Below are positions 1-51,347 of a stretch of DNA of 51,347 nt, piece by piece. Numbering within the stretch: position 1 is the first letter of the stretch; the number at the start of each line of letters is the position of its first letter. The position numbers were made by a program, and so were the translations under genes. Location of the stretch: contig CAJXLE010000003.1 of NCBI GenBank assembly GCA_913055895.1, positions 1 to 51,347 on the forward strand. The letters run 5' to 3'. This DNA is from an uncultured Bacteroidota bacterium. GTDB lineage: Bacteria > Bacteroidota > Bacteroidia > Bacteroidales > UBA12077. The notes beneath the pieces are model-generated. The model had not been told where the DNA came from and did no database searches. It saw nothing but the letters and a program-made list of their open reading frames with translations.

Positions 1-870
1 ATCCATGGCTTCGATGATGCGTTTTTTGGGTATGGGACCAAAAATGCCGTACTGGTTGTTGACCGATGGCATCAGGTAGATGGGCTCGGCACCCGAGATG
101 ATGATCCCGTAGTGAACCGATTTGTGACAGTTGCGGTCGAGCAGTATGGCATCACCCGGCTTCAAAAGGGTCTGTATGAGTACCTTGTTGGAGGTGGACG
201 TGCCGTTGGTCGAGAAGAAAGTGTAACGCGAATTGAAAGCCCTGGCTGCCTGTTCTTCGGCTTCCTTGATGACACCACCGGGGTGGAGCAACGAGTCCAG
301 CTCGGGTACCGAGACCGACACATCAGAGGTGAAAAGGTTTTCCCCGAAAAAATCGTAAAACTCCCTGACATAGGGGGAGTTTTTCACCGAGTTGCCCGAG
401 GCGTGCCCCGGAGTGTGCCACGAGTCCTTGGCTTTTTGGGCATACTTGACCAGGCGCTCATAAAAGGGGGCGCTGCGCTTTTCCTTCATCTCTGCCTGTA
501 TCTTGCGGACAATGTCGTCGTAGACATCCTCGCCCTTGAAGAAGTAGCCGTTGATGATGCCGCCGCTCGTCAGGCTTTGGCTGTCGGTGATGTGGGTGTA
601 GAGGAAGAGGGTCACCTCGTGGCGCAGGGCCATGAAATTTCTGAAGATCTCCAGTCCCGAGATCGTTTTGTCGCTGTTTTCACTTACGGGAAGCTCCCAC
701 TCAGAAAGGACCACATGAATGCTGCCGTCTTTTTTGAGAAGATCGCAGGCTTTTTCATAGTTCAGGCAGCACGTGATGTTGAGTCCCCGCTCTTTTAATT
801 CACGTGTGCTCTGCTGAAGGGAATCGGCCTGGCTGTCGACCAGGAGTACCGAATAGTTCATTTGGGTCAT
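1..870 (-). CDS. Orn/Lys/Arg decarboxylase (PLP, fold type I) with N-terminal receiver-like wing domain; 3' end runs off the window
   Basis: Manual translation from ATG at 870: MTQMNYSVLLVD...DSWHTPGHASG...FFGENLFTSD...STNGTSTSNK...LLDRNCHKSVH, the family signature motifs. Not in the ORF track because it has no stop inside the window. Confidence 0.9.
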   Translation of the reverse strand, partial: MTQMNYSVLLVDSQADSLQQSTRELKERGLNITCCLNYEKACDLLKKDGSIHVVLSEWELPVSENSDKTISGLEIFRNFMALRHEVTLFLYTHITDSQSLTSGGIINGYFFKGEDVYDDIVRKIQAEMKEKRSAPFYERLVKYAQKAKDSWHTPGHASGNSVKNSPYVREFYDFFGENLFTSDVSVSVPELDSLLHPGGVIKEAEEQAARAFNSRYTFFSTNGTSTSNKVLIQTLLKPGDAILLDRNCHKSVHYGIIISGAEPIYLMPSVNNQYGIFGPIPKKRIIEAMD

Positions 871-896
871 CGTGCGTTCGTTCTTATGAAAGGCAG

Positions 897-904
897 CAAA
901 GCTA
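897..904 (-). promoter_or_regulatory. Bacteroidota sigma-A -7 element (TAGCTTTG) for the decarboxylase
   Basis: Exact TAnnTTTG match 26 nt upstream of the ATG. Confidence 0.6.
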
Positions 905-1204
905 TAAAAACATTTTCTCAGGAAGGCATTTTTCTGAGCTGATTTTCATCAGTTAAAATGAAATAAAAATTCCCGGCCGTGGTGCCCGGGGATTTTACAG
1001 ATCGAAAATCAACCAAGTTACTCTGACGTTGTGGATGCAGATGGGTCTTTTTAACCGAGGTTCGAAAGGGATGTGAATTTGATTTTTTCCTCAAAATTGA
1101 TAATTTGCATGTCGCTGAGAACCGGTTATGGCCTGAGGGCAATAGCAGGTGACCAGGTGACAGAACCGACGGATAAACACTGAATCGTACCAAATGCCCA
1201 AGCT

Positions 1205-3295
1205 ATGAGAAATTTGTTGTTCAAGCATTTTTTTGTAAGCGTCTTTGTGCTTCTTATTATTCCTGGTCAGGCCTCAGGTCAGGACGATGATCCTTATTCG
1301 GAGGAGGTTGCCCTTTTCCGGGAATTTGTTAAAAAACAGATGGAGGCCGATCACATTCCCGGTCTTTCGGTGGGCTTTTACAAGGACGGTTACCAGTGGA
1401 GCGAAGGATTCGGCTATGCTGACCTGGAAAATGATGTGGAGGCCACACCACATACGGCTTACCGCCTGGCCTCCAATACCAAGTCGATGACTGCGCTGGC
1501 CATCCTGCAGTTGCAGGAGGAAGGCAAACTCAACATCGACGATCCGGTAAAAAGATACGTACCCTACTTTCCGCGGAAGAAATGGGACATCACCATACGC
1601 CAGGTGATGGGCCATATAGGTGGCATCAGCCATTACCAGGATTACGAAGAGGAGGGCTACATCAAGACCCACAAGGGTACCCGCGGGTCGCTGGCGATCT
1701 TTGATGGGTTTGAGCTGGTGGCCAGGCCTGGAACCGAATACAATTACAGCAGTTATGGCTACAACCTGCTGGGTGCCGTGGTGGAGGGTGCCGCCAATAA
1801 GCCTTTTGGCGACTACCTGCGCGAAAAGATCTGGGAGCCCCTCGATATGGACAACACCTGGATGGACGATCCGCACCGGATCATACCCCACCGGGCCGAC
1901 GGCTACCGCCTGGTTTTCGGTGAACTGAAAAAGTCGGAGTTTGTCAATGTGAGCAGCCGTTTTGCCGCCGGCGGCACTCGTTCCACTGTTGTCGACATGC
2001 TCAGATATGCACGTGGTCTGAATGAGCAAAAGGTGCTCTCAAAGCAGAGCACCCGTATGATGGAAACCACCATGAACACAGCCGACGGTATGCGAACCGA
2101 CTATGGCATGGGTTGGCACATAGCCCCGGTCAACGGACATTTCCAGGCCTACCATACCGGTGGGCAGCCCGAAACCCGCACCATGCTCATGCGCTTCCCC
2201 ACACGTGATTTTGCCATTGCCCTGGCCTACAACCTGGAAGGCGGCAGCCTGCGTTCCATTGCCAGGCGGCTGTACCAGCTGGTCATGGATGAAGGGTGGA
2301 ACGTCAGGCCTTTTACCGGCCACCGCTACGACGATGCCCTGCTGGAGGGTATGTGGGAAATATACAATTACGGGATGGCTTATTACGACAGGCGCAGCAA
2401 GCCCCGCAACACCGACCCGGAAGATATGCAGCAGATGTTTGATTTCCTGAACAACACCCTGAACCCCGACAAGCTGAAGGAAGATTTCGAGAAGGTGGAG
2501 AAGAAGATTCATGTGGGCCGTCACCCCAAAGCCCAGACGGCCTATGTGCGCATTGGCTCGTATATGGTGCACAAACTCGTCCAAAAGTATGGCAGGGAGC
2601 GCCTGGAGTATTATCACAAGCAGGGTGCACCGGCTTTCTTTTCCGATTACCTCAAGCTTAGTGCAGAAGAAGGCCACCGCTGGGCAGTGAATGAGGCTAT
2701 GAAGGAAAAGATCCGGCAATACCACGGTGAGTGGTCGCAGACCTGGAACAAGTATACCCGGCAGCTTTATATTGGTTCGTGGAGCGAGCTGGGTTCCATC
2801 CTCGACAGGCTCAGAAAGCAGGCCGAGGGCAAAACGCTTCATCCCGACTATACCTCGGTGTTGGCTGCTGCCCTTTTCGATAAAGCCATACAGGAAGGTC
2901 CCGCCTCCGTCCTACCCCTGGCGGAGGATTTTGCTTCACTGTATCCCGAATCGGCCATCCCCTATGTGATACACGGCAACCTGGCTGCTATGGCCGGCAG
3001 GGCCGACCACGCCGAATCCCTTTACCGGCAGGCCCTGGATGCCGCGGTCGACCGCCATGCCGTCGGTGCAGGGCTGCTTAACCATTATGCAGGAAAACTG
3101 TTTGAGAACGATAAGCTTCAAAAAGCCCTGGAACTGGTTGATGTGGCACGACGCATACATCCCGGCAACGGACGGCTGCTGGATACACGGGGCGACATCT
3201 ATGCCGAGATGAGCAGGCGGGCTTACCGCGAAGCACTCAGAAAAAATCCCGGACTTGAGGAGACCCATGAGGAGCTGAAGGAGCTGGAGCAGTAA
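1205..3295 (+). CDS. Secreted serine hydrolase (class C beta-lactamase/D-peptidase-like) with C-terminal helical/TPR-like region
   Basis: Signal peptide; RLASNTK (SxxK), YNYSSYGYNLLG, HTGG; TPR-like helices near the C-terminus. Confidence 0.85.
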   Translation: MRNLLFKHFFVSVFVLLIIPGQASGQDDDPYSEEVALFREFVKKQMEADHIPGLSVGFYKDGYQWSEGFGYADLENDVEATPHTAYRLASNTKSMTALAILQLQEEGKLNIDDPVKRYVPYFPRKKWDITIRQVMGHIGGISHYQDYEEEGYIKTHKGTRGSLAIFDGFELVARPGTEYNYSSYGYNLLGAVVEGAANKPFGDYLREKIWEPLDMDNTWMDDPHRIIPHRADGYRLVFGELKKSEFVNVSSRFAAGGTRSTVVDMLRYARGLNEQKVLSKQSTRMMETTMNTADGMRTDYGMGWHIAPVNGHFQAYHTGGQPETRTMLMRFPTRDFAIALAYNLEGGSLRSIARRLYQLVMDEGWNVRPFTGHRYDDALLEGMWEIYNYGMAYYDRRSKPRNTDPEDMQQMFDFLNNTLNPDKLKEDFEKVEKKIHVGRHPKAQTAYVRIGSYMVHKLVQKYGRERLEYYHKQGAPAFFSDYLKLSAEEGHRWAVNEAMKEKIRQYHGEWSQTWNKYTRQLYIGSWSELGSILDRLRKQAEGKTLHPDYTSVLAAALFDKAIQEGPASVLPLAEDFASLYPESAIPYVIHGNLAAMAGRADHAESLYRQALDAAVDRHAVGAGLLNHYAGKLFENDKLQKALELVDVARRIHPGNGRLLDTRGDIYAEMSRRAYREALRKNPGLEETHEELKELEQ

Positions 3296-3353
3296 AAAGC
3301 CGGGGTGGCCCGGTTGGTAAAAGCTATGCAGTGGCCGGACCAGTGCTTGTGTA

Positions 3354-6300
3354 CTAGAAGTCAAACTGGTCGGTGATCCTGGAGGGATTGAGCAGGTCAA
3401 ACTTGAGGTGGAAACGGATTTTTTCCCCGTAACGGGTGTTGATCAGGTCGCTGGCTTTCTCAAGGTTGTTGCTGGCTGCAACGGGAAAGTAGATGTCGAG
3501 CAGCTCAATGAAAGAGAACTTGATGCCGGTCTCGAAAGCCCAGTCGTTGTTGCTGAGGTCAACATTCATGGGTTGGTTGTTGCCAAAAGCACCCAGGTGG
3601 GCATAAGCCTGCAAGGGTATGTTTCGCAGCAGGGGAAGCGATGAGCTGATGTTCAGGCTGGTCAGCCATTCGCGTGTCCTGCCCAGGTTTGAATAAAGGG
3701 CAAAAGCTCCTTCATCCGGATAGAACTGCTGTGCCAGGAACTGGTTGCCAACCTCGTTGCCGGGCTGCTCAAAACGGCCCAGGAAAGTACGGTTGTAGGT
3801 GTAATCATCCATCCCGCTGCTTCCGCTCAGGTGGTAAGCATAAAACCAGGGAAGGTCCTCCTCCCTGTGAAGGAAGGCGCCTCCGAAAAAACGGATGTTC
3901 AGTCCCTCGTTGCGGTAGTACGACAACTTATAGCTGGCCTCGAGGGAGCCTTTCAGAAAGTCGCCTCCATATTCAAGCTGCGCATTCAGGCTGTGGGGGT
4001 TGATGCTAAGAGCGCTCCTGTCGTAGGTCAGGCTCAGTTCATGAAACATCCGGTATCCTTGTCCTCCGTTGCCCGCGACAAGGTCTTCTATCTTCCTGGC
4101 CCGGGTGAAAGCATAGTTCAGTTCTGTCTTTCCCCGTTTACGGGGCTCCTGTTTATTGAACCTCAGCTTGAGCTCGCCACGCAGGCGGTTGTATGACAGG
4201 TTGTTGTCTTCCTGGTAGCCATACTGCTTGCCGGAAAAGCGCAGCCTGACACGTTGAAAGGTCTGTTCGGGGTACAGGGTGAAGTTCAGCTGTCCCTGGC
4301 CCGACAGGTCCTTGCGGGAGGTGCTGTACAGGGGCGATAAGAAATAGTTGAAATGGTCGGGTGGCAGAAAGGCTTCGTAGAGGGTGACCCCCGCCATGGT
4401 CTTGTCGTAATAGTTCCAGCCCAGCGAGGGTGCCACATGTACCTGCGTGAAGCGGGGATTGTTTACCAAACCGAGAAACTCTATCTTCAGGGGTTCGGTC
4501 TTTTTAAACAGTCCCCCGGAGCGCAGGGTGTTGTTGTGCCGGTAGAGTTCAAGCATTTCCTGGTTCGGGTCGATGCGGTAGAGGTCCACCTCATCGCCCG
4601 GTATATCGAGCCACTGCTTTCCCTTAAAACCATCATACCACCGGGTGAAGATTGTTTTTCCGTCCCTGATGCCCCCTATGACAAGGGGTGCAGCTATCTC
4701 TCCCCGGTTGCTTACCAGCAGCCTGTTGCCTTTAACACGCTTCAGCGTGTAATCGATCTTTTTTGATGTGCCCACCACAGAGTTAAAAAACCAGTCCAGG
4801 GGCCGGTCGGTGTTTTTTTCAAAAGCCTCCTGCAGATCTTCGGGGTAGGGGTGTTGGAATTTCCAGGTATGGACAAAGTGGCGCATGGCCTGGTCGAAGG
4901 TTCGCCGGCCCAGGTAACCCTCCAGGTGTTCAAAAGCCAGGCCTGTCTTGCTGTAGGGGATGGAGCCGTAGTTGAGACCGGTGAAACCGGCCGAAGAGGT
5001 GTTGGTGGGTTGATCCTTGTTTTGCCGGGCAGGGATCAGGTACAACAACTCATGCTGATGGCGGTAATTCATATGTTCAATGCCCAGGATGCCTGCCAGT
5101 CCGCTGCTCATGCCATAAGTGTCATACAGCTTCAGGTTGGGATAGCGGGCATCCATGTACCTGATCTCACTGAAAGTGTTGATGCCCTCATCCAGGAAGG
5201 GGTACCTGCGCTCGTTGAATCCCAGCATGCCGTAAAACCAGTTGTGGCCCACCTCGTGCATGATAACAGTCTCAAGCATCCTTGGTTCCTGGGTGTGGCC
5301 AATGGCCGTGATGGTGGGGTATTCCATGCCGTTGCCCCTGGAGCCGGCCGCCCCCAGGATGGCGGTGCAATTGTCCCAGGCATAGTCGCCATACCACCTG
5401 GAATAGTGATCAATGGCTTGGTTGATATAATTGGTGGCGTTTCTCCACATTTCGGCCTGGTCGTTGGTGAAAAAAGCCCAGGTCTTGACATGCCGTCCGG
5501 AGCGGGGCAGTTTGACAGAGTCGAGCATCACGTGGTAACGTTTGTCGGCGAACCAGGCAAAATCATGTGTGCTGTCGATGGTGTAGCTGATGGTCTTGGT
5601 TTGATCCGATGAAGCGGGAAAATCCATGTCGCCGGGGTCGAAGGAAAACTGCCCTTTTGTGTCGAGGGCTTTGTTTTTAAGCCATTCTTTTTCAGATGGT
5701 GTTTGCAGGCTACCTGTGGCAGCCACCACATAATTTTTGGGCAGGGTGATGGACACTTCATACCGCCCATATTCGGAATAGAACTCTCCCATGTCGCGAT
5801 ATGGCATGGCGTGCCATCCCCGTTGGTCATAGACGGCAGGTTTTGGGTACCACTGGGTGATCTTGTACGACTGGCCGATGTGTCCGAGACGCGAGGTAAC
5901 ACCCAGGGGTATCTTCACGCGGAAGGGAGTGGTGATGGTGATGGTTTCGCCGCTTTCCAGGGGTTCGTTCAGTTCGATGGTACACACATCTATGTGATCG
6001 GGGTGGTGGTCCCAGTCAACAGGCTTTCCGTCGACGCGGAAACGGAGTGAGTCGATGTAACCGCGCTGATCTTCCAGCCGGAAAAGGTAATGTTTGCCAT
6101 CATTGCGAAACTGCTCCCTGGCCAGTGTGGTTTGGTTGTTTTTGTAGGCATTGGGCCAGAGGTGAAAATGGATTTTGTCCAGGGCTTCGGGGGCATTGTT
6201 GGTGTAACGGATCTTCTCAAAGCCCCGCAACATATGATCCTGGTCGTCCAGCCTTACCCGGATCCGGTAGTTCACTTCCTGCTGAAAATATTCCTGGGCA

Positions 6301-6380
6301 GATGCGTGGAATGGAGTCAACAGGACGGGTGCCATCAGCAATACAACAAGAGCAAGGGTCCGCATCATTTTCTCAATCAT
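3354..6380 (-). CDS. M1-family zinc metallopeptidase, secreted
   Basis: GNGMEYP, HEVGH...DEG (HExxH-x18-E); start moved to MIEKMMR (6380) where a signal peptide begins. The ORF-track extension overlaps the upstream gene. Confidence 0.88.
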   Translation of the reverse strand: MIEKMMRTLALVVLLMAPVLLTPFHASAQEYFQQEVNYRIRVRLDDQDHMLRGFEKIRYTNNAPEALDKIHFHLWPNAYKNNQTTLAREQFRNDGKHYLFRLEDQRGYIDSLRFRVDGKPVDWDHHPDHIDVCTIELNEPLESGETITITTPFRVKIPLGVTSRLGHIGQSYKITQWYPKPAVYDQRGWHAMPYRDMGEFYSEYGRYEVSITLPKNYVVAATGSLQTPSEKEWLKNKALDTKGQFSFDPGDMDFPASSDQTKTISYTIDSTHDFAWFADKRYHVMLDSVKLPRSGRHVKTWAFFTNDQAEMWRNATNYINQAIDHYSRWYGDYAWDNCTAILGAAGSRGNGMEYPTITAIGHTQEPRMLETVIMHEVGHNWFYGMLGFNERRYPFLDEGINTFSEIRYMDARYPNLKLYDTYGMSSGLAGILGIEHMNYRHQHELLYLIPARQNKDQPTNTSSAGFTGLNYGSIPYSKTGLAFEHLEGYLGRRTFDQAMRHFVHTWKFQHPYPEDLQEAFEKNTDRPLDWFFNSVVGTSKKIDYTLKRVKGNRLLVSNRGEIAAPLVIGGIRDGKTIFTRWYDGFKGKQWLDIPGDEVDLYRIDPNQEMLELYRHNNTLRSGGLFKKTEPLKIEFLGLVNNPRFTQVHVAPSLGWNYYDKTMAGVTLYEAFLPPDHFNYFLSPLYSTSRKDLSGQGQLNFTLYPEQTFQRVRLRFSGKQYGYQEDNNLSYNRLRGELKLRFNKQEPRKRGKTELNYAFTRARKIEDLVAGNGGQGYRMFHELSLTYDRSALSINPHSLNAQLEYGGDFLKGSLEASYKLSYYRNEGLNIRFFGGAFLHREEDLPWFYAYHLSGSSGMDDYTYNRTFLGRFEQPGNEVGNQFLAQQFYPDEGAFALYSNLGRTREWLTSLNISSSLPLLRNIPLQAYAHLGAFGNNQPMNVDLSNNDWAFETGIKFSFIELLDIYFPVAASNNLEKASDLINTRYGEKIRFHLKFDLLNPSRITDQFDF

Positions 6381-6405
6381 CAGATTCCTGGTGTGTACCG
6401 TATAA

Positions 6406-7320
6406 TTAATGGGTCCTTTCCAGACCGGGTGCTTTTTCGCCGGCTTCAACCTGGATGGGCAGGATGTTCTGCCGTGGCGGAAGGGGGCAGGTGGCGTATG
6501 GCGTGAAGGCACAAGGGGGGTTGTAGGCCTTGTTGAAATCCAGGTGGGTGATGTTGTCCCTATTGGGACCTTCCACCACCAAAAACCTGCCGCCGCCATA
6601 GGTCGTTTCGGCGTTGGTGTCATCGCCGAAAACCACGAAAAGGCTCTCCCTGCTTCCTGTGGGATGAAGCGTGTATTGTTTGTTCCGGTAGGTGAAGCGA
6701 AGCTCCCCGGGCGACTCATCCTGGTAAGTGCCCCCCAGCACGTTGGGGATGGTGATGGATTTGGGTTCCTCATAGGGCTTAAAAGTGGCCCGGATTCTCC
6801 AGTCCGGCTTGACCGGGTAAGCCGGTATGCTGTCGAGTTTATCCAGCAGTGGACTTTCCAAATCGCGAAGCCGGATCCCGTGCTGATCGCCCCTTTTGAT
6901 CACGTACCACCGCAGGGGGCCGTGGGAGAGGGTGGTGGCTTTACCCGAGGCATCGCTTTTCAGTTTCATCGTGCCCTGTACCCTTTTGCTCTCGTGCATT
7001 ACCTGTACATTGCTGTGGGGTGTGAAACGGATCTGGCCGTTGTTTAACTCAAGGGTGCCCAGGCGCTTCGGGGCTTTGGGAGGGAAAACCACATCCCGCG
7101 TGGAATCGCTGCCCAGGGTGTTGGCCCCCTCGTCCAGCCAGTATAAGCCTGCCAGGTTGAGCCAGCCGTCGGGCGACTTGAGGTTGTCCAGGCGCTGCTC
7201 TCGCCAGTCACGGACCTTGCTGACATAATCGCCGCCTGTGTCCTGGCCGGAGGGTTGCTGACACTGGAAAAGCCCAAAGGGCAAACAAAGCAATATGGTG
7301 AGAATCCCGAGATTTTTCAT
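6406..7320 (-). CDS. DUF1684 family lipoprotein
   Basis: GWLNLAGLYWL, TYGGGRFL, LDFNKAYNPPCAFTPYATCPLPP; lipoprotein-like N-terminus from MKNLGIL. Confidence 0.85.
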   Translation of the reverse strand: MKNLGILTILLCLPFGLFQCQQPSGQDTGGDYVSKVRDWREQRLDNLKSPDGWLNLAGLYWLDEGANTLGSDSTRDVVFPPKAPKRLGTLELNNGQIRFTPHSNVQVMHESKRVQGTMKLKSDASGKATTLSHGPLRWYVIKRGDQHGIRLRDLESPLLDKLDSIPAYPVKPDWRIRATFKPYEEPKSITIPNVLGGTYQDESPGELRFTYRNKQYTLHPTGSRESLFVVFGDDTNAETTYGGGRFLVVEGPNRDNITHLDFNKAYNPPCAFTPYATCPLPPRQNILPIQVEAGEKAPGLERTH

Positions 7321-7342
7321 AGAAACATTGGTCCTGCAGCCT

Positions 7343-7738
7343 TTATTCCATGGCCTCCCGTATCTTCGATGCGATCTCTTCAAATTCTTCCCCGGAAAGC
7401 TTGAGCTTGGGCTGGGTGAAGCTGGCATCAATCTCTTTGTTTAGGGGTATCAGGTGTACATGGGCATGGGGAACCTCCATGCCAAGCACCACAACGCCCA
7501 CGCGCCTGCACTCGACAGCCTTGTCAATGGCCCGGGCTACCTTTTTGGCGAAGACCATCATCCCGGCTATGGTGTCGTCGTCAAGATCAAAGAAATAGTC
7601 GACCTCGGCTTTGGGCACCACCAGGGTGTGACCTTTTTTTAGCGGGTTGATGTCGAGGAAGGCATAGTAATTCTCGTCCTCCGCTATCTTATAGGAAGGA
7701 ATCTCTCCGTTGATGATTTTTGTGAATATGGATGCCAT
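7343..7738 (-). CDS. HIT family nucleotide hydrolase
   Basis: SIFTKIINGEIP, FLDINP, GHTLVVPK, HAHVHL histidine triad. Confidence 0.93.
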   Translation of the reverse strand: MASIFTKIINGEIPSYKIAEDENYYAFLDINPLKKGHTLVVPKAEVDYFFDLDDDTIAGMMVFAKKVARAIDKAVECRRVGVVVLGMEVPHAHVHLIPLNKEIDASFTQPKLKLSGEEFEEIASKIREAME

Positions 7739-7750
7739 GAAGTTTTGTTT

Positions 7751-8224
7751 TTAAATCTTTATCTCCATTATTTCAAAGGGTATGATGCCGTTGGGCACTT
7801 CGATGTCCACCACATCACCAACCTCTTTGCCCAGCAGGCCTTTGGCAATGGGCGAGGAAACTGAGATCTTTTTCTGTTTCAGGTCGGCTTCGCTTTCTGA
7901 AACAATAGTGTATTCCATGACGGCATTGTTTTTCTTGTTTTTGATCTTCACCTTGTTCATGATTTGAACGGTGTTGGTGTCTATTTTTGATTCATCCAGT
8001 ACCCTGGCGTTGGCAATGGTGCTTTTGAGTCTTTGAATGCGCATCTCCAGCATGCCCTGTTCTTCTTTGGCAGCGTCGTATTCGGCATTCTCCGAAAGAT
8101 CTCCTTTATCTCGTGCTTCGGCAATCTGCTTTTTAATCTTCGGCCTTTCTACTGTTTCAAGCTGTTTGAGCTCTTCCCTGAGCTTGTTCAGGCCTTCTTC
8201 GGTAACATAAGACATTTTGGTCAT
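7751..8224 (-). CDS. greA: Transcription elongation factor GreA
   Basis: ARDKGDLSENAEYDAAKE, ISVSSPIAKGLLGK; start taken at MTKMSY (8224). Confidence 0.96.
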   Translation of the reverse strand: MTKMSYVTEEGLNKLREELKQLETVERPKIKKQIAEARDKGDLSENAEYDAAKEEQGMLEMRIQRLKSTIANARVLDESKIDTNTVQIMNKVKIKNKKNNAVMEYTIVSESEADLKQKKISVSSPIAKGLLGKEVGDVVDIEVPNGIIPFEIMEIKI

Positions 8225-8371
8225 TTTTCTCTCCTCTTTAACAAATTTCTTAATACTTTTAAAACACTGACTGAGTGAAACCTGCCCCATGGGCCGGGGA
8301 AGTTTCACCCAAAAAAGAACGAAAAAGAAATCCGCAAGAGCAAGAGCGAGAACGGAAATCTTTTTCAATCA

Positions 8372-8379
8372 CAAAGGTA
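8372..8379 (-). promoter_or_regulatory. -7 element (TACCTTTG) of the greA promoter, implying a ~140-nt leader
   Basis: Exact TAnnTTTG match. Confidence 0.6.
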
Positions 8380-8440
8380 CACAAAATAATCACTCAATTC
8401 CAATACGAGCGAAGCCATAGATTGGTTTCACCCTCATGGT

Positions 8441-8944
8441 TCAGTGGTATTTCCGGTTTAGAATTTCGGAATAGATGATGCCTTCCTCCACATCGAAATC
8501 CTCCCGGATGGCATCTATCCTGCTTCTGCCAGGTGTTTTTCTTTTCTTTTTTTTATAGCCCTGCCCGGGAGCTTTTTTTGCCGCGGGCTTGTCTTCATGG
8601 CCGGGCTTTTCTTCCTCTTTTTCGTCTTGGTTTTCAGACGATTCCTGGTGTTTGCGGAGGACGGCCTGCTTCTTTTCTTCCACTGTGTCTCCTTCAGGAA
8701 AATGATATTCATCATCCTGCCACCACCTGCTCTCATCACTTTCAGCGGCTGCCTCCCTTGCCGGCCTCCCATCACCATGCCCGCCTGAATCCTCTTGTGA
8801 AGGGACAGTTGCTTGTCCGCCGTCGTTACTTTCCACATTGAACGATGCGGCCCTTTTCTTATTGCCTTTTTGCTTTCTTGATGAGGAAAAAAGGGATATG
8901 ATACCCGAGGCCACGATGATCAGTAAGGGGATAAGCTCTTCCAT
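8441..8944 (-). CDS. Hypothetical membrane-anchored protein with low-complexity charged middle
   Basis: N-terminal hydrophobic helix; C-terminal GIIYSEILNRKY resembles a motif in Bacteroidota hypothetical proteins. Confidence 0.7.
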   Translation of the reverse strand: MEELIPLLIIVASGIISLFSSSRKQKGNKKRAASFNVESNDGGQATVPSQEDSGGHGDGRPAREAAAESDESRWWQDDEYHFPEGDTVEEKKQAVLRKHQESSENQDEKEEEKPGHEDKPAAKKAPGQGYKKKKRKTPGRSRIDAIREDFDVEEGIIYSEILNRKYH

Positions 8945-8971
8945 GGCAATGCATTTAAATTGAGGGCTTGG

Positions 8972-9337
8972 TTAACGATAAAGTCCTTCATCAGGGCGGT
9001 CGAACCATTCTATGACATCTTCAAACCAATCGCCGATGCGCTCAAAGATTGAAGGTTTTTCCTCTTTCATGTTCTGGTTTCTCCACTGCTCGGCCTGGCG
9101 GGCATTGTAATCCATCCACTTCTGGACATTCTGCGGTTGCCTTTCATAGTGTTTCTCGATGAATTTTTCCCGCGCTTCCTGGTACTCTTTTTGATGTTTC
9201 TTGTTGATTCTTTTATTAACTTTGTCCGATCGTTCATTGGCCTTTTGCGGCCGGGTCAGGCTGCAACCGGCAGAGCTTATTACAAGCGCAACGATCATCA
9301 GGCTGCAACCGGCCTTCTTGAAAAATTGTTCCACCAT
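8972..9337 (-). CDS. Hypothetical lipoprotein
   Basis: Lipobox-like ISSAGC; co-oriented with downstream genes. Confidence 0.6.
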   Translation of the reverse strand: MVEQFFKKAGCSLMIVALVISSAGCSLTRPQKANERSDKVNKRINKKHQKEYQEAREKFIEKHYERQPQNVQKWMDYNARQAEQWRNQNMKEEKPSIFERIGDWFEDVIEWFDRPDEGLYR

Positions 9338-9357
9338 AAATTAAAAGAATTTTCAAG

Positions 9358-9807
9358 ATGCCTGCTAAAAAAACAAAGATAATATATTTTTTGATTCTTC
9401 CATGGTTTTTGTTTCTATTACAGGGCTGTGAGGATGACCGGCGGCCATTCCCCTATGTGCATGTCAATGTCACCTTCGACATCTCCACCCAGCTGAACAA
9501 CCTGCAAATAGGTCAATACATCATCAAAGATGACAAGGACACTTATGGATACGGGGGACTGATCATCTACCGTTCGGGAAGAAGCACTTTTTATGCCTTC
9601 GACCTGGCATGCCCCTTTAGGCCCCAGAACAAATGCCTTTTGAAGGAGGACGACACTTTTGACAACCTGATGAAGTGTCCCTGCTGCGGCTCCAGTTACC
9701 AGCTTGCCAACGAGGGCAGGCCTTTCAACGGTCCTTCCACACAACCCCTCAAACAATACGAAGCCTTTTACATAGAAGCTTCCAACCAGTTAAAGGTTAC
9801 CAACTGA
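9358..9807 (+). CDS. Rieske-fold-like lipoprotein (Cys-only variant)
   Basis: LQGC lipobox; FYAFDLACPF...C...CPCCGSSY...G.P..GP...PL, which follows Rieske box spacing but lacks the His ligands. Confidence 0.7.
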   Translation: MPAKKTKIIYFLILPWFLFLLQGCEDDRRPFPYVHVNVTFDISTQLNNLQIGQYIIKDDKDTYGYGGLIIYRSGRSTFYAFDLACPFRPQNKCLLKEDDTFDNLMKCPCCGSSYQLANEGRPFNGPSTQPLKQYEAFYIEASNQLKVTN

Positions 9808-9916
9808 TTTACAGGTGGCGATCCGTCAGTTCCATATGCTTGCCGGATGAATTGGGAAAGGAGGCATTGGCCCTGTGCAGGGTGCCATGCCAGAATGGTC
9901 ATTTCCTTGTTTAATA

Positions 9917-10858
9917 TTAATGGTTGGAGTTCCCGAGAATTTTTTTTGCCCGCTCTTTGTCCTTGTGCAGCTGTTCGGTCAGTTCATCGACCCCCGCAAA
10001 CTTTTTCTCATCGCGGATGCGCTCCACGAAATGCACCATGATGTTTTGGTCGTAAATATCATCCTGGAAATTAAAAAGGTGGGCCTCGATTGATTTGTGG
10101 TGCCCGTGGCTGTCGACCGTCGGCCTGTAGCCGATGTTGAGCATGCCGTTGTGCCATTTCCCGTTGACCGTGGCCCTGATGGCATACACCCCGTCGCAGG
10201 GAATCAGTTTATAGGGATCGCTCACTTCGATGTTGGCCGTGGGGAAACCCAGCTTCTTGCCTATGCGCCGTCCGCCGGTCACATGGCCCTTAAGGAAATA
10301 CTGGTATCCCAGGTAGTCGTTGGCTTCCTGCAGCCTTCCCTCCAGCAGGGCATTGCGAATGATGGAGGAACTGATTTTAACAGGGCCTTCCATCTCCGCC
10401 CCGAGCCTTTCCACCTGGAAGTTGTAACGGATGGAGCAGGATTTGAGGTCGTCGAAACCACCTTCCCTTCCCTTGCCAAAGGCATGATCATGGCCTATCA
10501 GCAGGCGGTGGACCCCGATCTTTTCCACCAGGACCGATTCAATGAATTCGCAGGCCGACATGTTGCTGACTTCCCGGTTGAAAGGCAGAACCACCAGGTG
10601 GTCGATGTGCTTTTTCTCCAGCAGGATCTTTTTCTCATCCAGGGTGTTGAGCAAAAGAAGCTTATCGGCGTCTTTGTTCAACACCAGCCGGGGATGGGGC
10701 CATAGTGTCAACACCACCGACTCGCCTCCCACCTCGGCGGCTTTTTCAACCAGCTGCCAGAGGAGGCGGTAATGGCCGCGGTGCACTCCGTCGAACACAC
10801 CTATGGTAACCACCGGCCTGTGGGCACTGAATGTATTTAGATCGTTGTGTACCTGCAC
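9917..10858 (-). CDS. ribF: Bifunctional riboflavin kinase/FAD synthetase
   Basis: TIGVFDGVHRGH, ISSSIIR, GFPTAN, NIGYRPTV, IEAHL. Confidence 0.96.
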   Translation of the reverse strand: MQVHNDLNTFSAHRPVVTIGVFDGVHRGHYRLLWQLVEKAAEVGGESVVLTLWPHPRLVLNKDADKLLLLNTLDEKKILLEKKHIDHLVVLPFNREVSNMSACEFIESVLVEKIGVHRLLIGHDHAFGKGREGGFDDLKSCSIRYNFQVERLGAEMEGPVKISSSIIRNALLEGRLQEANDYLGYQYFLKGHVTGGRRIGKKLGFPTANIEVSDPYKLIPCDGVYAIRATVNGKWHNGMLNIGYRPTVDSHGHHKSIEAHLFNFQDDIYDQNIMVHFVERIRDEKKFAGVDELTEQLHKDKERAKKILGNSNH

Positions 10859-10884
10859 GTGTAAGGTGTTGATGATTATCCGGG

Positions 10885-10892
10885 CAAAGGTA
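10885..10892 (-). promoter_or_regulatory. -7 element (TACCTTTG) for ribF
   Basis: Exact TAnnTTTG match 26 nt upstream of the GTG start. Confidence 0.6.
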
Positions 10893-11146
10893 TAAAATAC
10901 AAACGAAAAGTTTTATCTTCGTCTTTTGAAAGATGGATTGCTGTGACCCGTAGAAAAAAGCTGCGGGTTTGTTTCTCCCAATGGCTTCAGGAAGCCGACC
11001 CGAAAGATAGGTATCATGCGGCCGGGGAAACGGGATCATGTTTCCACAGAAAATTTGTGTTTTTGGTTCATATTGGGCGGATAACAAGAGCAGGCCCTCC
11101 ATCGTTGGTTTAAATAATCCAAATACAATTGTACCATTCGTAAATT

Positions 11147-12319
11147 ATGACAATCATGAGAAATTTATGGCTAACAGCACTCGTGCTGGTGATTCTGCAG
11201 GCATGCGGCGGCAATTCCAATGAGTTTACCATCAACGGTGAAATGTCCAATGCATCGGGGGAAAAGTTTTACCTGGTGGAGCTTACCACCGACGGGACCA
11301 ATAAGGTGGATTCGGTCAGTGTGGGGGAAGACGGCAATTTTACCTTCACCGGTTACACCAACGTCGCCAGGTTCTTCCTGGTTCAGGCCGATCCAAGAAA
11401 TTCCGTCACTCTGATCGTGGAGCCGGGTGATGAGATCAAGCTTTCAGGCGACCTCAACAAACTGGGCGAAAACTACCAGGTGGAAGGTTCCGAAGGATCC
11501 CGGGAAATTATGAACCTTAGAAGACGCCTGGAGCAGACCATTGCCAACCTCGACTCACTGGGCAGGATATACCGGCAAAACCAGGGCAAAGAGAACGCCG
11601 GCGATCTGAGGTCGCGTCTTAACGAACAATCCAGAAAGATCGTGGAGGAACAGAAAGCATACACAAAGGATTTTATAGACCGCAACCTCAACTCCCTCTC
11701 CAGCCTTATGGCCCTTTACCAGCAGATCGGGCCACGCAGCTACGTGTTGAACCCAAAGGATGATTTCAGCTATTATGAAAAGGTTGATTCGGCATTGATG
11801 GCCAAGTATCCCAATGCTGAACCCGTCAAATCCCTCCATTCGCAGGTTCAGGACATGCGCAAAAGGATGGAGTCTGATGCCGCCAGCAAAAAACGTCTGG
11901 CCATAGGCAACGAAGCTCCGGAAATAGCATTGCCCAACCCGCAGGGTGATACGGTGAAGCTCTCCAGCTTGCGGGGCAACTATGTGCTTCTTGATTTCTG
12001 GGCTTCCTGGTGTAAGCCCTGCCGCGTGGAGAATCCCAACCTGGTGAAGGCCTATAAGCATCACAGCGACGAAAAATTCGAGATATACCAGGTGTCGCTT
12101 GACAAGAAGCGACAGGCCTGGGTGGATGCCATCGAAAAGGACAACCTCGACTGGTATCACGTGAGCGACCTGGAATTCTGGAATTCTTCAGCCGCGCAGA
12201 CATACAACATACGGAGCATACCTGCCAATTACCTTCTCAACAAGAAAGGGGAAATCATCGATAAGAACCTGCGGGGCGATGACTTGCAGGCCAGGCTGAA
12301 TGAATTGTTCTCAAAATGA
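11147..12319 (+). CDS. TlpA/ResA-like thiol-disulfide oxidoreductase lipoprotein (DUF4369 + thioredoxin)
   Basis: LQAC lipobox; LLDFWASWCKPCRVENP. Confidence 0.9.
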   Translation: MTIMRNLWLTALVLVILQACGGNSNEFTINGEMSNASGEKFYLVELTTDGTNKVDSVSVGEDGNFTFTGYTNVARFFLVQADPRNSVTLIVEPGDEIKLSGDLNKLGENYQVEGSEGSREIMNLRRRLEQTIANLDSLGRIYRQNQGKENAGDLRSRLNEQSRKIVEEQKAYTKDFIDRNLNSLSSLMALYQQIGPRSYVLNPKDDFSYYEKVDSALMAKYPNAEPVKSLHSQVQDMRKRMESDAASKKRLAIGNEAPEIALPNPQGDTVKLSSLRGNYVLLDFWASWCKPCRVENPNLVKAYKHHSDEKFEIYQVSLDKKRQAWVDAIEKDNLDWYHVSDLEFWNSSAAQTYNIRSIPANYLLNKKGEIIDKNLRGDDLQARLNELFSK

Positions 12320-12360
12320 TCATTTTCTGTTCACAAAAGCCACCGAGGCATCTCTTTTAT

Positions 12361-12368
12361 TATCTTTG
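12361..12368 (+). promoter_or_regulatory. -7 element (TATCTTTG) for the second TlpA-like gene / lpxH unit
   Basis: Exact TAnnTTTG match in the intergenic gap. Confidence 0.55.
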
Positions 12369-12470
12369 ACCGCCAGTACCTGTAAGGCAAAAAGAAGAAA
12401 CGTCCCCCGCCCATCGCGGGGTACGTTTCATGTTTCATCTGAGCAATGAATTGAAAAAAAAGACCATCGC

Positions 12471-13625
12471 ATGAAAAAGCTAGTCACCGCCATTTTTGCT
12501 GTTTTGCTTTTTGGTTGCGCCCCCGACAACCAATACACTGTTGAAGGCACCATCGAGGGAGCGGATGAAGATCAGCTGGTTTACTGGAAGAAAAAAGGAG
12601 TTGAAGGCAACACCCTGCTGGATTCGGCCAGTGCAGATGAAAACGGGCACTTTGAGTTTAAGGGCCGCATCGATTATCCGCAGTTTTTCAATTTAACCTA
12701 CCAGGATCGTTTTGCCACCCTGCTCATCAAGCCCGGGGAAGATGTTCGCTTGGAGACCCGCGCCGGGGATTTTCACGATTACACCGTGAAGGGTTCACCT
12801 GGCTCACAGGATGTCAGGAGGCTGCAGCAAAGGCTTCGCAGGACGAAGAGTAAGATGGATTCTCTCACCAGCAGGTATGAGCAGAAGGGTGAGCAGCTTA
12901 GCAACGAAGAGCGGGAACGGCTCAACGAGCAATACCGCCAAATACTGAACCGGCAGCGTGATTCATCGGTGGCTTTCATCATCAACAACTTGAGATCACT
13001 GGCCTCCATCATGGCATTGTACCAAAAGGTGAACGACGACCTTTTTGTGCTCTATAAAAACAGCGACCTGCAATACATCAAGCTGGTAGCCGATTCACTG
13101 CAGGAAAAATACCCGCAGTCGCAGCATGTTAAAGCGTTGGTGGCCAACAAGGAAGATCTGATGAAGAAATACAAAAACCTGGAGCTGCAGAATACACTCA
13201 GCAGTGTGGGAAAGGTGAGCAACTATCCCAACATTGAGCTTCCCAACCTACAGGGCGACACCGTCACCCTGCAAGAGCAGGACGAAAAGATGATCCTGCT
13301 GAGCTTTTGGGCCTCCTGGAGCAAACCCAGCATACAGCGTAGCCTGGAGCTCAAGAGCCTTTACCGGCGTTACCACCGCAAAGGCTTTGAGATTTACCAG
13401 GTCTCTCTCGACCAGTCGGCTGAGGAATGGCGCAAAGCGGTTCGTTTCGATCAACTGCCATGGATCAACGTAAGCAGTTTGAATGGTCTTGAATCCTATG
13501 CCGCCAGGGTATACAATGTCCAGGATGTACCTACCGATTTCCTGATCCACCAGCAGCGCGGCATCATTGAGAAAAATCCCGACAAACAGGAGCTCAGGCG
13601 CCAACTATCCATCGCCCTCGACTAA
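12471..13625 (+). CDS. TlpA-like lipoprotein paralogue lacking CxxC (WSKPS)
   Basis: LFGC lipobox; same architecture as the upstream gene; LLSFWASWSKPS. Confidence 0.85.
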   Translation: MKKLVTAIFAVLLFGCAPDNQYTVEGTIEGADEDQLVYWKKKGVEGNTLLDSASADENGHFEFKGRIDYPQFFNLTYQDRFATLLIKPGEDVRLETRAGDFHDYTVKGSPGSQDVRRLQQRLRRTKSKMDSLTSRYEQKGEQLSNEERERLNEQYRQILNRQRDSSVAFIINNLRSLASIMALYQKVNDDLFVLYKNSDLQYIKLVADSLQEKYPQSQHVKALVANKEDLMKKYKNLELQNTLSSVGKVSNYPNIELPNLQGDTVTLQEQDEKMILLSFWASWSKPSIQRSLELKSLYRRYHRKGFEIYQVSLDQSAEEWRKAVRFDQLPWINVSSLNGLESYAARVYNVQDVPTDFLIHQQRGIIEKNPDKQELRRQLSIALD

Positions 13626-13643
13626 CCATCAACATGACCTACA

Positions 13644-14393
13644 TTGGAAGAGGATAAGAAAATATACTTTGCTTCCGATTTTCACCTGGGAGCTCCCAAC
13701 CACGATAAAAGCCTGGAAAGGGAGCGCCTGCTCGTACGATGGCTCGATGATATCATGCCCCATGCAGAGGCCCTTTACCTGCTGGGGGATGTTTTTGATT
13801 TCTGGTTTGAGTACAGGAAGGCGGTGCCCAAAGGTTTTGTCCGCTTTTTGGGCAAGATGGCGGAGTTTTACGACCGGGGCATACCGGTGCATTTTTTTAC
13901 CGGCAACCACGATCTGTGGATTTTTGATTACCTGCCCCGGGAGGTGGGCTTCATCATTCACCGCGAGCCCTATGACGTGAACCTGAAGGGAAGACGTTTC
14001 TACCTGGCTCATGGCGACGGTCTTGGTCCGGGTGACGGCCATTTTAAGCTATTGAAAGGCGTCTTCACCAACCCGGTGGCTCAGTGGCTCTTTGGCAGGC
14101 TCCATCCCAACCTGGGTATCTCACTGGCTCATAAATGGTCGCTTAGCAGCCGCAACGTGCATGAAACACCCGACGATTTCCGGGGCGAAGAAAAGGAGAT
14201 GCTGGTGCAGCATGCCCGCAACATGCTAGAAGAAGAGCATTACGATTTTTTCATCTTTGGCCACCGCCACGTGGCCGTCGATTATCCGCTGGATGAAAAA
14301 TCGCGCTACATCAACCTGGGCGACTGGATGCACCATTATACTTACGGGGTTTTTGACGGCAACGATTTTCAGCTGAAAAAATATTCAGGATGA
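13644..14393 (+). CDS. lpxH: UDP-2,3-diacylglucosamine diphosphatase
   Basis: FASDFHLG, LLGDVFDFW, GNHD, HGD, FGHRH, NLGDW; TTG start. Confidence 0.88.
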   Translation: MEEDKKIYFASDFHLGAPNHDKSLERERLLVRWLDDIMPHAEALYLLGDVFDFWFEYRKAVPKGFVRFLGKMAEFYDRGIPVHFFTGNHDLWIFDYLPREVGFIIHREPYDVNLKGRRFYLAHGDGLGPGDGHFKLLKGVFTNPVAQWLFGRLHPNLGISLAHKWSLSSRNVHETPDDFRGEEKEMLVQHARNMLEEEHYDFFIFGHRHVAVDYPLDEKSRYINLGDWMHHYTYGVFDGNDFQLKKYSG

Positions 14394-14457
14394 AAAGCAT
14401 GCCGCAACACACCCCGGTCAGCTGGTCACCGTGTTGACCCTTTAAAAATTCTCGCTC

Positions 14458-14811
14458 ATGTCCTTGAAAAACACATTTGCCAATGCTTTTCGCGGTTTGT
14501 GGCTTTTTCTGAGAACCGAGTCCAACAGCCGGGTGCACCTGGCACTGGCCCTGCTGGCCATAGCCGCCGGATGCTTTTTTGGCATTACCCGCGGTGAGTG
14601 GCTGGCCATCATTCTGTCGATCGCCCTGGTATTTTCCGCCGAAGCCTTTAATGCCAGTGCGGAAAGGCTGTGCAACAAGCTGCATCCTCAAAAAGATCCC
14701 CAGATGCGCAACATCAAGGATGTCTCAGCCGCCGCCGTGCTGATCGCCGCCCTGGGAGCCCTGGCAGTGGCTGCCGTGGTCTTCCTGCCCCGCATCATCG
14801 GGTTGTTTTAA
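14458..14811 (+). CDS. Diacylglycerol/undecaprenol kinase (DgkA family)
   Basis: Three TM helices; EAFNASAERLC, KDVSAAAVL. Confidence 0.85.
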   Translation: MSLKNTFANAFRGLWLFLRTESNSRVHLALALLAIAAGCFFGITRGEWLAIILSIALVFSAEAFNASAERLCNKLHPQKDPQMRNIKDVSAAAVLIAALGALAVAAVVFLPRIIGLF

Positions 14812-14907
14812 TGCTTGGGAATGGTTTGATGGATAGGATTTTTGGGTGCCTCACGATTCATTTCATCTGAATGGTTCCGGCTTTTTCTCTGGACCGGGAA
14901 AATTCCC

Positions 14908-14915
14908 TAACTTTG
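14908..14915 (+). promoter_or_regulatory. -7 element (TAACTTTG) for the glycosyltransferase
   Basis: Exact TAnnTTTG match 27 nt before ATG 14943. Confidence 0.55.
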
Positions 14916-14942
14916 TGGTCCTTTAAAGTTTCACCAAGCCGC

Positions 14943-16130
14943 ATGAAAATCATTTACATCGCCAACAACTGGATTGAGGACGGTTCCTCGGCAGTATACG
15001 CCACTTACAATGTGTGGGGCATGGCCGCCGCCGGCATCGAAACCCACCTGGTGGTGCGCAACGTCTCGGATGGTCCAACCGATAAGCTGCTTCGTTCATA
15101 TTTTGATCTTGAACGCCCGAAACACCTTCATATACACCGTATAGACAAAAAACTGGGAAAGGCCAACCTGGAGTTCTACTGGAAAGCCGCCCGACTGGTC
15201 AACCGCCTTGCCGACGAGGCTACAGCCGTGATATCACGAACACCCAAAATCCTGCCCCATCTGCTCTGGAGAAAAAACCGGAAATACAGGATATACTACG
15301 AAACCCATAATTTCTTCCAGGACCTGGACCGGCGCGACGACCTGCCACGTAAGAACTTTTCGTTGCGAAAGACGGCAATGCAGGAGAGGTTTGCAGTGGG
15401 ACGCCTCGACGGGCTGATATGCCTGACCCATACCCTGGAGAAACTGTGGAGGGAATATGTGGATGTGCCCATCCATGTGATCTATCCCGGGGTGAGGGGA
15501 CCCCATGCCGATTTCCCTTCATCGGCAGATCATGCCATCTCCGGCGAAACAGCCGATTCCTTGTTTACGGGCCCGGCAGCCGACAAGGTCAACCTGGCTT
15601 ACACGGGCACCCTGAACAGCGTGCGCGGCATCCGGCAAATGCTGGAGATGGCCGGTTGCCTTCCCGGCAATTACAAAGTCTACCTGTTTGGTGGTAAAAA
15701 GCCTTCTGAGATGGAACACATGCGCTCGGACATAAGGGAGATGGGAGTGGAAGGCAGGGTGGAGGTAACCGGGTGGCTGCCCCAGTCGCAGCTGCAGGAA
15801 AGGCTTGGACAAATGCATGCCGGCTTGCTGCCGCTGAAGGACAATTTTTTTAACCGTTACCTGACCGCTCCCTCCAAATTTTTCGATTACCTGTCGAACG
15901 CATTGCCCACCATTGCAAGTTCGCTGCCTGCCCTGGATGAGCTGGTGGTGGAAAACGGGGTGGGTATATCGGTCAACTGGAACGATCCACAGCAGGCGGC
16001 AAAAAAGATTGCCGCCCTTATTGAAGATGCCGGCCGTTATAAGCAGCTGCGCAACAATGCCTTCCGGTTTGCCCTGGAGCATACCTGGAAAAAACGCGGA
16101 CAAAGAATAGCCGCGGCGCTGTTCGAATAG
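14943..16130 (+). CDS. Glycosyltransferase family 4
   Basis: YTGTLNSVRG, APSKFFDYLSNALPTIAS (GT-B C-terminal motif), HTWKKR; start at MKIIYIA. Confidence 0.85.
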   Translation: MKIIYIANNWIEDGSSAVYATYNVWGMAAAGIETHLVVRNVSDGPTDKLLRSYFDLERPKHLHIHRIDKKLGKANLEFYWKAARLVNRLADEATAVISRTPKILPHLLWRKNRKYRIYYETHNFFQDLDRRDDLPRKNFSLRKTAMQERFAVGRLDGLICLTHTLEKLWREYVDVPIHVIYPGVRGPHADFPSSADHAISGETADSLFTGPAADKVNLAYTGTLNSVRGIRQMLEMAGCLPGNYKVYLFGGKKPSEMEHMRSDIREMGVEGRVEVTGWLPQSQLQERLGQMHAGLLPLKDNFFNRYLTAPSKFFDYLSNALPTIASSLPALDELVVENGVGISVNWNDPQQAAKKIAALIEDAGRYKQLRNNAFRFALEHTWKKRGQRIAAALFE

Positions 16131-16157
16131 GTTTTGTTTGCTTATCTGCTTATCCGT

Positions 16158-16448
16158 TTATCCGCCCTGTTTCTGGTTGCCCTCAACGATGTCCAGGTCT
16201 TTGTAGACGAAAACCGTTCCGAAAGCACCAAAAGAGACCGTCTCCTCTCGGAAGGTGGTGTAGGAGAAAAGATAGCCTTCGTGATATTCCACCATGCCTG
16301 AAAAAAGCTTGCCCCCGCCCAGGGCCCCTGCAAGAGGGTTTTCTCCCTTGAATTCGCGGTTGATGGTTCTTTTGTGTTTTTCAGCATTGGGGCTGGTGAT
16401 CAACGCTGCCAGCAAAATCAGCAGCACAATCCACAGGGATCTTTTCAT
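16158..16448 (-). CDS. Small membrane-anchored protein (DUF4359-like)
   Basis: Signal/TM then TSP..EKH, YLFS...SFGAFGTVF. Confidence 0.6.
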   Translation of the reverse strand: MKRSLWIVLLILLAALITSPNAEKHKRTINREFKGENPLAGALGGGKLFSGMVEYHEGYLFSYTTFREETVSFGAFGTVFVYKDLDIVEGNQKQGG

Positions 16449-16728
16449 ATGACAGGATTTTTAGTTTATGGATCATCAAATACTTTTCATTGCCAAACCC
16501 ATCATTTGCTCTTTTCGAAATGTAGATGGTTTTGACAGCCATGCTCCAAAAATGGGAAAATTTATTTGCTTACGGTATACGTGAACCCGATTTGTTACTT
16601 AATCCCTTTCAGGTAGGGATTTTGCAAAAAAATGCTTAGCTTTAATCTGGTGAAGCAGCCATCACAATTGAACAGCTTTTCATTCAAAGATGTTGTGATG
16701 GGTAAACACCATTAAAGAACCCTGGTTT

Positions 16729-17070
16729 ATGAGAAACATTTTTTTTTCGATCCTGGCTTTTGTGTTAGTGGCCGGCTGCCAAAGCAATACATCCTCCGGC
16801 CGCAACATGGCCCGGCCCTCCCGCATCTCGATACACTCCCTCGATGCCGAATTTCCTGTCAAACGCGATCTGGATAGTTTGTACGCCCCGTCGGTGAAGG
16901 TTTCTCACCACGGCGACTCCGTCACCACCCTGTGCGAACCTGGTGGAGATCATGCCCTGTACAGCTATCCCAACACTTTTTATGGCGGCCGACTTTTTCT
17001 ACGACCGGGCCATCAAAGCGGTGTCGCAGATCCACCTGGACAAAAGATGAATCAGAATATAGACACATGA
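16729..17070 (+). CDS. Short lipoprotein in the position of the missing WtpA/ModA binding protein (possible remnant)
   Basis: VAGC lipobox; 113 aa; directly upstream of the permease. Confidence 0.5.
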   Translation: MRNIFFSILAFVLVAGCQSNTSSGRNMARPSRISIHSLDAEFPVKRDLDSLYAPSVKVSHHGDSVTTLCEPGGDHALYSYPNTFYGGRLFLRPGHQSGVADPPGQKMNQNIDT

Positions 17071-17075
17071 AACGT

Positions 17076-17128
17076 CCATGACAAAATCATCATTAATATC
17101 ACAAAAGGAAATGATTATTTTGTCATGG
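17076..17128. repeat. 19-bp inverted repeat (1 mismatch, 15-nt spacer)
   Basis: CCATGACAAAATCATCATT (17076-17094) / AATGATTATTTTGTCATGG (17110-17128). Confidence 0.85.
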
Positions 17129-17167
17129 TAAGTTGCATAAGGCCAAAATGTTAAATGAAATAATCCT

Positions 17168-17965
17168 ATGAATCCTTATAGTACATTGCGGCTGATGTTT
17201 GCTTTTTTGGGCGGTGTGGTGCTGCTTTTCATCGTGGCGCCCCTGGCCGGCATGTTTCTTGAAACTGAGATGCCTGAACTGGTGGAAGCTACCGGCGACA
17301 GGCAGGTCACCGGCAGCATCCAGCTTACCCTGTGGGTCTCCGCCCTGGCTACCCTTTTCTTTGCCATCCTGGCTGTGCCTTTTGCCTACCTGCTGGCCCG
17401 CAGGGATTTTCCACTCAAGAAACTGGTGCTGGGCATTGTGGATCTGCCGGTGGTGATACCCCATACGGCTGCGGGCATAGCCGTTCTGGGGGTGATATCC
17501 CGCGACACCCTTGTCGGCCGGGCTGCTGAATCGGCCGGGCTGAACCTGGTGGGCCATCCCATTGGCATTGGACTGGCCATGGCCTTTGTGAGCATACCTT
17601 TCCTGATCAATGCAGCCCGCGATGGGTTTGAGCATGTACCGGTGCGCCTGGAGCAGGCTGCCATGAACCTGGGGGCATCGCCCCTCAGGGTGTTTTTTTC
17701 GGTGTCGTTGCCCCTGGCCTGGCGCAGCATAGTGGGAGGCATGATCATGATGTTTGCCCGGGGGATGAGTGAGTTTGGGGCCGTGGTGATCGTGGCTTAC
17801 CATCCCATGGTGGCTCCTGTGCTCATTTATGAACGTTTTGGATCCTACGGCCTTCAGTACGCCCGGCCGGTGGCCGTGCTGTTTATCCTGGTGAGCCTGG
17901 CCACCTTTATCCTATTGCGAACCCTCTCAAGAGCACCCTATGTTAAAGCTTCAGGGAATAAGTAA
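17168..17965 (+). CDS. Tungstate/molybdate ABC transporter permease (WtpB/ModB-like)
   Basis: VDLPVVIPHTAAGIA, LEQAAMNLGA (EAA loop), FARGMSEFGAV; Moco context. Confidence 0.88.
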   Translation: MNPYSTLRLMFAFLGGVVLLFIVAPLAGMFLETEMPELVEATGDRQVTGSIQLTLWVSALATLFFAILAVPFAYLLARRDFPLKKLVLGIVDLPVVIPHTAAGIAVLGVISRDTLVGRAAESAGLNLVGHPIGIGLAMAFVSIPFLINAARDGFEHVPVRLEQAAMNLGASPLRVFFSVSLPLAWRSIVGGMIMMFARGMSEFGAVVIVAYHPMVAPVLIYERFGSYGLQYARPVAVLFILVSLATFILLRTLSRAPYVKASGNK

Positions 17966-19001
17966 ATCGTACAGCGACTTCCGGATACACGGCATACACA
18001 TGGAGGTGCAGGCCGGCGACTATTTTGTGGTCCTGGGTCGCTCGGGGGCGGGAAAAACCCTCCTGCTGGAGACACTGGCTGGTATACGCAGCCCCGATGA
18101 GGGCAGGGTTGTTCTGGACGGACACGACATCACCCGCCAGCGCATACAGCAACGCCAGGTGGGACTGGTCTTCCAGGATCATGCCATCTTTCCCCACCTC
18201 ACGGTGGCCGCCAACATAGCCTATCCACTGAAAAGGAAGGGATACAGCAGGAGTGAAATACGCCGGCAGGTCCAGGAGCTGGCCACGACAACCGGTCTCA
18301 GCCACCTGCTGGAGAGGTATCCCCGCACCCTGTCGGGCGGCGAGATACAACGAACGGTACTGGCCAGGACCCTGGCCCGCAAGCCCCGGCTCCTGCTGCT
18401 GGATGAGCCCCTGGCATCGCTCGATGTACAATATAAACGGGAACTCCAGTCCCTGTTGCGCCGCCTCAACCAGCAGGGACAAACCATCATGCACGTCACC
18501 CACGATTATGAAGAGGCCATCGCACTGGCCAGCAAGGTGGCCGTGATGGACCGGGGACAAATACAGCAGCAGGGAACCGTGGAGGAGGTCCTTCGAAATC
18601 CCTCCAGCTCCTTCACAGCCCAGTTTGTTGGTATCCGCAACTTCTTCCGGGGAAGGGTGGGATCGCTGCCGGGGAAAGAACACAAGAAGGTGGTGCTGGA
18701 CGGATCCCCGTTGGCCCTCCTTGCTCCGCCCGATACTCCCGAAGGTGATGCCATCGTCACCCTGGAAGCCCGCAACATCATCCTGTCCAGGAGCGAACCC
18801 GACTCATCCGCACTCAACAAATTTGCCGGAACGGTCCAAGATGTCATTCCCACGCCAAAGGGACTGGAAGTGATCGTGGATGTGGGCGAGGAAGTGGCCG
18901 TGATGATCACCCGCGAAAGCCTGGAGCGACTGCATGTTGAACCCTCCGCCAGGGTCTGGATAAGTTTTAAGGCCAGCTCCCTGGACATCAAAAAAAGGTA
19001 A
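17940..19001 (+). CDS. Tungstate/molybdate ABC ATPase with C-terminal TOBE (WtpC/ModC-like)
   Basis: GRSGAGKT, LSGGE, LLLDEP; SSALNKF...ITRESLERL...FKAS TOBE/Mop motif. Confidence 0.88.
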   Translation: MLKLQGISKSYSDFRIHGIHMEVQAGDYFVVLGRSGAGKTLLLETLAGIRSPDEGRVVLDGHDITRQRIQQRQVGLVFQDHAIFPHLTVAANIAYPLKRKGYSRSEIRRQVQELATTTGLSHLLERYPRTLSGGEIQRTVLARTLARKPRLLLLDEPLASLDVQYKRELQSLLRRLNQQGQTIMHVTHDYEEAIALASKVAVMDRGQIQQQGTVEEVLRNPSSSFTAQFVGIRNFFRGRVGSLPGKEHKKVVLDGSPLALLAPPDTPEGDAIVTLEARNIILSRSEPDSSALNKFAGTVQDVIPTPKGLEVIVDVGEEVAVMITRESLERLHVEPSARVWISFKASSLDIKKR

Positions 19002-19145
19002 ACAGAACCCGCCTATCATCACAAACCATGAACAACTATTGCCCGTGGCGCTTTCAACAAAGACTTGCTGATGGGGGATGGGTTCTTTCTTTTCAATTTC
19101 GGGAATAATTTTATACTTTTAGAAGATGATAGATATGTCAATACA

Positions 19146-19679
19146 ATGGAATCTTTTCCCAACATGCTGATGATAGGTGGTAATGCCCGCAAGTCGGGCA
19201 AAACCACTTTTATATGCCGGCTGCTCGAAGCCTGCGGAGCCGGTTACACCATCGGGGCAGCCAAGATTGCCCTGTACGATGATGAGGGCGATTTCGCCAG
19301 GCATCATCCCGAGGCCCTGCCGGAGCGTTACCTGGCCATCAATGAGCAAAAGCCCGGAAATAAGGATTCGGGGAAATATCTTGCGGCAGGTGCTGGGGAA
19401 AGCTGGTTCCTGGCAGCATTGCCGGAAAAGGAAGGTGAGGTGATGGAGCATGTTCGTGCCATCAGCCGGCGCAACGATTTGATGGTGCTGGAATCCAATA
19501 TCCTGCGCAAGAACATTGAACCCGCTTTTTTTGTTATGATCAACAACCCTGAGCGCACAACAAAAAGAAGTGCCCAAGAGCTGAACCACCTGGTGGATTA
19601 TGTCATTTATACAGGGAGCAAGGGTTTCAGCGAGCCCGGGCATTACATAGCCATAGAAAACGGTCGGTGGACCATCTGA
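19146..19679 (+). CDS. P-loop protein, MobB-like
   Basis: IGGNARKSGKTT, DSGKYLAAGA, VLESN; start at MESFPNM is uncertain. Confidence 0.6.
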   Translation: MESFPNMLMIGGNARKSGKTTFICRLLEACGAGYTIGAAKIALYDDEGDFARHHPEALPERYLAINEQKPGNKDSGKYLAAGAGESWFLAALPEKEGEVMEHVRAISRRNDLMVLESNILRKNIEPAFFVMINNPERTTKRSAQELNHLVDYVIYTGSKGFSEPGHYIAIENGRWTI

Positions 19680-19692
19680 AAAATAAGCTGCT

Positions 19693-20865
19693 ATGATCCC
19701 TTTTGATGAAGCTTTTCGCATGATGATGAGCCATGCCGTGCTTACCGGAAGTGAACGGATCTCACTGGATCATGCCCTGAGCCGCGTGCTTGTGGAAAAG
19801 GTGAAGGCCGACCGCGACATGCCGCCTTTCCATAAATCGGCAGTGGACGGTTACGCCTGCATCGATCCCCAACCCCACCAGGAGCTTGGGGTTTTGGAGA
19901 CCATTGCCGCCGGTCAGACCCCCGCACAAACCCTAACCCCGGGTTTCTGCTCCAAGGTGATGACCGGTGCACAGGTTCCCCAGGGAACCACCCACGTGGT
20001 GATGGTCGAAGACGTCAATGAGCGGGATGACCAACGTGTCCAGCTGAATCATCCCGGCTCCAAAACCAACATAGCCCTGCAGGGAGAGGATTTCAAGGCG
20101 GGTGATCCGGTGCTGTACCCCGGTACCTGGCTGAAACCCCAGCACATTGCCATTCTGGCTGCCGTAGGTCATACCCGCCCCCTGGTGGCCCTCAGGCCCG
20201 CCATTGGATTGCTCACCACCGGCAACGAGCTGGTGGAGCCACACCAACAGCCCGGTGCAGGGCAGATACGCAACACCAACGCCATCCAGCTTATCACACA
20301 GTTCCAAAGCCTGTCACTGGAGGTGAGCTATCCGGGTATTGTGGGCGACCAGGAGGAGCAGGTCCGACAGGCCATTGAGAGAAGCCTGGAAGAAAACCAC
20401 CTGACCGTGCTGACAGGGGGGGTCTCGATGGGCGACCACGACTATGTGCCTCCCATGATGGAAAAAGCCGGTGTGGAGATACTTTTCCATAAGATCGCCA
20501 TGAAACCGGGCAAGCCAACCATTTTTGGGAAGAAAGGCGACAGGCTGATCATCGGTCTCCCGGGCAACCCGGTCTCCACCTTTTTGCAGTTTGAGATGCT
20601 GATCAAACCCCTGCTGTACAAGATGATGGGAGGCTCCTATAAGCCCGGGCTTTGCCGTGTGCCCCTGGCCCATGAGGTGCGCCAGAAAAAGTCGGACCGC
20701 GACAGCTGGAAGCCCGTGCGGGTAGCCGATGGCAAGGTCCATGTCCTGCCCTACCACGGCTCCGGGCACCTGCATGCCCTTCGCCTGGCCGAAGGGTTCA
20801 TCTGCATACCGGCGGGAACAACCCTGTTAAAAGAAGGGAGTGGTGTCGATGTACGACCAGTATAA
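19693..20865 (+). CDS. moeA: Molybdopterin molybdo/tungstotransferase MoeA
   Basis: SAVDGYA, MTGA, TGNEL, TGGVSMGDHD, MKPGKP, LPGNPVS. Confidence 0.95.
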   Translation: MIPFDEAFRMMMSHAVLTGSERISLDHALSRVLVEKVKADRDMPPFHKSAVDGYACIDPQPHQELGVLETIAAGQTPAQTLTPGFCSKVMTGAQVPQGTTHVVMVEDVNERDDQRVQLNHPGSKTNIALQGEDFKAGDPVLYPGTWLKPQHIAILAAVGHTRPLVALRPAIGLLTTGNELVEPHQQPGAGQIRNTNAIQLITQFQSLSLEVSYPGIVGDQEEQVRQAIERSLEENHLTVLTGGVSMGDHDYVPPMMEKAGVEILFHKIAMKPGKPTIFGKKGDRLIIGLPGNPVSTFLQFEMLIKPLLYKMMGGSYKPGLCRVPLAHEVRQKKSDRDSWKPVRVADGKVHVLPYHGSGHLHALRLAEGFICIPAGTTLLKEGSGVDVRPV

Positions 20866-21649
20866 CCGAAATATCAATTACCTGCGCGTATCGGTCACCG
20901 ATAAGTGCAACCTGCGTTGTTACTACTGCATGCCGGCGGAAGGCGTGAAGCTGCTGCGGCATAAAGATATACTCTCTTATGAGGAGATTGTGGAAGTGGT
21001 GCGCCATGGTGTCGGCCATGGCATCAACAAGGTGCGTCTGACGGGCGGCGAACCCCTGGTGAGACGGGAAATAACCAGGCTGGTGGCCATGCTCTCCCGC
21101 ATACAGGGTATTGACGATCTGTCCATGTCGACCAACGCCGTGTTCCTGTCCGACCATGCCCGGGCGCTGGCCGAGGCCGGTCTTAACCGTGTGAACGTGA
21201 GCCTCGACACGCTGGACCCCGAAAAATACAGAAAGATTACCCGGGGCGGCGAACTGGCTCGAGCGCTGGAAGGTATAGAGGCGGCCCGCCAGGCCGGTTT
21301 GCAACCCATCAAGCTCAATGTGGTGAAACACCGGTATTTCGATGAGAACGACCGGAAGGCTTTGATGCGTTTTGGCGGGCGTTACGGCTACCCGGTGCGT
21401 TTGATCCGGGAGATGAACCTGGAAAAGGGCCTTTTCTCAGTGGTGGAAGGCGGCAGCGGGGGCGACTGTCCACACTGCAACAGGCTCCGACTGACGCCCA
21501 ACGGCAGAATAAAGCCATGCCTGTTCAGCAACCTGGCCTACGACATCAGGGAGTTGGGTATAGAGGAAGCCTACAGGCTGGCCCTGGAGAACAAGCCCTT
21601 TAGCGGGTCGGTGAACGATTCATGCACCTTCTACCGCATGGGCGGATAG
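20849..21649 (+). CDS. moaA: GTP 3',8-cyclase MoaA
   Basis: YLRVSVTDKCNLRCYYCM (CxxxCxxC), CPHCNRLRLT...KPC, C-terminal GG. Confidence 0.95.
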   Translation: MYDQYNRNINYLRVSVTDKCNLRCYYCMPAEGVKLLRHKDILSYEEIVEVVRHGVGHGINKVRLTGGEPLVRREITRLVAMLSRIQGIDDLSMSTNAVFLSDHARALAEAGLNRVNVSLDTLDPEKYRKITRGGELARALEGIEAARQAGLQPIKLNVVKHRYFDENDRKALMRFGGRYGYPVRLIREMNLEKGLFSVVEGGSGGDCPHCNRLRLTPNGRIKPCLFSNLAYDIRELGIEEAYRLALENKPFSGSVNDSCTFYRMGG

Positions 21650-21778
21650 ATGCAGGGAGATCCGGCCCATGCTGACCGCGCAACGAATGAACAGGTCCCG
21701 GATAAATGGAGTTGTACAAAGCATTGTTGCCACATTAAGAAGTTTTTACCACACTGAGAAAAAGAAGAGGCGCCATCT

Positions 21779-22234
21779 ATGGAACAGTTCAGTCATACCG
21801 ATGATCAGGGCAAAGCCCGTATGGTGGATGTTGGCGGCAAGCCCGACCAGCAACGGCTGGCCCGTGCCGAAGGATTCATCCGCCTGCAGGAGGCCACCCT
21901 CAGGCTTATCCGCGACAACGAGATGAAAAAGGGTGATGTGCTTGCGGTGTCGGAAATAGCCGGAATACAGGCTGCCAAGCGCACCGGTGAGCTGATGCCC
22001 CTGTGCCACACGGTACCCCTGACCCACGTCTCGGTACAGGCTATCCTGGAGGAGGGCGGGGTCAAGGTTGTCTCTGAGGTGAGCTGTACCGCTAAAACGG
22101 GAGTGGAGATGGAAGCCCTCACCGCCGTCAGCACCGCCCTGCTGAATGTTTACGACATGTGCAAGGCTGTGGACAGCAACATGCAAATCGACGGCATACG
22201 CCTGGTGGAAAAGAAAAAGGAGCCGAAGCCATGA
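21779..22234 (+). CDS. moaC: Cyclic pyranopterin monophosphate synthase MoaC
   Basis: ARMVDV, KGDVL, LMPLCH, TGVEMEALT, YDMCKAVD. Confidence 0.96.
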   Translation: MEQFSHTDDQGKARMVDVGGKPDQQRLARAEGFIRLQEATLRLIRDNEMKKGDVLAVSEIAGIQAAKRTGELMPLCHTVPLTHVSVQAILEEGGVKVVSEVSCTAKTGVEMEALTAVSTALLNVYDMCKAVDSNMQIDGIRLVEKKKEPKP

Positions 22235-23169
22235 AGCATTCCCGCATCACCGTCACCCATGTCAACATTTCCCTGAAGAAGGGAACCATCAAACAACCGG
22301 TGCAGGAAGCTGTTCTCGACAGCCACGGCCTGCAGGGCAATGCCCGGGAAGGTCCCTGGCACCGGCAGGTGAGCATGATCGCCCAGCAAAGCCTCGATGG
22401 TTTTTATCATAAGACAGGGCGCAGGGTACAGCCGGGGGAGTTTGCCGAAAACCTGACCATTGGAGGACTCGACCTGACCAGGGTGCAGCTGCTCGACCGT
22501 TTTGTTAACCAGGATCTTGTCCTGGAGGTCACCCAACGGGGCAAGAAATGCCACGGCGATGATTGCGCCATCTTCCGCGAAGTAGGCAAATGTGCCATGC
22601 CCGAAGAAGGAATTTTTACCCGGGTTGTGAAAGGCGGGACATTGCGGGCTGGTGATGTCCTTGATTATAAGCCCAAAGTATATAAAGCCCTGGTGCTTAC
22701 CCTGAGCGACCGTGCAGCGGCGGGCATATACCCCGATAAGAGCGGGGAGAAGATTGAAAAACAGCTGAATAACTTTCTGGGAGCGCATTTTCTCCATCAC
22801 TCGGTGGAGCGGCAGGTCATCCCCGATGAACAGGATCAATTGCTCAATGCCCTGCAAAAAGCACGTTCTGAAAAGTATGATGTGGTGGTCACCACCGGTG
22901 GCACCGGCATCGGCCGCCGCGACATTGCCCCGCAGACAGCCCGCCTGTTGATGGACCGGGAAATACCCGGCATCATGGAGATGGTCCGGATGAAATACGG
23001 CGCCGGTAACCCCCGGGCCCTGCTGAGCCGCTCGGTGGCCGGGGTGATGGGCCAAACACTTGTCTATACCCTGCCCGGCAGCTCAAAGGCCGTGGACGAA
23101 TACCTTCAGGTGATCCTCCCTACCCTCCGTCACAGCATCTTTATGCTCCACGGACTGGATGTACATTGA
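22231..23169 (+). CDS. MOSC domain + MogA/MoaB molybdopterin adenylyltransferase fusion
   Basis: N-term RQVS...GEFAENLT...GKKCH..C.IF...C.MP.EGIF (MOSC); C-term LSDR...DKSG, TTGGTG...D, LPGS. Confidence 0.88.
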   Translation: MKHSRITVTHVNISLKKGTIKQPVQEAVLDSHGLQGNAREGPWHRQVSMIAQQSLDGFYHKTGRRVQPGEFAENLTIGGLDLTRVQLLDRFVNQDLVLEVTQRGKKCHGDDCAIFREVGKCAMPEEGIFTRVVKGGTLRAGDVLDYKPKVYKALVLTLSDRAAAGIYPDKSGEKIEKQLNNFLGAHFLHHSVERQVIPDEQDQLLNALQKARSEKYDVVVTTGGTGIGRRDIAPQTARLLMDREIPGIMEMVRMKYGAGNPRALLSRSVAGVMGQTLVYTLPGSSKAVDEYLQVILPTLRHSIFMLHGLDVH

Positions 23170-23187
23170 ATGCCCTGTCAATATGCT

Positions 23188-23236
23188 GCCACCACCCCGC
23201 TTAGCGCCTTTTTCAGGCGCTTAGCGGGATGGTGGC
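23188..23236. terminator. Long GC-rich hairpin between convergent Moco and fdhD units
   Basis: GCCACCA-CCCCGCT-TAGCGCCT / AGGCGCT-TAGCGGG-ATGGTGGC; no strong U tract. Confidence 0.55.
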
Positions 23237-23245
23237 GGAGCTTTG

Positions 23246-23941
23246 CTAGTCCCCAAAAGCCTCCTCCCTGTTGTAGATGTTCATCCGATCACCCCTGACG
23301 AAGCCGGCCAGGGCGATGTTGTGTTCGCGGGCAATCTCGAGGGCCCGGTCGGTGGGCGGACTGGTGGAGACGATCACTGGAAAGCCTGCCGCCACAGCCT
23401 TGCTGATGATGCTGCTGGAGATGCGGCAGCTGAGAAGCAGGATCTTATCCAGAAGTGATTCATTTTGCAGCAGGCTCCAGCCGATGAGCTTGTCCAGGGC
23501 ATTGTGCCTTCCGATGTCGTCGAAATGCCGGCGGATGCCATTTGCCTCGGCCACAGCGGCCGTGTGGACCGCCCCGGTTGCTTTAAAATCTTCGGACAAT
23601 CCCGCAAACTCGTCCATCCATTCCAGGACCCTTCCGGCCGGCACGGTGAGGGTGGTATCCGGTCCTTGTGGTTCGAGAATCTCTACGTTTCGGTCCACTT
23701 CAACATAGGCGGTTTGCTTTTCCATCTCATAATGGAAAGAGCGGAGGTCGCTGGTCGTACGGATGCGACCGGTGGTGAAAAGGTAACCTGTGATCATCTC
23801 ATTGATGTGGCGGCCCGAGCAGGGCTTCAGCAAGGGCTCCTGACCGTTGATGATCAGCTGCAGGGGAACCTCGCTGATGATGTAGTCTTCTGTTTCCCGG
23901 CGCCGGCCTTTTTCAATCTGCGTGATGCCAATTTTTTTCAT
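23246..23941 (-). CDS. fdhD: Formate dehydrogenase accessory sulfurtransferase FdhD (lacks the CxxC loop)
   Basis: EVPL...NG, TGAVHTAA, DIGRHNALDKLIG, LAGFVRG. Confidence 0.88.
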   Translation of the reverse strand: MKKIGITQIEKGRRRETEDYIISEVPLQLIINGQEPLLKPCSGRHINEMITGYLFTTGRIRTTSDLRSFHYEMEKQTAYVEVDRNVEILEPQGPDTTLTVPAGRVLEWMDEFAGLSEDFKATGAVHTAAVAEANGIRRHFDDIGRHNALDKLIGWSLLQNESLLDKILLLSCRISSSIISKAVAAGFPVIVSTSPPTDRALEIAREHNIALAGFVRGDRMNIYNREEAFGD

Positions 23942-23977
23942 AACGTACTTCCTTTTTCATCCTTTTACCTGATGGAA

Positions 23978-24583
23978 CTAATCCCGCTGAAGCGGGAACG
24001 TTTCATAGTATTGAAGTTCTTCGGGGGTGTTGATGTTGATGAACGGGGTTGAGACATCTGTTTGCCAATAATGAACAGGTATTTGGTTTAGAAACGATTT
24101 TACTGAAAGATCGTTTTTGGTTCTCAGCCAGTATTCCAATTGCTCTTTGACTGCCACCGGGTAAACCGCAAAGAGGGGTTCGGGTCCCTGTTTGGCATAA
24201 GGGATGACAGCGTGACGGGGGTGTTGTTGAGAGAGCTGCATGAGTTTGCTGATGGCAGTTTTTTGCAGGAAAGGCATGTCGCCGGCCACTGTAAAAACAT
24301 GTGAGCTGCCGGCATGGTGCATGGCCGAGTGTATGCCCCCCAGCGGGCCTTTGTCCACCATTATGTCGTGATGTGTTTTAAACCCGCCAAACGAACGATA
24401 GCTATCAGGATGATTGGTGATCAATAGAATATCATCAAATAGCTTCTCCAGAGCCTGCAGCTGATGTTCCAGCAATGTCAGACCCTTTAAATGGACCAGC
24501 GGCTTTTGTTTGCCACCAAAACGCCGGGCCTTCCCGCCTGCAAGGATCACTGCTGTGCCTGATTGTTTGCTGGTGTAAATCAT
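23978..24583 (-). CDS. mobA: Molybdenum cofactor guanylyltransferase
   Basis: ILAGGKARRFGG..K, GPLGGI, DMPF, EPLFAVY, NINTPEE; start uncertain (24583 or 24631). Confidence 0.9.
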   Translation of the reverse strand: MIYTSKQSGTAVILAGGKARRFGGKQKPLVHLKGLTLLEHQLQALEKLFDDILLITNHPDSYRSFGGFKTHHDIMVDKGPLGGIHSAMHHAGSSHVFTVAGDMPFLQKTAISKLMQLSQQHPRHAVIPYAKQGPEPLFAVYPVAVKEQLEYWLRTKNDLSVKSFLNQIPVHYWQTDVSTPFININTPEELQYYETFPLQRD

Positions 24584-24789
24584 TACGATGTAAAGATAGA
24601 AAATTCGCCGGGGCATTGCCTGGCAAATCATCTTTCGGTCAATTTTTTCGCCGGCACAACAGGGTGATTTGAATCGGATGGATCATACAACAGGAGGCAA
24701 TTAAATCTGTTGAATGTCAGTTTTTTTATTATAAAATTCTTAACTTGTCGGTGAGGTCTTATAAATATTTATCTGGTAAAATTTTTGTG

Positions 24790-25503
24790 ATGAAACTTTT
24801 AATAACAATTGCCCTGGGCTTTTTGCTCCCGGTTTTTGCCTTTGCCCAAACCGAAGAAGAAACCGATGTTCCCCAGAATGTTTATATCAATATTCCCGGT
24901 AGGAGCATGATTAGGCTTGAAGCATCGAGTGGGTTAGAGATTCCCAAATCTCGACTGAAAGGAACACCTTACCTTTTTGAAGAATGGAGAACCGGTAGAT
25001 TGGTGGTGGAGGGAAATAGAGTCGTAAACAATTTCACCTTCAATTTGAATGTATACCGCAACCGTCTCGATTTTAAACATGAGGGTGATTTGATGTCCAT
25101 TACACAGCCCGAAAGGATGGTCCGGTTGGAATATGGTGACCGCATTTTTCATTACAGGTCCTATAAAGAACGAAAGAAGACCAAAGATGCTTATATGGAG
25201 TTGTTGGCCGATGGACCGGTGGTGCTTTATAAGAGGTTTGAATGTAAACTCCTGGAGCCAAGCTATAATGAAGCCCTGGCAGTAGGTGACCGAAACTACC
25301 GACTGATCCACCATCACGATTACTATCTTGGGCATGCTGATAAGCTCTTGTTAGAGATCAAGACAAAAAAGCGGTCCGTTCTCAAAGCTTTGCCGAATAA
25401 AAAAGATAAGGTTCGGAAATATTTAAAAACAAATGGATTAAACCTGAAAGATGAGTATGATTTGATAAGGTTGATCCGCTATTACAATACGATTGGAGAA
25501 TAG
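24790..25503 (+). CDS. Secreted hypothetical protein
   Basis: Signal peptide ending AFA-Q; GTPYLFEEW..G motif; C-terminal L.RLIRYYN. Confidence 0.75.
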   Translation: MKLLITIALGFLLPVFAFAQTEEETDVPQNVYINIPGRSMIRLEASSGLEIPKSRLKGTPYLFEEWRTGRLVVEGNRVVNNFTFNLNVYRNRLDFKHEGDLMSITQPERMVRLEYGDRIFHYRSYKERKKTKDAYMELLADGPVVLYKRFECKLLEPSYNEALAVGDRNYRLIHHHDYYLGHADKLLLEIKTKKRSVLKALPNKKDKVRKYLKTNGLNLKDEYDLIRLIRYYNTIGE

Positions 25504-25562
25504 CAGGGACTGATCGCCCAACAATTGGGGTTTTGGGCCCTGGAGAGAAAGGAGGGGGAGGG

Positions 25563-28394
25563 ATGATGTTTCGTTTGCTGTTTTATGGTTTGATGGGGCT
25601 TTTATCAATACTGGCCATAAGTTTTACCCTGTATACGAACCACCCGGCTGATGAGTTGTCGGTCAAACTTGAGGACTGGCATCGGGTAAATCTTACCGAC
25701 CGGTTGTTTCTGCATGTGGATAAGGACATCCTGCTTCCCGGAGAGGCCCTTTGGTTCAAGGCCTATTGCATGAATGCCAATCCGGACATTTTGAAGGACA
25801 CCAGCAGGTTTTTGGAAGTAGCCCTGATGGATGCCAGGGGCCGTAGGCAGGCCGAAGGCCTGTTTCGCATAAAAAACCTGACTTCATCCGGCTCCCTGAA
25901 AATCCCTGAAAGTATCAGGTCCGGTCATTACCAGCTGGTTGCCTATACCGATATGATGAGGCGAAAGGACTCAGGTTTTTTTTATTCGCGTTCAATACGC
26001 ATATACCGACATCTGCCGGGTCTTTTCATCGAAGGTATTTTTTCGGCCGATGTTTACCATCCCGGACAAAAGGTGCGGATTCGTTTGTATGCCCGCAACA
26101 GAGATCATAAGCCCTTACGGGAGGTACCCTTTAAGTACAAACTGGAAAAGGGCAACCAAACCCTGGCCAGGGGCAAAGGGAATACGGATCAGAAAGGATT
26201 TCAGGATCTTTATTTTGACTTGCCGGGCGCCCTGGAACTTCATCAGCCAGTGCGGTTGAATGTTCAAGTTGATCATATGGGTCATGAACTGGAGGAAAGC
26301 ATCGTTGTTCCCACCAGTTCACTTAAGCTACACCTGGATTTCTACCCGGTGGGCGGCCATCGTGTAAGGTGCCTGAGCAACCGCATGGCTTTTAAAGCGA
26401 CCGATCACCTGGGGCGGCCGGTGGATGTGAAGGGCTACCTTTTTGATCAAAACAACCGCATTGTTGGACGTTTTGAAAGTTTTTTCAATGGCATGGGAAT
26501 GATCGATCTGTTAAGCGACCCTGGCCACAAGCTCAATGCCAGGATTACCCATCCTTTCTTTACCCCGGAAAGCTACCCGGTGCCTGAAGCCCTGGATAAT
26601 GGGTTTGTGTTGGATGTCAGTCAAAACACAGAAACGAGCCTGCAGACAGTTATCCGTACCAGTCCTGTGCTTCAGGGTAAACAGGTTGTGCTGTTGGCGC
26701 ACCGCAACGGATCGGTTTATCACAGGGAACAGTTTCATCCGGGTCATGAAGACCTTATAAACCTGCCCCTGTCGTCATTGCCGATGGGTGTTTTAACCCT
26801 TACCCTTTTTGATCACCATGGGATACCCCGTGCGGAAAGGCTGGTGTTTATAAAAAGGCACAAAAGCCTCCACGTAGAGGTACATACAAGTCGAAAAGTT
26901 TACAGGACCAAAGATTCGGTTGCACTGGACATTCGGGTAGAGGATCATGCGAACCAACCTGTATCAGGAGAAGTATCCCTTTCGGTAAGCAATCTTGAGC
27001 GGTTCCTGAATCCTGGACAGGAGGCCGGCATCCTTGCCGGACAGTTGCTTTCTCATGAAGTGAAGGGTCACATATGGGATGTTGATGCTTATTTTGACGG
27101 GAAGCCGCGTGCCGATACGCTCCTCGATCATCTTCTGCTTATTCAGGGTTGGCGGCAATTTTCATGGGAAGAGATATCCGCCCATCCTATAGATGATATG
27201 TCCCTTCCCAAAAACGAAGCCTTTCTCTCCGGGATCATCAGCCACCGAAAAGGCGGGAGTGCCCGTTATGGCCGTGTGGAGCTTTTTTCTCCGAAAGTGC
27301 CCTTGAAGGAATCTTTGCTGGTTGAGCATCTGAAAGATAAAAATTCAAAGCTCCAACTGGCCAATCCTGAATTTTTCCGCTATATAAGGAAAAAAGCCGA
27401 TAAAAGGGGTCTCTTCCTGTTTACGGTAGATGAGTTTGCCCGGGTGGCAGATACAGGCACCCTATATATACGTGCTTTTAAGAGAAACGGAAGCAGACGG
27501 GTTGAAATAGAGCTGTTTGATCATTATGAACAGCAGCTGGTCAATGGATCATCGGGAATGGCTGATGGGGATCCTTACTTATCGGGTGTGTCCATTTTTG
27601 AAGCTGCGCCCCCGGTTGCTGATGAGATGCCAGGGATAGACAGGAGCAAAGATTCTTACAGCCGTTTTGATGAGGAAACGGTTTATTTGGAAGAGGTTGT
27701 TGTGACGGCACCCAAACCCCTGGAAGTGCCTTATGAGCTGAAGAAGCGGGGGTATTCCCAGATGGAGGTGACGGAAGAAGAGTTGAAACACACTTTTATG
27801 CGTGCTCAGAATGGATTTTTGGAATTGCTCTATCATGTGACTTCCGATTTTTATATCCTGGGCAATAAGATCATTTTCAGGGGTTTTAAATCAATGAACC
27901 CCGGGCAGGAAAGTGGGGCATTGATTGTGCTGGATGGCATTCCATATGGTGAGAACTACCATGCCATGGACGACCTGTCGCTGGAAAATATCAGTAGCAT
28001 CAGGGTGGTAAAGAATCCGGGAGCTTCACTGATATATGAGACCGGACATACAGGAGGTCTGATCATTGTGGAAACCAAGACCTATGATGAGAGCCGGGTC
28101 AACCTGTTTAAGGATAATTTTTCTCTGATAGAGGGTTACCGGGTGGAGCGGGAATTCTACTCTCCCCGGTATGTTACAAAAGAGGAAAAAATCAACACCC
28201 TTGACACCAGAAATACTTTGTACTGGAATCCCTCCATTCAACTCGATTCACTGGGCAGGGCACGTGTAATTTTCTACAATTCCGACCAGGCCATGGAGGC
28301 CTTATGCATTGCTAATGTATGTAACGGCCTCCTTATGGGGCAGGGCAAACACCGTTACAGGGTTTATGGTATTGACCCCGAATACGGGGATTAG
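25563..28394 (+). CDS. MG2 (macroglobulin-like) domain protein with C-terminal TonB-plug-like domain
   Basis: LFLHVDK..LPGE.LWFKAY, DFYPVGG, LLLIQGWRQF, LEEVVVTA, IVLDG, DTRNTLYWNP. Confidence 0.75.
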   Translation: MMFRLLFYGLMGLLSILAISFTLYTNHPADELSVKLEDWHRVNLTDRLFLHVDKDILLPGEALWFKAYCMNANPDILKDTSRFLEVALMDARGRRQAEGLFRIKNLTSSGSLKIPESIRSGHYQLVAYTDMMRRKDSGFFYSRSIRIYRHLPGLFIEGIFSADVYHPGQKVRIRLYARNRDHKPLREVPFKYKLEKGNQTLARGKGNTDQKGFQDLYFDLPGALELHQPVRLNVQVDHMGHELEESIVVPTSSLKLHLDFYPVGGHRVRCLSNRMAFKATDHLGRPVDVKGYLFDQNNRIVGRFESFFNGMGMIDLLSDPGHKLNARITHPFFTPESYPVPEALDNGFVLDVSQNTETSLQTVIRTSPVLQGKQVVLLAHRNGSVYHREQFHPGHEDLINLPLSSLPMGVLTLTLFDHHGIPRAERLVFIKRHKSLHVEVHTSRKVYRTKDSVALDIRVEDHANQPVSGEVSLSVSNLERFLNPGQEAGILAGQLLSHEVKGHIWDVDAYFDGKPRADTLLDHLLLIQGWRQFSWEEISAHPIDDMSLPKNEAFLSGIISHRKGGSARYGRVELFSPKVPLKESLLVEHLKDKNSKLQLANPEFFRYIRKKADKRGLFLFTVDEFARVADTGTLYIRAFKRNGSRRVEIELFDHYEQQLVNGSSGMADGDPYLSGVSIFEAAPPVADEMPGIDRSKDSYSRFDEETVYLEEVVVTAPKPLEVPYELKKRGYSQMEVTEEELKHTFMRAQNGFLELLYHVTSDFYILGNKIIFRGFKSMNPGQESGALIVLDGIPYGENYHAMDDLSLENISSIRVVKNPGASLIYETGHTGGLIIVETKTYDESRVNLFKDNFSLIEGYRVEREFYSPRYVTKEEKINTLDTRNTLYWNPSIQLDSLGRARVIFYNSDQAMEALCIANVCNGLLMGQGKHRYRVYGIDPEYGD

Positions 28395-28429
28395 AAAAAA
28401 GAAGGCTGTCCGTGAAGACAGCCTTCTTT
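28395..28429. terminator. Bidirectional intrinsic terminator
   Basis: AAAAAAGAAGGCTGTC-CGTGAA-GACAGCCTTCTTT between convergent genes. Confidence 0.85.
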
Positions 28430-28447
28430 GCCGGGATGTATGTTTGT

Positions 28448-29932
28448 TTACTGCACCCCCGTCCGGGTATCCCACCACATTTGCTGACCCCAGTAATTGT
28501 CAACAATGTCGCTGCTTATTTTGCTGTACTCCGTTTCGTTCAGGATTTTTTCCTGTGTGGGATAGGGATAACGGAAAGGTTGCCGGTTGTGGCCGGGGTA
28601 AGGTGAGCCGGGTGCTGCATCCAAGGCCGGGAAGTCGGTTCTGCGGGTAAAAGCCCATGCTTCATGTCCCTGTTTGAACAGGCTGATCCATTTCTGTTTG
28701 TAGATCTTTTCCCTGTTTTCGGCTTCCGTGCCGCCCCATGCCACCCGGGGCTGTGCCATGTAAGCGGTGATGTCGGCCTCAACCACGCCGTTTTCTTCCA
28801 GTGAGCCTCTTACTCCGGCTTCATAGGCAGCCTGGGCGTTCCAGGCGCCGGTGTTCCAGCCATTCAAGGCGGCTTCGGCTACGTTGAACATGGTTTCCGA
28901 ATAGCGCATGAAAGGTGAAAAACCCTGGGGGTCCTGGCGGTAGCGGAACCCAATGCGCGAGATGGTATCCAGGTTAAAGGATCCCTTGACAGCCCCTTCT
29001 ACCAGTCCTATGTATTCTCCATCGGGATTGGTCTCAGCATAAACCGGGAGCCTGGGGTCGTTCAGGTTTTTCAGGCTGTCTACCAGGGTTCTGGCCATGC
29101 CATGGTCGTCGCGGGTTTCCAGGTTTTCTGCCCATGGTTCTTTGTATGGAGCAGTTCCGGGCCAGTGGAGGAAAGCATTGTCTTCGTTACTCTCCATGAT
29201 CGGGTTGTTGCCGGGATTGCCCAGGATGGTTTCAGCCAGCGACTGAGCCGTGCCTGGGTTCACCTCCGAGATGCGCATGGCAATTTTCAGCCTGATGGAA
29301 TTGCAGAATTTCTGCCATTGAGCAAAATCGCCACCGTACATGACATCACCATCACCCAGTACGTCGGGATTGGCTTCGTTGACGGGCTCGTTAAAGGTAT
29401 TGTTGGCGGCTTCCAGTCTGCTGATCAAATCGCCGTAAATGCTTTCCTGGCTGTCGTATACGGGGGTGTTCTCACCATCTTCCCCGCTGAGCCCTTCAGA
29501 GTAGGGGATGGCTTTCCAGGTGTCGGTCATCATCTGCCAGAGGAATACCGAAAAGGTTTCAGCCACCGCATTGGTTTTTGGCTTATCCTGGTCCATAGCG
29601 ATCTGGCTCATCTTCTTCTGATCAATCTGCAGGTTGTAAGCATCCTCCCACATGAAGTTGATGGTGCTTTCCCTGTGCTCATACCGTGCCTCATCCACAT
29701 ACTGGATTTTGGTGACATGTCCGGCAAAACTGGTGAAACAGTTCATGTTGTTCCAGTCATCATAAAAGGAGTCGCCAAAGTAACGCAGTGAGTGGGCAAG
29801 AATGTTGGTGGCCGGCACCTTATTGGGATTGTTCGGATCGGTGTTCATTTCCTCCCAGTCCTCAGTACAACCGGTGCTGAAGAATATCAATCCCAATATT
29901 GCGATGATGTTGATGATAGCTATCTTTTTCAT
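28448..29932 (-). CDS. susD: SusD/RagB family lipoprotein
   Basis: TGC lipobox, MNTDPN, IPYSE, YKQKWISLF...EAW...RR; follows susC. Confidence 0.92.
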   Translation of the reverse strand: MKKIAIINIIAILGLIFFSTGCTEDWEEMNTDPNNPNKVPATNILAHSLRYFGDSFYDDWNNMNCFTSFAGHVTKIQYVDEARYEHRESTINFMWEDAYNLQIDQKKMSQIAMDQDKPKTNAVAETFSVFLWQMMTDTWKAIPYSEGLSGEDGENTPVYDSQESIYGDLISRLEAANNTFNEPVNEANPDVLGDGDVMYGGDFAQWQKFCNSIRLKIAMRISEVNPGTAQSLAETILGNPGNNPIMESNEDNAFLHWPGTAPYKEPWAENLETRDDHGMARTLVDSLKNLNDPRLPVYAETNPDGEYIGLVEGAVKGSFNLDTISRIGFRYRQDPQGFSPFMRYSETMFNVAEAALNGWNTGAWNAQAAYEAGVRGSLEENGVVEADITAYMAQPRVAWGGTEAENREKIYKQKWISLFKQGHEAWAFTRRTDFPALDAAPGSPYPGHNRQPFRYPYPTQEKILNETEYSKISSDIVDNYWGQQMWWDTRTGVQ

Positions 29933-29968
29933 TTTTGACAAGATTTGTGGTTATACATAAGGACCGAT

Positions 29969-32900
29969 TTAGAAACGCGTGGAGACTTTCAAACCGATGA
30001 CCCTTGATGGCGGTATCTGGAATTGTTCCAGGCCCTGTCCCTGTAAGGTGGCTCCAAAAGCCGTTTCGGGATCGATGGGTATATCATTGGTATCATGCAG
30101 ATACAAGACAGCCACGTTCCTGGCATAGGCGGAAAGGGTCAGGTTTTGGATGAAACCGATTCTGTCGAGCCATTTCTTGGGAAATGTATAACCCAGGGTC
30201 AACTCCCTCAGTTTGATATAGGATCCGTCAATGACGTTGTGCTCCTTGACACTGTAGAAGCGCGACCAAAAGCTCTGGGGCGAGACGACAATGTCGTTGG
30301 GACTGCCATCCTCCTTGACGAATGTTTTACCGGTAAGCACATCTTCTCCGGCAATCAGGCCATTTTCACGGGTGTCCCCCTTGGCTGTCTCATCCAGGAT
30401 GCCGGCATACAATCCAAACATCTTGCTTACCGAGAATATGTCGCCCCCCTTGCGTCCGTCGATCAGGGCAGAAAAGTTGAGTCCCTTGTAGGAGAATGAA
30501 TTTCGAATGCCCCCTACCCAGTCGGGGGTGATGTTTCCTGCATTGATAGGATTGGCTGTACTCATGGGCCGGCCTGTTGCATCCACCACATAATTGCCGT
30601 TGTCGTCTTTCAGGAATCCTTCGGCCATGATCACACCCAATGGATCGCCGGGTCGTGCTTCAACGGAGACACCGCCCCAGGAACGGTTGATCTGGTAGGA
30701 TTCAAGGTCGCGATACAATTTGTTCACCGTGTTGCTGTTCTTCGACCAGTTGACATTCAACCGCCAGTTGAACCCGTTGGGAGATTTTAGGATGTCGGCA
30801 AAAGCAGATATTTCAATTCCCTCGTTTTCAATTTCACCTGCGTTGATCACACGGGATTCATAACCGGACGATGCGGGTATTTCCACGCTCAGGATCTGGT
30901 CGGTGGTGACCTGGTCGTAGTAAGTGAAATCCAATCCCAGTCGTCCATTGAGAAACTGCAGGTTGGTGCCAATCTCGAACGATTTGGTTTTTTCTGGTTT
31001 CAGCTCGCTGTTGGCCAGCTCCCTGGAGATGAAATACTGTGTTACCCCCAGGAAGGTGTTGGTGGAGGCCCCGTAATTGGTTCTCAGTTGATAAGGATCG
31101 GTATCATTACCTACAATGGCATAGCTGGTGAAGATCTTACCAAATGAGACAACCGGTATGTTGAACAGTTCGGTGAACACCACGTTGATGTTGCCCGAGG
31201 GATAAAAATAACTCCAGTTGTCCGATGGAAGGGTTGAACTCCAGTCGTTGCGTGCCGTACCTCCTATGAACAGGAAGTCCTTGTAGGACAGGTTCACCTG
31301 GCCATACACACTGTTTTGTTCCGATTCCTCGATGGTCTGGTCGGTCGTAGCCGATCCCGATACATTGGAGATGTGGAAGAAGTTGGGAACGGTCAGCTCT
31401 GCTGCTTGCAGCAGGGAAAAGTTGTAGTCGTATTTCCTGTAATGGGCTCCTGCCAAACCGTCCAGTCTCAGGTCTTCTCCGAAGGTCTTGTCGAAGTTGA
31501 CAATGAAATCGAAGTTGGTCTCCTGGAGGGTGCGTTTGTTTTCCCAGAACTGACCACCATTGTTTTTGTTTTCATTCGACATTTCCCATATGCTGCGCTT
31601 TCGTCTTTCCGTGAAATAGTCGGTTCCGAAACGGGCAGTGGCATTCAGCCAGTCGGTGATGGTATACCTGAGCTGGGCATTACCAAAGATGCGGTCGCGC
31701 GTCCGTTCGGTAGGTTTGCGGTTTACCGTCCAGTAAGGATTGTCGTGGTAATAATAGCTCCAGGTATAGGGCTTTCCAAAGGGATCCAGCTTGTTCCAGT
31801 TGGCTTCCAGGGCGCTCATGTTCACCTGGCGGCCAAACCATCCGCCTATGGACTGCATGACGTTGCCGGCATCGTAGCCGTTGTAGGGTATGTTGTCGCT
31901 GTGGTTCTTTACATAGGTGGTTTTGAATTGGGCATTCAGACGGTTGCCCAGTTGCACGTTACCCGAAAGGTTGATCGATGTTTTTGTCAGGTCGGTGTTG
32001 GGGATGGTCCCTTCGTTGATGTCCTGGGTGATGGACAACCTTCCGGTGGCCTCATCCACCCCACCCGAAAGCGACAGGTTGTGCGATTGGGCCACACCTG
32101 TTCTAAAGAAGCTTTCCACGTTGTTGGGGTGGGAGACCCATGGGGTGGCCTGGTAGGTGACATTGCCGCTTCCATCGATCGAATAGGGACTTGTGAACTG
32201 GGGTATTTCCAGTCCAATGTCCAGGCGCGGGCCCCAGCTTTCATCCAGGTAGTCGAAAGTTCCCGGGCTGCCCGGGTTGCCGTCGCCATAAGCGTAGGAG
32301 TTGTTCACAGCGTACTGATTGTATTCCTCCAGGTTGTCGACGTTGATCCCCTCGGCTTTGGCCAGGTATTCGCTGCCGTTCAGCCCCTGTCCGTATTTGT
32401 TTTGATAATCGGGAAGGATGTAGGGCTTGCTGAAATTGGTGGTGTAAGTGTAACTCACGCCAATGCCGGTTTTTTGTTTTTGACCGGATTTGGTGGTGAT
32501 CAGCACCACCCCGTTGGCAGCCCTGCTGCCATAGATGGCCGAAGCGTTGGCGCCTTTCAGGATCGAGATGCTCTTGATGTTTTCCGGGTCAATGTCCATG
32601 GCGGCATTGCCGAAGTCGGCATCTCCAAACTGGTCGACATCCGTGGAAAAGTTGCTCACCGGAGTGCCATCCACCACAAAAAGCGGTTGGTTCTCGCCGA
32701 ATGAGTTGTTGCCGCGTATGGTGATCCGGGTTGACGAGCCAACAGCACCGCTGGCGCTGGTGATCTGTACCCCGGCCACCTTACCGGTCATGCTGTTGAG
32801 CAGGTTCGATTCAGGTACCTGGGTCAGGTCTTCGCCACTGACATCCTGCACCGAATAGCCCAGGGCCTTTCGCTCGCGGGATATGCCAAGTGCGGTGACC

Positions 32901-33217
32901 ACCACCTCCTCCATCTCTTCGACAGCAGGCTCCAGTTCAACATCAATGACGGTTCTTCCGCGGATGGGAATTTCCTGTTTGATCATTCCCACAAAACTGA
33001 ATACCAGCGACTGTGCATCTTCGGGAACTTGCAGGGAGTATTCGCCATCCATGTCGGTGGATGTGCCTACTGTAGCCTGTTGTTTTACCACAACAGATAC
33101 CCCCGGGATGGGATCTCCCGTCTCCGCATTGGTGACGCGTCCTGTTATGGTTTGCTGGGCTATTGTGGTGAACCCTGCAAGCAACAAGACCCCCATAAAA
33201 ATCAGGAACTTTTTCAT
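29969..33217 (-). CDS. susC: SusC/RagA TonB-dependent transporter
   Basis: EEVVVTALGI, QPLFVVDG, ILKGANASAIYGSRAANGVVLITTK; C-terminal F. Confidence 0.96.
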   Translation of the reverse strand: MKKFLIFMGVLLLAGFTTIAQQTITGRVTNAETGDPIPGVSVVVKQQATVGTSTDMDGEYSLQVPEDAQSLVFSFVGMIKQEIPIRGRTVIDVELEPAVEEMEEVVVTALGISRERKALGYSVQDVSGEDLTQVPESNLLNSMTGKVAGVQITSASGAVGSSTRITIRGNNSFGENQPLFVVDGTPVSNFSTDVDQFGDADFGNAAMDIDPENIKSISILKGANASAIYGSRAANGVVLITTKSGQKQKTGIGVSYTYTTNFSKPYILPDYQNKYGQGLNGSEYLAKAEGINVDNLEEYNQYAVNNSYAYGDGNPGSPGTFDYLDESWGPRLDIGLEIPQFTSPYSIDGSGNVTYQATPWVSHPNNVESFFRTGVAQSHNLSLSGGVDEATGRLSITQDINEGTIPNTDLTKTSINLSGNVQLGNRLNAQFKTTYVKNHSDNIPYNGYDAGNVMQSIGGWFGRQVNMSALEANWNKLDPFGKPYTWSYYYHDNPYWTVNRKPTERTRDRIFGNAQLRYTITDWLNATARFGTDYFTERRKRSIWEMSNENKNNGGQFWENKRTLQETNFDFIVNFDKTFGEDLRLDGLAGAHYRKYDYNFSLLQAAELTVPNFFHISNVSGSATTDQTIEESEQNSVYGQVNLSYKDFLFIGGTARNDWSSTLPSDNWSYFYPSGNINVVFTELFNIPVVSFGKIFTSYAIVGNDTDPYQLRTNYGASTNTFLGVTQYFISRELANSELKPEKTKSFEIGTNLQFLNGRLGLDFTYYDQVTTDQILSVEIPASSGYESRVINAGEIENEGIEISAFADILKSPNGFNWRLNVNWSKNSNTVNKLYRDLESYQINRSWGGVSVEARPGDPLGVIMAEGFLKDDNGNYVVDATGRPMSTANPINAGNITPDWVGGIRNSFSYKGLNFSALIDGRKGGDIFSVSKMFGLYAGILDETAKGDTRENGLIAGEDVLTGKTFVKEDGSPNDIVVSPQSFWSRFYSVKEHNVIDGSYIKLRELTLGYTFPKKWLDRIGFIQNLTLSAYARNVAVLYLHDTNDIPIDPETAFGATLQGQGLEQFQIPPSRVIGLKVSTRF

Positions 33218-33879
33218 AAGGCAGTTGTTTAAGGTTTAGTTTTCATGAAATACAGGAGGGGCTCTAAGAAAGACGGATATGATAAATATTAACCCTAAAT
33301 AATATTTATGTCTATGAGAAAACTACCGTTTCCTTAAATCCCCTCCATTATATCGATTACCTGACAAGTTACATACGGAAGGGGATTCGCGAAAAACCTT
33401 TATATATAATGGGATTTTCCAGTGTTGAATGAGCTTTTTTTCTTTCTCAATCTTGTTCAGATGAATAGGATTAATTTCGTGTATGAATAAACCTTATTCA
33501 TCATTGGATTGTAGGTTTGTGCAGAAGTCCGGGGAGTATCGAAAGTCGCTCGGACCAGGTTTCAGGTATTTGTTCTCTACTGCCAGCAGATTGCTGGAGT
33601 GTTAAGCCCCTGACATACAGGAGTTTTTTATTTTAACTCCGGGGCTGGGACTTAGGTTGTTCCAGGGTTGATATAGGATATCAGAAATCAATAATATTTA
33701 GTCTTGATTATCCTTGCTTTTGAATAAAGAATGTCCTATTTTGCATTTATGACCAATCTTTAGCTCTTTGACCCATGATTTCGCCCGCCTATGGCAAAAC
33801 CATGGTGTATGTTTGGCATTTTGCTTTGATTACATAGTTCGGGACGGTGTTGTTGCCGTTCAAGTAATCCTTACCTGCC

Positions 33880-34614
33880 GTGGAAGAAATACAATGCATG
33901 ATTGCAGAGGACGATCCGGGTGCCCTGGAAAAGCTGAGGTTTTACATCGGCAAGGTACCCTTCCTCAAATTGAAAAAGTGCTACAACAATGCACACGAAG
34001 CTTTTGCCTACCTGAAATCCCATCCGGTGGACCTGCTTTTTCTCGACCTTGTGATGGATGAATTTTCAGGAATAGAGTTGCTCGAATCCCTTGATCATTC
34101 GCCCTATGTCATTATCACCACCGGTTTCGAGCGTTTTGCCATGAAGGCTTACGAGTTGAATGTCCAGGACTACCTGTTGAAGCCCTTTTCATTTGAGCGT
34201 TTTGTCAAGGCGGTCAACCGTATTTACGACCTGGTCCATAAAGATTTACCCTTGCATGAAGCCTTGGAGGAACACTCAGGGAATCACCGGACCCAGGAGT
34301 ATTTCTTTGTTCGCAACAACTACAAGATGCTTCGGGTAAGCTGTTCGGAGATCGATTACATCCAGGGACTCAGCAACTATCTTATCATCAAAACCAAATC
34401 AGGCCAGGTATTTACCCTGCAAGGTTTTTCAGACATCCTCAAGCTTCTGCCGGCGGACCGGTTTGTGCGGATACACCGGTCGTATGTGGTTGCCATCGAC
34501 AAGATTGAGTTCATCCAGAAAAACAAGGTCAAGATCGGCGAGCGGTTGATTCCCATCGGTGAGAGCTACAAGCAGATGTTCATGAACCACCTGAGAAACC
34601 ACCACATGATGTAG
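33880..34614 (+). CDS. LytTR-family response regulator
   Basis: IAEDD, DLLFLD, DYLLKPF, FVRIHRSYVV, IPIGESY. Confidence 0.92.
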   Translation: MEEIQCMIAEDDPGALEKLRFYIGKVPFLKLKKCYNNAHEAFAYLKSHPVDLLFLDLVMDEFSGIELLESLDHSPYVIITTGFERFAMKAYELNVQDYLLKPFSFERFVKAVNRIYDLVHKDLPLHEALEEHSGNHRTQEYFFVRNNYKMLRVSCSEIDYIQGLSNYLIIKTKSGQVFTLQGFSDILKLLPADRFVRIHRSYVVAIDKIEFIQKNKVKIGERLIPIGESYKQMFMNHLRNHHMM

Positions 34615-34747
34615 AGGTAAGATGAAGACAGATCTCAATGGTGCATCTCTTGAAGCCCTGTTGATAATCAATCCATCAGTTGACCTGCCCCACCGGAGGG
34701 GCAGGAAACGAACGATCAGCAGCCTGAGTTCAGGATCATACCATGGA

Positions 34748-35320
34748 TCAGGGGGTGGATAGTTTGGTCTCAGCCTGCTTAAAGAAAGGATTCTCGTGGC
34801 TGGCCTCTGCATACTGGTCGATGATTTGTTGCCAGTATTCCCGTGCCTTCTCCTGGTTGCCCAGCTGTTCGTGGGTAAGGGCATAATATTTGAGCCGCAT
34901 CTCACGGGTCTTCCATGAGCGGTTTAGCCCGTCGAAAATCTTGAGGGCTTTTTCGGCTTCCCCTGTTTCCAGGGCTTTTTTGGCTTCAATGAAGGATTCG
35001 GTGATGTGCAGGTTCTTTTTGATGTTGCGTCTTAAAAGCTCATTTTTCCCTCCAAGCGCCTTGCCGGCCTCCTGCAGCACACTTTTGGCTTCCTGCAGGC
35101 TGTCGGACATGAACAAGGCCCAGCCATAGTCGTTCAGCAACAAGGGGTTGTCGGGACGGTCCTGAAGCATCTTTTTATAAAGGCCGATGGCCCTGCTGTA
35201 GTTGCCTGCCTCCGAAAGATCATAGGCTTTTTGGTGCATTTGTTGTTTTTTGCCACACCCGGCCAGCGCAATCATTGCGGCCAGCAGCAAGGGTTTCCAG
35301 GTTGCTGTTAGCTTCATCAT
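34748..35320 (-). CDS. TPR-repeat lipoprotein
   Basis: LAGC lipobox; TPR-like helices; start taken at MMKLTATW. Confidence 0.7.
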   Translation of the reverse strand: MMKLTATWKPLLLAAMIALAGCGKKQQMHQKAYDLSEAGNYSRAIGLYKKMLQDRPDNPLLLNDYGWALFMSDSLQEAKSVLQEAGKALGGKNELLRRNIKKNLHITESFIEAKKALETGEAEKALKIFDGLNRSWKTREMRLKYYALTHEQLGNQEKAREYWQQIIDQYAEASHENPFFKQAETKLSTP

Positions 35321-35438
35321 AAGGGATGTTTTAAGATTTGCAGTTGGTAAGATAGTCATTTTGCCTTGTGTATGCAAGTCGCTTGATAGATTTGATCACT
35401 TCTGATCCGGGGACTTGGTTTTCGGATTTATTAAGATA

Positions 35439-35452
35439 TTGATATATATCAA
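35439..35452. promoter_or_regulatory. Perfect FNR/Crp-family box TTGAT-N4-ATCAA
   Basis: TTGATATATATCAA in the divergent TPR / ccsBA intergenic region. Confidence 0.6.
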
Positions 35453-35730
35453 ACCTATCATGAAAATGTGAAAATGTTATATATTTACGGTATTGCAGAA
35501 ACGGAATGCTCTTTTGGATGATGGAAGAGGTTCGCTGACCGGACTTTGAGGCTTTGTCAGCTCCATGGTCCGATCCAAACAAGAAGGCAACTGTTTCAGT
35601 CTCCGCCGGAGGCGTCTGTTGGTCGCTCATCACCCCTTGTGCCAATGACGTGGACCCGGAAGGAGTTCAAAGGCGTCAAAGGGTTGCAAGGGGCTTGAAA
35701 AGAAGTGGGGTGGGATTTTATCAATTTGTA

Positions 35731-38700
35731 ATGAGTAAAAACAAACATATGTTCAAGCGCAACAACTTCCTCTTTTCCTCCTGGTTCATGGGGGCCTTGT
35801 TTGTCATCTTTGTAGTGGCCATGGCCATTGCCACTTTTATCGAGAACGACTACGGGGCACAGGCTGCCCGGCAACTGGTATACAACACCACCTGGTTTGA
35901 ACTGATCTTTGTGCTGCTGGTCATCAATTTCACAGGCCAGATCTTCCATTATAAGCTTTACAAACCCAGGAAGGTCACCATCATGATTTTTCACCTGGCC
36001 TTTGTGGTGATCATCATAGGAGCCGGCATTACCCGCTATTTTGGTTTCGAAGGCATCATCCACCTGGAGGAGGGGCAGGCCAAAAATTACTGCCAGACCA
36101 ATGAGAAATACCTGCAACTCTCTGTTGAGGATGCAGCTGGTAAGACCTATTTTACCGATGCCGAGAAGTTCATCATCACGGAGGTCACCTCCGATGATTA
36201 CGACCGGGAGTTCCGGGTGGCAGATAAAAGATACCACCTGGAGTATGAAGGATACATACCCAATGCCCGGGAGACGGTTGTGGATGCCGAGGGAGGGCGG
36301 CCGCTGATCCAGCTTACGGCCAGCCGCGGCATGATGAACCGACAGAATTTTGTCCTGGCTCCTGGCGATACCGTACAACTGGAAGACCTTAAGATGGGTT
36401 TTTTGGAGAGCGATGCCATGGACATCAACATCACCTACCGTCAGGACTCCTTTTATGTTGCTTCCGACTCGGAGATCAGTCGCTTCAGCATGCAGTCGCG
36501 CAAGGCCGTCGCAGGAGCTGCCAAGGGTCCCATCCCCTTGCGGCCGATGTACATCTACAACATCAAAGGCTGGAGGTTTGTGGTCCACAAGGTGTCTTCC
36601 TCGGGCGTGGTGAAACAGATGAGGGGCCGCCCGTCCAGGGGATCTTCGGGCAGTGATTATGCCCTGCAGTTCAACCTGGAGCCGGAAAATCAGGCGGAAG
36701 AACAGGCGGATGAGCAGCCTCAGACAATCTATGTCAAGTACAGCGCCAGCGGTTCCCAGCCCGCTGTGGTGCAAAAGGATGGTCACACCATCCGGCTCGA
36801 CTATGCCCGCAAAAAGGTGGAGCTTCCCTTCCGTCTGAAGCTCGAAGATTTTATCCTGGAGAGGTACCCTGGTTCAAACAGCCCTTCATCCTTTAAAAGC
36901 CGGGTGGTGTTGATGGATCCGGAAGAAAATGTAGAGGCATCACGTCTTATTTATATGAACCACATTCTCAAATACGAAGGATACCGCTTTTACCAGTCGT
37001 CATACGACGAAGATGAAAAGGGCAGTGTGCTGTCGGTTAACCGCGATCCCGTTGGGATGCGGGTTACCTATACCGGTTACGGGCTTCTATTTGTCTTTGT
37101 TGTGATCTCGTTGTTGAATAAATATTCTATGTTCAGGAAGGTGAAAGCCAGTCATTGGAGGGGGCCTGTCAAGAAGGGATCGGCCGTGTTGCTGCTGTTC
37201 CTTCTGGCCGGCGGATCGGCCATGGCTTCCGGCAACAAGATGGTGGTCGACCAGGAGCTGGCCACCGAGTTTGGCAAGGTGCTGGTGCAGGATCGCCAGG
37301 GAAGGACCAAGCCCCTGTATACCCTAAGCCACGACGTGCTGCGCAAAGTGCACCGCACCAACCGTTTTGGTAATATGAATGCCATGCAGGTCTTCCTTGG
37401 GTTGCATTACGACTTTCAACGGTGGAAGGATGTACCCCTGATTCATATAGGGCATAAGGGTGTTCGCGAGATCATAGGCATCAGCGGCGATTATGCGTCG
37501 GTCTCCGACCTGGTCGACATGCGCAACAACAACTATAAGCTGCGGCAGTATGTGCAGGAAGCTTATTCCAAGTCGTCGGCCCAGCGCAACAAATTCGACA
37601 AGGAGGTGATCAAGGTCGATGAACGGGTCAACATATGCTTTATGGTCATCTCGGGCGACATGCTGAAGATCTTTCCTTACCGCGACGGCAGCGACAAGTG
37701 GGGCAAACCCAAAGATGCAGCCAGTCATACCGCAGGTCGCCAGGATTCCCTGTTTGTGAAGAACATCGTGGGGATGTTCCGCCAGGCCGTTGTGCAGGGC
37801 AACCACCAGGAAGCCCGCAAATACATCAGCTCGATACGTCAGTATCAAAGGAAATACGCCAGTTATGAACTGCCTTCCAACCGGAAAATCCGGGCCGAAG
37901 TGTTCTATTACCAGTCGCGTATTTTTGAAAGGCTCTTTCCCTATTATGCTGCTGTGGGCGTTTTTATGCTTGTCGTTATCATGAGCCGCATACTGGCGGG
38001 ACGGCGCAGGTTCGCCTGGCTCATACACACTTTCAGTGCACTGATTGCTTTAGGATTTGTCTTTCATACCGCGGGGCTGATACTCAGGTGGTACATCTCC
38101 GGCCACGCCCCCATGAGCAACGGGTATGAGTCGATGATCTTCGTCTCCTGGGTCATCATACTGGGCGGCTTCCTTTTCATCCGGCGCTCGAAACTGACGG
38201 TGGCAGCTACCGCTGTCCTCTCGTCACTGACCCTGATGGTGGCCCACCTGAGCTTTATGGACCCCGAGATCACCAACCTGGTACCCGTGCTGCAATCTTA
38301 CTGGCTGACCCTCCATGTGTCTGTCATCACTGGCAGTTACGGATTTCTGGGATTGGGTGCCATCCTGGGTCTGATCATCATGATCCTCTATGCGGTGGCC
38401 AGGCCTTCGCGGCACGACAGCATCGTCGATAACATACGCGATTTGACGGTGATCAACTACAAGGCGCTGACCATAGGTTTGTACCTTTTGACCATCGGCA
38501 CCTTCCTGGGGGCCATATGGGCCAATGAGTCGTGGGGCCGCTACTGGGGCTGGGACCCCAAGGAGACCTGGTCGCTGATCACCATCATCGTCTACAGTTT
38601 TGTTATCCATTCCCGCAACATACCCGGCTTTAAGAGCTTGTTCGCCTTCAATTTCCTTTCCCTTTTCGCCATCTCCTCGGTGCTGATGACCTATTTTGGC

Positions 38701-38847
38701 GTCAATTATTACCTCTCGGGTCTGCACTCCTATGCTGGGGGCGAACCCGTGCCGGTGCCGCCGTTCGTGTATATAGCCATCACGGTGGTGGTGGGACTGA
38801 CCATACTGGCCTATTACAACCGCTCCAGACAGATGGCCATAAGCTGA
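35731..38847 (+). CDS. ccsA: System II cytochrome c synthase, CcsB(ResB)-CcsA fusion
   Basis: ATFIENDYG, FHLAF, YQSSYD, LHV, WANESWGRYWGWDPKETW, GLHSY; start 35731 or 35749. Confidence 0.92.
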   Translation: MSKNKHMFKRNNFLFSSWFMGALFVIFVVAMAIATFIENDYGAQAARQLVYNTTWFELIFVLLVINFTGQIFHYKLYKPRKVTIMIFHLAFVVIIIGAGITRYFGFEGIIHLEEGQAKNYCQTNEKYLQLSVEDAAGKTYFTDAEKFIITEVTSDDYDREFRVADKRYHLEYEGYIPNARETVVDAEGGRPLIQLTASRGMMNRQNFVLAPGDTVQLEDLKMGFLESDAMDINITYRQDSFYVASDSEISRFSMQSRKAVAGAAKGPIPLRPMYIYNIKGWRFVVHKVSSSGVVKQMRGRPSRGSSGSDYALQFNLEPENQAEEQADEQPQTIYVKYSASGSQPAVVQKDGHTIRLDYARKKVELPFRLKLEDFILERYPGSNSPSSFKSRVVLMDPEENVEASRLIYMNHILKYEGYRFYQSSYDEDEKGSVLSVNRDPVGMRVTYTGYGLLFVFVVISLLNKYSMFRKVKASHWRGPVKKGSAVLLLFLLAGGSAMASGNKMVVDQELATEFGKVLVQDRQGRTKPLYTLSHDVLRKVHRTNRFGNMNAMQVFLGLHYDFQRWKDVPLIHIGHKGVREIIGISGDYASVSDLVDMRNNNYKLRQYVQEAYSKSSAQRNKFDKEVIKVDERVNICFMVISGDMLKIFPYRDGSDKWGKPKDAASHTAGRQDSLFVKNIVGMFRQAVVQGNHQEARKYISSIRQYQRKYASYELPSNRKIRAEVFYYQSRIFERLFPYYAAVGVFMLVVIMSRILAGRRRFAWLIHTFSALIALGFVFHTAGLILRWYISGHAPMSNGYESMIFVSWVIILGGFLFIRRSKLTVAATAVLSSLTLMVAHLSFMDPEITNLVPVLQSYWLTLHVSVITGSYGFLGLGAILGLIIMILYAVARPSRHDSIVDNIRDLTVINYKALTIGLYLLTIGTFLGAIWANESWGRYWGWDPKETWSLITIIVYSFVIHSRNIPGFKSLFAFNFLSLFAISSVLMTYFGVNYYLSGLHSYAGGEPVPVPPFVYIAITVVVGLTILAYYNRSRQMAIS

Positions 38848-39084
38848 CAGTTGTTGCAGGTTGACGTGGAAAACATCTTTCCTGTAACGGTTTTTGGTGG
38901 TTTTCTTGCAGGGTTGCTCAGGATTTTATAACTTTCAGCGCTTAAATTTTTTGTCCGTCACAGGGAAAAATTCTTGGCCAACAGATCATTTCACCTGGTC
39001 TGCTTGCGCCTTTTTTCTGACAGGCAGCAAAGGTGATATGAAGAGAAAGGCAGCGAAAAGAAACACCGAAAAAACTTAAAGAGC

Positions 39085-40053
39085 ATGAGCGACCAAAATA
39101 AGGAGATTGCCGTAGGTATTGATATTGGCGGGACGAACAGCCGCTATGGCATTGTCACCGGCACGGGAGAGGTTCTGAAGCACGACCGTTTTCCCACCCG
39201 CTCCTATCCCAAGGCCGAAGGTTTTGTCAGGGCAATAAGCCGCAAGATAAAAGACCTTTTGAAGGACTATGAAGATTATACTTTTAAGGGCATTGGCATT
39301 GGAGCCCCCAACGGCAACTACTTCCGTGGTACCATAGAACAGGCTCCCAACCTGGGATGGAAAGGAGTTATCCCTTTTGTCGATCAGTTTAAGAAGTATT
39401 TCAATGAGCGGGTGGTGCTGACCAACGACGCCAATGCAGCGGCCATAGGGGAGATGATGTTCGGTGGTGCCCGTGAGATGAAGAATTTTATTGTCATCAC
39501 CCTGGGCACCGGCCTGGGCAGCGGATTGGTGGTCAACGGCGACCTGGTGTACGGCCACGATGGCTTTGCAGGCGAGCTGGGCCACACCTTTGTATACCTG
39601 GACCAGGGGCGTAAGTGTGGCTGTGGGCGCAGGGGTTGCCTGGAGACCTATGCGTCGGCCCAGGGCATCAAAAGAACAGTTTTTGAGCTCATGTCCGAAA
39701 GTGTCAAGTCAAGCGAGTTGCGCAACATATCATTCTCCGAGATGACCTCTGAACACATCTTTCATGCTGCAAAGAATGGCGACCGCATCGCCAAGGAGGC
39801 TTTCGACATCACCGGCCAGTACCTGGGCATGAAAATAGCCGATGCGGTAGTTCATACAAGCCCGGAAGCCATCTTCCTCTATGGCGGACTGGCCAAGGCG
39901 GGCAACCTGATCCTCAATCCCACCATCAAGACTTTCGACGACCATGTGATGAACATTTTCAAGGGCAAGGTGTCCATTTTATCCTCCGAGCTCAACGGCA
40001 AACAGGGAGCCATCCTGGGCGCCGCCGCACTGGTGTGGAAAAAGAGAAAATAA
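39085..40053 (+). CDS. ROK family sugar kinase (glucokinase-like)
   Basis: GIDIGGT, NDANAAA, TLGTGLG, GELGH, CGCGRRGCLE. Confidence 0.92.
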   Translation: MSDQNKEIAVGIDIGGTNSRYGIVTGTGEVLKHDRFPTRSYPKAEGFVRAISRKIKDLLKDYEDYTFKGIGIGAPNGNYFRGTIEQAPNLGWKGVIPFVDQFKKYFNERVVLTNDANAAAIGEMMFGGAREMKNFIVITLGTGLGSGLVVNGDLVYGHDGFAGELGHTFVYLDQGRKCGCGRRGCLETYASAQGIKRTVFELMSESVKSSELRNISFSEMTSEHIFHAAKNGDRIAKEAFDITGQYLGMKIADAVVHTSPEAIFLYGGLAKAGNLILNPTIKTFDDHVMNIFKGKVSILSSELNGKQGAILGAAALVWKKRK

Positions 40054-40127
40054 GTTCCGTGCCGCCCCTTGGATAAACATGGCACAGAACGAACCCTACA
40101 CAGAGCCAACAACAAGAAATGAGCAAA

Positions 40128-40169
40128 TAAAAAAGCCGGCGTCATCAGGGAATGACGCCGGCGTTTTTT
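40128..40169. terminator. Bidirectional intrinsic terminator
   Basis: AAAAAAGCCGGCGTCAT-CAGGGA-ATGACGCCGGCGTTTTTT. Confidence 0.85.
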
Positions 40170-40219
40170 ATGGCCGTGCCGTTTAATAACGGTTGTTTGG
40201 TGTGAAACCTGGGGCCCTG

Positions 40220-41140
40220 CTATCTCCCGCGGCTCAAGGATTCACCCACACCCTCCAGCAGCTTTTTGGTGGCAGCGATCCCTTGTTTTTCACCGAGCCG
40301 GCTGCCTTCGTATTCTATGCCTATGTATCCGTGGTAATGGGCATCCCGCACGATTTTTAGGATGCGGTGAAAGTCCATGGTGGTTTCGTTGCCCTGTTCA
40401 TCAAAATCGTAGGTTTTGGCGCTCACTCCTTTGGCCCAGGGCATCAGCTCACGGATGCCTTTGTAACGGTCGTACTTTTGTCCTTCGCCGATGGTGAAAT
40501 TGCCAAAGTCGGGCAGCGTTCCGCAATTGGGCATGTCAACCGAGCGGATCACCCCGGCCAGCCATTTGCCGTTGGAGGAGTGTCCGCCATGGTTCTCCAC
40601 CACCACGTTGATGCCATCGTGGGCAGCCCTCTCCGAGAGCCGGCCCAGCCCATCAATGGCTGCACGGGCAACCTCCTGCGAATCGCCGTGGCCCCGGGCA
40701 TTGACACGAATGGTCTGACATCCCAGGTATTTGGCCGTCTCGATCCATTTGAAATGGTTTTCCACAGCTTTCTCTCTGGCTGCATTGTCGGTGTCGCCCA
40801 GGTCACCTTCGCCGTCGACCATGATCAGCACGTTGTTGATGCCTTCGTTGACGCATATGTTGCGCAGCTCAGAGACGTATTGCAGTTTGGTGGTCTTGAA
40901 GAAGGTGCTCACATATTCCACCGCCCGGATGTCAAATTCCTCCCGTGCCACCCGTGGAAAATCCAGGTTGGTCATCTTACCGCTGTTGATGGTTCGGTGC
41001 AGCGACCATTCAGCCAGCGACAAATCGAAGAACAACCCGTCATCCCGCTGGTCATTGACCTTTGGGGAAACTCCCGACAGCAGGCCCATGCCGGCACCCG
41101 CTGCCAGGAGATTTTTTAAAAAATCCCTTCTGTTTGTCAT
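40220..41140 (-). CDS. Tat-exported sugar phosphate isomerase/epimerase-family TIM barrel
   Basis: MTNRRDFLK Tat motif; SLAEWSLH, VENHGG, LPDFGNF, IGIEYEG. Confidence 0.88.
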   Translation of the reverse strand: MTNRRDFLKNLLAAGAGMGLLSGVSPKVNDQRDDGLFFDLSLAEWSLHRTINSGKMTNLDFPRVAREEFDIRAVEYVSTFFKTTKLQYVSELRNICVNEGINNVLIMVDGEGDLGDTDNAAREKAVENHFKWIETAKYLGCQTIRVNARGHGDSQEVARAAIDGLGRLSERAAHDGINVVVENHGGHSSNGKWLAGVIRSVDMPNCGTLPDFGNFTIGEGQKYDRYKGIRELMPWAKGVSAKTYDFDEQGNETTMDFHRILKIVRDAHYHGYIGIEYEGSRLGEKQGIAATKKLLEGVGESLSRGR

Positions 41141-41151
41141 ACCAGCCTTGC

Positions 41152-41937
41152 TTAGAGTTTCTTGAGTTTGATGTTGCGGAACCATACATCGTTGCCATGG
41201 TCCTGCAGGCCGATATAGCCCTCGCGGTACTTGCCGAAATCTTCGTACTCGCTGAACTTGCTCTTTTTGACCATCTCCTTCCATTTGTCGGTGCCCAGGT
41301 GGTACTCGAGGATCTTCTCGCCGTTCATCCGGTGCACTACGGTGCCCTGGTAAACCATGATCTCTACCTGGTTCCACTCGCCTGCCGGCTTGGCGTTTTG
41401 AGGCTCGGGAGCGATCAGGTCGTAGAGAGCCCCTGCCTTCCGGCTGTCGCCCAGCTTGGCATCAATATGCCGTTCGTTATCCAGCACCTGCATCTCGGGG
41501 GCCGACTGCCATATGGGCTGGTCTTCCACTTCTTTGGCCAGGTAGAAGATGCCGCTGTTGCCTCCCTTGGAGATCTTCCACTCCAACTTGAGATGGAAAT
41601 CCTTGAATTTTTGATCATAGACGATGTCGCCTCCGGCTCCGCCGGCTTCTCCCTGTCCCGAGCCTATACAGCGCAGGGCCTGGTCTTCTATGACCCATCC
41701 GCTGTCGGGGAAGGCAGCATCGTTGTAGCCCCTCCAGCCATCAGTGTTTTCGCCGTTGAACAGCATTTGCCATCCTTCCTCCTTTTCTTTCTCGGTTAGT
41801 GTGTTGGGTTGGTCCATTTCCTTTTGTTTTTGGGATTCCTGGTCTTCTTTTTTTGTGCCCTGTCCGCATGAGGTGAACAAGAATGCGGCCATTATCAGGC
41901 CTATAAAAAGATTGGTGTTTAAGCGGTTCATTTTCAT
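41152..41937 (-). CDS. DUF1080 (3-keto-disaccharide hydrolase family) lipoprotein
   Basis: FTSC lipobox; LFNG...GW, GNSGIF, PEMQVLD, GLQDHG..VWFRNIK. Confidence 0.92.
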   Translation of the reverse strand: MKMNRLNTNLFIGLIMAAFLFTSCGQGTKKEDQESQKQKEMDQPNTLTEKEKEEGWQMLFNGENTDGWRGYNDAAFPDSGWVIEDQALRCIGSGQGEAGGAGGDIVYDQKFKDFHLKLEWKISKGGNSGIFYLAKEVEDQPIWQSAPEMQVLDNERHIDAKLGDSRKAGALYDLIAPEPQNAKPAGEWNQVEIMVYQGTVVHRMNGEKILEYHLGTDKWKEMVKKSKFSEYEDFGKYREGYIGLQDHGNDVWFRNIKLKKL

Positions 41938-42097
41938 AAGTATGTTTTTTGTTGAGACATGGATGTTGGTTCGGTTTTTATTACCTGTTTCGGTTTTGGA
42001 TTAAGCCGGAGTTTTCCGGTATGTGCCGTAGCCCGGGGTTTTTGATCTTTGCCGGCTGCAGCATCTTTTGATTAGAGCACAGAGCGTTGTCCTTTTC

Positions 42098-43585
42098 TTA
42101 CAATTTCCATCCCTCCCGGTAGCTGTGTTTGATGTACCCTTTGGCAGCCTGGTGGGCGTTGATGGTTTTGTACTGCGTGTCGAAATGGGGATGGCCGTCG
42201 ATAACCTTGAACTCATCGGTGGTCACCACACGGATCTCGTCGTCGGGATCGATGTTTTTGAACTTCATGTTGGTGCCATCCCACAACAGCTCCCGCTTAA
42301 GGTCCTGCAGGCGTGTGGCCACAACCCCCATCAGCACCATCTCGGTGAGGGGACCTGCATAGTCGAAGTTGGAGCTGGGCATGGTTCTGTTGCCCGGGCT
42401 TTCTTTGCAGGCCCTGGCCCAGTCGCCTATATGGCCTTTCTCCACGCGCCGCAGCTGTTTGGCCGGTCGCCTGTACGATTTGTCATAGGAAAGGGGCAGC
42501 AGGAAGGGGTTGCGTCCGTAAGTGCCGCACATCAGCTTGCCCTTGGTGCCAACAAAAAGGCATCCCCCGTTGTGGTCGCGTCCCATGATCTCACCTTCAG
42601 GCAGCTCAGGCGGACGCTCAGGCAGCAGTCCACCGTCGTACCAGTTGACTTTCACCTCCGGCATGTTGACCTTGGGCATGTTGGCCCTGGCCGGGAACTT
42701 GTAGCGGACAATCTCCGATTGCGGGGGACTCTCCGTGTTGATGGGCGAGGAGGAAGCTTCCACGCTGGTGGGATACTGCAGCTTCAGGGCTTTGAAGATG
42801 GGGTCCATGATGTGACAGGCCATGTCGCCCAGGGCACCCGTGCCAAAGTCCCACCAACCCCGCCAGTTCCAGGGGTGGTATACTTCATTGTAGGGCCTGT
42901 AGCTGGCCGGTCCAATAAAAAGGTCCCACTTCAGGTGATCGGGCACCTCCATCTCCTTGCCGGGACGTTCCAGTCCCTGTGGCCATATGGGCCTGTTGGT
43001 CCAGGCATGGGCTTCGCGGACCTCCCCGATGGCCCCGTCCCATATCCATTCGCACACCTGGCGGATGCCTTCCCCGCTGTTGCCCTGGTTGCCCATCTGG
43101 GTGACCACGTTGTACCGCCGGGCTATCTCGGTCATCTGTCTTGACTCCCATACCGAATGTGTGAGCGGCTTTTCGCAATACACATGCTTGCCCATCTTCA
43201 TGGCATGGATGGAGATGATGGCATGGGTGTGGTCGGGAGTGCCCACCACCACCGCATCGATCTCGTCTCCCATCTCATCGAACATCTTACGCCAGTCGTA
43301 ATACTTCTTGGCGTTGGGATACTTCTCAAAGGTCGATTTGGCATATTTCCAGTCGACATCGCACAGGGCCACGATGTTTTCATTGGCGAGTCCTTCGAGT
43401 ACCCCGCCACCGCGACCTCCAACGCCAATGCCGGCAATGTTGAGTTTGTCGCTGGGGGGTGTGTGCCCCAACCCGCCCACCACGTGGTTGGGCAGGATGG
43501 TGATACCCGCTACCGCCGCCCCCGTGTTCTTAATGAAGGAGCGCCGGGTCATCTTGGAAGGTTTTCTGTTTTTCTCCATATCCAT
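42098..43585 (-). CDS. Tat-exported Gfo/Idh/MocA oxidoreductase
   Basis: TRRSFIK; GVGGRG, TPDHTH, CEKPLTH, GALGDMACH. Confidence 0.92.
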   Translation of the reverse strand: MDMEKNRKPSKMTRRSFIKNTGAAVAGITILPNHVVGGLGHTPPSDKLNIAGIGVGGRGGGVLEGLANENIVALCDVDWKYAKSTFEKYPNAKKYYDWRKMFDEMGDEIDAVVVGTPDHTHAIISIHAMKMGKHVYCEKPLTHSVWESRQMTEIARRYNVVTQMGNQGNSGEGIRQVCEWIWDGAIGEVREAHAWTNRPIWPQGLERPGKEMEVPDHLKWDLFIGPASYRPYNEVYHPWNWRGWWDFGTGALGDMACHIMDPIFKALKLQYPTSVEASSSPINTESPPQSEIVRYKFPARANMPKVNMPEVKVNWYDGGLLPERPPELPEGEIMGRDHNGGCLFVGTKGKLMCGTYGRNPFLLPLSYDKSYRRPAKQLRRVEKGHIGDWARACKESPGNRTMPSSNFDYAGPLTEMVLMGVVATRLQDLKRELLWDGTNMKFKNIDPDDEIRVVTTDEFKVIDGHPHFDTQYKTINAHQAAKGYIKHSYREGWKL

Positions 43586-43991
43586 GGTTTTGAAGTTTAT
43601 AATGGGATCTGCTTCATTTTTTTATCGGGCTGGTTGGGCCGCAATGATGAGAAGGAGTTGAGAGTTATGCCAACAATGGTTCGATGATGTGGGGCAGGCA
43701 GTTGAGCATACTGGAAATGCCCCAGGCAACGACAAGGTGTATGCTTTGTTAATGTCCTTTTAGCAAGCATTTTGTGTAGTTTGGCATGTAGGGTGTATGG
43801 CCGGGTTCCCATAATATGCTGGTTAGGGGCAATATACAAAAACTGTAGCTTAATACCAACAGAATACGGGATATATCAACCACATTTATTTTGATGGCTT
43901 CATCGGCCGGCCCGGGCAGTCATACCCACCGGCCGGCTTCATCACGGGGCATTGATCGAGGTGGAAGCCGTGGCTGCTGTGGCAGAATAGC

Positions 43992-45035
43992 CTATAAAAG
44001 CTCGATGTTGTTTTTCTCGCATGCCGCCCGCATCTCTTCGGGCCAGATGCCTGCCTGTACTTCCCCGATATGGGCTTTTTGCAGGTACTGCATGCACAGT
44101 CTCGACTGCCCGATGCCTCCACCCATGGTTTGTGGCAGCGATCCTTCCAGGAGCCTGGAGTGGAAATGCAGGTCTTTTCGTTCTTCCACCCCGCAAAGTT
44201 TGAGTTGTTGCTCCAGCGATTCAGGACTAACCCGTATACCCATGGAGGAGATTTCAAAAGCTTTTTTCAGCACCGGGTTCCAGACCAGTATGTCGCCGTT
44301 GAGACCCCTGTAACCGTTGATCGTGGGTGACGACCAGTCGTCATAGTCGGGGGCCCTCAAATCATGCGGCGTACCATCCATCAGGCTGTGGCCGATACCG
44401 ATCAAAAAGACTGCCCCATGTTCGCTGGCTATCAGGTCTTCACGTTGTCCGGGCGACCTGTCGGGGTATTTTTCCTGAAGCTCCTCGCTGTGTACGAAGG
44501 TGATCTTTTTGGGCAACACCGGGCGAATAACGGGTATGCGTTCGGTGATGGCCTGTTCGGTTTCCACCATGGCCTCATAGATTTTCTCCACCGTCTTTTT
44601 CAGCGTGTCCAGGTGGCGCTCGGAGCTGTCCAACACTTTCTCCCAGTCCCACTGGTCGACATACACCGAATGCAGGTTGTCGAGCTCCTCGTCGGGACGC
44701 AGGGCATTCATGTCGGTGTATATGCCCCCGACCTTTTCTCTGTCCAGCGTGGCCAGTTTCATGCGTTTCCACTTGGCCAGGCTCTGTACCACTTCTACCC
44801 GGCTTTTGTTGAGCGATCCAACCGGGAAACTGACCGGTTGTTCCACACCGTTTAAATCATCGTTGATGCCCGTTCCCGACAGCACCAGCATGGGTGCGGT
44901 GACACGCTGCAGGTCCAGTTTTTTGGCCAGGACCTTTTGAAATTCATCCTTGATGAACTTGATGGCCGACTCGGTGGCCTCCCGGGTGAGCATGTTCCGG
45001 TAATCGTGAGGAATGATGAGATTTTTCATGGTCAT
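43992..45035 (-). CDS. asnA: Aspartate--ammonia ligase (asparagine synthetase A)
   Basis: NDDLNGVE, VVQSLAKWKR, HSVYVDQWDWE, RAPDYDDW, GGGIGQSR. Confidence 0.97.
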   Translation of the reverse strand: MTMKNLIIPHDYRNMLTREATESAIKFIKDEFQKVLAKKLDLQRVTAPMLVLSGTGINDDLNGVEQPVSFPVGSLNKSRVEVVQSLAKWKRMKLATLDREKVGGIYTDMNALRPDEELDNLHSVYVDQWDWEKVLDSSERHLDTLKKTVEKIYEAMVETEQAITERIPVIRPVLPKKITFVHSEELQEKYPDRSPGQREDLIASEHGAVFLIGIGHSLMDGTPHDLRAPDYDDWSSPTINGYRGLNGDILVWNPVLKKAFEISSMGIRVSPESLEQQLKLCGVEERKDLHFHSRLLEGSLPQTMGGGIGQSRLCMQYLQKAHIGEVQAGIWPEEMRAACEKNNIELL

Positions 45036-45067
45036 TGATTTTTCATATTCAACTTACAATTTGCTTT

Positions 45068-45107
45068 AAAAAGAAAGGCCTTCTTCGGAAGTTACCGGAG
45101 AAGGCCT
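45068..45107 (-). terminator. Attenuator terminator 2 (asnA-proximal)
   Basis: Minus strand AGGCCTTCTCCGG-TAACTT-CCGAAGAAGGCCT-TTCTTTTT, ending about 30 nt before the asnA ATG. Confidence 0.85.
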
Positions 45108-45196
45108 GGCGGATTATAGCAACAAAAGACAACCTTCCCCGGTGGCGGGCGGTTGTTATTATTGTTGTTGTTATTGTTTTGAAGCCTGTATTCCAT
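45092..45196 (-). CDS. asnA leader peptide 2: MEYRLQNNNNNNNNNRPPPGKVVFCCYNPPGLLR
   Basis: Manual translation; 9 consecutive AAC/AAT codons; overlaps the antiterminator strand and the terminator 5' arm. Confidence 0.85.
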   Translation of the reverse strand: MEYRLQNNNNNNNNNRPPPGKVVFCCYNPPGLLR

Positions 45197-45217
45197 GATC
45201 ACAGCGGTTTTAAGCGC

Positions 45218-45251
45218 AAAAAAAAAGCCTTCCCTGATGGCAGGAAGGCTT
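45218..45251 (-). terminator. Attenuator terminator 1 (distal)
   Basis: Minus strand AAGCCTTCCTG-CCAT-CAGGGAAGGC followed by 9 T. Confidence 0.85.
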
Positions 45252-45273
45252 CGAATGCTTTTTGTGGTTATGG

Positions 45274-45363
45274 TTACAGCTCATCACAGCCTTCCTGCTC
45301 GTAGACGCGATTGTCGTTACGATTCAAATTGGAAGGGTTGTGATTGCTGACCAGGTACATCAT
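45274..45363 (-). CDS. asnA leader peptide 1: MMYLVSNHNPSNLNRNDNRVYEQEGCDEL
   Basis: Manual translation; 6 Asn in a 12-codon window; 3' part contains an 11-nt perfect complement of the terminator-1 5' arm. Confidence 0.75.
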   Translation of the reverse strand: MMYLVSNHNPSNLNRNDNRVYEQEGCDEL

Positions 45364-45450
45364 AGTCCGTAGAGTTCGGGTAACAATTATGCAGACAAGA
45401 AACAAATTATTTCATTACCATGCAAACCGTTGGTGGAAAAATTCAGGAAT

Positions 45451-45852
45451 TTAATCACTTCTCAGGTTCCTTTCGATGATGTCGTAAGGGATCTTGGTGT
45501 CGGAGTAAACCTGCCATTGGGCGATTTTTTCATTCTTCACCACGGCCTTCCAGGCGCAGGGCAGCTTCCAGGAATTGACCGTCTCTGAATTTTTTTGACT
45601 GCGGTAGGTTCCCGTGGCCCATCCAAAAAGACCTATCAGTTCTTCGTCTTCAATGATCTCGGTCACCTCAATGGTGTAATCGGGAAAGAAGTCGAAATAT
45701 CCCTTCCAGGCTTCCTTCATTTTGCTTTTTCCCACCACCTTTTTCCCGTGCGAATTGATAAAGGTGTGGTCGTCGGTTATCAAAGTCCCAATCTTTTTAA
45801 CCTGGTGGGCATTGATGGCCTTGACGAAATTCATGACTGTTTTAACGCTCAT
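45451..45852 (-). CDS. SnoaL/NTF2-like protein
   Basis: FVKAINAH, DDHTF, W.GYF..FPDY, WQVYSD. Confidence 0.8.
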   Translation of the reverse strand: MSVKTVMNFVKAINAHQVKKIGTLITDDHTFINSHGKKVVGKSKMKEAWKGYFDFFPDYTIEVTEIIEDEELIGLFGWATGTYRSQKNSETVNSWKLPCAWKAVVKNEKIAQWQVYSDTKIPYDIIERNLRSD

Positions 45853-45864
45853 AACCCTTGTTTT

Positions 45865-46131
45865 TCAATATCCAAAATTCTTTTTGATGCGAAGGCGGAA
45901 GCCGATGGTGCCGGGCTCATGTTTCATGGCCGGCACGACATGAAAGTTCAAAAAGCAACGGTCGGGCTTGTTTAGTTCGCTGTGGGCGACCATCACAGAT
46001 CCGTCCGCCGTGGCATCCTTCCCGACCACAATGGCACAACAGCCCCTTGCCTGTTTTTGTGCTAGAAACAGCAGACCTGTAAGTATCCTAATGAATAAGA
46101 GATAAGTGGGTTTTAAACCTGGATTGAGCAT
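45865..46131 (-). pseudogene. N-terminal fragment of a C69 (Ntn) dipeptidase
   Basis: Signal peptide then CCAIVVGKDATADGSVMVAHSE, the typical C69 N-terminus, but only 88 aa. Confidence 0.65.
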
Positions 46132-46439
46132 GTGCTTGTGCTGTTGATTTTAAAAGTAAGACCTTTCTCTTTCGCCGCTCCAAATTTATAAATTTAGGGA
46201 AAAGCCAGAGAAAAGCAAAAATCTTTAGTGCTTTATTCTTCCCGGGGTGTTTTGTTGGAGTCCTTGTTTATCAGGATCTTATGATGGTATAATGTTTTTT
46301 GCCCTGTGGATTTTGCTGAGGAATTGTCATTATTTATTGATAGGATCATTTTTTAATTGATTGGGTGGGCGAAGGACCATCCCGGCAAGCAGGTAAAATC
46401 AACTGTTTGGCAGTTTTATACGATTATTTTTTATTTATT

Positions 46440-46635
46440 ATTTGGCCGTATGGAACCTGCATGAATAATCGTGTCCTTGAGCGTAGGTTACTGGATGCAG
46501 GTTTCACAAGTTTATTTTTTTTGTTACTTTGTCACGGACGTTTCATACGGTTATCATTTATTTAATAATTTGGCCGTATGGAACCTGCATGAATAATCAT
46601 GTCCTTGTTGTGTAGGTTGCTGGATACAGGTTTCA
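46440..46635 (+). repeat. Two ~67-nt direct repeats, each forming a hairpin
   Basis: Copies at 46440-46506 and 46568-46635: ATTTGGCCGTATGGAACCTGCATGAATAATC...TAGGTT(A/G)CTGGAT(G/A)CAGGTTTCA. Confidence 0.9.
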
Positions 46636-46666
46636 TTTGACCAAAGATATTTAAAATAATAATCAC

Positions 46667-49600
46667 ATGAAATATTTGACTATTGCCGCATGTGCAGCCT
46701 TGATGCTTGCTGCTTCAACACTGTCGGGCCAGCCCGAGCGCGATTACGACCTGACACAAGACAAGGTGCTTTACCTGGTGGGCTATGCGCACCTGGATAC
46801 CGAGTGGCGATGGGACTATCCCACCACCATCAATGAGTACCTGAAGAATACCCTGGATGAGAATTTTGAGCTCTTTGAGAAGTATCCGGAGTACGTGTTC
46901 AATTTTACCGGCTCGCGCCGCTATCGAATGATGCGAGAATATTATCCCGAACGCTATGACAAACTCAAGGACTACATCGACAAAGGGCGCTGGCTTGTTT
47001 CCGGCTCATCAGTGGACGAGGGGGACGTGAATGCACCTTCACCGGAGACTGTCATCCGCCAGGTGCTCTATGGCAACCAGTATTTTCGTGAGGAGTTTGG
47101 TAAGGAAAGCGTGGATTACATGTTGCCCGACTGTTTTGGTTTCCAGGCGCACCTTCCTTCGGTATGGGCCCATGCCGGCATCAAGGGTTTCTCCACCCAG
47201 AAGCTGAAATGGGGCTCGGCCGCAGGTGTGCCTTTCAATGTTGGTTTGTGGGAAGGTCCCGACGGGGAGTCGGTGATCATGGTCAACAGCATACGCGACT
47301 ATGGCGGGGGGGGGGGGCCCCGGGTTGACACCTCTGAATTTTTCAGCCATTACCTGGAGAAGGTGGGGGATAAGTACGGTTTTTACGGGGGATACACCTA
47401 TTATGGCGTCGGAGATATCGGGGGTTCACCCCGCGAGGAAGATGTACGTCACATGGTCAACTCCCTGGACCATCCCGACAGCAAGGTAAAGGTTATACCT
47501 GCGGCCAGCGACAGGTTGTATAAGGATATCACACCTGCCCTGCGCGACAGCCTGCCCGTGTACCGGGGCGACTTTCTGCTCACCGAGCACTCGGCGGCCT
47601 CCATCACCTCACAGGCCTATCTCAAGAGATGGAACAGGAAAAACGAAAAGCTGGCCCAGTCGGCCGAGCTGTCGGCCGTGATGGCCGACTGGCTGGGTGG
47701 CGCCGACTATCCCTTTGATAAACTTTACGATTCATGGGAGCTGGTCCTGGGCAGCCAGATGCACGACATCATACCGGGCACCAGCATTCCCTCGGCCAAC
47801 CATTATGCCTGGAACGATGAGGTGATTGCCATGAACGGCTTTGCTGCCGTGGAGAAATATTCCACCGGCGCCGTTTCCCGGGCACTCAACACCCAGGTGG
47901 AAGGCGAACCGGTGGTGGTCTACAATCCCGTATCGCGCAAGAGACAGGATGTGGTGGAGGCTACCCTGCCGGAAACTCGATACGATCAGGTGGCCGTTTA
48001 TGGTCCCGATGGCCGGAAAGTGCCCTCCCAGGTGGTGGATGCCAAGGATGGCCAGACGCGGGTGCTTTTCCTGGCCGAGGTGCCCTCCGCCGGTTATGCC
48101 GTTTATGATGTGCGTGGCGGGGAAGAGCCTGCCGGGGGCGACCGGCTGGAGGTGACCCGCAGCACACTGGAAAATGGCCGCTACAAGGTGGCGCTCAATG
48201 ACAACGGCGATGTTGCTTCGGTCTATGACAAGAAGCTGGAACGCGAGCTGTTGAAATCACCTGCCAGGCTTGCCCTGCTGAAAGCCAACCCCCGCATGTG
48301 GCCCGCCTGGAACATGTCGTGGCGCGAACGCATCCGTGGGCCCTACGCATATGTCAGCGACACACCCCAAATACGTATCAAGGAGGACGGTCCCGTACGT
48401 GTCTCCCTGGAGGTCACCCGCCAGAGCCACGGCTCCACCTTCCGGCAGACCATCAGCCTGGCCGCCGGTGATGCCGGAAAAAGGCTGATGTTCGACAACA
48501 AGGTGGAGTGGAAGACCAAAGGAACAACCCTGAAGGCGGTCTTTCCCCTGAGCCCTTACAATTTCAATGCCCGCTACAACCTGGGACTGGGCACCATCCA
48601 ACGGCCCAACAACCACTCACGCAAGTACGAGGTGCCCTCGCGCGAGTGGATCGACCTGACCGACACCAGCGGTACCTATGGTGTTTCGGTACTCGACGAC
48701 TGTAAGCACGGCTCCGACAAGCCCGACGGGCATACCCTGCGACTGACCCTCCTGCATACGCCCATAGCCAATACCTACCACGACCAGGCCACCCAGGATT
48801 TTGGCACCCACCGCTTCACCTATGCCCTCTATGGACACCAGGGCGACTGGAATGAAGGCAGGACCGAATGGCAGGGACTCTACGTCAACCAGCCCCTCCA
48901 GGCCTATCATGTAGACAAGCACCCGGGTCAGATGGGACAGACCTTTTCTTTTGCCAGCCTGAACACCGATGATATAGCCATACGGGCCATCAAGAAAGCC
49001 GAAGACGACCAGTCTTATATTCTCCGTCTGCAGGAACTTTCCGGAGATCAAACCAGTGGTGTGGTGGTTGACCTGGGACCCGACATCCGCTCAGCTGTCG
49101 AGGTTGACGGCCAGGAGCGCCGGGTTGGGGATGTGGCGACCCGCCAGGGCAACCTGCACCTGGATTTCGGAGGTTACGACATCCGCAGCATCTCGGTCAG
49201 ACTTGAAGAACCCGCCGAAGAAGTGGAAGGACCGCGACAGCAGCCGGTGGAGCTGCCCTTTAACATCGATGTGGTATCGGCCGACGACAACCGCGATGAT
49301 GGTGCCATCGACGATTCGGGCCGCACTTACCCGGCCAACATGCTCGATGGGCACATCCGCAACGACGCCCTGGTTTATCAAATGGGAAGTCGTGAAGATG
49401 GCGAAATGAACGCCCTGCAATGCCGGGGGCAGGAGATCACCCTCCCCGAAGGCGACTACAGCAAGGTGTACCTGCTGGCGGCTGCCAGGGAGAGCACCAA
49501 CGCTTCCTTCTCCTGTGGGGGCAATACGGAGGAGTTTTCCATCCAGCCCTGGACCGGCTTTGTGGGTCAGTGGGACAAGCGGGTGTTTGCCTCGAAGGAT

Positions 49601-50482
49601 CAGCGACACGTTAAAAGGGTCAGACCCGGCTTCATCAAGCGCGACGAGATAGCCTGGTTTGCCTCCCACCACCACCGGCCCGACAAGAACGTGGCATACC
49701 AGTACTCCTACATGTTCCAGTATGAGATGGACCTGCCGGAAGGAGCACAGACCCTCACCCTGCCTGAGAACAGTGATGTGATGGTTTTTGCCGTGACCGT
49801 GGCCGATAATCCCAGCGACCGGGCCAGGCCCATGACACCGCTGTACGACGAGCTGTCCGGGCGCGAAGGTTTCGACCTGCCGGAAACATCCTATTACGGC
49901 AAGGGGATGGAGCCCTATGCCCGGATAGAGAAGACGCAAAAGAGCGACCCGGAGAAGATCTTCTCCCAGATATCTGAAGAGGATTATGCCAACCTCTCTT
50001 CATTGAACGGGGTGAACATGACCTATTACCCCGAGGGGGAAGCCTACACCAAGGCATCGGTCAGGGGTGAGAAGATCCTCCTGCAGGACAATTTCGACGG
50101 GTCGGGCATGAGCCTGGGGCAGTTTGATGAGATCATGTGGTACGACAACGGCGAGGGGAGGTACGTGATGGACCTGCAGCAGCCTGTTGCGCTCGACAGC
50201 ATACGCACCTATTCGCCTGTCTTTTCCCATTATGGCATACCTGTGTACACTGTCTGGGGCACCAACCAGGCAGATCCCTCCGTCAGTGGCAACCCTGCCG
50301 ATAAGGGATGGACCTACCTGGGTGCCAACCGTACAGGCGAGGTCTGGGGCAAAGCCTGGAACCGCACCACCCTCAGGATGCCTTCCGACAGCAAACCCTT
50401 CCGCCACATCATGTGGGTGGCCGACAAAAACTGGCATGGCACCCACTATTTCTTCGAGGTGGATGTGTTTGAAAAACCTTAA
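46667..50482 (+). CDS. Secreted GH38 alpha-mannosidase
   Basis: GYAHLDTEWRW, YMLPDCFG (nucleophile Asp), QMHDIIPGTS, LTLLHTP. Confidence 0.92.
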   Translation: MKYLTIAACAALMLAASTLSGQPERDYDLTQDKVLYLVGYAHLDTEWRWDYPTTINEYLKNTLDENFELFEKYPEYVFNFTGSRRYRMMREYYPERYDKLKDYIDKGRWLVSGSSVDEGDVNAPSPETVIRQVLYGNQYFREEFGKESVDYMLPDCFGFQAHLPSVWAHAGIKGFSTQKLKWGSAAGVPFNVGLWEGPDGESVIMVNSIRDYGGGGGPRVDTSEFFSHYLEKVGDKYGFYGGYTYYGVGDIGGSPREEDVRHMVNSLDHPDSKVKVIPAASDRLYKDITPALRDSLPVYRGDFLLTEHSAASITSQAYLKRWNRKNEKLAQSAELSAVMADWLGGADYPFDKLYDSWELVLGSQMHDIIPGTSIPSANHYAWNDEVIAMNGFAAVEKYSTGAVSRALNTQVEGEPVVVYNPVSRKRQDVVEATLPETRYDQVAVYGPDGRKVPSQVVDAKDGQTRVLFLAEVPSAGYAVYDVRGGEEPAGGDRLEVTRSTLENGRYKVALNDNGDVASVYDKKLERELLKSPARLALLKANPRMWPAWNMSWRERIRGPYAYVSDTPQIRIKEDGPVRVSLEVTRQSHGSTFRQTISLAAGDAGKRLMFDNKVEWKTKGTTLKAVFPLSPYNFNARYNLGLGTIQRPNNHSRKYEVPSREWIDLTDTSGTYGVSVLDDCKHGSDKPDGHTLRLTLLHTPIANTYHDQATQDFGTHRFTYALYGHQGDWNEGRTEWQGLYVNQPLQAYHVDKHPGQMGQTFSFASLNTDDIAIRAIKKAEDDQSYILRLQELSGDQTSGVVVDLGPDIRSAVEVDGQERRVGDVATRQGNLHLDFGGYDIRSISVRLEEPAEEVEGPRQQPVELPFNIDVVSADDNRDDGAIDDSGRTYPANMLDGHIRNDALVYQMGSREDGEMNALQCRGQEITLPEGDYSKVYLLAAARESTNASFSCGGNTEEFSIQPWTGFVGQWDKRVFASKDQRHVKRVRPGFIKRDEIAWFASHHHRPDKNVAYQYSYMFQYEMDLPEGAQTLTLPENSDVMVFAVTVADNPSDRARPMTPLYDELSGREGFDLPETSYYGKGMEPYARIEKTQKSDPEKIFSQISEEDYANLSSLNGVNMTYYPEGEAYTKASVRGEKILLQDNFDGSGMSLGQFDEIMWYDNGEGRYVMDLQQPVALDSIRTYSPVFSHYGIPVYTVWGTNQADPSVSGNPADKGWTYLGANRTGEVWGKAWNRTTLRMPSDSKPFRHIMWVADKNWHGTHYFFEVDVFEKP
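47306..47317 (+). repeat. G12 homopolymer inside the GH38 gene
   Basis: GGC GGG GGG GGG GGG CCC encodes GGGGGP in frame. Confidence 0.85.
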
Positions 50483-50603
50483 ATGGGTGCTGTTGGTGTA
50501 GCCGTGGTAAAGGGTTGTCCGGATTGATGCCCCATTGTTGGCAGGATAGATGCCATAAGATGGGGCCTGTGTTTTGGCTGCCCTGGCTGCTGTGTAAAAC
50601 AGT

Positions 50604-51347
50604 TTATTCCACCACTTTTTGTATGACGGGCAAGAGGGTTTTTGCGTAACGCATGAATCCCAGGTCGGTGTAATGAACCCCGTCGACTGTGCCTTCATAG
50701 TCATCACCCAGCAGCTTTTTTCCATGGATAAAATGGAGGTTGGTGTGGCCCCTTTGCTGAAGGATTTCAAAGGCTTTTTTTAGCTCCTTGTTTTTGGAGC
50801 GGTAGTTTTGTTGATGGTCGGAGGCCAGCCACCGGTTTTGATGGCCTGCATTGCCCACCAGGATCACAGGCAGAAGGGGCTTTTTGTTTTTAATGTATGA
50901 AACAAAACGCAGGGTGCGCTCCCGGATCTGTTCCACCCGAAGGTTGGGCGTACAGTCCAGCACCAGGCAGGAGAGTCTTGTTTGTGCCAGGAATCGTGCC
51001 AGGGGCATGTCGAGGGTGCCATTGCCGGAAAACCCCAGGTTGATGATGTGCTGGTCCAGTCTTCTTCCGATAAGGTTGGTGGGAACCATCCCCGGCCGGG
51101 AAGCTGAACAGCCCTGTGTGATTGACGTTCCGTAGAAAACGATGGGGGAGCCTGCTGTGCTTTTTGCCGGTTTCCATTCGGCATGGGCGTTGATGCCGAT
51201 CCGCAGGGAGTCGATGCCATCATAGGCCGGCAGGTAAACAAGGTATTCCCTTGTCTGGGTGGTCATACCTGAGAGCAGGGTTCCCCGCCATTTTGCTGAA
51301 TCAGGCTTGGTTGCAGCTGCCCACCGCCACGGCTCATTGCTGTTATT
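50604..51347 (-). CDS. SGNH/GDSL hydrolase (GxDLY-associated type), 5' end outside the window
   Basis: FYGTSITQG..ASRPG, NLGFSGNG, VDGVH; frame is open to the window end. Confidence 0.85.
   Translation of the reverse strand, partial: NNSNEPWRWAAATKPDSAKWRGTLLSGMTTQTREYLVYLPAYDGIDSLRIGINAHAEWKPAKSTAGSPIVFYGTSITQGCSASRPGMVPTNLIGRRLDQHIINLGFSGNGTLDMPLARFLAQTRLSCLVLDCTPNLRVEQIRERTLRFVSYIKNKKPLLPVILVGNAGHQNRWLASDHQQNYRSKNKELKKAFEILQQRGHTNLHFIHGKKLLGDDYEGTVDGVHYTDLGFMRYAKTLLPVIQKVVE

Follow-up and report, generated by a model that had tools for sequence, protein, structure and literature searches.

In Proteobacteria, leader-peptide attenuators are known for trp, his, thr, leu, phe, and ilv, and Rfam holds Trp, His, Thr, Leu, and Phe leader families; to our knowledge, the leader-peptide attenuation described so far covers few amino acids and comes mostly from Proteobacteria. 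The control of asnA takes other forms elsewhere, namely the activator AsnC in E. coli and asparagine (Asn) T-boxes in some Firmicutes. Serial sensors within a single leader occur as same-ligand tandem riboswitches and as the triple T-box of B. subtilis thrZ, and the accepted rationale for same-ligand tandem sensors is that they tighten the off state and steepen the response. The attenuation model itself is treated by Elf and Ehrenberg (2005; PMC1183508). In the mgtCBR leader of Salmonella, two short ORFs each control transcription elongation (Lee and Groisman, 2012; PMC3641672). That paper describes mgtP as sensing charged tRNA via its codons, with proline codons involved, and the two units as answering two signals (ATP and Pro-tRNA) and acting additively, without intrinsic terminators; it also cites the tandem SAM and B12 riboswitches of B. 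clausii metE.

We analyzed a stretch of 51,347 nt (the window), whose numbering is used throughout. Upstream of asnA, two short Asn-rich ORFs lie in series with a hairpin and a U-tract behind each, and both units and asnA are read on the minus strand. The asnA gene (aspartate--ammonia ligase; 43992..45035, minus strand) matches the TIGR00669 equivalog (E 2.8e-123; 411 bits), well over the cut-off of 292.8, in agreement with the assignment made in a sequence-only reading of the window. Its true start may be 45029, because relatives begin at the equivalent of MKNLIIP.

In the first unit, leader ORF 1 (45274..45363, minus strand) extends from an ATG at 45363 to a TAA stop at 45276-45274 and comprises 29 codons, six of them dispersed Asn codons; a second ATG lies at 45360, and the predicted product is MMYLVSNHNPSNLNRNDNRVYEQEGCDEL. 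Region 1 (CCCTTCC; 45331..45337) lies within the stretch of Asn codons and is complementary to region 2, the putative antiterminator strand GCAGGAAGGCT (45288..45298), whose 3′ end is 11 nt ahead of the leader-1 stop. Region 2 (45298-45288) is also the exact 11-nt reverse complement of AGCCTTCCTGC (45250-45240) in the 5′ arm of terminator 1, forming a duplex of -15.9 kcal/mol that none of 200 shuffles equaled. Terminator 1 (regions 3 and 4; 45218..45252, minus strand) consists of a hairpin at 45252-45224, recovered with 11 pairs by a terminator scan and with an energy of -14.9 kcal/mol, and a U9 tract at 45226-45218. The sequence-only reading had placed leader 1 (45363-45274), the U9 terminator, and the 11-nt complement correctly to the base but had overlooked region 1 (45337-45331), which makes unit 1, as modeled, a complete trp-type attenuator with 1:2, 2:3, and 3:4 pairings.

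Leader ORF 2 (45092..45196, minus strand) has 34 codons, including 10 Asn, and runs from an ATG at 45196 to a TAA stop at 45094-45092, which falls in the loop of terminator 2. Its product, MEYRLQ-N9-RPPPGKVVFCCYNPPGLLR, includes nine consecutive Asn residues encoded by (AAY)9 at 45178-45152, and straight after this run come Pro-Pro-Pro-Gly codons (45137..45148) that overlap region 2 of the unit. Region 2, the candidate antiterminator strand ACCGGGGAAGGTTG (45130..45143), of which CCGGGGAAGG at 45142-45133 is part, is predicted to pair with the 5′ arm of terminator 2 in a duplex of -20.7 kcal/mol (0/200 shuffles as good), the strongest such duplex among all units compared. Terminator 2 (45068..45107, minus strand) has its 5′ arm at 45107-45095 and its 3′ arm at 45088-45076, followed by TTTCTTTTT to 45068; the hairpin (45107-45076) has an energy of -19.8 kcal/mol but is absent from a simple terminator scan because its stem contains an internal mismatch. 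The positions given earlier for leader 2 (45196-45092), for CCGGGGAAGG, and for a second terminator ending at 45068 were all correct.

Upstream of leader 1 is a promoter-like block (45396..45426, minus strand), in which TTTG (45426-45423) and TTTCTTG (45402-45396) are separated by a 20-nt spacer. The Bacteroidota promoter consensus consists of -33/-7 elements. In 9 of 15 relatives, TTTG-N19-21-TAnnTTTG is found exactly, 25-35 nt ahead of the leader-1 ATG, and the block in the window aligns with it, its -7-like element being a variant of the consensus. Transcription may start inside the leader region. The gap between terminator 1 and the leader-2 ATG measures 7-21 nt in 14 of the 15 relatives and about 20 nt in the window, and is therefore too short for a separate promoter; to judge from this spacing, units 1 and 2 probably share one transcript. 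The window genome also contains an AsnRS (a profile match over the cut-off) and a tRNA-Asn(GTT), which reads both AAC and AAT. Its two asnB-like genes have no Asn leader upstream, and they were discarded as further targets, both lying inside operons with coding sequence directly upstream.

The Asn codons of both leaders stand out from the genomic background. Across both strands of the 3,299,865-base genome, the (AAY)9 tract at 45178-45152 is the sole run of at least six AAY triplets, and there are two runs of at least five. Given that Asn makes up 4.6% of codons in the long ORFs of this genome, the chance of at least six Asn in 28 codons is about 1.5e-3, and that of at least 10 in 34 codons is 2e-6. 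A strict genome-wide scan for short ORFs rich in one amino acid and followed by a terminator returned one Asn match, leader 1, and a looser scan of the same kind returned one, leader 2; the looser terminator scan was noisy for other amino acids, and its Asn and His rows alone were used. Folding of the leader, proposed earlier as a check on the hairpins, places both terminators in the minimum free energy (MFE) structure of the 381-nt leader, with a z-score of -4.2 against 100 shuffles.

Both units are conserved with asnA in relatives. Upstream sequence is available for 21 family loci: both units are present at 16, one shows terminator 1 and unit 2 at a contig edge, two are cut too short to judge, and two have one unit. 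The two-unit leader accompanies asnA in two genera whose AsnA proteins share about 55% identity, and three distant families of the class, as well as one named Flavobacteriales MAG, show the same layout. Homologs of the unit-1 ORF are Asn-rich in 16 of 16 aligned relatives (Asn in 115 of 401 codons). For unit 2, ORFs with 5-9 Asn are present at 17 family loci; together with the single Asn leader of locus L016, these form the unit-2 set of 18 (Asn in 126 of 376 codons). Conservation of the Asn codons, which the sequence-only reading had suggested looking for in Bacteroidales, is thus seen in 16 unit-1 and 18 unit-2 homologs, and among the unit-2 leaders compared, the Asn run is longest in the window genome (nine codons). 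Three other loci were considered as Asn leaders and not accepted: L056, with an Asn-rich ORF and a hairpin that lacks a U-tract; L156, whose Asn cluster belongs to a 47-codon ORF some 300 nt upstream, with no adjacent terminator seen; and L168, which had been flagged as a candidate.

The complementarity between region 2 and the terminator is likewise strong in relatives, so that the antiterminators first noticed in the window hold up beyond it. In the family, the complementary segment is located just 3′ of the Asn codons in every case; it pairs with the 5′ arm of the terminator in 16 of 16 copies of unit 1 (at most 1/200 dinucleotide shuffles as good) and in 16 of 18 copies of unit 2 (at most 5/200). 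In ten units of other lineages, whose stem sequences differ, a complementary segment is found 4-18 nt after the Asn cluster in every case, with at most 1/200 shuffles as good in six of the ten. For unit 1, RNAalifold finds unprompted the 1:2 helix (columns 27-32 with 73-78) and the terminator, and duplex searches place region 1 within the Asn span in 16/16 sequences, with at most 11/200 shuffles as good in 12 of them. The unit-1 antiterminator is paired in 91.9% of alignment cells, compared with 34-67% when the partner is slid, and terminator 1 is paired in 94.5%. Covariation of the stems, another check suggested earlier, is modest: in unit 1, changes on both sides occur in two of the ten antiterminator pairs and in one of the eight terminator pairs, all in three closely related sequences, and the covariation score is equaled by 7/500 shuffles for the antiterminator and 70/500 for the terminator. 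As far as the alignment goes, the support for unit 1 is mostly conserved complementarity among kin, with true covariation being thin.

For unit 2, the antiterminator pairs identified by RNAalifold switch between GC (eight sequences) and AU (seven). In the MAFFT alignment, however, the unit-2 terminators of genus g1 are offset by one column from those of genus g2, and per-sequence duplex searches were therefore used instead of column covariation. Across the 18 sequences, these searches found no consistent region 1 partner in unit 2. Two candidates for such a partner were rejected: pairing of the Asn run with the unit-2 spacer, which is strong in L003 (0/500 shuffles as good) but reaches at most 26/500 shuffles as good in 5 of 18 sequences and is absent elsewhere, and the Pro codons, which are often the best complement of region 2 but are never better than shuffles.

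Overall, the reading that best accounts for these observations is that two serial ribosome-mediated, Asn-tRNA-sensing transcription attenuators guard asnA, to which we assign a probability of roughly 0.8. Serial Asn-sensing ribosomal attenuation had already been proposed from the window alone, and the asnA equivalog, the conservation, the complementarity, and the lack of a matching RNA family all favor it. Under this model, the 330 nt from the Bacteroidota-type promoter to asnA would hold two complete attenuators reading Asn-tRNA(Asn). When Asn is ample, a ribosome would reach the leader-1 stop and mask region 2 (45298-45288), and terminator 1 would fold, ending transcripts at about 45218. When Asn-tRNA is scarce, a ribosome stalled on the dispersed Asn codons would mask region 1, leaving region 2 to pair with region 3 and giving read-through; with no ribosome on leader 1, regions 1 and 2 would pair and terminator 1 would form. 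A second ribosome would then load on leader 2, about 20 nt past terminator 1, and the test would be repeated on nine Asn codons. A stall there would allow ACCGGGGAAGGTTG (45143-45130) to capture the terminator-2 5′ arm, whereas a ribosome that did not stall would advance onto ACCGGGGAAGGTTG, and terminator 2 would form, with transcripts ending at 45068. The asnA mRNA would be finished solely when both units signal shortage; both checks being needed, read-through would be the product of two probabilities. Such multiplicative behavior of serial units would be expected to lower the basal level and steepen the response. At the asnA leader, both an Asn response and ribosome-polymerase coupling are thus predicted from sequence. 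A search of public sequencing runs for this stretch listed 23 runs, all of them DNA contig sets that match fewer than half of the sampled words, and no run recorded as RNA.

When a 28-nt ribosome mask is applied during folding, both units change between antiterminator and terminator in the way the model needs, and a nascent-RNA fold with the ribosome on the leader-2 Asn codons forms the unit-2 antiterminator helix. The full-length MFE of unit 2, however, keeps the terminator even with a stalled ribosome, and the predicted switch must therefore be kinetic.

It is worth noting that unit 2 in the window has an unusual geometry. Relative to the 3′ end of region 2, the stop codon is positioned at -12 to +11 nt in all 16 copies of unit 1 and at -12 to +4 nt in 16 of 18 copies of unit 2. 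The exceptions are the window and its closest relative, L002, in which the unit-2 ORF stops 36 nt beyond region 2, in the loop of terminator 2; the sequence-only reading had recognized the antiterminator pairing of unit 2 but overlooked this distance in the window. It is conceivable, although we consider it improbable, that unit 1 alone senses Asn and that unit 2 is a pyrBI-like coupling sensor or a decaying copy that lowers basal expression. In addition to the displaced stop and the lack of a significant region 1, the masked fold points in this direction, in that terminator 2 cannot fold with a ribosome at the leader-2 stop, and ribosomes reading into the pyrL terminator are reported to suppress it (PMC5021804). 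A ribosome keeping pace could, on this folding model, melt the 5′ arm of terminator 2 and give read-through when Asn is plentiful. Decay, however, fits neither the Asn run, the longest of those compared, nor the strength of region 2 (-20.7 kcal/mol). Moreover, unit-2 ORFs also run through the terminator in the distant lineages L159 and L163, so this geometry recurs and is probably tolerated or used. All four read-through leaders (the window, L002, L159, and L163) carry Pro-Pro(-Pro) on region 2, which could hold the ribosome back. More broadly, Pro-Pro occurs within five codons after the Asn run in 14 of 21 unit-2-type leaders, with varying third bases, and this conserved polyproline motif may, as a pause, offset the running of the unit-2 ORF into terminator 2.

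Serial attenuation as proposed here requires that the leaders be translated, which we infer from the pattern of differences among relatives. The synonymous share of differences is 0.26 in the leader frame of unit 1, compared with 0.12 and 0.18 in the other frames, and 0.38 in the leader frame of unit 2, compared with 0.19 and 0.09. This enrichment, together with a stop position that tracks region 2, argues against untranslated leaders whose AAY-rich RNA is bound by a protein or tRNA in a TRAP-, PyrR-, or T-box-like manner, which we regard as highly improbable. Proteins can bind triplet repeats, as TRAP does, and Rfam returns weak sub-threshold matches in this region, including one to PyrR (18.3 bits; gathering score, 54); the best leader matches are also below threshold (Phe_leader, 19.6 bits against 55; Thr_leader, 14.1 against 55). 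However, a search of 44900-45600 with E up to 10 yielded nothing at gathering score, and no match to the T-box covariance model appeared there even at this loose limit. All 36 units structurally analyzed in the family and in distant lineages have their Asn codons within an in-frame ATG-to-stop ORF; outside this set are the unit-2 copies of L104, a one-unit locus where the copy has no in-frame ATG, and of L111, where an early stop truncates the ORF beside a broken asnA. One RNA-binding factor would also not explain why His, Tyr, and Trp leaders in this genome, described below, match their pathways.

It is scarcely credible that the ORFs are accidental and that the hairpins simply end transcription of the SnoaL-like gene upstream (45852-45451): this gene lies on the same strand without another terminator before 45252, and terminator 1 may also end its transcripts, but the promoter-like block sits between it and leader 1, no second such Asn run exists in the genome, the units accompany asnA while the sequence upstream of the leader differs among groups of family loci, and independent lineages show the same arrangement.

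The tandem layout is not confined to asnA. In the same genome, tandem His-rich leaders precede hisG, tandem Tyr-rich leaders precede a DAHP synthase/chorismate mutase gene (aro), and a WWW leader accompanies trpB; the leader amino acid thus tracks the pathway each time. At gathering score, Rfam has no match on the asnA leader (L001), nor on the his, aro, and trp leaders. It is possible, and we suggest this tentatively as something that falls short of probable, that a lineage-wide design of asking twice (asnA, his, and one aro gene) is combined in unit 2 of the Asn leader with an EF-P-sensitive RPPPG brake. Such a polyproline brake would halt the ribosome precisely at the antiterminator strand, thereby taking over the role of the stop codon. 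If true, the brake would explain how leader 2 enters its own terminator without abolishing termination, and asnA expression would be tied to translation-elongation capacity in addition to Asn-tRNA. It would also imply that transcription and translation are tightly coupled in a phylum whose translation initiation does not involve Shine-Dalgarno pairing.

These possibilities bear on questions beyond asnA. As far as we know, translation initiation in Bacteroidota is unusual and coupling has hardly been studied; attenuation of the kind proposed here would argue for transcription-translation coupling in this phylum because the ribosome must follow the polymerase closely. The Asn, His, and Tyr leaders in tandem within one family would offer a natural test of multiplied read-through, as is thought to operate in tandem riboswitches, and polyproline on the antiterminator strand would be a testable link between EF-P-dependent pausing and attenuation. 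Compact amino-acid-responsive leaders of this type could also serve as sensors in Bacteroidota.

The sequence-only reading knew of no characterized Asn leader-peptide attenuator and of no tandem one, and we likewise found no asparagine leader peptide in the literature searched (most subscription journals lie outside it) and no Rfam family for one. Same-signal tandem leader peptides were not encountered in that literature either, although the supplementary tables of Bacteroides and Flavobacterium transcriptome studies (PMC7366714, PMC9723704), which lie outside it, may list leaders of either kind. Asparagine specificity and the two-in-series layout would therefore be new for leader-peptide attenuation.

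In comparison with described systems, the asnA leader resembles the trp/his class in its short ORF rich in codons for the product, its intrinsic terminator, and its mutually exclusive antiterminator that a ribosome reaching the stop could mask; in unit 1, a 1:2 helix is predicted in addition. Unlike that class, it would sense asparagine, it has two complete units in series, and its host belongs to the Bacteroidota; it also lacks sequence similarity to the Rfam leader models (best match 19.6 bits against 55). By contrast with the two ORFs of mgtCBR, both asnA units bear codons that specify a single shared amino acid, with a canonical hairpin and U-tract in each. Serial sensors that control terminators on one leader are shared with tandem riboswitches and T-boxes, but these are RNA aptamers and tRNA-binding RNAs, whereas the proposed sensor of the asnA leader is the translating ribosome. 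The arrangement in leader 2, with PPPG followed by terminator 2 inside the ORF, is similar to an engineered pyrL case, in which polyproline upstream of the pyrL terminator raised termination when the stall was unrelieved (Elgamal and Ibba, 2016; PMC5021804). That case, however, used an engineered reporter in EF-P-deficient E. coli, while the motif in leader 2 is natural, conserved, and located exactly on the antiterminator strand. Finally, the enzyme and the asparagine-supply signal are the same as for AsnC and the Asn T-box, but a leader peptide would take the place of the DNA-binding protein or the T-box; an Asn leader would thus represent a third, unrelated solution for asnA control.

The gene that follows the tandem leader is certainly asnA (45035-43992), as it matches the TIGR00669 equivalog model at 411 bits, above the cut-off of 293. 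All features of the leader and gene are on the minus strand, within 45426-43992. A promoter-like block (TTTG at 45426-45423 and TTTCTTG at 45402-45396) precedes leader ORF 1 (45363-45274), which has 29 codons (MMYLVSNHNPSNLNRNDNRVYEQEGCDEL) with six dispersed Asn, and terminator 1, a hairpin at 45252-45224 running into nine U (45226-45218). Leader ORF 2 starts at an ATG at 45196, 21 nt past terminator 1, and contains an uninterrupted run of nine Asn codons (45178-45152), after which it encodes RPPPG; terminator 2 (hairpin 45107-45076, then UUUCUUUUU ending at 45068) ends 33 nt before asnA. These are the elements that the sequence-only reading had described as two Asn-sensing attenuators in series, and every coordinate and complementarity in it proved exact on re-check: 45298-45288 (GCAGGAAGGCT) and 45250-45240 are perfect reverse complements, and ten pairs, including one G-U, link 45142-45133 (CCGGGGAAGG) to the 5' arm of hairpin 2. 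Downstream of asnA, after a gap of 406 nt (43586-43991), lies a glycoside 3-dehydrogenase gene of the BT_2158 family (42098-43585, minus strand; NF058561, 824 bits vs. a cut-off of 750), the product of which has a twin-arginine-like N-terminus (MTRRSFIKNTGAAVAG). On the other side of the leader, the plus strand carries an imperfect direct duplication (46402-46635; period ~128 nt; blocks of 51 and 24 nt with 90-92% identity), which is intergenic and directly 5' of a 1271-codon ORF (46667-50482), with a promoter-like TTGGCC...AATAAT match in each copy.

In the family alignment, unit 1 appears to be a complete attenuator, in which a 1:2 helix, a 2:3 antiterminator, and a 3:4 terminator would be alternatives. 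Region 2, the antiterminator strand, was searched for in each sequence as the best upstream complement of the terminator 5' arm and compared with 200 dinucleotide-preserving shuffles. In unit 1 (consensus GGAAGGCT), it is directly 3' of the Asn codons in 16/16 sequences, with duplex energies of -10 to -18 kcal/mol that at most one of 200 shuffles equaled in each of the 16. Measured from the 3' end of region 2, the stop codon is at -12 to +11 nt in all 16, and a terminating ribosome would therefore cover region 2. With the alignment as its sole input, RNAalifold returned terminator 1 and a second helix joining region 2 to a region 1 (consensus AGCCTTC; CCCTTCC at 45337-45331, minus strand, in the window), which lies within the span of Asn codons in 16/16 sequences and was matched by no more than 11 of 200 shuffles in 12/16. 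It is this helix, together with region 2 and the terminator, that would make the unit complete; the sequence-only reading had recognized three of the four regions but missed region 1. Pairing in the unit 1 stems is kept in the MAFFT alignment, with 91.9% of antiterminator and 94.5% of terminator cells paired, compared with 32-76% when the partner is slid. Two-sided changes are few. A single position has changed across the three strands, from C/G/C to U/A/U; the three sequences with this change are close relatives, so that it is probably one event. The argument for unit 1 is carried by conservation more than by covariation.

The stems of unit 2 vary by lineage, and region 2 varies in step: CCGGGGAAGG pairs with CCTTCCCCGG in one genus and CAGAGAAGG with CCTTCTCTG in the other, L014 and L016 have other sequences, and RNAalifold shows one antiterminator pair as GC in eight sequences and as AU in seven. 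At most 5 of 200 shuffles were as good as the unit 2 region 2 in 16/18 sequences, the exceptions being L008 (49) and L107 (9), and in 16/18 the distance from its 3' end to the stop codon is -12 to +4 nt. A consistent region 1 for unit 2 was not found among the 18 sequences. Folding was then constrained by keeping a 28-nt stretch unpaired as a mimic of the ribosome. RNA free of this mask was predicted to form the 1:2 helix and the terminator, and a mask on the third Asn codon shifted the fold to the antiterminator, even at full length for unit 1 and in nascent RNA before region 4 for unit 2. A mask at the unit 1 stop codon restored the terminator.

Conservation, complementarity, and masked folds together support the interpretation of Asn-sensing attenuators in series, in which the functions of the leader are predicted. 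Transcription would start ~15-20 nt 5' of leader 1, judging from the promoter-like block; the form TTTG-N19-21-TAnnTTTG, which resembles the Bacteroidota -33/-7 promoter consensus, is exact in 9/15 relatives. Each unit would then be a race between ribosome and polymerase. With a ribosome stalled at the Asn codons, region 2 would be exposed and could pair with region 3 ahead of the synthesis of region 4, giving read-through; an unhindered ribosome would sit on region 2 and let the terminator form. The gap between terminator 1 and the ATG of leader 2 is 7-21 nt in 14/15 relatives, so that unit 2 should be reachable solely via read-through of unit 1, and a complete asnA mRNA would require two independent "shortage" verdicts. 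By analogy with tandem riboswitches, the response may be multiplicative and sharper. The genome encodes an above-cut-off AsnRS and tRNA-Asn(GTT), among 22 tRNAs found in all in this draft assembly, which suggests that free Asn sets the signal.

Leader 2 of the window and of L002, a family locus, differs from that of other relatives in having no stop codon after region 2; its frame stays open for another 12 codons, and its stop codon is in the terminator 2 loop. A ribosome pacing the polymerase to this end would be expected to open terminator 2 and blunt repression. The same run-through geometry is found in L159 and L163, from outside the family, and all four run-through leaders place Pro-Pro(-Pro) exactly on region 2. 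Among 21 unit-2-type leaders, 14 have Pro-Pro within the five codons that follow the Asn run, with varying third bases (CCG CCA CCG, CCT CCT CCG, CCT CCT CCA, and CCA CCT CCG); the remaining seven have one Pro at most. Peptide-bond formation is slowed by consecutive prolines. In a reporter, polyproline engineered 5' of the pyrL terminator gave more termination if the stall was left unrelieved (PMC5021804). Taking the position of the motif together with these two precedents, we tentatively propose that the ribosome is held on region 2 by the polyproline motif, which would substitute for a stop codon. Such a brake is possible, but we consider it somewhat less probable than its absence, as the lineages are few and related. 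It is also possible that a C-rich segment adjoins a G-rich strand there for a purely RNA-level reason.

The leaders are not a product of chance in this genome. Asn makes up 4.6% of codons in long ORFs, and the enrichment has P ~1.5e-3 for leader 1 and 2e-6 for leader 2. The (AAY)9 stretch is the sole run of at least six AAY triplets in the 3.3-Mb assembly, which has two runs of at least five, and genome-wide scans for amino-acid-rich short ORFs with a terminator returned only these two leaders for Asn. The entire leader has a folding z-score of -4.2, and its MFE structure contains both terminators.

AsnA is patchy, being present in 23/56 family genomes and in 22/401 genomes sampled across the class. 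Upstream regions were compared at 21 family loci, leaving out L017 and L110, where the 5' end of the gene is absent. Both units are present at 16/21 loci (L001-L003, L005-L008, L014, L015, L103, L105-L109, and L111), spanning two genera of strongly different base composition with AsnA 52-58% identical. Over the leaders of the family, Asn makes up 115/401 codons in unit 1 and 126/376 in unit 2. At L102, on a contig edge, terminator 1 and unit 2 are seen, and L004 and L101 are too short to score for two units. L016 has a single unit, as does L104 within its 247 nt of upstream sequence, in this case with no in-frame ATG. In L111, the unit 2 ORF is shortened after four Asn-frame codons, and asnA of this genome is split (L111/L112), its match falling into two pieces and including a stop codon; in this single case, gene and sensor may be decaying together. 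Sequence 5' of the promoter block varies between locus groups, indicating that the leader goes with asnA rather than with the neighboring gene.

The candidate Asn leader is often lost and is not confined to one family. It is absent from five asnA loci of other families of the order and, in the class-wide sample, from all 12 same-order loci (0/12). That sample has Asn leaders at 4/22 loci, tandem in L159 and L163 (second units NNNQNQNRPPPEG and NENNNKAPPQGG, respectively) and single in L161 and L162. Four loci were flagged among 80 named loci, the best 80 of 599 candidates (55-64% identity): two tandem units in a Flavobacteriales MAG (L061), one unit in a Marinifilaceae MAG (L081), one N7 unit with a terminator before asnA in an Anaerolineales-labelled MAG (L082), and L056, which was unconvincing as an Asn leader. 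At L082, the promoter is sigma-70-like and asnA is preceded by a Shine-Dalgarno sequence, a context that is not Bacteroidota-like and that suggests independent invention or transfer of the leader outside the phylum. In the ten units from these outside lineages, region 2 sits 4-18 nt past the Asn cluster (10/10), with at most 1 of 200 shuffles as good in 6/10 and at most 18 in 10/10. This distribution suggests that the element is old, or mobile together with asnA.

Other amino-acid operons of the genome have comparable leaders. Tandem His-rich ORFs (MISNKHHIVRHHDHHHRRAAR and MIQTTVHTVHHHHHHHVYASMMRKGCSMP; contig C67, minus strand, 9206-9141 and 8904-8815; L121), each with a terminator, precede hisG-hisD, at a locus without a match to Rfam His_leader; among 30 hisG loci in the family, 25 have two His-rich upstream ORFs, four have one, and one has none. 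Two Tyr-rich ORFs (YYY and YYYYYY, in …MYYYRMG… and …SYRYGYYYYYYGR; contig C29, minus strand, ~20791-20500; in L147, 1712-1792 and an ORF ending at 1587), each followed by its own terminator, are found 5' of a gene for DAHP synthase carrying a chorismate-mutase domain (match at E 4e-63, below the curated cut-off). Of 30 related loci, six have two Tyr ORFs and one has one, these being the seven closest orthologs, and 23 have none. A WWW leader with a strong terminator (contig C51, minus strand, ~10320-10160; L148) precedes trpB (532 bits to TIGR00263), and the interval from this terminator to trpB contains short CCCCTTAGCGG-like repeats. In each case (Asn, His, Tyr, and Trp), leader and pathway share their amino acid, which, as judged from sequence, is the hallmark of attenuation by ribosomes and speaks against recognition of AAY repeats by an RNA-binding factor. 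The two-in-series layout is conserved, and this lineage appears to use it for His and Tyr as well.

No Rfam family matches the asnA leader, and neither an asparagine leader peptide nor tandem leader peptides for the same signal were found in the open full-text literature searched. Transcriptomes of Bacteroides thetaiotaomicron (PMC7366714) and Flavobacterium psychrophilum (PMC9723704) contain candidate leader peptides before amino-acid operons, asparagine not being named in the accessible parts of these reports. Among tandem leaders, that of Salmonella mgtCBR comes closest; it also has two ORFs, and its authors call it a singular example. These ORFs respond to different signals and have no intrinsic terminators (PMC3641672), whereas the asnA leader has Asn in both ORFs and two terminators. 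As far as the literature searched extends, the sequence evidence supports the tandem asnA leader as a known kind of regulator with a new amino-acid specificity.
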